Shown here: in pieces, positions 1 to 32,000 of the stretch
How the letters are laid out: each line of letters opens with the position of its first letter
Position numbering within the stretch: the first letter of the stretch is position 1
Assembly (NCBI GenBank): GCA_021498095.1
Contig: JAIZWK010000001.1
Coordinates: 1,110,001 to 1,142,000 of the forward strand
Origin: Candidatus Harpocratesius repetitus
Lineage (GTDB): Archaea; Asgardarchaeota; Lokiarchaeia; Sigyniarchaeales; Promethearchaeaceae
Direction: 5' to 3'
Length of the DNA: 32,000 nucleotides
Made by a program: the position numbers and the translations under genes
Notes under the pieces: generated by a model
What the model was told of the DNA's origin: nothing
The model's input: only the letters and a program-made list of their open reading frames with translations
The model's database searches: none

Positions 1-606
1 GAAGATCTGATTATGGATGGAAAAATGGCTCTATTTAATGAGCTTATCGCAAAATATCCTGAAAATCCTATGTTAGTCATTCGGACAATTACTGATATGC
101 TTAAAGTACTGCATAGGGAAGAAAAAAATATAAATACGCTCAAACCTTCGCATTTTCATGAATTATTTGCTGGTCTAAAGCAAGGAATTATTGCTAAAGA
201 GGCAATGTTAGGTGTTTTACGAATTTGGACCGATTTTCCAGAAATTTCTCTAAAACAAGCAAAGAAAAAAATGGGAATAAAAACTACGGATTTAACTAAG
301 TTAGATGGTATTATTGATGAGCTAGTTCAAAAAAATATGGAACTCATTAAGACAAGAGGCCGAGGTGCAATTGGGCCCTTAATGGGAGATCTAATGAAGA
401 TTGTTGGGAGAGGTGCTGTTGATGGTAAGGTTCTATCTTCTAAATTGGCTCAAGCTATTGGTAAATTGATTTCCCAAGGAAACTCTACATCAGCAAATGA
501 GAAAACAAAAAAGAAACAAAAAACAAAAAAACCTACAAAAAAAATTTCTCAATCCCCAAAAAATAACCCAAAGAAAACCACAAAAACAATTAAAGGTGAA
601 AAATAA
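1..606 (+). CDS. gatE: Glu-tRNA(Gln) amidotransferase subunit E, C-terminal part (5' end outside window), with Lys-rich tail
   Basis: Frame is open from base 1. Helical tail domain with RGRGAIGPLMGDLMKIVGRGAVDGKVLS (GatB/GatE Yqey-like end). Stop overlaps the gatD ATG (TAATG at 604-608). Confidence 0.9.
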   Translation, partial: EDLIMDGKMALFNELIAKYPENPMLVIRTITDMLKVLHREEKNINTLKPSHFHELFAGLKQGIIAKEAMLGVLRIWTDFPEISLKQAKKKMGIKTTDLTKLDGIIDELVQKNMELIKTRGRGAIGPLMGDLMKIVGRGAVDGKVLSSKLAQAIGKLISQGNSTSANEKTKKKQKTKKPTKKISQSPKNNPKKTTKTIKGEK

Positions 607-1997
607 TGGTAGAAGAACAAGATATGAAGGATTACAGTGGATATAAACCCAATTCTGTTGCAATTATGAAGAAATTTGGTGTGAAATTATGGTATAAAAT
701 CGAAATATTGTCTTCTAAAGGAACTGTTCAAGGTGTTGTCCTCCCCCGTAATAAATTTGCACCAGATGGATTTGTGGAGATTAAGCTTAAAAATGGTTAT
801 AATATTGGGGTTCCTCTGGATAAAAATACTAAAATTAAGGTTATTGGTGAAGTTCCTCCCATGAAAGTTTCATTTGATCAACATATTCAACCAAAAAACA
901 AAAATCTTCCAACTGTGTGTCTTTTAGGTACAGGGGGAACAATTGCTTCTCGATTGGATTACACAACAGGAGCAGTTATTCCAGCCTTTGAACCTGGGGA
1001 ATTATTTACCGCTGTCCCAGAACTGGCAAAAATTAGCAATATTGAAACTGAAGTTGTTTATCAACTCCTTTCTGAAAATCTTACACCCCAGAACTGGCTC
1101 GAATTAGCGAAAAAAATAGTAGAATTAGCGAAAACTAATATTGATGGTATTGTTATTGCCCATGGAACAGATACACTAAGTTATGCTTCTGCCGCTCTTT
1201 CTTTTCTTTTGAAAAATGTCTCAATTCCAATAGTTTTGGTTGGTTCTCAACGATCAAGTGATCGACCATCTTCTGATGCAGCTTTAAATTTAATTCATGC
1301 AGTTACTATTGCCAGTAAAGCAAATATTGGAGAAGTTGTTGTCTGTATGATGGGTTCCTCAGCACACGATTATGGATTCATTCATCGAGGTACAAGAGTG
1401 AGAAAAATGCATTCTTCTGCAAGACACACCTTTAGATCTATTGGAATTACACCTTTAGGTATGATCCGAGACGATGAAATTAAATACTTTTCTACAGAAA
1501 TCAAGCCAAGAGATTCAAAAAATCGTAAAAAAATGGAATGTTGGTCATCAATTGAAGAAAAAGTGGCTCTTATTTATTCCTATCCTGGAATGAAGGGCGA
1601 TATTCTTGATTTTTACTTGAATTCAGGATATAAAGGCATAGTATTTGCTGGTTCAGGGCTTGGACATTTACCAAAGACAATGTATCCTGCTTTGAAACGA
1701 GCATATGATGCAAAGATTCCGATATTGATGACTGTTCAAACGCTTTGGGGGTATACTGGAATGGATGTCTATGAAAGTGGCCGAGAATTGCAAGATTTAG
1801 GTGTTATTCCTGGAAAGAATATGCTCCCTGAAGTAGCATTTACCAAAATGTGTTGGGCATTAGGTAATTTCAATGAATATGAGAAGATTAGAGAAGTATT
1901 AACAACCAATATTGCTGGTGAAATTACATCAGGAGAATCAATGAATGGTTTTCAAATTTTTCAAGGCGTAGAACACACAATTTCACCCAAAGAATAA
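606..1997 (+). CDS. gatD: Glu-tRNA(Gln) amidotransferase subunit D
   Basis: N-terminal GatD domain (KLKNGYNIG) plus asparaginase-fold motifs GTGGTIASRLD, HGTDTL, SQRSSDRPSSDA, RKMHSSAR; adjacent to gatE. Confidence 0.96.
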   Translation: MVEEQDMKDYSGYKPNSVAIMKKFGVKLWYKIEILSSKGTVQGVVLPRNKFAPDGFVEIKLKNGYNIGVPLDKNTKIKVIGEVPPMKVSFDQHIQPKNKNLPTVCLLGTGGTIASRLDYTTGAVIPAFEPGELFTAVPELAKISNIETEVVYQLLSENLTPQNWLELAKKIVELAKTNIDGIVIAHGTDTLSYASAALSFLLKNVSIPIVLVGSQRSSDRPSSDAALNLIHAVTIASKANIGEVVVCMMGSSAHDYGFIHRGTRVRKMHSSARHTFRSIGITPLGMIRDDEIKYFSTEIKPRDSKNRKKMECWSSIEEKVALIYSYPGMKGDILDFYLNSGYKGIVFAGSGLGHLPKTMYPALKRAYDAKIPILMTVQTLWGYTGMDVYESGRELQDLGVIPGKNMLPEVAFTKMCWALGNFNEYEKIREVLTTNIAGEITSGESMNGFQIFQGVEHTISPKE

Positions 1998-2116
1998 ATC
2001 TACTGTTTTTTCTACTTTTTATCTTTTTTATAGTGATTGTATTTTTTATTTTTAAAAAAAGAAAAAAAAATGTCACGAAAAATAGTAAAATAACTAGAAT
2101 TCAGAATATTATATCA

Positions 2117-3412
2117 TTATGGAGTATTTCGATTCATTACTCTTGGGTAAGCAATAGTATCGCGAATGTGATCCAATTTTCCTATCCAACGCAAGAGTCT
2201 TTCTATTCCTAATCCAAATCCAGAATGTGGAACACTTCCAAATCGTCGTAAATCTAAATACCATTCATAATCTTCAATTTTTGAACCATCTCGTTTTAGA
2301 TTGAAAATTATATTGTCAATATCGTCTTCTCTTTGGCTTGAACCAATTATTTCTCCATATCCTTCCGGTGCTAATAAATCATTACACTCAGCGTATTTTC
2401 CATCTAAAGTTTTCATATAAAATGCTTTGATGTCTCGTGGGAAGTGGGTAACATGAATTGGACTGGATAAATCTTCTGTGAGTGCCCTTTCATGATGAGT
2501 TCCAAAGTCTTCTCCCCATTCAATTTCAACTCCTTTCTTTTGGATTCGTTCTACTGCTTCATCATAGCGAATTCGTTCAAAAGGTGCTTTAATCTCCAGT
2601 AATTCTTTTGGGTCTCTGCCCAATTGCTGTAAATCATAAGGTACTTCTTTAGCTGCATGATGAATCATTGCAGTAACTAGTCCATCTTCAAATTTGATAA
2701 TACCATCTAAATCAACAAAAGCAGCTTCTGCTTCTAAATGCCAGTATTCCGCTAAATGTCTGGTAGTTCGAGATTTTTCCGCTCGAAAACTTGGTGTTAA
2801 GGAGTAAACCCTTTTATGTGCAAAGATAAGTGTTTCTAAGTATAATTGGGCACTTTGCGAGAGATAAGCAGGTTTTCCAAAGTATTTTATCTCAAAGAGA
2901 GTGCTCCCACCTTCACATGAACTTCCAGTAATTATTGGTGGAAACATTTCCCAATATCCTTGTTCCTTGAAATATGCTCTCGCTCCTTCTATTAATGCAG
3001 CTTTTACACGAAAACTACTGGTCAGTTTTTGACTTCGAATCCAAAGATGTCTGTGATCAAGTAAAAAGGCTTCGCTTTGATCCTTTGATATTGGAAATGG
3101 TTCTGCTTGATGGATTATAATAAATTCATTCATTTGCATTTCATATCCATTTGGTGCGCGATCATCAGATTTGATTATTCCACCAACAATTATTGATGAT
3201 TCATAACGAATACCACAAATTTCTTCGAATTTTTTTTCATCAAAATTAGAACTCTTGGCAGTGCACTGTAAAATTCCTGTTCCATCTCGAATAACAATGA
3301 ATGCAATTTTCTTGCTGTTTCTTTGGCGGTAAACCCATCCTCGAATTTTTACTTGTTTTCCATCAAATTTTGGGGAAAGAATCTCTTCAATTCGATAATA
3401 TTTAGGTTCCAT
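2117..3412 (-). CDS. asnS: Asparagine--tRNA ligase (archaeal type)
   Basis: OB-fold start (IRGWVYRQR...RDGTG), EGGSTLF, YLSQSAQLYLE, motif 2 FRAEKSRTTRHLAEYWHLE, motif 3 PHSGFGLGIERL. Confidence 0.93.
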   Translation of the reverse strand: MEPKYYRIEEILSPKFDGKQVKIRGWVYRQRNSKKIAFIVIRDGTGILQCTAKSSNFDEKKFEEICGIRYESSIIVGGIIKSDDRAPNGYEMQMNEFIIIHQAEPFPISKDQSEAFLLDHRHLWIRSQKLTSSFRVKAALIEGARAYFKEQGYWEMFPPIITGSSCEGGSTLFEIKYFGKPAYLSQSAQLYLETLIFAHKRVYSLTPSFRAEKSRTTRHLAEYWHLEAEAAFVDLDGIIKFEDGLVTAMIHHAAKEVPYDLQQLGRDPKELLEIKAPFERIRYDEAVERIQKKGVEIEWGEDFGTHHERALTEDLSSPIHVTHFPRDIKAFYMKTLDGKYAECNDLLAPEGYGEIIGSSQREDDIDNIIFNLKRDGSKIEDYEWYLDLRRFGSVPHSGFGLGIERLLRWIGKLDHIRDTIAYPRVMNRNTP

Positions 3413-3628
3413 AGTTCGATCAAAATTTAAAATTAAGGTTGATAATTAACATTTTCGAGATAAAATCTAAGAAAAATTTCTTTGAATGAATAATGATTTT
3501 TGTAATAACCTCATGATGTCTTGATGTATCATAGTTAATTAAGAAAATGTGGATTCCGCTCATCTCCCCATTTAAAGATTAGTAATTACTTAATTTCTAT
3601 AGAAATAATCAATCGCGGGAGTGATTTC

Positions 3629-3745
3629 ATGAAGCAGAGAAATGTTAAAATTTATCGCATCGCAAAAGATTTTATGGAAAAAACCTTAGGGCTCGAACGA
3701 GAAATGGAGGATTTTAAACGATCCATCCACCGAACATTATATTAA
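3629..3745 (+). CDS. Putative 38-aa small protein MKQRNVKIYRIAKDFMEKTLGLEREMEDFKRSIHRTLY (not in the supplied ORF track)
   Basis: ATG at 3629 preceded by SD-like GGGAGTGATTTC; TAA at 3743-3745; T-rich tract follows. Confidence 0.5.
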   Translation: MKQRNVKIYRIAKDFMEKTLGLEREMEDFKRSIHRTLY

Positions 3746-3955
3746 TTCTTAACAATCATAAATTTTTCCTTTTTTCTCTTTCTTTTTTTACATTATTGTT
3801 TATTTTCACTTTCTCTCCAAAGATTAATATTTTGGAATAACTTTTTTATCTAGAAGGATTTTTATCCTTATTTTAGCAACAAGGATGAAAGAATCGTTTA
3901 TTTTTACATCATTCCTTCAAATAAAAAAGTTAAATAAATAAAGTTTGGGTTATAT

Positions 3956-5188
3956 ATGCACATCGCACTCTATACTGGAATGTTTAAACGAAACAAGGAT
4001 GGTGTTGCAAGATGCCTTCATAAATTAGTAAGGACATTTGCTAATCATGGACATCATGTTTTCATTGCTTCACCCGTTCTTTCATATATTGATCATCCGA
4101 ACTTATCATTTTACAAAATTAAATCAAAACCCCTATTTTTTTATCCAGATTATCATATTTCTCTATTTGATTTTAAATACATTCAATCAATCTTAGAATA
4201 TAAACCTGATATTATTCAAATTTCAACTCCAGATTTGATCGGATTAATGCTTTTCTTTTTTGCACGAAGATACCGAATTCCAGTTGTTTTTATTCATCAC
4301 TCCGATATTGTACGAGTGTTTAATTATTTTGGACTTGGGTTTTTACATTATATTATTAATTCTATTCTTCCCTTAATTTACAATAAAGCAATCATCACAT
4401 TTTGTCCAACGAATTTCTATAAGCGTGAATTACATCAATTGGGTGTAAAGAGGGTCGGAATTTGGTCAAGGGGTGTAGATCATACAATTTTTAATTCAGA
4501 TCACCGAGATAAGAAACTCCGAAAAAAATGGGGCGCTCCAGAAAAGAAAATCATTTTGTATGCAGGTCGACTTGTATGGAATAAACGCCTTGATATTTTG
4601 ATTAAAGTATATCAAAAATTTCAAAAACAAAATAAAATCGATACACAATTTGTTCTAGTTGGAGAAGGCCCTATTTTAAGTACGTTGGTAAAAAAGATGC
4701 CCACTGCAATTTTTACTGGATTTCTTGAAGGAGAAGAATTAGGGACTGCTATTGCCAGCGGAGATCTATTTCTTTTTCCTTCTGATACAGATACATTCGG
4801 ACAAGTGGTACAAGAGGCACTTTCATGTGGTTTGCCTGCAATTGTTTCAAATGTTGGGGGATGTCAAGAAATTGTGCATTCATCAAGAGCAGGTATGGTT
4901 ATTTCTAATAACGATGTGAATGCTTACTACCAAGCTTGTTATAAAACATTAAACGATTCTCAGCTTTACAAAAAAATGCGTCAAAATGGAATTGAATTCA
5001 CTCGTCACAGGAACTGGGATTCTATTAATTTAGATCTTTTGAAAAAATATGAAAAAATAGTTTCATTTTGGCAGCATAAGAAAGCTTATAAACGGTATCA
5101 GCGTTTGGGTGATTCATATCGGATTAATATTTTTACTGAAATTCAGCGTTTGTTAAAAAGATATGGTATTATTCAAGATATATATTAG
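3956..5188 (+). CDS. Glycosyltransferase family 4 (GT-B fold)
   Basis: N-terminal IALYTG...DGVARCL, ILYAGRLVWNKRLD, FVLVGEGP, DLFLFPSDTDTFGQVVQEALSCGLPAIVS. Confidence 0.92.
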   Translation: MHIALYTGMFKRNKDGVARCLHKLVRTFANHGHHVFIASPVLSYIDHPNLSFYKIKSKPLFFYPDYHISLFDFKYIQSILEYKPDIIQISTPDLIGLMLFFFARRYRIPVVFIHHSDIVRVFNYFGLGFLHYIINSILPLIYNKAIITFCPTNFYKRELHQLGVKRVGIWSRGVDHTIFNSDHRDKKLRKKWGAPEKKIILYAGRLVWNKRLDILIKVYQKFQKQNKIDTQFVLVGEGPILSTLVKKMPTAIFTGFLEGEELGTAIASGDLFLFPSDTDTFGQVVQEALSCGLPAIVSNVGGCQEIVHSSRAGMVISNNDVNAYYQACYKTLNDSQLYKKMRQNGIEFTRHRNWDSINLDLLKKYEKIVSFWQHKKAYKRYQRLGDSYRINIFTEIQRLLKRYGIIQDIY

Positions 5189-5231
5189 TGTAAAAGGAAA
5201 AATAATCAAATTTTCATGATTTGTAAAAAAT

Positions 5232-5528
5232 TTACTCTTTTTTATATAATTTCATCATTTTTCCACATTTTTCACAGATGTAATCGGATTCTGTGAGTTC
5301 TTTCTTTCGCAGTGTTCTTTTATATCCACATTTTGCAGTACATTTCAAGTAGTATTTTTTTCTTGTTTGAGTAACTGTAGATGATGTTTCTTTTTTGTTA
5401 GTTTTTTTTTTTGTTGATTTTTGTTTTAAATTTGTTGATTTTTTTGATATTTTCTTCGATTTAGATGTCTTTTTATCATGTTTACTCGATTTTGACTTTA
5501 CTTTAACACCAAAATTATCTAGACTCAT
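5232..5528 (-). CDS. Small Lys-rich protein with C-terminal Zn ribbon
   Basis: CTAKC...CEKC; K/S/T low-complexity N-half; SD-like GGAAGTGA upstream of the ATG. Confidence 0.75.
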   Translation of the reverse strand: MSLDNFGVKVKSKSSKHDKKTSKSKKISKKSTNLKQKSTKKKTNKKETSSTVTQTRKKYYLKCTAKCGYKRTLRKKELTESDYICEKCGKMMKLYKKE

Positions 5529-5682
5529 GAATTCACTTCCATTTTACTTAACAATAATAGATATGAAGGAAATCATTTAAAAAAGTGGTTGCTTGTAATA
5601 TTTTTAAGAATATTAAAATATATTATCTGGTTATTTACATTTTTTGACTAAAGGTTAAAAGTTGAAAAAAGTGATTTAGAAA

Positions 5683-6987
5683 TCAAGATTTAGGTGAATT
5701 ATAATTTTCGTCTTTTGAAGTGCTTTTCTCACCGTTTTCCTCCAGATTCTCTTCATGATCACTGTCTTGATTCGATTTTTTCTTTTTTGATTCTTGATGC
5801 TGATTGTATTTTTGAAATAGTTTCTCTTTTATTCCGAGAATTATTGCCAGTTGTCTTTCTTTATCGCGCTGCTCTCGACTTTTTTCCAATTCTTGCTTTT
5901 CAATTTTTGATAATTTTTCTCTCTGTTTTTGAATTTTTTTCTCAAGTGCTCTCTTTGCTGCTTCTAAAGCCATTAATGATTGCTTCTGTTTTATTTCTGC
6001 TTTATATTCTTGTCTTTCTGCTTTCCATTCTGCGCGTTCCAATCGTTTTAAGGCTTTCTCTCTCTTAATTTTCGCTTTTTCTCGTAGTTTCTGTGCTCTT
6101 CGATCTTTAAATTCTGTCTTTTTAAGTTGATATATTGTTATTGGTGTTTTTCTTCCTTTCAATTCGCTATGCTCTGCAATTACATCCTCAACTTCTTGAA
6201 TTGGTTTCTTTTTTGCACGCTCTTCTGCAGTTAAACTGTCTTTTTCTCTAAATTCATTTGGACGATATTTTATTGCAGGCGTTCCCATATAAACCCATCC
6301 TGATTCTAACTCTTGGCTGAATGATGTACTTGATAATGCACCCAAAATTGTATTATCGCCTATAATTGTTCCTGGGCTTATTACTGAATGTGCTCCAATT
6401 AAGCAATCTTTTCCTATTTTAACTTTTTTAATAATCAAGAGCTCAGTGGTAATCATTGAAGTCATTATTACAGATCCTTGACCTATTATGGTTCCATGTC
6501 CAATTTCAAGAAATTCAGCATCAATCCAAGCATCATAAGTTGGTGTTGATAATGCTACTCTATCCCCAAACATTTTTAATGCAATAGAATCTGCCCATGG
6601 AACGGGAAAATTATGACAAACCCAAATTGGAAACTTTTTAATAACCGCTCTAAGGCTCCAAAATCGATAATCCTTGTTCTTCATTGTTCTTTCAAAAAAA
6701 CCTTCACGAGGGCGATGAAATAAGAATACGATTTTTAGAAATACCCAAGCCCACAAAATTGATGAAAATACTAAAAGAAAATATCCGAAAAACAAATATA
6801 ATGGTAAAATTACCAAGAAAAAATAAAGAGATATTTCAAAAAGGGATAATAATTTAAATAAGATAAAGATTTCGGGAAATATTGATATCCAAATAAGCAA
6901 AATATAAATGATAATATCTCGATTAACTACAAGTGTATTTGTTGTTGTAGGTCCTGCTTTCAAGCTAGTCGGAATTGAACTGGACAT
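5683..6987 (-). CDS. Membrane protein with left-handed beta-helix (hexapeptide, acyltransferase-like) domain and long charged coiled-coil tail
   Basis: Two hydrophobic segments, then IGHGTIIGQGSVI / KIGKDCLIGAHSVISPGTIIGDNTILGALS and YMGTPA; K/E/R-rich C-terminus. Confidence 0.8.
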   Translation of the reverse strand: MSSSIPTSLKAGPTTTNTLVVNRDIIIYILLIWISIFPEIFILFKLLSLFEISLYFFLVILPLYLFFGYFLLVFSSILWAWVFLKIVFLFHRPREGFFERTMKNKDYRFWSLRAVIKKFPIWVCHNFPVPWADSIALKMFGDRVALSTPTYDAWIDAEFLEIGHGTIIGQGSVIMTSMITTELLIIKKVKIGKDCLIGAHSVISPGTIIGDNTILGALSSTSFSQELESGWVYMGTPAIKYRPNEFREKDSLTAEERAKKKPIQEVEDVIAEHSELKGRKTPITIYQLKKTEFKDRRAQKLREKAKIKREKALKRLERAEWKAERQEYKAEIKQKQSLMALEAAKRALEKKIQKQREKLSKIEKQELEKSREQRDKERQLAIILGIKEKLFQKYNQHQESKKKKSNQDSDHEENLEENGEKSTSKDENYNSPKS

Positions 6988-6988
6988 G

Positions 6989-7957
6989 TTATGATTCTCC
7001 TTCAGAAGTATAATTCAATGACATCATTTTATTTTTATACTGTTTCTTCGATTCTTTATTTCTTAATACTAATGGTTTTAACTTTTCTGGAATTTGAAAC
7101 ATTTTTATATATCTCTTCAGAGATATTTTGCCTACTGGCAATCCAAAGTATTTACTAAAACCTCTAACTTTTCTAAATTTGACTACTCCAGACATTGGTA
7201 GGAATTCTGTATATGGTTCTAATTCTGTTCCTGGAGGAATCGCATTAAATGCCCCAATAACGGCGTGTTCATCTATTTTTACTTTTTTTAATGTAATTGC
7301 CCCATATTTTCCTTCAACTAAATGACTACTTACGATTGCACCTTGAGCAATATATGCGTAATCTCCCATTTCTAAAAATTCTTGGGTATAAAATTGATCT
7401 TCAATCACACATTTCTTTCCAATTCTATTTGTTCCTACAAAATTAAAAGCCCAAGGCATAAGCCATGGATAAGCAGATTTCGAGATTTCCCATTTTAGAA
7501 TTCTTAAAATCAGTCCACGAAAATGATAATAGTTGATTGCTCTTGCTTCTTCTTTGCCAATACCTTTAGCTGCCACTAATTCTTTTTGAGGTGAGCGCCA
7601 ATTACAAAATTTTAGTAACCAACGACTAAAAAGAATTACAAAAAGTAAACGAAGGAAAAAAAAAATCATTATTATTAGAGGTGTGATAAGCCAAATTATG
7701 AGAAGCAAGAGATCTTCAAAAATTAATGATAAATTGAGCAGTACATGAAGATTTGGAAAAATTATCTTTTTAAAATAAAAAAATAATCCTATTGAAGGAA
7801 TGACCCATGAATACGCCCAAATAAAAATAATTGTGGGAAAATATCTTTCATACTGAATACGAGCTCTTGGAATCTGCAATGAATTATGCTCTTCAAATTC
7901 AATCTTTGCCTCTATTTGATTTGTAGAATAAGAATCAATTTTTTTTTTTTCACTCAT
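6989..7957 (-). CDS. Membrane protein with left-handed beta-helix domain, paralog of the downstream gene
   Basis: TM segments then IGKKCVIED, MGDYAYIAQGAIV, VKIDEHAVIGAFNAIPPGT, YFGLPV; only 1 nt separates it from the next ORF. Confidence 0.8.
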   Translation of the reverse strand: MSEKKKIDSYSTNQIEAKIEFEEHNSLQIPRARIQYERYFPTIIFIWAYSWVIPSIGLFFYFKKIIFPNLHVLLNLSLIFEDLLLLIIWLITPLIIMIFFFLRLLFVILFSRWLLKFCNWRSPQKELVAAKGIGKEEARAINYYHFRGLILRILKWEISKSAYPWLMPWAFNFVGTNRIGKKCVIEDQFYTQEFLEMGDYAYIAQGAIVSSHLVEGKYGAITLKKVKIDEHAVIGAFNAIPPGTELEPYTEFLPMSGVVKFRKVRGFSKYFGLPVGKISLKRYIKMFQIPEKLKPLVLRNKESKKQYKNKMMSLNYTSEGES

Positions 7958-8107
7958 TCGGTCAACAATTTTATCATGATTTGATTATTTAAAAACCAAA
8001 CTTAGATAAAATTTTTCTGATCATTTCTGCTCAGTAAAAAAATATCATTTTATTATTTCTTGCTAGCTTCAATAGTTAAAAATTAATAAAAAATCAGAAT
8101 GAAATGG

Positions 8108-8512
8108 TTAATCATCTGTACGTCTTTTATTAAAAAGTGATTTCAATTCATCCATAATACTGCCTCTCAAGCTCATTGGGTTGGCAGGTGCTGGGCTTGG
8201 TGCAGGTGGTTTTGAACCTGGAGGTGGTGGTGTGCTGGGTTTCCCGCCTGGAGGTGGTGGTGGAACACCTGGAGCACCTCCTCCTTGCGCAACCCTCTTT
8301 TCTAAAGCACCAATTTTTGATTCAATCCCGCTTATTTTCTTAGAAAGTCCATTTATCTGATTTGTGATGATTTGAATTTGTGTATCCGTCATTTCAGGGA
8401 TTTTTAAAACGATCTGCATGATTTTTTCAACAACATCTGCTAATCCTTCAACACGTTCTTTTAATGGTGCTTCAGAATATGCATTCATCATTTTAAAGAA
8501 TTCTTCAGCCAT
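8108..8512 (-). CDS. Coiled-coil + polyproline protein with C-terminal WH2/FAB-like amphipathic helix
   Basis: Heptads ITNQINGLSKKISGIESKIGALEKRV; GVPPPPPGGKPSTPPPPGSKPPAPSPAP; terminal RGSIMDELKSLFNKRRTDD. Confidence 0.8.
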   Translation of the reverse strand: MAEEFFKMMNAYSEAPLKERVEGLADVVEKIMQIVLKIPEMTDTQIQIITNQINGLSKKISGIESKIGALEKRVAQGGGAPGVPPPPPGGKPSTPPPPGSKPPAPSPAPANPMSLRGSIMDELKSLFNKRRTDD

Positions 8513-8662
8513 TTTTCTCCACTATCCATAATAAAAATTTAAAACCAATACTCACAATAGGTATTAATATTTGAAGTTAAAAAGAATTACTTTTCCAATA
8601 ATTCCAATTTCTCTTTAAAAAAATTTGAAATAAGATTTTGACTAAAATAGAAAAAATGATAA

Positions 8663-9283
8663 TTAGAATTCAAGAAAACCTGGATCTCCTAATATTTCTT
8701 CTATGTTTGCACGTCTTTTGGGTTTTTCTGATGGTTTATCTTGCTCTTCACCAAAAGGATTCACTTCTTCTTCATCATAGATGTTTTCTTCCAATTCTGC
8801 ATCAACAATTAAACCGGCTTTTAATTGCTCTAATAATCGTTTTTCATTTTCTTTATATTGCTTTGCTGCTTCTTTCCATTTTTCAGCATTTTCTAAATCT
8901 GCAGGATCCTTATACTTCTCGAATTCTTCCAAAGCTTTCTCTGCATTGATCTGTGCGTTATCAGACAAAAATGAATATACTAATGCTAATTCCGAATATT
9001 GACCTTTTTCCTTTAAGATCTCTTCACGTCTTGTCAAACGGTCATATTCTTGATCTTTATAATAAATATCGATGAAATTTCCAAATGCATCAACAGGTTC
9101 ACTAATTTCATTTTTTGGAACTTCTTGTTGTTCACCGCAGTGACCACATATTACCAGTGCTTTATCATCACTAAACTTCATATTAGTTTTCATAGTTTTA
9201 TGACCACACTTCGGGCAGGTAAATATTTTTGGCAAAGTTCTAACTGGTCTATAAACTACTTTTTTACGCTTTCTTCTTCCCAT
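8663..9283 (-). CDS. elf1: Transcription elongation factor Elf1 homolog with long helical/acidic C-terminal extension
   Basis: MGRRKRKK start, LPKIFTCPKCG, CGHCG, EPVDAFGNFID (Elf1 Zn-ribbon pattern); about 130 extra residues. Confidence 0.85.
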   Translation of the reverse strand: MGRRKRKKVVYRPVRTLPKIFTCPKCGHKTMKTNMKFSDDKALVICGHCGEQQEVPKNEISEPVDAFGNFIDIYYKDQEYDRLTRREEILKEKGQYSELALVYSFLSDNAQINAEKALEEFEKYKDPADLENAEKWKEAAKQYKENEKRLLEQLKAGLIVDAELEENIYDEEEVNPFGEEQDKPSEKPKRRANIEEILGDPGFLEF

Positions 9284-9388
9284 TATGTTTCAATAAATTA
9301 GAAAAATCCATTTCCAAAAAATTTTTGGATTTTAAAAAAAGTTAAATAAATTCTTTTTGATCAATCTCATAAAAATATTCTATAGATT

Positions 9389-10156
9389 CTATGTTTGAGT
9401 TGAATCAGATGATTTTTCGATGTCTTTTATTATTTCTTTAGTACATTCCGGACAATAACTGTGTGAAACTTGAACATCATTATATTTTGCTAAATATTCT
9501 TCTAATTGTTCCCAATAACCTTCATCTGTCCGAATTTTTTTGCATTTTGCACAAATTGGTAATATTTTTCGTAATTCTTTAATCTCATTTTGAGCTTCTT
9601 CATATTTTTCGAGTAAACTTTTGCGTTTTGGTGGTAGTAAATAACGGATAAATGGAATTTGCTTTGAAGTGAGCTCTTCCAATTTAGAATGAAAAAAGAA
9701 CAAGTAAATAAATATAAACAACCCAAATCCGGTTCCAAAAATGACTTTTGCTAAAATGCTAAATTTTAAAGAATAATTAGAATCTGGGACGAGAATATTT
9801 ATTCCACAGGGATAGAGAATTCCATCAAGAATCAAAACAGCCACATATTCTCCTATTATTATAAGTGATACTGCAATACGATTCTTAACCTTTGATAAAA
9901 ATTGTCTTATAATTATTAGTTGAAGCAAAATTTCACCAGAAATAAGCACAAATGAATATAACACCGATTTATATGAAAATTCAATTAAGATTTTTGAATA
10001 ATCAAGAAATATCACATTTGATGATGAAGTAAAAATTAATGATAAAAATAGAAATATTGCGGAAAAGAATAAATTGAGAATAAAAATATAATATATCAAA
10101 TTTCGGACAATTTCAGGATCCGGATGGGTAATTATTAGAAAAAGAGCAGTGAACAT
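9389..10156 (-). CDS. Multi-pass membrane protein with C-terminal LPICxxCKKIR...W...SHxxCPxC metal-binding module
   Basis: About 5-6 hydrophobic segments, a short coiled coil, then LPICAKCKKIRTDEGYWEQLEEYL...SHSYCPEC. Confidence 0.8.
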   Translation of the reverse strand: MFTALFLIITHPDPEIVRNLIYYIFILNLFFSAIFLFLSLIFTSSSNVIFLDYSKILIEFSYKSVLYSFVLISGEILLQLIIIRQFLSKVKNRIAVSLIIIGEYVAVLILDGILYPCGINILVPDSNYSLKFSILAKVIFGTGFGLFIFIYLFFFHSKLEELTSKQIPFIRYLLPPKRKSLLEKYEEAQNEIKELRKILPICAKCKKIRTDEGYWEQLEEYLAKYNDVQVSHSYCPECTKEIIKDIEKSSDSTQT

Positions 10157-10398
10157 TAATGCGGAATATGCAATATCTCCACCATTTAAGAAAAAATTAT
10201 CAGAAAGTTGACAAAAAATAAGGAAGGATATTTTAGATTTGAATCGGGAGAATTAAGATGATGAAATGAAAAAATTCGAATCTTTGAAATTTAAAATACC
10301 CTCTAATATTTTAGAATTTTTTTTTGAAAAGAAAAAATAATTGAAATATTTTTGAAATTACTTGAAATTTCTTAGAATTATTTTTGAAAATCGTGCTT

Positions 10399-11319
10399 TT
10401 ACCGATGTTTTATTATATTCAGTGCTGCAATCGTACCATCAGATACTGCGGTGGTGATTTGCCACTGAAATTTATCTCGAATATCACCTGCAGCATATAC
10501 TCCAGGGATATTAGTTTCCATTGTTTGCTCATTTATTGAAATATAGCCGTATTTATTTAATTTGACATCAGTTCCTTTGATTAATTCGTTATTTGGTATC
10601 ATTCCAACAAATATAAAAACACCATCTCTTTCTAAGGTTACGTGCTCATGAGTTTTGAGATTTTCGATCTCAACAGCAATCTTGTCCCCTACTGCTTCAA
10701 ATTTTCGTGGTTCGTGAGAATACATAAAAGTGGCTTTAGGGTTACTTGTTACTTTTTCTGCAGTGATTTTTTCTGCTTGGAGTTCATCGAATTGGTGTAT
10801 TACTGTTATTGAATTAACCAATTGAAGTAATAGCAATGATTCTTCCATTGCAGAATTTCCGCCACCAATCACAAAAATATCCTTACCTTTGTAAAAATCA
10901 CCATCACATGTAGCACAATAGGATATTCCATTTCCCGCTAGTTCTTTTTCTCCAGGTAGGTTTAGTAATCTTGGAGATCTTCCTGTTGCTAAAATAAAGA
11001 ATGGCGCTTCAAATTTTTCACCTGAAGTTAGTGTCACCCATTTTTCTTTTGGGGTAAGGTATAGTTCTTTTATATTGCTAATTAATTTAAATTCTGTTCC
11101 ATAGAGTTGAGCTTGCTTGTACATATTTTGTGCAAGTTTATATCCAGGAATTGGTTCAACAAAACCAGGGAAATTTGCAACTTGATGGGTTGTTTTGACT
11201 TGTCCACCTGCTGTGGATTTATCAATTACAAGAACACGAAGTTTAGCACGAGACGCATAAATTGCGGCGGTAAGTCCAGCTGGACCCGCTCCTATTATAA
11301 TTAAATCGTAATTTGTCAT
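10399..11319 (-). CDS. trxB: Thioredoxin-disulfide reductase
   Basis: IIGAGPAGLTAAIY, ATGRSPR, GISYCATCDG, VIGGGNSAMEE, TNIPGVYAAGDI. Confidence 0.95.
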   Translation of the reverse strand: MTNYDLIIIGAGPAGLTAAIYASRAKLRVLVIDKSTAGGQVKTTHQVANFPGFVEPIPGYKLAQNMYKQAQLYGTEFKLISNIKELYLTPKEKWVTLTSGEKFEAPFFILATGRSPRLLNLPGEKELAGNGISYCATCDGDFYKGKDIFVIGGGNSAMEESLLLLQLVNSITVIHQFDELQAEKITAEKVTSNPKATFMYSHEPRKFEAVGDKIAVEIENLKTHEHVTLERDGVFIFVGMIPNNELIKGTDVKLNKYGYISINEQTMETNIPGVYAAGDIRDKFQWQITTAVSDGTIAALNIIKHR

Positions 11320-11485
11320 TTTATCATCATCAAAGAGGTTGATTAGTTATGTATTTACTTTTTATTTTATTATATAGGTAAATTTAAGAGATATTATAAT
11401 TGAAATTAAAAAAAAGAATTAGAAAGGTAATTTTCTAAAAATAAATATTGACTTTTGTAAGATTTATTATCGATTTAATCAAAAT

Positions 11486-11839
11486 TTATGCAAATACTTC
11501 ATTAATAATTGCTTTTACATCGCCTGGTTCTTGAATACTTGAAGTTGCTTTCACAACTTTTCCATTTCGATAATAAATCGTGAATGGTAATCCGCGGAAT
11601 CTTCGAACTTCTGGAAGATTTCGAATGATTGCTGCTTCAGGATGATCGAAAAGAAAATCATTGAACTTAATATCTGGATGCTCACTTTCTAATAATTCCA
11701 TAATTCCGTAAACAGGGACACACATGGGGCCCATTCGGCCACACACAACAACAACTTTCTCATTATTGGCAATCATTTCTTCCAGTTCTGAACTGCTTGT
11801 TATATGATGTAAATTTGTATCTAAGGTTGGATAATTCAT
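11486..11839 (-). CDS. Thioredoxin-fold protein with atypical CGRMGPMC motif (start revised from 11992)
   Basis: GGAGGT SD lies about 10 nt upstream of the ATG at 11839 (MNYPTLDTNL...); VVVVCGRMGPMCVPVY; GLPFTIYYRNGKVV (cis-Pro loop); directly upstream of trxB. Confidence 0.8.
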   Translation of the reverse strand: MNYPTLDTNLHHITSSSELEEMIANNEKVVVVCGRMGPMCVPVYGIMELLESEHPDIKFNDFLFDHPEAAIIRNLPEVRRFRGLPFTIYYRNGKVVKATSSIQEPGDVKAIINEVFA

Positions 11840-12033
11840 TTTATTGAAAACCTCCGATGGATAAATGTGCAAAAAATTTGCACAACCATCTACTTTAACT
11901 AAATCACGCCTTGCATTTAAAGACCTTGATTTTACCATATCTTTCCTTATTTTGTTTTTACAAATAATATTGAAGTTAATTCGACAAATCACTTAAATTT
12001 ATTAAAGTAATATTGATTACAGAAGTGGAATAA

Positions 12034-13737
12034 ATGATAATTAAGTATAATAAAGTTTGTTTAAATTGTAAATTAGATCAACTATTTTGTTTTCTATTTA
12101 TTCTTTTATTTATTATATTTAATTCTATAAACTTTTTGCTTATTTTTATTCTTCTCCCGTATAATTCTAATTTAAACTCTTTAAATAATAAAACATTTAT
12201 TTGTCCCAGAAGTGCTGATGATTCCTTTGAAGATAATGATGATTTTTCTCATGCAAAACTTATTTCTCCAGGTTTTTATGAAGGATTAACTCAAGGTGAT
12301 GAAGATTGGTATAAATTCAATATTGAGAAAAATCAACTATTATCTTTGACTTTGATATATAACTCAAGTAAAGGTTACATTTCTTTCAAATTGATTGATT
12401 CTAATCAAAACTTAATACAATATGGAAGCGAACAAGGGGATATAACAAGCATTACGTACTCAAATTATGCCGTCCAAACATTATATTGTGCTGTCTATGG
12501 AGATAACTCAAATTTAAAATATAATTTAAATTTAACACTATCAAATTCTGACGATGTTTATGAAAACAACGATGACATTTACTCTGCTCCTGAAATATGG
12601 ACTGGCTTTATTGATGACTTAGTAATTATGGATGGTGATGAAGATTGGTTCATGTTCTTTGAAGATTCAGATAAAATGGCCAATTTTACTCTTCAATACA
12701 ATACAAGTCAAGGTGAACTTTATTTATCTATTATCGATCAATCAAATACAATATTGAAATATGATGGAGATCCTAGTGATGGAGTATCATGTACATTTGT
12801 ACCTGATGAAACAACTTACTATTATATCCGTATTTTTGGTTCAAGCGATTACATCAAGTATGGAATAAATTATTCACACCGTTTGGAAGATCCATTTGAA
12901 TGGAATAATAACTATACAGCGGCGGCGGAATTAATTTTCACCGAGAATTTTTATAGTGAAGATTGTTATCTATTTGATCCAGATTGGTATTCGTTGAATC
13001 TTCAATCTGATCTGCAACTATCTCTCTCAATTTCAAGCTTTTCAAGTAACAATTTAAAAATTAATCTATACAACGGTTCTGAAGGTTGTAGTCTACTGAG
13101 TTATTATGAAAAAGAATTCTATTATAATAATGCTAATTTTATTATCGGACCTTATCCGTTTGACTTGCATTTATTTTTCCAAGTCAGTAGTGAGAATTAT
13201 ACTGGAGCGAGCTATTCTTTTAATATAAATAAAATTTTAATAGTTGATGATTTTTATGAAGAAAATGATGACATTTTCAATTCTCGTGAAATATGGAATG
13301 AAATAGATGATTCTTATTTATATTTATTTCCTTATGATGATGATTGGTATAAATTAATCCCAAATGCTGGAGAAGAAAATGGAAAGCGGTTATTTTTTAA
13401 TATCACCACTTCGTTCCTATTAGATGATTTCAATGTGGAAATTTTAGATATGGATGGTATTTCATTAATTAATCTTACGAAAAGTGATAATAATTATTTC
13501 GGAACCTACGATTTGTATTCTAAAATAAATATTCTTATTCATATTTTTGCCAATCATAAAAGCATCGTAAGATACAGTCTAAAAATCACGAGCATTAATA
13601 TCGGGAAATTCTCATATGAAGATCCTTTCGGAATAATTCCAAGCTATTCTATTTTTTGGTTTAGTATTATTTCTTTGCTTAATGTTTCATATCTATTTAT
13701 AAAAAAAAATAGATGTATTTCCCGTGAATTTAGATGA
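12034..13737 (+). CDS. Surface/secreted protein with four PPC-like beta-sandwich repeats and C-terminal sorting-signal-like tail
   Basis: N-terminal hydrophobic stretch; repeats DDSFEDNDD..DEDWYKF, DDVYENNDD..DEDWFMF, EDPFEWNNN..DPDWYSL, DDFYEENDD..DDDWYKL; tail IPSYSIFWFSIISLLNVSYLFIKK. Confidence 0.8.
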   Translation: MIIKYNKVCLNCKLDQLFCFLFILLFIIFNSINFLLIFILLPYNSNLNSLNNKTFICPRSADDSFEDNDDFSHAKLISPGFYEGLTQGDEDWYKFNIEKNQLLSLTLIYNSSKGYISFKLIDSNQNLIQYGSEQGDITSITYSNYAVQTLYCAVYGDNSNLKYNLNLTLSNSDDVYENNDDIYSAPEIWTGFIDDLVIMDGDEDWFMFFEDSDKMANFTLQYNTSQGELYLSIIDQSNTILKYDGDPSDGVSCTFVPDETTYYYIRIFGSSDYIKYGINYSHRLEDPFEWNNNYTAAAELIFTENFYSEDCYLFDPDWYSLNLQSDLQLSLSISSFSSNNLKINLYNGSEGCSLLSYYEKEFYYNNANFIIGPYPFDLHLFFQVSSENYTGASYSFNINKILIVDDFYEENDDIFNSREIWNEIDDSYLYLFPYDDDWYKLIPNAGEENGKRLFFNITTSFLLDDFNVEILDMDGISLINLTKSDNNYFGTYDLYSKINILIHIFANHKSIVRYSLKITSINIGKFSYEDPFGIIPSYSIFWFSIISLLNVSYLFIKKNRCISREFR

Positions 13738-14525
13738 TTATGGTGAACAAAATGCGAATTGGAACTTTGATCTCAGGAATTTTATGTTGGATCTTTACAG
13801 TTATACAACTTCTGTATATATTACCTGTAACACAATCAGCTACGGCATATATGGTTAATTATACTGATACTGATTTAACATTTTCTGAAATGAAAGGTGC
13901 AATTGCATTGTCGACCATGGAGAAAGCTACACCAATTATGATTTTTTTTATGTTAGTCTATCTCTCTTGGATTATGTTTTACTTTCAGACATTCTCGACT
14001 CGGAAAGGAATTATTATTATTGGCGCTATATGTTCTATAATAGGAACATTAGCTTTTATGTTAACTTGGTTAATTAACCAAATGTATTTAGATCTTTATA
14101 AAATTTCATGCGGAATTTTTACATTAGGAATGCTTATGTTTGGATTTGGGATGATTTCTTATCAAGATCGTTTTAAAATTGGTACTTTTATAGGACCACT
14201 AATGGCTCTTATTAGTATATGTGTTTTTGGAATAATGGGAATTTCATTTGAATACGATTTAGGTAATCGCTCACCTTTGGATTTAGAAGAATTTATTAAT
14301 TTACACCTTATCATTCAGAATGTCTATTCTTTTTTAATTGGGGGTTTCGCAGTCCTTTTCGCTTTTTCAAAACGATATTTATATGAAAAATATGATGAAG
14401 AAGAGTTAACGCCAGAAAAAAGTGTATTTGCTAGTTACATAGCATTTAAACCATCAAAAGACATTAAACAAGAGAAGAGAAGAAAAAAGCAAAAACAAAA
14501 AACAAAAATTGATTTTGATTTTTAA
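13734..14525 (+). CDS. Uncharacterised multi-pass membrane protein
   Basis: About 6-7 hydrophobic segments, basic C-terminus; ATGA overlap with the upstream gene. Confidence 0.75.
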   Translation: MIMVNKMRIGTLISGILCWIFTVIQLLYILPVTQSATAYMVNYTDTDLTFSEMKGAIALSTMEKATPIMIFFMLVYLSWIMFYFQTFSTRKGIIIIGAICSIIGTLAFMLTWLINQMYLDLYKISCGIFTLGMLMFGFGMISYQDRFKIGTFIGPLMALISICVFGIMGISFEYDLGNRSPLDLEEFINLHLIIQNVYSFLIGGFAVLFAFSKRYLYEKYDEEELTPEKSVFASYIAFKPSKDIKQEKRRKKQKQKTKIDFDF

Positions 14526-14536
14526 TTTTTAGAAAT

Positions 14537-15058
14537 TTATAGAGTAGATCCACAGTAGGGGCAGTACTTTGCATTTTGATGTTCTGTTATCTTGGTTCCA
14601 CATTCTTTACAGAATACAGGATGTATCAGTTCTTCATTTGGACTTTCAACTGGATTATTTTGATTGATTAAATTCATGCTATTTGATTGGTTAGCAATTG
14701 CTACAAGTTGCATTTCACCGGTTGTTTCTGAAAAGGAACCTTGTAAATCTCCTGATGCGCGTAGATCTAAAATTATTGCTTTTATATCCTTCTTTGAAAT
14801 TCCAGTATTATCTTGAATTTCTTCTAAAGTAACATTTGGTTTATGTATAAATTCCGAGAGAACAATTCTGCGTAATTTTTTCCTATTGATTATGGCATAA
14901 TATTGAGTAGAAAATATGCTTAAAGCTATACCTATCCAAATCAATCCTATCCATGATTTTTCAATTATTGTAGTTATGCCCCAGTATGCAAAGGCACCAC
15001 CAATTATTAAACTGCAATATGAAAATCCTTCAGAATATTGGTTTTTTTCGTATTTCAT
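14537..15058 (-). CDS. 2-TM protein with winged-helix (PCI-like) segment and C-terminal Zn ribbon
   Basis: Two TM helices; VTLEEIQDNTGISKKDIKAIILDLRASGDLQGSF (wHTH); CKECG...CPYCG. Confidence 0.8.
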   Translation of the reverse strand: MKYEKNQYSEGFSYCSLIIGGAFAYWGITTIIEKSWIGLIWIGIALSIFSTQYYAIINRKKLRRIVLSEFIHKPNVTLEEIQDNTGISKKDIKAIILDLRASGDLQGSFSETTGEMQLVAIANQSNSMNLINQNNPVESPNEELIHPVFCKECGTKITEHQNAKYCPYCGSTL

Positions 15059-15251
15059 ATAATTTCACTCCGTGAAAAAAGTGATATAATCATTTTTTTT
15101 TATTACATCCTTTTTAAGATATCTACAAATTAAAAAGAAATGGAATCCATTTTTTAGCAATAAATTTCTAGTAAAAAATAATCCATTATCATTAATGATT
15201 ATAAAATTTTTTAGGCTTTTAAAGTACAATTTTATTAAGAGAAGAACAACC

Positions 15252-17378
15252 ATGGATGGGGAAGAATATCGAGTATCAGCAAAAAAAATCATACAAAACC
15301 TATCATTTGGAAACTCTCAATTTATTCAAAAAATCAAAGAAGATATTTCTATTAGGCTAAATCAGACAGATTATCCATTCGAACTATTTATGGAGATAAT
15401 AGAATATAAAGAATTATGGAATAATCAGGAATTCAAAGTGATTAATGATCAATTACAATTGTTATTTGAATGGGCTAAAAAAAATTCATTAGAAGGTATT
15501 GAGATTAAATTTCATGTCGCAAAAATTAGATTTTTTATTAATATTTCAAAATTTCATGATGCTATTTCATATATTCGCTAAATTCTCCCCAAAATTGAAA
15601 GAGTTCACGATTTACCATTAATAGGTTTGACATATAGTTATCAAATATTAGCATACCAACGTTTAGGGCAATTTAATAAAGCAATCGCTAACGGTACCAA
15701 AGTTATAGAGCGATTGGAGAAAGAACCTAAAAAAATTGAATTCGATCTAGTATTAATTCGCTTATATAACAATTTAGCAATTTCCTATGAAATGATTGGT
15801 TTAGTAACCCATGCAGAAAAGTATTATCACAAATCTCACGAATTTTGTAAAAAATATCAATTTATAAAAGGACTTATAATTACTCTAAGTAATTTAGGTG
15901 ATACTGCCCTAATCCAAGGAAAATATCAAAAAGCACAAAATTATTATGAAAAAGCAATAGAACAATGTGATCATATACAAGATTTAAGATTAATGGGATT
16001 GCTTTTGAAAAATTCTGCAAAAATCTGGATTGAACGTGGAAAATTTAATAAAGCAGAACGTTTATTACAAAATGCAATTGAATTATTAAAAACAAATCAA
16101 TATTATAACCAACTTATCGATGCTTATCTATTATATGCTAATCTACATATTTTAAAGGGAAATTTTAAGCAAGCTCTTATCTTTTTAAAAAAAGGAAATC
16201 AATTCATTTTAGAATACAATATTCGAGATAGGGAGATCTCTATTTTATTGATGATGGCGGAAGTTTGGTTGAATATGGGTGATATTGATAAATCTTATAA
16301 TTATTTAAAAGAAGTAGACAAAATACTATTAAAAACAAATAATATTGCAGGTGAAGCTGCAATTTTATTACAAAAAGCTCGGATAAACTTACGTCAAAAT
16401 CAATTCAATGAAACTGATTTGAGCCTTTATAGAGCAAGTGTATATGGGGAGCGTGCTTCTAATATTGATTTACAATTTAATATTAAATTGCTTCAGGCGC
16501 AAAGTTATATCACACAATATCGCTTATCCAATAATAATTCTTATCTTTTAAAAGTCAAATCAGTTCTTCAAAATTTAGAATCGTTTACAAATGAAAGGAA
16601 TTTAATTCCTAAGAATATCAGTGTTAAAACCATTTTAGGCCTTTATTATTTAATTATCAAGAAATACGAAATTAGTTTTGATCTATTTTCTCAAGCATTC
16701 AAATTAGCTGAAATGATAAATAATCCAACAAAAATAAAATTACTTCAACTATGTATGAATATTGCAAAAAATGCAATTGATAAATCTAAATTTGGAAAAA
16801 TTTCTTCACTAGAGATAATTAATACCGAAGGTTTTTTTATTTCTTTTATTTTAGATGAGCTAAAGCAGATTACTCAAAATATTGATCATCAAAATGAACA
16901 GAATATTAAAAAAACCAATTTTCCAATAATCATTTACCGTATAGATGAAAAAGAGGGAATTATTGTCGAAAAAACCTTCAAATTAAATGAAAATGATCCA
17001 AATTGGCAAAGTAATATTACTTTATGTGGCACATTATATGCAACAGCATTAGGGCAAGGTAATTATTACCATGAAGGTTTATTTGGAGCTTTACCATTTG
17101 GTAATTTGAATTATCGAGCAATGATTTATGCACAGACAAATGTTCTTCTTGAGAATAATAGCAAAAATAAGAAAAATTATCTACACTCTAAACATCAAGA
17201 TTATTTTTTAGTTACCTTTCTATTTCCTCTTAGATTTAGCCATAAATTTACAGATATTTCACGTTTTGAACCAATATTTAGGAAATATTTCAAATCTATT
17301 CGTTGTTATTCTGATTTTTCTTCCCAATGGTTAAATTCTCTTCAACAAGCCATTTTATCAAATATCTCTGAGCTTTAA
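15252..17378 (+). pseudogene. TPR-repeat protein with C-terminal alpha/beta (longin-like) domain, interrupted by one in-frame TAA
   Basis: ORFs 15195..15581 and 15627..17378 are in the same frame and the 45 nt between them is open (TAA at 15579-15581, then ATT CTC CCC AAA...). TPR patterns such as RLYNNLAISYEMIG and TLSNLGDTALIQGKYQKAQNYYEKAI. Confidence 0.75.
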
Positions 17379-17521
17379 AATTTCTAATATAACAAAAATT
17401 TCAATAATAAATCGATAGATTCCTTTTTTTATTACAAAGAAATTGTATCTATAATAATGAATGAAGAAATTGTTCATATGAAATTCTCATTTCCTGTTCC
17501 CTTAATTTTCTTTCAAGTTTT

Positions 17522-18205
17522 TTACTGACTCTTGTCTGAGTTGTTTAATTTTTCTATTGGGACAATTGTATGAAATAAAAGATAAGAGAATTTCTCTTTT
17601 CCGAGATTTTGTGGATCAAAAAGATGTTTTTCTTGTAATTCTGCATAGAATTTTTGAGAAAATTCAAACAATCTTGTAAGGTATAATTCACGCTGCTTTT
17701 CTGTCATGACTGAAAGAGACATGAATAGTTTTGGATCTTGAAAGTCAAGAATTTCAACTAAAGGTTTATTAGGATTTTGCGTAATTACCGATAAAATTTT
17801 CTGAGTTTTTTGAATTATTTTAATCATGAATACTAAAATTGAATTGTAAGTCTGGGAAATTGTCTTAAATAACTCTTGTTTTTGGATATCTGAAAGTTTT
17901 TGAAGATCTTGCATTGAATACTTTGGAAATTGAAGTAGTTTTTGCATATTCACTGAATAATATTTAGCTGGAATATGACTTCTCACTTTTACTTCTTTGG
18001 ATTCTTTAATCAATTCACTGCGTTTTAAGAGTTGAAGATGTCGGTGGATTGTCGATCGACTTTTTTGAATATATTCTTCTAATTGACTTAAAGTTAATTC
18101 TTGATAAATGAATAAAGATAGGATAATCTCGAAATTTGTTTCATCTGCCAACAATTTTGTGAGATCATCAATATTTTCTATGTTGTTTTTTTCATTCCCT
18201 GACAT
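17522..18205 (-). CDS. ArsR-like winged-helix transcriptional regulator
   Basis: LLADETNFEIILSL...LTLSQLEEYIQKSRSTIHRHLQLLKRSELI...KYYSV; divergent from the ABC genes. Confidence 0.85.
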   Translation of the reverse strand: MSGNEKNNIENIDDLTKLLADETNFEIILSLFIYQELTLSQLEEYIQKSRSTIHRHLQLLKRSELIKESKEVKVRSHIPAKYYSVNMQKLLQFPKYSMQDLQKLSDIQKQELFKTISQTYNSILVFMIKIIQKTQKILSVITQNPNKPLVEILDFQDPKLFMSLSVMTEKQRELYLTRLFEFSQKFYAELQEKHLFDPQNLGKEKFSYLLFHTIVPIEKLNNSDKSQ

Positions 18206-18279
18206 TTATTTGAAAACTCCTGGCAGTAACAAATTTTAAATGAAAATGTCCCATATATTACATATTTTTTGTATATTTC

Positions 18280-18295
18280 AAAATATATATATTTT
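18280..18295. promoter_or_regulatory. 16-bp perfect palindrome AAAATATATATATTTT in the divergent ArsR/ABC intergenic region
   Basis: Exact inverted symmetry; AT-only, so low information content. Confidence 0.3.
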
Positions 18296-18358
18296 TGGGA
18301 TATATAGAAATAATTTGATTAATATTCAATTTTTAATTAGGAGAGAATACAGAAAAAG

Positions 18359-19372
18359 ATGTCCAAAATATCAACTGTCCCTCAAGAAACTGAAGAGTTC
18401 TCTTTAATAGAAGATGGTTCATTGGATAATAATTCTATTCTTTTAGAATTACGGCAAGTTTCCAAAAAATATGGAGACTTTCCTGCATTAAACTCTATTA
18501 ATTTAAAACTCAGAAAAGGTGAAGTTTTCGGATATATCGGACCCAATGGCGCAGGAAAGACCACGACTATTAAAATAATTGTTGGATTAATCCGAAACTT
18601 TGAAGGAACCATAATATTTAATGGTAAATCTTTGTCAAAATCTGAAGATTCAATTCATCAATTTTTAGGATATCTTCCTCAAGATGTTGGATTTCAATCT
18701 TGGCGTACGGTAAATCACTTACTGGAAACATTTGGAAAATTATCTGGTGTCGCCAAAACTGAATTATCTGCACGTATTGATTCAGTTTTAGAAATGGTTG
18801 GATTAAAAGAAGTAAAGTATAAGAAAATTATTCATCTTTCAGGAGGAATGCAGCAAAAGTTACGGTTAGCACAAGCACTACTTCACAATCCTCCATTTTT
18901 AGTTATGGATGAACCGATGACTGGTCTGGATCCCAGCAGTCGCTATCAAATGAAGAAGATCATTCGCAAATTGGCAGAGCAAGGAATAACAATCTTTCTT
19001 TCAAGTCATATTCTTAGTGAAGTTCAAGATATTGCTGATCGTATAGGAATTCTTAATCGGGGCCGAATACTAAACGTAGGAACGCCACAAGAGCTCCAAA
19101 AGAGATTCATGGTGGATCATCAAATAGAAATCTTACTTGAAGAATCCGACAAAACACAGCCTTCCTTTTCAGAAATTCCAATGGTAACAAAAATCGAAAA
19201 AAAGCGTTCATATCACTATGTAATATCAATTTCCAACACTGCTGACTTAGATTCTGCAATTTCACAAATTTTACAAATGTTGGTAAATCAAAAAAGTGCA
19301 GTTCGAAAAGTAGAGCTGAAGCAACCATCCTTAGAAGAAGTTTATCTAAAATACGTGGAGGAAGATAAATAA
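18359..19372 (+). CDS. ABC exporter ATP-binding subunit
   Basis: GPNGAGKTT, LPQD, LSGGMQQK, VMDEPMTGLDP, SSHIL. Confidence 0.95.
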   Translation: MSKISTVPQETEEFSLIEDGSLDNNSILLELRQVSKKYGDFPALNSINLKLRKGEVFGYIGPNGAGKTTTIKIIVGLIRNFEGTIIFNGKSLSKSEDSIHQFLGYLPQDVGFQSWRTVNHLLETFGKLSGVAKTELSARIDSVLEMVGLKEVKYKKIIHLSGGMQQKLRLAQALLHNPPFLVMDEPMTGLDPSSRYQMKKIIRKLAEQGITIFLSSHILSEVQDIADRIGILNRGRILNVGTPQELQKRFMVDHQIEILLEESDKTQPSFSEIPMVTKIEKKRSYHYVISISNTADLDSAISQILQMLVNQKSAVRKVELKQPSLEEVYLKYVEEDK

Positions 19373-20035
19373 ATGAGCTTGAAGTTACTATTTTTGGATG
19401 AATTAAAAGGTTTTTATAAATCAAAAGTTATGTTGGTCCTATGGATTGGAATGCCTCTACTGAGTATTGTAATACATTCACTTCAACCTGAGACTGAAGG
19501 AATTCCACTTACTATATTTATTAGTTTAATGATTTCATCACTAAGTGGAACACTAGCATCAGTAATGTTGAGCACAACAATTGTTGCAGAGAAGAACCAG
19601 CATGTTTATGATCTTTTCTTGATCCGTCCTGTAAAATCTTGGCATATTATGCTGGCAAAGTGGCTGGCTGTTTATTTTTGCATTTTAATTGCTACAACGT
19701 TAAGTATTGGAGTAGGAATTATATTTGACTTAGTAAATACTGATGTTCCTTTTAAAATTCTTATAGATGGTTTATGGGATTCATTAGCGATTAGTTTAAG
19801 TGCCATGGCAATTGCTTGCTCCCTTTCTGTTTTAATTGGAATCTTGGTCAATTCAACAATGGTAGCTGCAATTTTAGCAATTTATTTTGGAAACCAGTTA
19901 AGCATGTTGGCAGTATTGCCAGGAATATTCTTTGAAAACATTAATACAGTTTGGTATTCAATTGGTGTTGGATTTTGTGCGACAATCATTGTGAATATTA
20001 CGATATCTTTAGTGTTGACTCGAAAGAAATTGTAG
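19373..20035 (+). CDS. ABC-2 type permease
   Basis: About 6 TM segments, AEKNQHVYDLFLIRPVK motif; abuts the ATPase gene. Confidence 0.88.
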   Translation: MSLKLLFLDELKGFYKSKVMLVLWIGMPLLSIVIHSLQPETEGIPLTIFISLMISSLSGTLASVMLSTTIVAEKNQHVYDLFLIRPVKSWHIMLAKWLAVYFCILIATTLSIGVGIIFDLVNTDVPFKILIDGLWDSLAISLSAMAIACSLSVLIGILVNSTMVAAILAIYFGNQLSMLAVLPGIFFENINTVWYSIGVGFCATIIVNITISLVLTRKKL

Positions 20036-20070
20036 GATCATCTCTATAATTTTTTGAATAATTTTTTTTC

Positions 20071-22207
20071 ATGCGACAGAGTTAAGCTTAATGGTAAAAT
20101 TTCATATAATTGGACCGTCTTTTCAAGGGACGCGTGGAACTCATGGCGACTTCAATCCCAATGATTGGGGCTTGAAAGCATCCATGGGAATGTACCGAAA
20201 CTATCAACTCTCGATTTGTGTAAGGCAATCCTGTAAAATTTCATGGCGAATTAGCATGAACTCGTAATTGAAGATTCTTGGATTATACGCAGCGAAAGGA
20301 GAGTTGATGTCTATTAGACGACGCAGTCGGACCAAACAGGCAAAAGCGTTAAGAACACATGGTGGAAAATCGTGTGTAACACTTGAACAAATAATGCTCG
20401 AAGTGAAAGAGCGCCTACTGAATTTGTTATATGTTTACCATTAAAAACACTGGAAACCTTCATCCCTGCTTGTGGCGAGATGAAAGGTGAGATTGGGAAA
20501 AAGTGAATGTCCCGAGTAATGTTGGGGATAGGTCAAATGGTCAATCTGAAAGGATACCTTCTTCTCATGTCTCTACTTGAATTGGACGTATAGGAGACTT
20601 CTCCATGACCGACATTTGCGAGAGGAATCAACCCGTGCAAGGTAGTCAACACCACCAGCATGCCGAAATTACATGGATTTCTATGAATCATGAAGCTGCA
20701 AAACGTGATGTGAAGAAGCTCCAAGAACAGATATTTCAAACTACTCATGATAAGAACTTCCATACGGCTCGCCGACTTAAAAAGCTCTTATTTATATCAT
20801 TAAATGCAAGATTTCTTGCCGTCCTTACAGTTACATCTAAGCAATGTCGATATATTCCAGGTGTTGATGGAATTATTCTTAAAACACCAGAAGAAAAATG
20901 GAATCTTGTAGAAGATCTACGAAGTATTAAGAATATCAATCAAAACCCCTAATGGTAAAAAGCGGAAACTCGGTATTCCAACTATTAAAGATCGGGCAAT
21001 GCAAATGTTTGTATATCTTACAATGATTCCAGAATGGAAAGCACGCTTTGAACCTCACAGTTTTGATTTTCGCCCAGGACGAAGTTCTTTTGATGTTGCC
21101 CATTATATCGGAGGAAATTTTGTTCCAAAGAAGGGAAAACGGCCACATTTGGGCCAAGTGCTTGATGCAGACATTTCTGCTTGTTTCGATAATATTAATC
21201 ACAATGCACTTCTCAGAAAGCTTCGTTATGAGCTCCAAATTGGTCTTATTAAATGGTGGCTTAAAGCAGGCTCCATTTCTAAAATCGGATTTTCGTCTAT
21301 CAATAAAGGTACACCACAAGATGGTCCTATCAGCCCACTACTTGCCAACATTGCTCTTGATGGCATGGAACGAATATTTGGAATCTAAAACAAATATGGA
21401 AGATATGTAAATCCTTCTCAACGACGTGGATCGAATAAATAATTGACAGTTTATCAATATATTGACGATTTTATCGCTACCGCACTTAGTAAAGAAGTCC
21501 TAGAAGACTATGCATTACCAAAACTTAAGGAATTTCTTGAATCAATTGGTTTATCATTAAACCCCGCGAAAACCAAGAATGTTAACGTTTCAGAAGATTT
21601 TGATTTTTTATTTTTCCACTTTCATAGGTTTCATCGACGTGATGGCTCGGTTAAGCAGTTTATTTATGTTCCATGCTGTGATCGATTAGATTCGTTTATG
21701 AAGAAGTTGAAAATTTGGCTACGAAAATCTCAACACCTTGCTGTTCAAGAAATTATTACTGGATTAAATCGTAAAATTAAAGGTTTCTGTAATTATTTTA
21801 AATGGAGTAGTAATGCTCATAAAGCTTTTTCATACCTTAACCACCGTTTCTATAAGATGCTGTGGAATTGGGTAAGACATAGACATCAAAAGAAACGTGG
21901 CGCAAATGATTAAGATATCGATACTGGCAACCAGTAGAAAAGAACAAATGGTAGTTACACTTCAAAAGAGCAAAATTAATTGAACCTTACAGATTGACTA
22001 CTCAATGGTGGAAACGACTTTCTGTTCGTCTTCAAACTTCTGTTTTCGACCCAAGTGCGGTTGACTATTGGAATAAGCGTTCGAATCAAGCAGTTTGGAT
22101 GAACCCTTAAATATTTAATGATTACGAGTGTGAGTTTGAGCCGGATGCTATGAAAGTCGCACGTCCGGTTCTGACGAACAGGGGGGCTTATGTCTCCCCT
22201 GATTCAT
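20071..22207 (+). mobile_element. Degenerate group II intron (probably IIB / chloroplast-like lineage)
   Basis: 5' ATGCGAC (GUGCG consensus with G>A). Domain V GAGCCGGATGCTATGAAAGTCGCACGTCCGGTTC at 22138-22171. Domain VI stem GAA-CAGGGGGG / CTCCCCTG-A-TTC with bulged A at 22202, ending AT. Internal RT fragments. Confidence 0.88.
20605..22110 (+). pseudogene. Fragmented group II intron RT/maturase lacking an HNH endonuclease domain
   Basis: RT0 (VKKLQEQIF...PGVDG), NGKKRKLGIPTIKDRAMQ, DADISACFDNI, GTPQDGPISPLLANI, YIDDF, domain X (KGFCNYF...LWNWVRHRH), tail FDPSAVDYWNKR; several frameshifts and in-frame stops. Confidence 0.9.
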
Positions 22208-22353
22208 TTTCTTGGTTTTTTATTATTAGTTTTGAGATGCTAATTTTCTTTCATTCGCTTAAATGAGCAAAATTTGCATAATTTTTATCTACAAGAAAAA
22301 TAAGCGGGGGTAAGATCTCACTTTTCTCGAAACTCTGCTATAAGTAACTATTT

Positions 22354-22781
22354 TCAATTAAATTTATGGAACAGCTTGTCCCACGGTGTGGTGTCTTGTT
22401 GATTTAAAGTGGTTGAAGTTTCATGAGCTAATTCCATTTGTCCGATGGCTTCAGAAAAGGTTCCGCGTAACTGACCAGAGGCACGAAGATCCAACACAAT
22501 AGCTTTAATATCCTTCTTAGAAATGCTGGTATTCTCATAGTTCTCTTCCAAAGTGATATTTAGTTTATGTATAAATTCGCTCAAGACGATGAGTCGAAGT
22601 TTGGAGCGATTTGTTAAAGCGTTGTATTGCGAAGAAAAGATACGTAAATCGATTCCAATCCAAAGAAGTTCAATTCACGAAGCGTCAATTAGTGAGATGA
22701 TCCCCCAAGATAGGAAAGTTCCACAGATAATCATGGAACAATAGAAAATCCTTCAGAATATTGATTTTTTTCATAATTCAT
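22354..22781 (-). pseudogene. Degenerate paralog of the 14537..15058 gene
   Basis: Reconstructs as MNYEKNQYSEGFS/YCSMIICG..WGI..AS*IELLWIGI..LSEFIHK..ISKKDIKAIVLDLRASG; 1-nt deletion near 22743, TGG>TGA stop, intact Zn ribbon not recoverable. Confidence 0.85.
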
Positions 22782-22962
22782 TGTTTAAATTTGACATCTC
22801 GAGTATTTTTTTTATTAGCACAATTTCTCATGGTGAAGAATAGTGATGTGTTACTTTTAAAGAAAAATTAATGAATTAAAAAAAGCTTGGATTCTGATTC
22901 TTAGCAATTTCAAAATTAAAAGCGGCGAGATATAAAAAGATTAGAGTGTAAAGATACTCTGA

Positions 22963-23340
22963 CTATCGGCGTCTGAGAAAAAATTGCCAATCTTTAGATG
23001 TGGGTATAAAATTCCCTGGAATCAAAGGAATCTTCTTATTATTTTTATGATTTTGTTTATTTGCTTTTCTTATATTTATGTGATTAGCTTGATACTGAGT
23101 CTCAAAAGGGACACGTTTTCTATATTCATCATCATATTTTCTTTCTGCTTCGGTTTTTTGGGAATACATTTTTTTTTCTTGATATTGTAAAAGTATTCTA
23201 GATCTTTCTTCTCTTTCTTTTTGCATTCTTTTTAGTCTTTGTTCTTTGGATTGTGGTAAATTTTCTTGACCCTCAGGAAAGATCTTATCTATATATCGAA
23301 TATTGTTTTTCTTTTTAATCGGTCTTTTATATTTTTTCAT
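22963..23340 (-). CDS. Basic hypothetical protein
   Basis: 125-aa K/R/Q/E-rich ORF, divergent from the next gene; no recognisable motif. Confidence 0.5.
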   Translation of the reverse strand: MKKYKRPIKKKNNIRYIDKIFPEGQENLPQSKEQRLKRMQKEREERSRILLQYQEKKMYSQKTEAERKYDDEYRKRVPFETQYQANHINIRKANKQNHKNNKKIPLIPGNFIPTSKDWQFFLRRR

Positions 23341-23481
23341 ATTTGTCTAATTAATTTTCTAAAAATCGTCTTTATAAATATTTCGAAATATTTTCGATAT
23401 CAATGAACAAGTAAAAATTATTGAACTATCTTATTTATGCTAAATTCAATAGATTCATTAGAAAAAAAAAATAAATAAAAA

Positions 23482-24459
23482 ATGAAAACAATGGGCGACA
23501 AATGTCCTTCATGCGGAAAAGCTGAATTAGTTGAAATGATTCCTGGATTGAGAATGTGTCCAAGTTGCAATAAAATGTTTCGTTCTTCAGATTCTTCAAG
23601 TGCAATGGCAAAAGAATCAATTGGAATTATCAAGGAAGGAGAATATTTTATGAATAACACTTCACTCAATCCAAAATGGGAAATTGCAGAGAAAGGGATT
23701 ACTATCTTTCGTGAAAAAAATAAATCATGGATGGCTGTTTTACTGTGTCATTCACCTTCCTTTGAATCGATAAAATATATTCGATTATCTTGGTGGAAAA
23801 AGTCCATCAATTCTCATGCAGGAATGTTTAAAATCCAAGATATTGACGTTTTAGAAAATACGATTATTGCCTTAAAACGGATCGATGCAATGTTCGATGA
23901 TAGTTTTAATGTAAAGGCAGGAACAACCATTGATTATGATCCTGTTCCTGAAAGGGTTAATTTTACATCTGAATTGCCCAAATTTAATGAAACTAAGAGA
24001 ATTTGTCCTAAATGTGGGCGAAAGATGAACCGGAGTTCTAATAAGCGTTTTTATGAATGTGAACGATGTGGAGAAATTGTAATAATGGAAGAAGGAAAAC
24101 CCATTATTGATCTTCCTGCTAGTTCCCTTCCTTTAGCTTTTTCATCGAATTTTCCAATCAATTATTATTTACCCGATTACGGTATTTCTGTAAAAATTGG
24201 TATGGCAGATTGGAAAGCAATTGTTATTATTCACGCTAAAGAAAATCCAGAAAAGAAGTGGTTACGATTCTATTGGTGGACTAGGAACCTTCAACAATAT
24301 ATGACGAATAAATATTCATTAGGAAGTGCACAAGGGCTGCGATGGGAAACTAAAAAGGGATTATTATCTCCAAATATATATGAAAAAGCGCATATTCCTC
24401 GAATAATAGATGCTCTTGAAAAAATGAGAGAAGAATGGCTATCTGCTAAAAAGAAATAA
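23482..24459 (+). CDS. Protein with two Zn ribbons and two internally repeated domains (PC4-like)
   Basis: CPSCG..CPSC; CPKCG..CERCG; repeats YIRLSWWKK..IQDIDVLENTIIALKRI and WLRFYWW..WETKKGL..HIPRIIDALEKM. Confidence 0.75.
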   Translation: MKTMGDKCPSCGKAELVEMIPGLRMCPSCNKMFRSSDSSSAMAKESIGIIKEGEYFMNNTSLNPKWEIAEKGITIFREKNKSWMAVLLCHSPSFESIKYIRLSWWKKSINSHAGMFKIQDIDVLENTIIALKRIDAMFDDSFNVKAGTTIDYDPVPERVNFTSELPKFNETKRICPKCGRKMNRSSNKRFYECERCGEIVIMEEGKPIIDLPASSLPLAFSSNFPINYYLPDYGISVKIGMADWKAIVIIHAKENPEKKWLRFYWWTRNLQQYMTNKYSLGSAQGLRWETKKGLLSPNIYEKAHIPRIIDALEKMREEWLSAKKK

Positions 24460-24822
24460 CTATTCTTTTTCATTATTTTTTCTAATAATTCCTGATTATT
24501 GAAATAACTATAAAAATCTTAATCTTAAATATTCTTCTTTTTTCTTGTAAAGTAATGAATTATTCTCCATTTTCTGCTAAATATTGCTGAAAAATTCAAA
24601 TATCCTTCATAATTTCTAAAGCAATGTCCCCATTATTAATATAAAGTAGAAAAAAAGGTTAAGATAAATGTAAATTATATTCATAGATAAGATGTAGATG
24701 AGAATTGAATTATCTTGCTTGTATAAATAAGAATTGAGAAAGTTTGAAATAATTAATTCTAGCAATTAAAAATAAAAAGCAATTTAGAAATGGAAAATAA
24801 TTTACAAAAAACTAAAAAAAAT

Positions 24823-25353
24823 TTACTGAATATAAGATTCTACTAGATCAATGATCTTCCTATTTCCTGTTTCCTTATTTTTAGCAATGAATTTAACTAA
24901 AACAAATTTTCCTACCGGATCTAAGTAAAGGTATCCATCATCTGATAAAACTAACCAATGGAGATCATTAATTAGACTATTAATTTCTTTAAGGAATTTC
25001 TCAAAAGCTACAGATATTTCATCCCAAAGGGCACGTTCATTCGGTTGTTGTTTATATATATAATAAGAAACTATAAAAAAAACCGCCAATGTTTGTTTAT
25101 TAACTAATGTTAAATTTAAATGCTCGTTTGGTTGATCAAGACCAATAACATATACTTTTTCTGAGTTTTCATTTTTAAAATAATACATCATCATACCTAA
25201 AGCTTTTAGATGAGGCAATCCCTTCTTTAGCAAATTTGGTGTATTTTTTCCAAAAATATTGATTAATTCAGTTTCTAAAACCTTTTTTTTGTTAAAAATA
25301 TACTGGAAAATTTCTTTGATTTGTTCTGATTCTGGTTTTGGCATATTTTTCAT
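24823..25353 (-). CDS. Tandem winged-helix KITE-like protein (Nse1/ScpB-like)
   Basis: 176 aa with two WH-like halves; HWLVLSDDGYLYLDPVG resembles the end of the Nse1 WH-B domain; last gene of the SMC cluster. Confidence 0.6.
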   Translation of the reverse strand: MKNMPKPESEQIKEIFQYIFNKKKVLETELINIFGKNTPNLLKKGLPHLKALGMMMYYFKNENSEKVYVIGLDQPNEHLNLTLVNKQTLAVFFIVSYYIYKQQPNERALWDEISVAFEKFLKEINSLINDLHWLVLSDDGYLYLDPVGKFVLVKFIAKNKETGNRKIIDLVESYIQ

Positions 25354-25393
25354 CCTACATATAATAAATTGAAAAAAAATATATATTATTTTA

Positions 25394-26335
25394 TTATCCT
25401 AAATTCATTAGAATCGGTCGTTTGCTTAAATCTCCCTTTTTAATAAATGGTTGAAGTGCTTTCCATTCATCGTAAGTAATTCCTAAAATTATTGTCGAAC
25501 TATAATTATCTTCTTGGCTTTTTTTTTTGCTATTTGGTTGAATTATTATTTTATACATTCCAGATTCTTCAATTTCATCTTCTGAACTTGGTATAATCTC
25601 AATATAATTATTAGAAACCAAATAACTGATTGCTTGAAGACGCATTAGTGTTTCCATGTAATTTGTTGAAAGAATAAATTTTAATAGTTTTATTTCCTTT
25701 TCTTCCTTCAAAGTCTCAAATATTTCCATTATTTGATCATAAAATTCATTCGCTTCTATATTATTCTCAGTAAATTCTTGTGATTCTGAAAGTGGTACTT
25801 CAATTATATTTTCATCTTTTCTTCTTTTTATTTCAAGAGAATGATAGATTTTCCTAATTACCTCTTTATTCTCCTGAAAATAATTATCAGGTAAAATTAC
25901 AGGATATATTACATGGATGGGAATTGCAATTTTTAAATCATCTTTTTCCTGATTTAATAATGGGATAATAAAATTCTCTTGAAAATTATCGAACTTTTTT
26001 TTATTTTTTAAAAAATTATGTAATTGTTTATTTCTTAATTGCCATCTTGGATCACTTTTCTCTGTAATAATGTTATTCAATTTTTCTTGTTGTTTCGAGT
26101 TAATATCGTTGATAGATTCATATCCTGTTATTCCTCTCTTTAGATCATCTTCATCACCAATAATATTTCGAATTTTTCTTAATATTTGAATCTCTTCATC
26201 AATATTAACATCGAATGGATCAATTTTTCCTACGAAAACTTCATTAGCTTTTTGAATGATGGCTTTATTATGTGAGATTATCTCTCTTTTCCGTTTTTCT
26301 AAATCTTCCTTTAACTCTGACTTGTTACTCATCAT
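25394..26335 (-). CDS. Kleisin (ScpA-like)
   Basis: N-terminal GKIDPFDVNI (archaeal ScpA GEIDPWDIDI-like); C-terminal WH-like IKLLKFIL..ETLMRLQAISYLVSNNYIEI; SMC neighbourhood. Confidence 0.75.
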   Translation of the reverse strand: MMSNKSELKEDLEKRKREIISHNKAIIQKANEVFVGKIDPFDVNIDEEIQILRKIRNIIGDEDDLKRGITGYESINDINSKQQEKLNNIITEKSDPRWQLRNKQLHNFLKNKKKFDNFQENFIIPLLNQEKDDLKIAIPIHVIYPVILPDNYFQENKEVIRKIYHSLEIKRRKDENIIEVPLSESQEFTENNIEANEFYDQIMEIFETLKEEKEIKLLKFILSTNYMETLMRLQAISYLVSNNYIEIIPSSEDEIEESGMYKIIIQPNSKKKSQEDNYSSTIILGITYDEWKALQPFIKKGDLSKRPILMNLG

Positions 26336-26354
26336 TTTTCCCTTGTTAACTCTT

Positions 26355-27323
26355 TTATTTCCCTATTTCTACATCAAATTTATATTTTTTTTTCCAATTT
26401 TTACAAAAATCCTGCAATCTATAGTAGAAATTAAAATCAGGTCCCAGAATATAAGTTTTATTACGAATTGATCCTTCATCTTTTTCTAAGATCTTCATAT
26501 TAACCAAAATGGAGAGTAATTCATTTACTTTTGGTGAAAGAATTTTTGTAAAACGTCTTAAATTCCCTAAGGATTGGTAATTGTCAAGGACCACTTGATT
26601 TACTAGCAGGATCATATTAAAAGTATCTAATTTTGTAAAAAAATTCGACCATATTGCATCGAATTCAATTTCAGTTTTTCGAGATTTCCTCGATAAAACA
26701 CCTTTTTCATATTCATTTATATAAAAAATATATAAACTCCAATAGAAATTTACAATTTTTTCGCCCAAAGAAGTGATTTTATAGGTTTTTGTAATATTAA
26801 ATTTCTTTGCATAATTGTGTTTTTCAAAATAAGTTAAATTATATCTAATTTTTGGCCCTGAACTTAGATATTTATAGTTTTTTTGTAATATTTTGTAATT
26901 TACTGCCTTATTTTCATAAGATAACCTTGATAAAAGCATAATTTTATCCAGATTTCGCAAAAAGATTGTAAAATTGGGTATTTCACCTAAACTCAAATCG
27001 AATTTTTGAAATATTTCTACCATTTTTTTTCCCAAATCAGTTAACCCAAAAATAGAAGGGTCATTAATATCATTTTCTTCAACCAATTCGAGATCAATTA
27101 ATTTATTTATGATTAGCGATTTGATTTTTTCTTCACGATAATGAATATTTTTTACTTTTTTTTTAATCGCAGTGAGATTAGCACCTTCAATTGGATATAA
27201 ATATATCATAACAGAAAAATATGGGTGTCTAACGATTTTTAGTAAATTTAAACAAATGATCATTTCTAGATCGATTTTGTTAAATTTTTTTAATTCATTT
27301 ATCAATACTTTATTTTCCATCAA
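26355..27323 (-). CDS. Protein with three winged-helix repeats
   Basis: Three helix-then-wing endings: LIDLELVE..FGLTDLGKK, FEKHNYAK..YKITSLGEK, LVNMKILE..YILGP. Likely ATG at 27320. Confidence 0.7.
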   Translation of the reverse strand: MMENKVLINELKKFNKIDLEMIICLNLLKIVRHPYFSVMIYLYPIEGANLTAIKKKVKNIHYREEKIKSLIINKLIDLELVEENDINDPSIFGLTDLGKKMVEIFQKFDLSLGEIPNFTIFLRNLDKIMLLSRLSYENKAVNYKILQKNYKYLSSGPKIRYNLTYFEKHNYAKKFNITKTYKITSLGEKIVNFYWSLYIFYINEYEKGVLSRKSRKTEIEFDAIWSNFFTKLDTFNMILLVNQVVLDNYQSLGNLRRFTKILSPKVNELLSILVNMKILEKDEGSIRNKTYILGPDFNFYYRLQDFCKNWKKKYKFDVEIGK

Positions 27324-27388
27324 TTTTTACCCTTTTTCTATTATTTGAGCCAATTTTTGCATATTTATTTTACTAAAATTTAAAAAAA

Positions 27389-30300
27389 TTATGCTATAAC
27401 TGTATTATTTTTAGTTTTCACACAAGTAATATAATTCATTCCTTCGGTCATTTCTTTTAAGGAAATATCTGGAGCAACTAATATAAATTGAGGTGAAATC
27501 TTTCCGGTGAAATCGCTTTCTTTTAATTCCATTGCCCTAGATATCATATTTGGTATTTGAAGTATTAAATTACGTTTACTTACTGGATCTAATCCACGAT
27601 CAAATTCATCAATTGCGGTGATTGGAGTCACACTTTGAGTCTGGAGTGCTAAAACTAAAGCAATAATCCCTGCTTGTTTCTGCCCACTACTATGTTGTGC
27701 AATTGGTCGAGGCTCTTCTAATCCAAATTGAGTGTGAATGATCAATTTAGGAATGTTTGATTCTTCATTGATTTCAATTGTTCCATCTGCTCCAATTGAG
27801 TTTAAAATTTCCTTAAATAATGAGTTCACATGATCAACTTTTTCAGTAACTGTATACGAAATTTTCTCACTCCATTCTTTTCCTTCTTTTTCAAGTGAAT
27901 CAATTGATTTTGTATATTCCTTAATTTTTTCTTGTAAACTTGCAATAAATGCTTTAGATTGTTGGTATAATTCTTCGTCTTCATCAGTAATTTTCATTTT
28001 TTTTATTTCATTACTTAATCGTTGAACTCGATCTTTAAGAATAATTTTTTCAGGAATTTTTTCAGGAATCTTTTGTCCTTTGAATTTTTCTTCCAATATT
28101 TCACGTTCATTATTCAATTTCACAAGGATATTTTGAGTCTGTTTTAAAAAGGCTTCAATTTCATAAATTTCATTTTTGATTTCATTAACTGATTCTTTTT
28201 GGTCGCGAACCTTTTCTTCCCATTCTGCTTTTTCCTTTTCACTTTTTTCAACTTCCTTTTTTAAATCCAGAAATTTGCTTTCAAATTCATGTAGTTTATT
28301 TTCCTGTGTTTCTAATTCTTCAAGAATAGATTCTAATTCTTTTTCTTTTAATTGAGTTGAATTATCTAATTTCTCCAGTTCTTTCTTAATTTGCTCTATT
28401 TGATGATTAAAATTTTTTATTAATCTATTAGGATCTTTTTCATGTTTTGCTTGTTCAACTTTAGTTATTTGATCTTCAAGCTTTCCGATTTGCTTTAATA
28501 TTTCGTCTCTTTTCTGGTGTAAATTTTGGATATTTTTATCAGTTCTTAATGCATTTCTTCGTTGATTGGAGAGACTTTTCAAATCTCTTTCAAGATCTAT
28601 TAATTGTTGTTGGATGTTTTTTATCATACTATTAGTATCTGTTAATTTCTCTCCAATTGAAACAATAAGTTTTGATTGCCCTGGTGATCTTGTCGACCCT
28701 TCTTTACTTCTATAGGAAAATCCGTCTATCGACATAAATTGAAAGCGATATTTCAAAGACATTTCGAGTATGAATTTTGCATTTGTTTCGTCAATTAATA
28801 CATTATCACCACCTGAATGAATTCGGGCGTAATAAATTGCGTTTTGATCACCAACTAATACTTTATGTACGAATTCAACATCTCTACCTGACTCTTTACG
28901 GATGGTATTAATTTTACCATCAGTAATAAATACTCTTTGAGGTAAATTTTGGGGATCTAAGTATCCAATACTAATTCTCCTAAAATCGTTTGTAGATTTT
29001 CTCAATTCGTGAAGTCTATCGAATGAGTCTTTATCTAGTGCAACAAAGTCAAAAAGAATATTGTTTAAAGAAAGAGATGCGGCATCTCGCCATTTTTCAT
29101 GGTGAGGTTGAACGTCTAAAAGTTGATATATAGGACCAATAACTTTTTTGTGCAAATTGGCTTTTTTTATCTGATCTTTAAAAAGTTGTGCAATAAGTAC
29201 TCTTCTGTTCTGTTTTCCGCTCCCTTTTTTATCTCTACTTTGTTCTTCAGCAGAAAGTTCTCTTTTTTTGTTCTCTAAATCGCGTCGGGTCTTTCGCAAG
29301 TGTTTCTCTTTTTTATCAAATTCAATTATAATTTCGTTATTTCTTTTTTTTATTTTATTCTCAATTATTTCTATTTTATTTTCTAATTCTTTTTTTTGAG
29401 AATTTAATTCCGCTAATCGATTATTATATTCAGATAATATATCTTTCTCTTTGGTTGTTCTTTTAATATTGTTAATTTTTAATTTCAATTCTGAAATTTT
29501 AGTTTCTTTAATTTTTTTTTCTTTGCTAAATTTTTGGAGTTCTCGATTTATCTTCGCTTCTTGATTTGATAGTGCTGATTTACTTCCTTTAATCTGATTA
29601 TAGATTTCTGTTCCTTTTTTTAATTTTTTCTTTTTATTTACAAAAATCTCATTAAATTCATTATATTTTACAGAAATTTCTTTTAGTTTTTTCTCTTCTT
29701 TTGATAGATTCTTTTGAAATTCTTTTAATTTTTCCTGGTTTTGATTTAAATCCCTATTATTTTTATTAATTTTCTTTTGGATTTCAATCAAATCTGCATA
29801 TTCTAATAATTTAGAAGTTTTCTTCAATTCTTTTTGTTTTTCTTGCTTTTCTAGCCATTGTCTATGCAAAATTTCCAATTTTGAATTTTCCAATTTTTTT
29901 TGACTAATTTTTTGTTCCAGATCACCTTTTTCTTCTCTTTTTGTTTTAAGGTTTTTTATAATCATTTTATATTTTTCTTCAATTTTCTTTAAACCTAATT
30001 TTCCCATAAAAATGTTATATCTATTTTCAGGTGAGTCGTTAATAAAAGCTAAGAAATCTTCAGCTGGAACAAAAACTAATTCATCATTTGCATCAATTCC
30101 AACATTAGAATATGCTTCAAGAAGATCCTTCACATCTGCTCCAGACAATTTATCGAACTTTCGATTATCTGGATTATAAATATAAAAAGTTGTCCGACCT
30201 GCTGGATGGATTTTTCTTCTTATTTTTACTTCTTCATTCCACAGATATTTCTTATTAAATTTGAGATTTTTTGAATGCAAGATACGTTGTTTCTCATCAA

Positions 30301-30562
30301 TCCCTTGAGGATTTCGCAATGATATTTCAATTGTTGCTTCTTTTTCTTTATTTCTAAGATAATCAGTCAAACGTTCCATTCGAATTGTGCGAGATCTTAA
30401 TCCAAATATTAATCGTAAAGCGTCTAAGAACAAGCTTTTTCCAGATCCATTTTTTCCTGTTAAAACTGTGATTCCATCGGGTAACGAAACTGAAACATTG
30501 TCATATAGTAAGAAATTATCAATTTTTATATTTTTAATTAGTCCTAATGCATTTGTTACCAT
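27389..30562 (-). CDS. SMC-family ATPase, Smc5/6-like
   Basis: Walker A GKNGSGKS, long coiled coils either side of a hinge (VIGPIYQLLDV..WRDAASLSLNNILFDFV), signature HSSGQ, Walker B/D-loop AIDEFDRGLD, QFILVAP. Confidence 0.9.
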   Translation of the reverse strand: MVTNALGLIKNIKIDNFLLYDNVSVSLPDGITVLTGKNGSGKSLFLDALRLIFGLRSRTIRMERLTDYLRNKEKEATIEISLRNPQGIDEKQRILHSKNLKFNKKYLWNEEVKIRRKIHPAGRTTFYIYNPDNRKFDKLSGADVKDLLEAYSNVGIDANDELVFVPAEDFLAFINDSPENRYNIFMGKLGLKKIEEKYKMIIKNLKTKREEKGDLEQKISQKKLENSKLEILHRQWLEKQEKQKELKKTSKLLEYADLIEIQKKINKNNRDLNQNQEKLKEFQKNLSKEEKKLKEISVKYNEFNEIFVNKKKKLKKGTEIYNQIKGSKSALSNQEAKINRELQKFSKEKKIKETKISELKLKINNIKRTTKEKDILSEYNNRLAELNSQKKELENKIEIIENKIKKRNNEIIIEFDKKEKHLRKTRRDLENKKRELSAEEQSRDKKGSGKQNRRVLIAQLFKDQIKKANLHKKVIGPIYQLLDVQPHHEKWRDAASLSLNNILFDFVALDKDSFDRLHELRKSTNDFRRISIGYLDPQNLPQRVFITDGKINTIRKESGRDVEFVHKVLVGDQNAIYYARIHSGGDNVLIDETNAKFILEMSLKYRFQFMSIDGFSYRSKEGSTRSPGQSKLIVSIGEKLTDTNSMIKNIQQQLIDLERDLKSLSNQRRNALRTDKNIQNLHQKRDEILKQIGKLEDQITKVEQAKHEKDPNRLIKNFNHQIEQIKKELEKLDNSTQLKEKELESILEELETQENKLHEFESKFLDLKKEVEKSEKEKAEWEEKVRDQKESVNEIKNEIYEIEAFLKQTQNILVKLNNEREILEEKFKGQKIPEKIPEKIILKDRVQRLSNEIKKMKITDEDEELYQQSKAFIASLQEKIKEYTKSIDSLEKEGKEWSEKISYTVTEKVDHVNSLFKEILNSIGADGTIEINEESNIPKLIIHTQFGLEEPRPIAQHSSGQKQAGIIALVLALQTQSVTPITAIDEFDRGLDPVSKRNLILQIPNMISRAMELKESDFTGKISPQFILVAPDISLKEMTEGMNYITCVKTKNNTVIA

Positions 30563-30641
30563 TTATACTTCCTTCCTGTTTTTTTTTTGATTCTTTTCTT
30601 AATTTATATTTGTTTTTATTTTATTGTTAATAGACAAAAAA

Positions 30642-31625
30642 CTAAGATTCACCTGATAAAACATCGTAATCAGCATTGAAGTTATAATTTTCTTTATTCT
30701 CTGATTCAGAATCGATAGAAGAATCTTCTTTATTATTGATTTTTGAAATTGATTTTATTGCTTCCATTAAAATTTTGAGGGAGAATTCAATTTTTTCATG
30801 TTTATCTTTTCTATTTGCATAACTTCGTAAAACTGCAATTTGAAAGACACGTTCGATATCAGCTCCAGTCATTGAAGTTGATGCCCTAAGTACTCCTGAT
30901 TTATTTTCATCATCATTTAAATTAATATTCACATCAAAATTATCATTTTCACGCAATTTTTGAAGGAAATGTTCGATTAATTGAAAACGCATTTCATCAG
31001 ATGGAGGTGGGAAATCAATTTTAAATGTAAAACGCCTCCACACCGCTTTATCTAGTTGATTTGGATGATTTGTAGCTCCAATAATTCCCAAAGGAAGTTT
31101 TTTTTCTAAAACCAAATCCAATTCTTGTAAAAATGAAATTACCATCCTTTTGATTTCTCCGACATCGCTTTTATTTGCCCGTTCACTTGAAATAGCATCT
31201 ATTTCATCAAAGAAAAGAATAATCGGATTTTTTGTTCGAGCATACATTTCTGCTTGTCGTAAAAGATTTTTTACGCGATTAAGAGATTCTCCTAAAAGTG
31301 AACCAATCAAAGCATTCGAAAAAACAACAATAATTGGGATTTTGTATTCCTTTGCAAATGCTTTTGCTAAAGTGGTTTTTCCTGTTCCAGGAGGCCCAAC
31401 TAGTAATGCAGAAAAAATTATTGGAATAGGGAATTCAATAAAGGTTGAATCTTTTGAATAATCGTTTAACGCCTTAAAAAAAGAATTCAAATAGGTTTTT
31501 TGTTCATCTAAACCTAATAATTCGTCTTTTTTAATTTTAATATCATTTGGCATATATATTTCCCCAAACTGCCCTAAATATTGTTCTATTTTTGCTTTAA
31601 TGCTAGTATAATCTTCTGGTTTCAT
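30642..31625 (-). CDS. Single-domain AAA+ ATPase
   Basis: LVGPPGTGKTT, LFFDEIDAI..R..DVGEIKRMV, IGATNHPNQLDKAVWRRF. Confidence 0.92.
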   Translation of the reverse strand: MKPEDYTSIKAKIEQYLGQFGEIYMPNDIKIKKDELLGLDEQKTYLNSFFKALNDYSKDSTFIEFPIPIIFSALLVGPPGTGKTTLAKAFAKEYKIPIIVVFSNALIGSLLGESLNRVKNLLRQAEMYARTKNPIILFFDEIDAISSERANKSDVGEIKRMVISFLQELDLVLEKKLPLGIIGATNHPNQLDKAVWRRFTFKIDFPPPSDEMRFQLIEHFLQKLRENDNFDVNINLNDDENKSGVLRASTSMTGADIERVFQIAVLRSYANRKDKHEKIEFSLKILMEAIKSISKINNKEDSSIDSESENKENYNFNADYDVLSGES

Positions 31626-32000
31626 TCTGATTTCTCTCTAATGCGTTGTTTCAAAGGATGATTTTAAACAAAAATCGAAAATGGTAAAGAAATAGAGTGT
31701 GATCGAACTCTTGAAATAAAAAATACACCATTTGATAAAAAATTTTCGCTAAGTTTAGAAAGAATGTATGGTATTGTGAGATGTAATAATAATAGACAAC
31801 CTTTTGCTTATAAAATGAAAAAATTTAAGAAGCTGGATAAGATCTCGAATATATTTTCATATTTACTAATTGACCTTAATATTTTTGCAGATTGATAATA
31901 ATATTTTAAAGTTTTTTTCCTAATGTCATCTTTGAAAAAAAAGAAAATTATTAATGAAATTACAAATCGATTTCTTGAGCTAATTTGATAAGTAAATTAT

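Follow-up and report, generated by a model that had tools for sequence, protein, structure and literature searches.

In Asgard archaea, protrusions and crawling are driven by a dynamic cytoskeleton of Lokiactin. The actin regulators named for these organisms in the papers cited here are profilins and gelsolins only, WH2-like motifs are treated in the Asgard literature searched only within gelsolins, and the machinery for actin nucleation and elongation is stated to be still unknown (PMC9433394, PMC13716822). Eukaryotic Ena/VASP proteins carry an EVH1 domain, G/A-PPPPP-G profilin-type tracts, a GAB/WH2 motif of the LKKV type, an F-actin-binding motif (FAB), in which a basic triplet follows a short amphipathic helix, and a C-terminal oligomerising coiled coil, VASP_tetra. 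The WASP, WAVE and WASH proteins are arranged as an N-terminal helical assembly domain, a proline-rich region, a basic amphipathic helix and an acidic end.

In this study, we analyzed a 32,000-nt stretch of the genome of Candidatus Harpocratesius repetitus (the window), in which positions 8108-8512 encode a 134-residue protein. Like Ena/VASP, this protein combines an oligomerising coiled coil with profilin-type proline tracts and a short amphipathic helix that precedes a basic triplet, and its tail helix aligns without gaps to human VASP FAB 261-276. Unlike Ena/VASP, it has neither EVH1 nor GAB/WH2, and its coiled coil is N-terminal and heptad-based, with no Pfam match, whereas that of Ena/VASP is the C-terminal VASP_tetra. 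The order of its parts is that of WASP, WAVE and WASH; however, of the WASP VCA region a C-like helix is present, V is absent, and the acidic end consists only of TDD, without Trp. Among Asgard proteins, some Arf/RagA-like GTPases have the whole module as their tail, from the N-domain to E-L-K-x-L-F-A-K-R, whereas at 8108-8512 the module stands alone. Some Asgard gelsolin proteins (2DGel and relatives) likewise contain the family N-domain and coiled coil, but the 8108-8512 protein has no gelsolin domain.

A three-part protein encoded at 8108-8512

A sequence-only reading of the window had described a minimal Ena/VASP- or WASP-like actin regulator at this position, citing Ile/Leu heptads, PPPPP and PPPP tracts and the C-terminal GSIMDELKSLFNKRR. 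All of these features are present in the minus-strand translation (Table 1), with GSIMDELKSLFNKRR corresponding to residues G117-R131, followed by TDD. The heptads place I46, I53, I60, I67 and V74 at position a and I49, L56, I63 and L70 at position d. AlphaFold2, run with a 35-sequence alignment, predicted helices at residues 2-13, 17-75 and 115-133 and disorder at 76-114, with pLDDT > 90 for residues 21-70. The coiled coil is a probable dimer or trimer, and a K-R-R cluster follows the tail helix.

Table 1 Features of the 8108-8512 gene and its neighbors in the window
Feature	Position (nt)	Strand	Remarks
Whole ORF	8108..8512	-	ATG start; 134 aa; stop codon 8108-8110; stand-alone member of an unnamed Asgard-wide family
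N-terminal helical domain, residues 1-45	8378..8512	-	conserved; MAEEF ... APLKE ... EKIM.I.LKIPEM.D; E29 and P39 invariant
Coiled coil, residues 46-75	8288..8377	-	4.5 heptads; a = I, I, I, I, V; d = I, L, I, L; pLDDT > 90
Gly/Pro-rich arm, residues 76-113	8174..8287	-	predicted disordered; Ena/VASP-type tracts GVPPPPPGG and TPPPPGS
PPPPP tract	8249-8263	-	residues 84-88
PPPP tract	8219-8230	-	residues 95-98
Candidate docking helix and basic cluster, residues 114-131	8120..8173	-	SLRGSIMDELKSLFNKRR; ungapped alignment to VASP FAB
Acidic end TDD, residues 132-134	8111..8119	-	short; up to ten Asp/Glu in some relatives
Membrane protein, hexapeptide (left-handed beta-helix) repeats	5683-6987	-	long Lys/Glu-rich C-terminal extension
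Membrane protein, hexapeptide repeats	6989-7957	-	abutting paralogue of 5683-6987
Elf1-like zinc-ribbon protein	8663-9283	-	130-residue acidic helical extension; Pfam E 9e-17
Membrane protein, VUPS (vitamin uptake-like sensor) domain	9389-10156	-	Cys-rich zinc-ribbon-like C-terminal end

No Pfam family matched the 134-residue protein; the ORF is short, and its proline-coding core is GC-rich within an AT-rich genome, as might be expected if the gene were spurious or the motif likeness had arisen on a low-complexity chance ORF. However, hundreds of orthologues keep the three-part layout together with the conserved ends, the helices are confidently predicted, and the overlapping plus-strand ORFs reach only 55-59 aa. 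Because the family is conserved, we consider a chance origin refuted and its probability negligible. Thus, 8108-8512 encodes a genuine, hitherto undescribed cytoplasmic protein of 134 residues that belongs to an unnamed Asgard family. In the full-text literature on Asgard actin regulators and related domains, we found no description of this family.

Conservation and distribution of the family

A word-indexed search identified 34 close homologues of 120-181 aa (E 3e-39 to 1e-7), none of which contains a Pfam domain; those that could be named all came from Promethearchaeota MAGs. In the resulting 35-sequence alignment, E29, P39, P112, L115, I119, E122, L123, K124, L126 and K129 were invariant, and the PPP and PPPPPG columns were near-invariant. 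A profile search of 1.84 billion representatives yielded 369 matches at E ≤ 1e-3, mostly proteins of 100-180 aa with the same layout. The 8108-8512 protein itself matched the family profile with E 1.9e-54, its N-domain and coiled coil, linker and tail all aligning.

Conservation of the tail helix across Asgard homologues had been named beforehand as a check, and it proved strong: the core E-L-K-x-L is invariant between Asgard classes, and in the distant classes an Arg six residues before the core and a Phe are near-invariant. The family tail consensus reads R-x-x-h-x-x-E-L-K-x-L-F-x-K-R-K. The linker, by comparison, is merely Pro/Ala/Ser-rich in the distant classes, and only 58 of 103 family members contain a PPPP tract. 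The acidic end is poly-Asp in some relatives and includes a Trp in one orthologue, which is from family f16 and ends in K-K-G-W-A-E-E-D-Q.

We analyzed the distribution of the family at several scales. A Loki-only profile matched 284 of 400 Asgard genomes, and a broad 64-sequence profile matched 248 of the 268 genomes that were at least 85% complete, 83 of 90 high-quality genomes and 65 of 67 genera. A prokaryote-wide scan combining a pattern with tblastn, with one genome per species for 185,579 species, confirmed 133 relatives. The sequence-only reading would have been contradicted if homologues were common in lineages that lack actin and profilin; the best 80 of the 133 relatives were all Asgard or "uncultured archaeon" records. 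A search of the ESM Atlas yielded unnamed Asgard clusters only. Nearly all Asgard archaea have the family, and it is confined to them. The host genome, a single 4.36 Mb contig from the same taxonomic family as L. ossiferum and MK-D1, also encodes a weaker paralogue (G000:C1:300272-300658, minus strand; profile E 1.1e-5), which is shorter and has the tail I-L-D-E-L-N-A-L-F-E-L-R-R. The L. ossiferum orthologue is encoded on the plus strand of CP104013.1, at 2,628,799-2,629,236.

Comparison of the tail with VASP FAB and WH2 motifs

The VASP FAB motif given in the sequence-only reading agrees with human VASP FAB as printed, residues 259-278 (PMC10340426). The proposed ungapped alignment, which runs from G261/G117 to R275/R131, also holds, as it is the sole register with a positive score against the family matrix. 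To score the likeness, we used a 19-column weighted matrix built from 93 distinct family tails and a background of ~1.9 million windows from the six-frame ORFs of the host. VASP FAB reached +10.0 bits over 18 positions and +13.1 bits over the 14-residue core, scores equalled by 197 and 66 background windows, respectively. This corresponds to a background frequency of 3e-5 to 1e-4 per window, or ~1-4% for a VASP-sized protein of 380 aa. The FAB likeness may therefore serve as a fair lead, only modestly better than chance, and it cannot show homology, because a eukaryotic proteome is expected to hold hundreds of equally good windows. Within the host genome, the 8108-8512 protein was the sole match to a FAB-class pattern of conservative residue classes in 2.2 million six-frame residues, and the tail HMM gave no second strong match.

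Membership in the Ena/VASP, WASP or WH2 families, which had also been proposed, was not borne out. Pfam WH2, WH1/EVH1 and VASP_tetra matched neither the protein nor any of its 34 homologues, and the isolated tails of five homologues returned nothing, WH2 included, at E values up to 10. Because Pfam finds no WH2, EVH1 or VASP domain, we do not regard the protein as an Ena/VASP or WH2 member. The suggestion of an Ena/VASP-like build fared better in part: the coiled coil, the PPPPP tracts and the basic end helix are conserved, but the coiled coil lies at the N-terminus and LKK[TV] is absent from the 134 residues, the tail reading F-N-K-R-R instead.

A PDB profile search with the tail retrieved only a designed coiled coil and an unrelated match. 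The whole profile retrieved coiled coils only, mostly trimeric, and is thus uninformative on function; BRICK1 was among its weak matches (E 0.039). Readings of the tail as a MIM1 motif (binding the Vps4 MIT domain), a PIP box or a ribosomal P-stalk tail were ruled out on inspected motif spacing and charges.

Long forms in Heimdallarchaeaceae

In Heimdallarchaeaceae, the family members are longer, at 270-320 aa (P0187, encoded at L173:844-1800 on the minus strand, and P0188-P0202). Their N-domain is homologous to that of the 8108-8512 protein (hhalign probability 95.5%, E 1.3e-8) and is followed by an Ala/Pro-rich region with A-P-N-L-S repeats. Two or three WH2-like motifs come next, each a helix plus L-x-K-V/A, with LKKV in some members and the consensuses D-L-M-K-A-A-A-N-L-Q-K-A-P and D-I-Q-D-V-R-S-G-L-T-K-V-D-P. 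Beyond them lies a helix of the family type, A-L-N-x-E-V-K-D-A-L-Q-K-R-K, then an acidic, Phe-containing stretch and another family motif, whose tail is acidic. The layout looks like V-C-A: to the order of parts shared with WASP, WAVE and WASH, these orthologues add two WH2-like L-x-K-V/A motifs and Phe-containing acidic stretches. Pfam WH2 did not match the Heimdall repeats at E values up to 10, and the score of VASP GAB against the WH2-like motifs was weak, being reached by 6e-4 to 3e-3 of the background.

CCDC53 (WASHC3) is a coiled-coil subunit of the WASH actin-nucleation complex. The Pfam CCDC53 family (PF10152) was the top match for the N-domain of several Heimdall members, with 26.9 bits for P0188 against a gathering cut-off of 24.6 bits and 21 bits for P0187. 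At E < 0.05, seven of the 14 Heimdall members matched, all over the first ~50 profile positions. Pfam gave no CCDC53 match for the 8108-8512 protein. As likenesses to WASH and WAVE subunits, the CCDC53 and BRICK1 matches are marginal, borne by the coiled coil and absent for the protein studied here, and the apparent resemblance of the Heimdall N-domain to CCDC53 is a lead only.

Fusions to small GTPases and gelsolin domains

The Arf/RagA-like GTPases P0092, P0094, P0105, P0136, P0170 and P0174 end in the complete module with its tail. These proteins are 394-464 aa long and match Pfam Arf and Gtr1_RagA with E 1e-19 to 1e-24, while their fused modules match the family profile with E 1e-7 to 1e-11; one of them is annotated "ADP-ribosylation factor-like protein". 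A word-index search for longer fused forms added one more GTPase fusion, giving at least seven GTPase clusters in all, and returned no profilin fusion. Full-length GTPase fusions occur in a same-genus genome, in G132 and in MK-D1; with the query used, none was found in the host genome or in L. ossiferum. An ARF GTPase (UYP48373.1), with or without the family tail, was enriched in the Lokiactin co-immunoprecipitate of L. ossiferum (PMC13716822).

Other members are fused to gelsolin domains. In P0107, the N-domain and coiled coil of the family (profile E 7e-11) lie ahead of a gelsolin domain with a match to the solved Lokiarchaeota 2DGel (E 9e-11). In P0166, a gelsolin domain, which matches a Thor gelsolin-like domain (E 4.5e-4), precedes the N-domain. 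P0185, of 560 aa, strings together a Ras-like GTPase, a gelsolin domain, the N-domain, a second gelsolin domain and a zinc ribbon. In the gelsolin fusions, a bona fide actin-binding domain occupies the place after the coiled coil that is held in the 8108-8512 protein by the proline arm and tail. At locus L089, a multidomain gene of the GTPase-gelsolin-N-domain type follows two further small-GTPase genes. The domain fusions are the best clue to function. The commonest partner is a small GTPase, and this fits an actin regulator under GTPase control and a non-actin tether equally.

Genomic context

The neighbors of the gene in the window are listed in Table 1; TPR, ABC and AAA proteins are encoded further out. 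Of 80 related loci, 47 have an Elf1-like gene close to the family gene.

In 66-69 of the 80 related loci, a 207-aa protein is encoded immediately upstream on the same strand, with orthologues at loci L007-L035 and L097-L169. It has no Pfam family, and its AlphaFold2 model consists of three long helices (pLDDT 92.6). The top Foldseek matches of this model in the PDB and AlphaFold DB were almost all BAR domains, with E values of only 0.015-0.1: arfaptin (TM 0.59-0.64), Syp1, IRSp53, MIM, SNX1/5, Pil1/Lsp1, ICA1 and PICK1. The host copy of this BAR-like protein, of 206 aa, is encoded elsewhere, at G000:C1:859021-859638 on the plus strand (L170:4022-4639:+). The adjacency is lost in the host's own taxonomic family, and none was seen in the other classes that we checked. 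We considered the BAR-like neighbor as a functional partner and downgraded it; the adjacency is given little weight because it is limited to one family of the same order, in which the whole region is syntenic.

Co-occurrence with actin and profilin

Lokiactin is 72-92% identical across the phylum and was present at ≥68% identity in 28 of 28 high-quality genomes sampled. The near-invariance of the tail is consistent with a strongly conserved protein partner, and the conservation of Lokiactin is likewise high. In families f23-f25, the best actin match is only 52-54% identical and there are no true matches to the polyproline family, in a sample that is small and includes many incomplete genomes. 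The host genome contains three actin-family genes, namely its actin (L001:1495-2640, minus strand) and two actin-related paralogues; the 32,000-nt window itself encodes neither actin nor profilin nor gelsolin.

For Pfam Profilin, the host genome gave a single match, below threshold (E 0.012), at L005:1456-2100:+ (G000:C1:768128-768772), where the product is 214 aa long and has an 80-residue C-terminal extension; the Pfam model may miss other, more divergent profilins in the genome. According to published work, VASP polyproline is not bound by Loki-type profilins, and those of Heimdall and Thor bind it only at ~0.3 mM (PMC9433394, PMC8410842). For this reason, the profilin step is the weakest link in an actin-based reading of the protein.

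Possible functions of the family

We tentatively propose that the 8108-8512 protein may be an oligomeric adaptor of the Lokiactin system whose tail docks on actin or an actin-related protein (Arp), a reading that we favour but hold at somewhat less than even confidence. The N-terminal helix would run into the coiled coil and form a dimer or trimer. The tail helix would then dock on actin or an Arp, possibly in the hydrophobic cleft, which is used by the amphipathic helices of VASP FAB, of the C region of WASP and of WH2 motifs. The proline arm would provide reach and might hold profilin-actin, and the coiled coil would multiply the docking sites, allowing filaments to be tethered, bundled or elongated. 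Relatives have this module joined directly to Arf/RagA-like GTPases and to gelsolin domains. Binding of actin or an Arp by the tail, binding of profilin by the arm and an effect on polymerisation are what we infer from these features. Evidence for the actin system comes from the gelsolin fusions, the L-x-K-V motifs of the Heimdall forms, the proline tracts and the restriction of the family to Asgard archaea.

Much of the same evidence can be read in another way, in which the protein is a free-standing version of the Arf/RagA-like GTPase tail and acts as a coiled-coil tether with a conserved non-actin partner in membrane trafficking or remodelling. The partner might be a GTPase effector, a roadblock/longin-type regulator or a BAR-like coat protein, and the likeness to actin-binding motifs would reflect convergent amphipathic-helix chemistry. 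We consider this the main rival, though rather unlikely. It would explain why the whole module ends at least seven clusters of Arf/RagA-like GTPases, including those of close relatives of the host, and why the family gene lies directly downstream of the BAR-like three-helix protein in one large family of the same order; it also agrees with the lack of sequence-level WH2 or VASP membership and with the statistical weakness of the FAB likeness. However, fusion to gelsolin domains points to actin in particular, the Heimdall forms contain L-x-K-V motifs, and the BAR-like adjacency is confined to that one family with its syntenic region. A tether of this kind would partly overlap with an actin adaptor, because small GTPases and BAR proteins are actin regulators in eukaryotes.

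The tail could instead bind lipid. MinD and FtsA have C-terminal membrane-targeting helices behind flexible linkers, and the tail, placed at the C-terminus behind a flexible linker as many membrane-targeting sequences are, might be such an amphipathic helix (as in MinD, FtsA and N-BAR H0), anchoring the coiled-coil scaffold or the fused GTPase through its hydrophobic face and K-R-R. Five hydrophobic residues lie on one face of the helix, the 19-residue motif has a mean net charge of +3.1 (103 members), and the fused GTPases, which have no lipid-modification motifs, would presumably need some anchor. Several features nevertheless make this reading very doubtful. Membrane helices conserve character rather than residues, whereas E122, L123, K124 and L126 are invariant across classes, and E122 places an acidic residue inside the helix. 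Moreover, 50 of 103 members are net-acidic after the basic cluster, some with 8-10 Asp/Glu, which should repel anionic lipid, and the hydrophobic moment is moderate (0.32 here; family mean 0.48). A protein partner is favoured over lipid by the invariance of specific residues, one of them acidic, and by how often the tails are acidic.

A more far-reaching form of the actin-adaptor proposal is that the family is the forerunner in archaea, or the nearest analogue still extant, of the actin-assembly factors of eukaryotes. The tail of this oligomeric, GTPase-linked module would engage Lokiactin or an Arp in its barbed-end cleft, and the Heimdall forms, given their WH2-like motifs, C-like helix, acidic stretch and CCDC53-like N-domain, would already show a V-C-A layout of the WASP/WASH type. 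We regard this as unlikely, but if it were true, regulated filament nucleation or elongation would be older than eukaryotes. If the tail binds another partner, the family would still be an undescribed phylum-wide adaptor of Asgard GTPases.

Overall, the family is built from the parts of an actin-assembly factor, and fusions link it to gelsolin domains and small GTPases. Its layout and these fusions make it a good but unproven candidate for the actin-assembly adaptor still missing from the prokaryotes most closely related to eukaryotes. The protein is small and easily expressed, and it bears on whether regulated actin assembly and its coupling to GTPases predate eukaryotes.

Follow-up and report, generated by a model that had tools for sequence, protein, structure and literature searches.

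SMC5/6 is the least understood of the eukaryotic SMC complexes, and to our knowledge its archaeal relatives are known from phylogeny only. SMC5/6-related SMC-kleisin-kite operons have already been described in TACK and Asgard archaea (van Hooff, Raas, Tromer & Eme, bioRxiv 10.1101/2024.01.07.573240), with a further source on archaeal SMC5/6-related SMCs in Yoshinaga & Inagaki 2021 (PMC8665677). The locus analyzed here resembles these operons in encoding a single SMC of ∼1000 aa, with Smc6 as the best solved match and with (candidate) kleisin and KITE genes downstream, and its host is likewise an Asgard archaeon that also carries canonical SMC loci. It differs in that its SMC forms a clade distinct from, and sister to, the common Asgard one, and in the genes downstream of the SMC, which are winged helix (WH), kleisin, and KITE in our locus but X, Y (KITE), and a Cys-rich ∼151-aa protein in the common Asgard operon. 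Our candidate kleisin and KITE-like protein have diverged too far to match the archaeal SMC5/6-related families directly by profile, and an AAA+ ATPase, three orphan genes (up1-3), and a zinc-ribbon protein (ZnR) are present in addition. Because the TACK and Asgard operons have been published, the complete set of subunits lacks the novelty that a sequence-only reading of this DNA had proposed for it.

With eukaryotic Smc5/6, the locus shares Smc6 as the source of its best PDB matches, a Smc6 hinge match, the motif QFILVAP, a weak Nse4_C match, and Nse1 as the top Foldseek match of the KITE-like protein. The eukaryotic complex is a Smc5-Smc6 heterodimer that includes Nse1 (with its RING), Nse3, Nse4, the SUMO ligase Nse2, and Nse5/6 but has no counterpart of the AAA+ partner, whereas the cassette holds one SMC gene, so its SMC presumably forms a homodimer. 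Family searches with the nine proteins found no RING, SP-RING (SUMO ligase), or recognizable Nse5/6. Wadjet/JetABCD (MksBEFG) also combines an SMC, a kleisin, and a KITE with extra genes, and JetB is among the fold matches of our KITE-like protein. However, Wadjet has the Toprim nuclease JetD, whereas no Toprim or other nuclease domain was detected here with Pfam, NCBIfam, and PADLOC and our SMC is not MukB/JetC-like, its PADLOC JetC match amounting to 41 bits over the P-loop only. A further point of comparison is IetAS, a plasmid-stabilizing toxin-antitoxin and anti-phage system composed of the AAA ATPase IetA and the subtilase IetS. The AAA core of our locus is closest to IetA models but scores far below the NCBIfam equivalog cutoff of 510, and the protein is archaeal and SMC-linked; neither IetS nor a Peptidase_S8 domain was found in the cassette.

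Layout and conservation of the cassette

The window, i.e., the whole stretch of 32,000 nucleotides that was analyzed, contains the five co-oriented, closely spaced genes of the sequence-only reading exactly where that reading had placed them, as minus-strand open reading frames of 327, 1057, 322, 313, and 176 aa (Table 1). The intergenic gaps from the AAA to the KITE gene are 79, 65, 19, and 40 nt. The reported AT richness was confirmed, with a GC content of 0.25 to 0.29 across the cluster and of 26.8% in the eight co-oriented genes versus 31.0% genome-wide; the reported SD-like purine-rich tracts were present ahead of four of the five starts, with none before the KITE gene. The five-gene arrangement is also conserved elsewhere. 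Other assemblies carry orthologs of all five genes (22 to 53% identity) in unchanged order, which indicates that these are five real genes and not chance open reading frames. The gene order was found again in three other Promethearchaeota assemblies, and an order of eight genes is kept across four independent assemblies with different flanks.

Table 1. Genes of the cassette and its companion gene, with coordinates in the window unless a contig is named
Feature	Position	Strand	Length	Remarks
IetA-like AAA+ ATPase, classic clade	30642..31625	-	327 aa	
SMC5/6-related SMC	27389..30562	-	1057 aa	ABC head, arms, hinge
Candidate multi-winged-helix protein (WH3)	26355..27323	-	322 aa	TTG start, next codon ATG
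Candidate Nse4-like kleisin	25394..26335	-	313 aa	
KITE-like tandem winged-helix protein	24823..25353	-	176 aa	Without RING
Zinc-ribbon protein ZnR	23482..24459	+	325 aa	Convergent to the cassette; conserved companion gene
up3	31960..32000	-	561 aa	3′ end only in the window; continues to G000:C1:1143645
up2	C1:1143669-1144940	Co-oriented	423 aa	Outside the window
up1	C1:1144937-1146136	Co-oriented	399 aa	Outside the window

The five genes do not make up the self-contained complex that had been suggested. The co-oriented run extends upstream past the end of the window, so the unit comprises at least eight genes plus the convergent ZnR gene, and these belong to an operon of eight to nine genes with a near-universal frame in two families. 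In our best explanation, with the roughly even chance that we give to it as a whole, the window covers the downstream two thirds of a nine-gene system, up1-up2-up3-AAA-SMC-WH-kleisin-KITE plus ZnR. The gap between up3 and the AAA gene measures 335 nt and may separate two transcripts. A scan for sigma-70 promoters and terminators gave no result above chance, the sigma-70 model not being applicable to archaea. No tRNA was found at the cassette borders and no integrase or transposase among the open reading frames of the window. A gene for a PglX-like DNA methyltransferase is located 2.5 kb upstream of the cassette.

The SMC protein and its putative ring partners

The SMC consists of an ABC head, arms of ∼270 aa, and a hinge-like block at residues ∼470 to 640, and TIGR02169 matches its N- and C-terminal parts. 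Its best PDB matches are to Smc6 (118 and 87 bits), and the Asgard ∼1000-aa SMC clade likewise has Smc6 as its best solved match (159 bits). The sole hinge match of our SMC, which is subthreshold, is to the hinge of Schizosaccharomyces pombe Smc6. For the N-terminal head alone, the Smc6 score is no better than the canonical Smc score. The C-terminal head reads QFILVAP at the H-loop position of canonical SMCs, for comparison with QF..TP, which we take to be a Smc5/6 motif. In a tree with two canonical paralogs as the outgroup and no eukaryotic sequences, the SMC falls in a clade of its own (99% support) that is sister (99% SH-aLRT) to the group holding the Asgard ∼1000-aa SMC clade. The tree and the solved matches agree with the earlier description of the protein as Smc5/6-like, and the sequence comparisons support its placement with the archaeal SMC5/6-related group, not with canonical Smc. 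The genome holds three further SMC loci, not the one canonical smc considered earlier. At C1:1239149, a 475-aa gene precedes an SMC of 1188 aa.

Across four orthologs of the SMC (32 to 47% identity), the Walker A, Walker B, and D-loop motifs do not vary, and no frame is broken. The Q-loop, with the sequence PAE, lacks Gln, and the signature is SSGQK in place of SGGE, which makes the ATPase competence of the protein uncertain. The deviant Q-loop and signature motifs are likewise invariant in the four orthologs, which indicates selection.

The 313-aa gene lies between the SMC and KITE genes, and residues 215 to 294 of its product match Pfam Nse4_C with an E value of 1.3e-3 (19.3 bits against a cutoff of 26). 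The ortholog at L020 has a subthreshold match to the same family (E value, 0.023), and the ortholog at L017 has none; a homolog is present at the distant locus L027 (E value, 3e-36). The kleisin of the sequence-only reading is retained as a candidate Nse4-like kleisin, with matches in two of three orthologs, all of them below every curated threshold. The assignment of the 176-aa protein as a KITE was better sustained. KITE proteins top both fold searches made with its model, in which the second domain is poorly modeled, Nse1 being the top Foldseek match, and a profile chain connects the protein to the Asgard SMC-operon KITE family. Fold and profile chain together support a KITE-like protein with tandem winged helices. 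PDB profile searches with the kleisin and KITE alignments found nothing, and the protein atlas yielded only unnamed Promethearchaeota clusters below 0.9 for the KITE-like protein.

The AF2 model of the 322-aa protein has a pLDDT of 54 and contains three H-H-H-strand-strand units, of which only the middle one, MarR-like, is confident; the top Foldseek matches are to MepR/MarR (E value, 0.025). Orthologs were found in four loci, and the positional counterpart at L057 shows several matches to Pfam WH families. The triple winged helix proposed earlier would correspond to three WH-like units, with confidence for the middle one, and the protein looks like three MarR-type winged helices in a weak model. 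Comparison of the KITE-like, WH3, and kleisin profiles with the ScpB-like kites of the genome and the Asgard X/Y families by hhalign found nothing. A predicted complex of the SMC head in two pieces, the KITE-like protein, and the candidate kleisin, with the kleisin as the partner, scored 0.61, versus 0.50 for a control in which chain 1 was replaced, a result that counts neither for nor against the complex.

The AAA+ ATPase and the operon frame in relatives

Judged by its sequence, the 327-aa protein is an IetA-like AAA+ ATPase with intact motifs, as the earlier ATPase assignment had it. Walker A (GPPGTGKT), Walker B (DEID), sensor-1 (ATNH), and the arginine fingers (RRF) are present behind a short N-terminal domain, and the matches are to Pfam AAA (8.9e-30), PADLOC IetA (189.6 bits), and NCBIfam IteA (163.5 bits versus the cutoff of 510). 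The AAA gene is located immediately upstream of the SMC gene in ours, L027, L057, L029, and family f21, five SMC lineages with deep separation and only about 25% shared identity; in L057 the overlap between the two genes is 29 nt, and in L065 it is 4 nt. At the distant locus L027, up2 and up3 accompany the AAA-SMC pair, and three divergent genes adjoining the pair in genome G263 have no detectable similarity to up1-3. Sampled members of the Asgard ∼1000-aa SMC clade are without an AAA neighbor, their upstream genes being CARDB-like, GalT, subtilase, and Ig-like.

The products of up1-3 match no Pfam or PADLOC family, but their orthologs occur in conserved order at L020, L017, L019, and L027. 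The protein atlas gave no usable match for up2 and chance-level leads (0.78) to CATCHR/cullin-like helical proteins for up3. Matches of ZnR are to zinc ribbons only (Pfam, PDB), a PDB profile search returning only zinc-ribbon ribosomal proteins. Homologs of ZnR lie beside or within the cassette in L017, L020, L019, L103, G011, and G004, and the gene has remained with the cassette in spite of four different rearrangements.

ZnR is also the second gene of an order-wide operon, up1-ZnR-up2-up3-AAA-x-coiled coil-KITE, which we found in seven genomes from two families (genes of G011, G004, G021, G032, G010, G024, and G031 match our profiles in HMM searches). The up2 gene, like the operon frame as a whole, is single-copy in 34/41 relatives, and the frame is close to universal in two families of the order. 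In the complete genome G011, it is located between the same flanking genes as ours. This Lokiarchaeial operon and our locus have homologous up1, up2, up3, IetA-like AAA, ZnR, and terminal KITE-like genes; the KITE-like proteins align with an hhalign probability of 79%. However, in place of our 1057-aa SMC (in which Walker A and B are present), multi-WH protein, and candidate kleisin, the relatives have proteins of ∼230 to 355 and ∼540 aa, and ZnR is displaced outside the cassette in ours. The ∼540-aa coiled-coil protein that replaces SMC-WH-kleisin in most relatives has no ABC family match and has degenerate-looking C-terminal motifs; it aligns to the C-terminal arm of our SMC with a probability of 92%, subject to the usual caveat for coiled coils. 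The smaller protein (∼232 to 355 aa) matched nothing in hhalign comparisons with our kleisin, WH3, and Asgard X.

The form with a full-length, motif-bearing SMC (live-SMC form) was found in 1/40 relatives, and a word-indexed search of 5.8 billion found five such proteins; with the N-terminal SMC head, the word-indexed search returned three orthologs and nothing else. Genes shared by the live-SMC and coiled-coil forms are 23 to 35% identical, versus 58 to 59% for the flanking genes, and the two forms alternate within genera. This pattern fits a conflict or defense locus as well as a housekeeping one.

Possible roles of the nine-gene system

The gene content, the conservation, the SMC affiliation, and the KITE fold are the established parts from which we infer complex formation, an AAA+ target, and a cellular role. 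Since the frame is single-copy, near-universal, and, in one complete genome, placed between the same flanks, the nine-gene system is most likely a lineage-specific genome-maintenance machine, of which this genome has the rare full-length-SMC form; the explanation as a whole is, in our estimate, about evenly poised between right and wrong. The SMC-kleisin-KITE part would be a diverged paralog of the SMC5/6-related complex published for Asgard and TACK archaea. By analogy with that complex, the SMC would form a homodimeric ring that is closed by the kleisin, with the KITE carried on the kleisin, and that holds or translocates DNA, with the winged-helix and zinc-ribbon proteins as likely nucleic-acid-recognition parts. 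The AAA+ ATPase may be a hexameric protein remodeler that loads, resets, or unloads the ring or the adaptors up1-3.

Eukaryotic Smc5/6 and bacterial Wadjet sense extrachromosomal DNA, and it is conceivable, if somewhat unlikely, that our locus is an anti-plasmid or anti-virus system in which a SMC5/6-type ring does the same and the AAA+ ATPase, up1-3, and ZnR form an effector or regulator arm. The nearest family of the AAA protein is the defense and toxin-antitoxin ATPase IetA (PMC13069673). The patchy occurrence of the live-SMC form, the two deeply diverged types at the same locus in close relatives, the low GC content of the cassette, and the nearby PglX-like methyltransferase would also fit such a role. 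However, as the sequence-only reading had noted for nucleases, none of the genes yielded a nuclease, protease, or other effector domain in searches with Pfam, NCBIfam, and PADLOC, and PADLOC gave no system-level match. A single-copy, syntenic frame that is near-universal in two families is unusual for defense islands, and the cassette borders are without integrase, transposase, or tRNA.

That SMC-WH-kleisin-KITE simply landed beside a resident up1-3/AAA operon, with no common function, appears improbable: the 335-nt gap before the AAA gene, the up/AAA frame without an ATPase-bearing SMC in most relatives, and the large Asgard clade without an AAA neighbor would fit it, but the AAA gene adjoins SMC genes in five lineages, overlapping in two, up2 and up3 accompany the pair in L027, and the SMC-less frame still ends in a homologous KITE-like gene and holds a protein aligning to the SMC arm (with the coiled-coil caveat). 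A decaying or ATPase-impaired SMC paralog with no active motor function, heading to the shrunken coiled-coil form, is highly improbable, since the deviant Q-loop and signature and the degenerate-looking motifs of the ∼540-aa protein are set against invariant Walker A, Walker B, and D-loop motifs, intact frames, and the selection on the deviant motifs themselves.

We regard as decidedly doubtful the specific proposal that the AAA+ protein is a classic unfoldase that, with the adaptors up1-3 and ZnR, serves a SMC5/6-type ring as its dedicated loader, unloader, or reset factor, the live-SMC form being ancestral to the coiled-coil operon of Lokiarchaeia. In the literature searched, no SMC complex with a classic AAA+ partner was found, and, if the proposal is true, SMC regulation of this kind would be without precedent in any domain of life. 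If the defense explanation were true, the locus would represent an archaeal SMC-based immune system without a recognizable nuclease. The locus keeps an intact AAA+ ATPase and four orphan proteins next to a motif-bearing SMC5/6-type complex and thereby brings together a known chromosome machine and a group of partners not described before. The live and degenerate SMCs at the same frame provide an internal comparison with which to ask whether the genes belong to a single machine, and the locus offers tractable targets for reconstitution from the closest prokaryotic relatives of eukaryotes.

Extent of the cassette

An ORF listing of the window bore out the five minus-strand genes proposed by the sequence-only reading, with their coordinates and short gaps (79, 65, 19, and 40 nt), in a region of 25 to 29% GC; the genome is a single contig of 4.36 Mb with 31.0% GC. 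Purine-rich tracts, which that reading had noted, precede four of the five gene starts but not that of the KITE gene. Nor is the five-gene system self-contained, as had been proposed: three more genes with the same orientation, up3, up2, and up1, lie upstream, beyond the edge of the window. No family was found for them in Pfam or PADLOC, and a galactokinase gene (galK) forms the upstream border of the run. Past galK, 2.5 kb upstream of the cassette, lies an N6/N4 DNA methyltransferase gene. The zinc-ribbon protein ZnR has two further domains besides the ribbon.

Features of the cassette and of related loci (window positions, or positions in loci L or in the genome contig G000:C1, of which the window is 1110001-1142000)
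Feature	Position	Strand	Remark
ZnR	23482-24459	+	Conserved companion adjoining cassette; second gene of order-wide operon
KITE	24823-25353	-	176 aa
Kleisin candidate	25394-26335	-	313 aa
WH	26355-27323	-	322 aa
SMC	27389-30562	-	1057 aa
AAA	30642-31625	-	327 aa
up3			561 aa; co-oriented, beyond window end
up2			423 aa; co-oriented, beyond window end
up1			399 aa; co-oriented, beyond window end
Methyltransferase	L015:16665-18716 = G000:C1:1148664-1150715	+	683 aa; PADLOC PglX-like, 150 bits
Further SMC locus L023	G000:C1:569146-575717
Further SMC locus L024	G000:C1:1239149-1243841
Further SMC locus L025	G000:C1:1712182-1716347
Orthologous locus L020/L021/L022 (= same locus as G013)			SMC 47% identical
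Orthologous locus L017/L018			SMC 42% identical
Orthologous locus L019			SMC 33% identical; contig stops in WH gene
ZnR homologue, GCA_054386615.1	L019:8798-9802	-	E = 4e-14
Split SMC	L027:4439-8038		506 + 684 aa
KITE-like, G011	L100:8910-9650
~151-aa protein	L060:12542-12994
f18 subtilase	L063:11792-14098	-	763-769 aa (with L069)

The SMC and its candidate partners

The Walker A, Walker B, and D-loop motifs of the SMC are invariant across four orthologues, as are two deviations, a PAE Q-loop and an SSGQK signature. Against all PDB sequences, the full-length profile matched human Smc6 best (118 bits), followed by yeast Smc6 (87 bits), Pyrococcus Smc heads (64 bits), and Smc5 (52 bits). The N-terminal head alone matched Smc (46 bits), Smc6 (39 bits), and Rad50 (35 bits) and is thus not specific to Smc6; the sole match of the hinge, to that of S. 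pombe Smc6, was subthreshold. Among 400 genomes searched from the phylum, 121 had matches to a widespread SMC clade of ~1000 aa. Its top solved match is likewise Smc6 (159 bits); in our view, this clade corresponds to the archaeal SMC that the literature calls "SMC5/6-related" (PMC8665677; bioRxiv 10.1101/2024.01.07.573240). In a maximum-likelihood tree rooted on two canonical paralogues of the same genome, the Harpocratesius SMC and those of L020, L017, L019, and L029 formed a clade (99% support) that was sister, also at 99%, to a group containing the ~1000-aa clade; the tree comprised no eukaryotic sequences, so the Smc5/6 link is based on the PDB scores and the literature. This placement and the shared best match to Smc6 uphold the earlier assignment to the Smc5/6 type.

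Three genes downstream of the SMC5/6-related SMC common in Asgard archaea, a ~151-aa protein is encoded that shares invariant Cys and His residues in its N-terminal half with its orthologues; it is possibly a subunit of zinc-finger or RING-like type. In family f18, a co-oriented subtilase gene (Peptidase_S8, E = 7e-42) lies immediately 5′ of an SMC5/6-related SMC, a position of note given that a subtilase is the usual partner of IetA. As for canonical smc/scpAB, whose presence in the host the sequence-only reading had left to be checked, the genome encodes SMCs at three further loci, each followed by a ScpB-like gene: two are canonical, with 1487 and 1206 aa, and the third is a diverged form of 1188 aa. 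A 475-aa gene of no family lies before the diverged SMC, and genes of 268 and 186 aa come after it.

The kleisin assignment draws on subthreshold Nse4_C matches in two of three orthologues and on operon position. The proposed triple-WH protein does show three helix-helix-helix-hairpin units, but in a poor model (pLDDT 54) whose closest folds are those of MarR-type regulators rather than of KITEs. The AAA protein is a classic-clade AAA+ with a full set of ATPase motifs; IetA is its nearest family, yet the score lies far under the equivalog level.

Two forms of an order-wide operon

The order up1-up2-up3-AAA-SMC-WH-kleisin-KITE is conserved in three other assemblies, where the flanking genes differ; two named orthologue records are "Promethearchaeota archaeon" in NCBI. 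ZnR accompanies this live-SMC form in four different positions, beside or inside it; in L019, a diverged homologue lies reversed between the AAA and SMC genes. The more distant locus L027 holds up2, up3, AAA, an SMC in two adjoining ORFs, a homologue of the kleisin candidate (E = 3e-36), and more small genes.

In the complete genome of a relative, G011, the flanks ZnR and galK instead enclose homologues of up2, up3, and AAA. Profile searches found the operon up1-ZnR-up2-up3-AAA-(232-355 aa)-(~540-aa coiled coil)-KITE-like, the dead-SMC form, in seven genomes of two families. By profile-profile comparison, its terminal gene is homologous to the Harpocratesius KITE (probability 79%) and to the KITE gene Y downstream of the Asgard SMC (95%), and the ~540-aa protein aligns with the C-terminal arm of the Harpocratesius SMC (92%), a score that coiled coils can inflate. 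The G011 KITE-like protein ends in ~13 tandem KKKTT repeats, a tail missing from the G004 orthologue. up2 is single-copy in 34/41 relatives, and just 20 cluster representatives of it occur in a set of 1.84 billion proteins. Between Harpocratesius and G011, the flanks (ZnR, 59%; galK, 58%) are far more identical than the shared frame genes (up2, 25%; up3, 23%; AAA, 35%), which argues that both forms are old; they alternate within genera.

Proposed function

The reading we favor, at about an even chance of being right, is a lineage-specific genome-maintenance machine, which would combine an SMC5/6-type ring with DNA-recognition subunits and an AAA+ remodeler. A role in defense, rather unlikely in our estimate, would fit the resemblance of the AAA to IetA, the patchiness of the live-SMC form, and the occurrence of two diverged types at one locus; against it, no nuclease domain was detected in the system's genes, in line with the sequence-only reading, although up1, up2, and up3 are unclassified. 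The Harpocratesius locus adds a form to this operon family, one in which the frame partners stand alongside a bona fide SMC, a candidate kleisin, and a KITE.

Follow-up and report, generated by a model that had tools for sequence, protein, structure and literature searches.

An Smc5/6-related SMC protein of an Asgard archaeon with a remodeled Q-loop and signature motif, encoded next to an intact AAA+ ATPase gene

The window, that is, the whole 32,000-nt stretch of DNA analyzed here, contains a minus-strand gene for an SMC protein directly preceded by a gene for an AAA+ ATPase. Further genes of the cluster follow downstream, and a gene for a putative Zn-ribbon protein lies on the opposite strand. 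The genes are as follows.

30642..31625, (-) strand: IetA-like AAA+ ATPase of the classic clade, 327 amino acids (aa), with a complete set of catalytic motifs; its stop codon is separated by 79 nt from the start of the SMC gene that follows
27389..30562, (-) strand: SMC gene, 1057 aa, based on the ORF and its translation, PDB sequence and profile matches to Smc5/Smc6, and trees
26355..27323, (-) strand: 322-aa protein, possibly a winged-helix (kite-like) subunit, 65 nt after the SMC gene, with a syntenic homologue in related genome G140 (38.5% identity)
25394..26335, (-) strand: 313-aa candidate kleisin, based on a weak Pfam Nse4_C match (19.3 bits; E value, 1.3e-3; cut-off, 26) seen in this member only
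24823..25353, (-) strand: 176-aa candidate kite, the last gene of the operon, so named from its position only
23482..24459, (+) strand: 325-aa putative Zn-ribbon protein whose gene accompanies the system, with weak Zn-ribbon Pfam matches

The Walker A, Walker B (Asp-Glu), and D-loop sequences of the SMC protein are all intact. Its AlphaFold2 model (pLDDT, 82.5) consists of a head, two long helical arms (helices 192 to 467 and 643 to 921), and an alpha/beta hinge. The motif strings quoted in the preliminary description of this DNA (Walker A, FVPAED, HSSGQ, DEFDRGLD, and QFILVAP) were all present and were mapped to the following coordinates.

30434..30457, (-) strand: Walker A (P-loop) GKNGSGKS, residues 36 to 43, with no variation at G36, N38, G39, G41, or K42 within the subfamily described below
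30056..30073, (-) strand: Q-loop position FVPAED, F164 to D169, with Ala167 in place of Gln and Glu168 at +1
28643..29155, (-) strand: hinge region, residues ~470 to 640, a mixed alpha/beta segment between the arms in the model (pLDDT, ~85 to 94)
27680..27694, (-) strand: signature (C-loop) HSSGQ, residues 957 to 961, in which Ser replaces the first Gly, and the motif's own Ser and second Gly are retained
27587..27616, (-) strand: Walker B and D-loop AIDEFDRGLD, residues 983 to 992, with the catalytic Glu986 present; D985, E986, and D992 are invariant
27467..27493, (-) strand: H-loop position PQFILVAPD, residues 1024 to 1032, where a Pro takes the place of the switch His, a trait shared with Smc5/6; all subfamily members have Q1025 and P1031

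The absence of a switch His, claimed earlier, was confirmed by the alignment of PQFILVAPD with the Smc6-type sequence QFIFLTPQ and the Smc5-type sequence QYFLVSPK. The proposed mixture of Smc6-like and Smc5-like features around Walker B also stands when the sequence is set against Smc6-type DEFDVFMD and Smc5-type DEINQGMD: the protein shares the DEF Walker B with Smc6 and the G-(L/M)-D D-loop with Smc5. The hinge had been described as lacking the GX6GX3GG motif. This is true, but a regular expression for the motif found no match in any of the four SMC paralogues, and its absence is not discriminating since the canonical SMC also lacks it. A better statement is that Pfam SMC_hinge gave no match in the SMC protein at 27389-30562, whereas the canonical SMC paralogue of the same genome scored 111 bits.

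The SMC protein was assigned to an AAA+-linked subfamily (clade A) of a family of Asgard Smc5/6-related SMC proteins. Against PDB chains, the profile of the subfamily scored 155 bits with Smc6, 140 bits with Smc5, 99 bits with Smc4, and 91 bits with Smc. Foldseek searches with the AlphaFold2 model returned Smc6 and Smc5 as the top matches, and the full-length matches were to Smc6, Smc5, and Smc4. In FastTree and IQ-TREE trees, built without Smc5 sequences, the family was sister to an Smc6-type group (support, 100 and 98, respectively), and the support for the subfamily was 100 in both. The profile scores, the top fold matches, and both trees thus agree on the Smc5/6 relationship that had been proposed for this protein.

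Among the motifs of SMC and ABC ATPases, the Q-loop Gln is regarded as invariant. Ala167 aligned under the Q-loop Gln of canonical SMC and Smc5/Smc6-type proteins in the MAFFT alignment and also in an HMM alignment of 190 relatives. When the subfamily profile was compared with chains of solved structure, Ala167 was placed under the Gln of VLTQEM (Smc6, 9lwi_A) and of FLSQDA (yeast Smc6, 7ylm_B), and Glu168 was placed under the +1 Glu or Asp of the Smc6 chains. The downstream S-P anchor lies at +10 from the Q-loop site, which is the spacing of canonical SMC, and the AlphaFold2 model has a strand (164 to 166) followed by a helix (167 to 175) at this position. All ~12 members of the subfamily (clusters at 50% identity from Loki-, Hel-, and Hod-type Asgard MAGs), which are 22% to 47% identical, have Ala or Gly at the Q site and an acidic residue (E/D) at +1. 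F164 is invariant in the subfamily, at least 11 of 12 members have E168, and the signature is S-(S/T)-G in every member in which it is readable; S958 and G960 are invariant in every family aligned. L061 and L062, the two metagenome loci whose sequence extends to the Q-loop, likewise have A or G followed by an acid. The preliminary description had considered that the unusual residues might be a sequencing error or private drift of one genome, or that misalignment might hide a real Gln elsewhere in the loop. Because the same states are kept in ~12 clusters and two metagenome loci, the Gln-to-Ala change and the SSG signature are not error or drift; no conserved Gln exists anywhere in the subfamily's N-terminal head lobe, and the MAFFT, HMM, and PDB-profile alignments agree with one another. 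We reject such an artefact as scarcely credible. The subfamily is rare and apparently not previously described.

The mainstream Asgard sister group (clade C) belongs to the same family (joint support, 96 to 98) and resembles the subfamily in that most of its members are without the Gln, the H-loop His is absent, and Walker B reads IDEF. Its loci encode an SMC protein of ~1000 aa followed by three genes of ~260, 205, and 155 aa. The two groups differ in several respects: (i) clade C has Glu, sometimes Gln, exactly at the Gln site instead of Ala or Gly (Glu in 33 of 44 representatives, with Gln also found at the same column); (ii) its signature is the canonical LSGGE and its D-loop is TQ(K/R)LD; (iii) no AAA+ gene adjoined the SMC gene at the 8 clade C loci examined; and (iv) clade C is widespread in several families of Asgard archaea (27/31, 12/12, and 18/19 genomes), whereas the subfamily is far rarer. 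Genome G079 has both a subfamily-type and a clade C-type SMC, and the two are therefore paralogues. In hhalign comparisons, the three accessory-gene sets of the subfamily (those of the 322-, 313-, and 176-aa proteins) did not match the clade C sets (best probability, 5.8%). The protein had been interpreted earlier as a homodimeric, pre-duplication Smc5/6 relative. The kinship to Smc5/6 holds, but a plain ancestral type does not, as the subfamily is a rare, derived offshoot and the mainstream sister group has Glu, LSGGE, and no AAA+ neighbor. A homodimer would fit the gene content, because there is a single SMC gene per operon.

The 327-aa AAA+ protein matched Pfam AAA (104 bits), and its best scores were with models of IetA, the AAA+ member of the IetA/IetS defense pair (PADLOC IetA, 189.6 bits; NCBIfam IteA, 163.5 bits). 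The protein has no counterpart to the N-terminal ~95 residues of the IetA model, its NCBIfam score does not reach the cut-off of 510, and the cluster contains no subtilase or other protease gene; membership in the IetAS system was rejected. Gene context, examined in genome assemblies and in one metagenome scan, placed a catalytically intact IetA-like AAA+ gene directly before the SMC gene in all six subfamily loci with upstream sequence. This gives comparative support to the earlier suggestion of a partner protein. With the FMSQHT and FTRKDT branches, the adjacency extends to eight SMC loci. Walker A, Walker B, sensor 1, and the Arg-Arg pair of the AAA+ protein are conserved at all eight and in a homologue from an SMC-less locus in related genome G142, and the AAA+ and SMC reading frames overlap in two branches. 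Judged from this arrangement, the AAA+ protein is likely a regulator or remodeler of the SMC (a loader, unloader, or reset factor), and the two proteins would be coupled both physically and functionally.

The remaining genes of the cluster are less readily classified. Homologues of the candidate kleisin were found in G140 and on two metagenome contigs; its AlphaFold2 model, built from a 4-sequence alignment, was too poor for use (pLDDT, 45). The 176-aa candidate kite showed no significant family match in Pfam and related profile searches. The sets of 322-aa and 176-aa genes, taken as mixed sets, gave sub-threshold Pfam matches in single members only (SMC_Nse1, 2e-3; MksE, 6e-3; and assorted winged-helix families), and a general Pfam scan of the cluster found no match of the Nse2, Nse5, or Nse6 kind. 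In three subfamily loci, two uncharacterized genes are located further upstream of the AAA+ gene; ESM Atlas searches with the 561-aa and 423-aa upstream proteins returned nothing usable (best score, 0.78, to helical tethering-complex families).

The identity of the residue at +1 appears to be linked to that at the Q site. Among the representatives, a small residue at the Q site pairs with a +1 acid in 17 of 18, and Glu or Gln at this site does so in only 2 of 37, these counts being over related sequences and not independent events. The small-plus-acid pattern has at least two independent origins, and the sister-group member FTGAHT has a small residue without an acid at +1. Because the sister group has Glu at the Gln site and a small residue pairs with a +1 acid, we infer that in the whole family a carboxylate replaces the amide in holding Mg2+ and water, and that in the subfamily this carboxylate would be supplied from +1, by Glu168. 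The ATP pocket appears to retain everything needed for ATP binding, head engagement, and hydrolysis, i.e., Lys in Walker A, Asp-Glu in Walker B, Asp in the D-loop, and Ser and the second Gly in the signature. Two positions were remodeled at the base of the subfamily and retained thereafter: Ala or Gly replaced the Q-loop Gln, in combination with a near-invariant acid at +1, and Ser or Thr replaced the first Gly of the signature. The SMC homodimer would presumably be closed by a kleisin-like protein from the downstream gene. ATP would still be bound, but the rate of hydrolysis and the Q-loop coupling of the RecA lobe to the helical lobe would differ from those of canonical SMC proteins, both being probably slower or more regulated. 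As judged from sequence, we consider it fairly probable that the protein is an ATP-binding SMC with its Mg2+ ligand moved to Glu168, altered and possibly slow hydrolysis, and an AAA+ partner, in a rare Asgard-specific offshoot related to Smc5/6.

The substitutions could instead be neutral, Glu168 fully replacing the Gln in an ordinary housekeeping Smc5/6-type repair or chromosome complex with an incidental AAA+ neighbor. Glu and Gln interchange at the site within the sister group, and another archaeal SMC family (FLPQER/FSSGE) combines an S-S-G signature with an intact Q-loop, so the Gly-to-Ser change by itself is tolerated. We nevertheless regard neutrality as very unlikely. In a set of 400 Asgard genomes, the system turned up in 3, and neither of the two genomes of the same genus (87% and 92% complete) had it; such a distribution is too patchy for a housekeeping function. 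The cluster sits beside galK, at a site that is variable between relatives, and the AAA+ gene adjoins the SMC gene in every locus, with the overlapping frames noted above. No tRNA is present within the window, and accordingly no integration-site signal was seen.

In condensin, the Q-loop Gln contacts Mg2+ and the gamma-phosphate and participates in lobe flexion, coupling nucleotide binding to head-lobe movement, and a Q-to-L change abolished ATPase activity and lowered ATP affinity (Hassler et al. 2019, PMC6591010). A natural Ala could, on these grounds, mean a near-dead enzyme. The SMC protein would then be an ATP-binding but essentially non-hydrolyzing clamp or scaffold, and the AAA+ ATPase would power loading, release, or remodeling. 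Besides the loss of activity and nucleotide affinity in the condensin mutants, this pseudo-enzyme would account for the joint change of Q-loop and signature and for the live AAA+ gene at every subfamily locus checked. The same chromosomal site in G142 holds an eight-gene version without an SMC, in which the Zn-ribbon gene, the two uncharacterized genes, and the AAA+ gene are kept and a 543-aa coiled-coil protein takes the place of the SMC. However, the match of this protein to SMC is confined to the coiled coil (20.8 bits, high bias), and no similarity to the SMC head was found, so that a decayed SMC is not supported. Moreover, among members that share only 22% to 47% identity, there is little or no variation in Glu986, the Asp of Walker B, the D-loop, the signature Ser, or Glu168, which would be unexpected were hydrolysis dispensable. 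A pseudo-enzyme is thus unlikely, and we retain the ATP-hydrolyzing SMC with a relocated Mg2+ ligand as the preferred interpretation. The Q-loop Gln has been given up family-wide in the closest prokaryotic relatives of eukaryotic Smc5/6, most of the family having Glu at the site and one rare branch having Ala or Gly with a neighboring Glu, an altered signature, and a recruited, intact AAA+ protein. Such a natural set of active-site variants could be used for probing the role of the Gln in SMC motors and may bear on the origin of Smc5/6-type ATPase regulation.

Archaeal "SMC5/6-related" SMC-kleisin-kite operons have been described (Yoshinaga and Inagaki 2021, PMC8665677; van Hooff et al., bioRxiv 10.1101/2024.01.07.573240). 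Compared at the family level, they resemble the present locus in that the SMC is nearer to eukaryotic Smc5/6 than to canonical SMC in trees, the operon includes candidate genes for a kleisin and for winged-helix proteins, and the genome has a separate canonical SMC-ScpB set, as the genome studied here also does. The subfamily differs from them in the Ala or Gly at the Gln site, the S-(S/T)-G signature, the live AAA+ gene, and the extra uncharacterized genes. Neither the Q-loop state nor an AAA+ neighbor is mentioned in PMC8665677, which has generic mentions only, or in 10.1101/2024.01.07.573240, in which the terms "Q-loop" and "AAA" are absent. The AAA+ protein is a candidate for an unreported class of accessory subunit of archaeal SMC complexes.

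Eukaryotic Smc5 and Smc6 (e.g., yeast 7ylm, 7qcd, and 8i4x; 9lwi) were the best full-length matches by both sequence profile and fold. They share with the subfamily a size of ~1050 to 1110 aa, the lack of an H-loop His with Q-x3-(I/V)-x-P instead, and an acidic residue directly after the Q-loop position, but they keep the Gln and SGGE and form a heterodimer. To our knowledge, the eukaryotic Smc5/6 complex has no AAA+ subunit.

Wadjet (JetABCD), MukBEF, and Lamassu (LmuB) are similar to the present cluster in that an SMC-family ATPase is encoded in a gene cluster that is accessory and patchy in its distribution. PADLOC gave weak, head-level matches of the SMC protein to LmuB (61 bits) and JetC (41.5 bits), and no PADLOC partner or effector model matched the other eight cluster genes. 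JetC and MukB were also found by Foldseek, ranked below Smc5/6 and condensin. Membership in these systems was rejected, as the cluster has no nuclease or other effector gene and sequence and tree point to Smc5/6, not to MukB or JetC. Smc5/6 restricts extrachromosomal DNA. An accessory or defense-like complex at this locus would tie in with that activity. In such a system, the SMC would be a hydrolysis-poor, ATP-dependent DNA clamp that is released or reset by a dedicated AAA+ unfoldase, a counterpart of Smc5/6 and Wadjet acting against foreign circular DNA, and the SMC-less G142 version would be an end point at which the SMC ATPase was lost; we consider this decidedly unlikely. The Zn-ribbon protein has homologues, each with 58.8% identity, that adjoin the cluster in G140 and G142; the one in G142 is directly upstream of the two uncharacterized genes.

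An ORF at 27389-30562 on the minus strand of the window encodes the SMC protein of 1057 aa, and all of the motifs quoted for it in the preliminary description were located in this ORF and mapped back to window coordinates:

Walker A: GKNGSGKS
Q-loop position: FVPAED, residues 164-169
Signature: HSSGQ, residues 957-961
Walker B and D-loop: AIDEFDRGLD, residues 983-992
H-loop position: PQFILVAPD, residues 1024-1032

The chromosome bearing the window is closed (4.36 Mb, 31% G+C), and the close homologues of the SMC are named from Promethearchaeota, Helarchaeota, and Hodarchaeota MAGs. Three Asgard groups emerged when 1.84 billion representatives were searched with a profile and relatives were compared in a motif table and two head-domain trees (FastTree and IQ-TREE LG+C20 PMSF).

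Asgard SMC groups related to the window's SMC
Clade A (AAA+-linked, including the window's SMC): ~12 clusters at 50% identity, support of 100 in both trees; Q-loop with Ala or Gly at the Gln position, then an acid (FVPAED, FVPAEE, FVPADD, FITGED, FISGED, FVDGED, FVPGEE); signature (H/Q)S(S/T)G(Q/E); D-loop mostly DEFD(K/R)GLD
FMSQHT branch (small): represented in the genome collection by one species (G249) and in metagenomes by eight proteins from a single cluster, support of 100; Q-loop FMSQHT; signature LSAGQ
Clade C (large sister group): 44 representatives, support of 99; Glu at the Gln position in 33/44 and Gln in 4/44; signature LSGGE; D-loop DEFTQ(K/R)LD

The relationship to Smc5/6 proposed earlier is borne out by PDB-profile scores, Foldseek ranking, and both trees. 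The best PDB chains in a single-sequence search were yeast Smc5 (5e-9) and Smc6 (3.5e-8), and the clade A profile aligned over the full length with Smc6 (155 and 152 bits) and Smc5 (140 bits), the next classes being Smc4 (99 bits) and prokaryotic Smc (91 bits). Foldseek with the SMC model gave Smc6, Smc6, and Smc5 as the top ranks. In the two trees, which were built without Smc5 sequences, the three Asgard groups were joined at supports of 96 and 98, with the Smc6-type eukaryotic group as their sister (supports of 100 and 98). The lack of an H-loop His and the mixture of DEF with G-L-D likewise agree with the Smc6 and Smc5 patterns in the PDB search, the alignments, and the motif table. Archaeal SMC5/6-related SMC-kleisin-kite operons have already been described (PMC8665677; bioRxiv 10.1101/2024.01.07.573240); neither publication comments on the state of the Q-loop or on an AAA+ neighbor.

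The residue occupying the Q-loop Gln position is Ala167, as judged from the alignments and the predicted fold. Ala167 falls under the Gln of canonical SMCs and Smc5/Smc6-type proteins in MAFFT alignments and also in an HMM alignment of ~190 relatives. When the clade A profile was compared with solved-structure chains, the corresponding Ala was placed under the Gln of VLTQEM in Smc6 (9lwi_A) and of FLSQDA in yeast Smc6 (7ylm_B), and Glu168 was placed under the Glu or Asp that follows in these two chains. The spacing from this position to the downstream S-P anchor is equal in the window's SMC and canonical SMC. In the AlphaFold2 model (mean pLDDT of 82.5; head blocks mostly >90), strand 164-166 is followed by a helix starting at residue 167, which is the usual Q-loop setting at the backbone level. 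A structural alternative, in which another Gln serves the Q-loop, is countered by the absence of any conserved Gln across the whole N-terminal lobe of clade A; the agreement of three kinds of alignment upholds the earlier reading of a noncanonical Q-loop.

Alignment of homologues indicates that the Q-loop and signature changes are not private drift of the window's SMC, since the change of Gln to Ala or Gly and the S-(S/T)-G signature are common to the ~12 clusters of clade A; metagenome loci L061 and L062 also carry clade A Q-loop states (FVPAED and FITGED). Although clade A members are 22 to 47% identical overall, they show little or no variation in the Walker A residues or at D985, E986, D992, S958, G960, F164, and E168. 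Among the representatives, which are related sequences and not independent events, a small residue at the Gln position was followed by an acid in 17/18, Glu or Gln at this position was followed by an acid in only 2/37, and 14 of the 16 small-site members had S or T in the signature. The small-plus-acid pattern has at least two origins, clade A and an FT(L/M)(A/G)ET sub-branch of clade C. A carboxylate may functionally replace the Gln, at the position itself in clade C and one residue later in clade A.

Given the strong constraint on the ATP pocket, the window's SMC very probably still binds ATP and engages its heads. In condensin, the Q-loop Gln serves as a Mg2+ ligand, makes contact with the gamma-phosphate, and drives head-lobe flexion, and its change to Leu abolishes ATPase activity and lowers ATP affinity (PMC6591010). 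By analogy, changed kinetics or coupling would be plausible in the window's SMC.

The same genome has four SMC-type genes, and the three others retain the Gln and SGG(E/Q):

Canonical SMC, 1206 aa; SMC hinge present, accompanied by ScpB
Third paralogue, 1188 aa, G000:C1:1237557-1243949 (L009:5558-11950), followed by a 268-aa gene and a ScpB-like 186-aa gene
Fourth paralogue, long SMC of 1487 aa with canonical motifs, G000:C1:569140-575777 (L010:7141-13778); downstream genes of 366 aa and 331 aa (ScpB domain)

The 1188-aa SMC lacks the H-loop His (QFILLMP), yet Gln and SGGQ are present. Its best PDB matches are Smc3 and Smc, and it belongs in the tree to an FLPQER/FSSGE family outside the group of Smc6 and Asgard sequences. 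The 475-aa protein encoded before it has no Walker A motif and a marginal likeness to AAA+ proteins (E value, 0.009).

The minus-strand operon comprises genes for 399-, 423-, and 561-aa unknown proteins, the AAA+ protein (327 aa), the SMC, and proteins of 322, 313 (weak Nse4_C match), and 176 aa. The intergenic gaps from the AAA+ gene onward are 79, 65, 19, and 40 nt, and the operon has a G+C content of 27.2% versus 31.0% for the genome. The gene order is identical in G140 up to the limit of its contig, and one metagenome contig has the 423-like, 561-like, AAA+, and SMC genes in the same order. In G079 and two further contigs, the AAA+ gene immediately precedes the clade A SMC gene, as it does in all clade A loci (6/6) for which upstream sequence was available. 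The AAA+ gene is also found in the FMSQHT branch (G249) and in G307, whose long-branch SMC has Lys at the Gln position; in both, the end of the AAA+ gene overlaps the SMC start. No AAA+ gene was present in eight clade C loci. Walker A, Walker B, sensor 1, and the Arg-Arg pair are retained in 9/9 AAA+ homologues. Being intact and present at all six of these clade A loci, the AAA+ neighbor fits a putative regulator or remodeler.

Where classic AAA unfoldases carry an aromatic residue in pore loop 1, the AAA+ protein (30642-31625, minus strand) has Leu-Leu (residues ~103 to 113); the nine homologues differ from one another at this position (LL, FL, YL, HF, GL, KL). In G307 (L051:11282-14134), the AAA+-SMC pair is followed, in place of kleisin-sized genes, by a gene whose 950-aa product begins with an Hsp70/actin-like domain (HSP70, 1e-14).

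Among 400 Asgard genomes, clade A was found only in the window's genome, G140, and G079, and it was absent from two genomes of the same genus (87% and 92% complete). Both clade A and clade C genes occur in G079, so the groups are paralogues. The site beside galK varies between related genomes (L059:3791-12650 versus window 23482-32000 and L012):

Window 23482-24459, plus strand: Zn-ribbon protein, 325 aa (homologues, L043:10551-10928 and L059:4943-5917)
L059:3791-12650: SMC-less eight-gene version in the closed, related genome G142, with genes for a 383-aa protein, the Zn-ribbon protein, two unknown proteins (423- and 561-aa homologues), the AAA+ protein, and proteins of 232, 543, and 246 aa

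No SMC gene was present in the G142 cluster. Its 232- and 543-aa products had no Pfam match, the 246-aa product had only a weak DDHD match, and the match of the 543-aa protein to the SMC profile was confined to the coiled coil. G135 has unrelated genes beside galK. Three genomes have the Zn-ribbon gene alongside the cluster, in varied positions and orientations, and it therefore may belong to the system. The patchy occurrence of clade A at a variable site is more in keeping with an accessory than with a housekeeping function.

The last gene of the clade C operon, the third one downstream of the SMC gene (L045-L053; ~150 to 170 aa), encodes a conserved C..C....C.KC ... CP....H pattern with weak RING-finger matches (zf-C3HC4, 3e-3) and is possibly an Nse1-like RING protein; the window's 176-aa protein lacks this Cys-rich pattern. 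IetA models scored best for the AAA+ neighbor but fell under the curated cutoff. IetA is normally paired with a subtilase; unlike the IetA/IetS pair, the window's cluster encodes no protease. Just upstream of the clade C SMC, three genomes of one Asgard family (f18) encode a subtilase of 763 to 769 aa (Peptidase_S8; E values, ~1e-42 to 1e-45) at L047:5929-8220, L052:739-3030, and L053:11289-13598. The occurrence of an IetA-like AAA+ protein in clade A and a subtilase beside the clade C SMC could be a coincidence. A TnpB/IS605 OrfB-type gene (L052:5315-6733) lies between one of these subtilase genes and the SMC gene.
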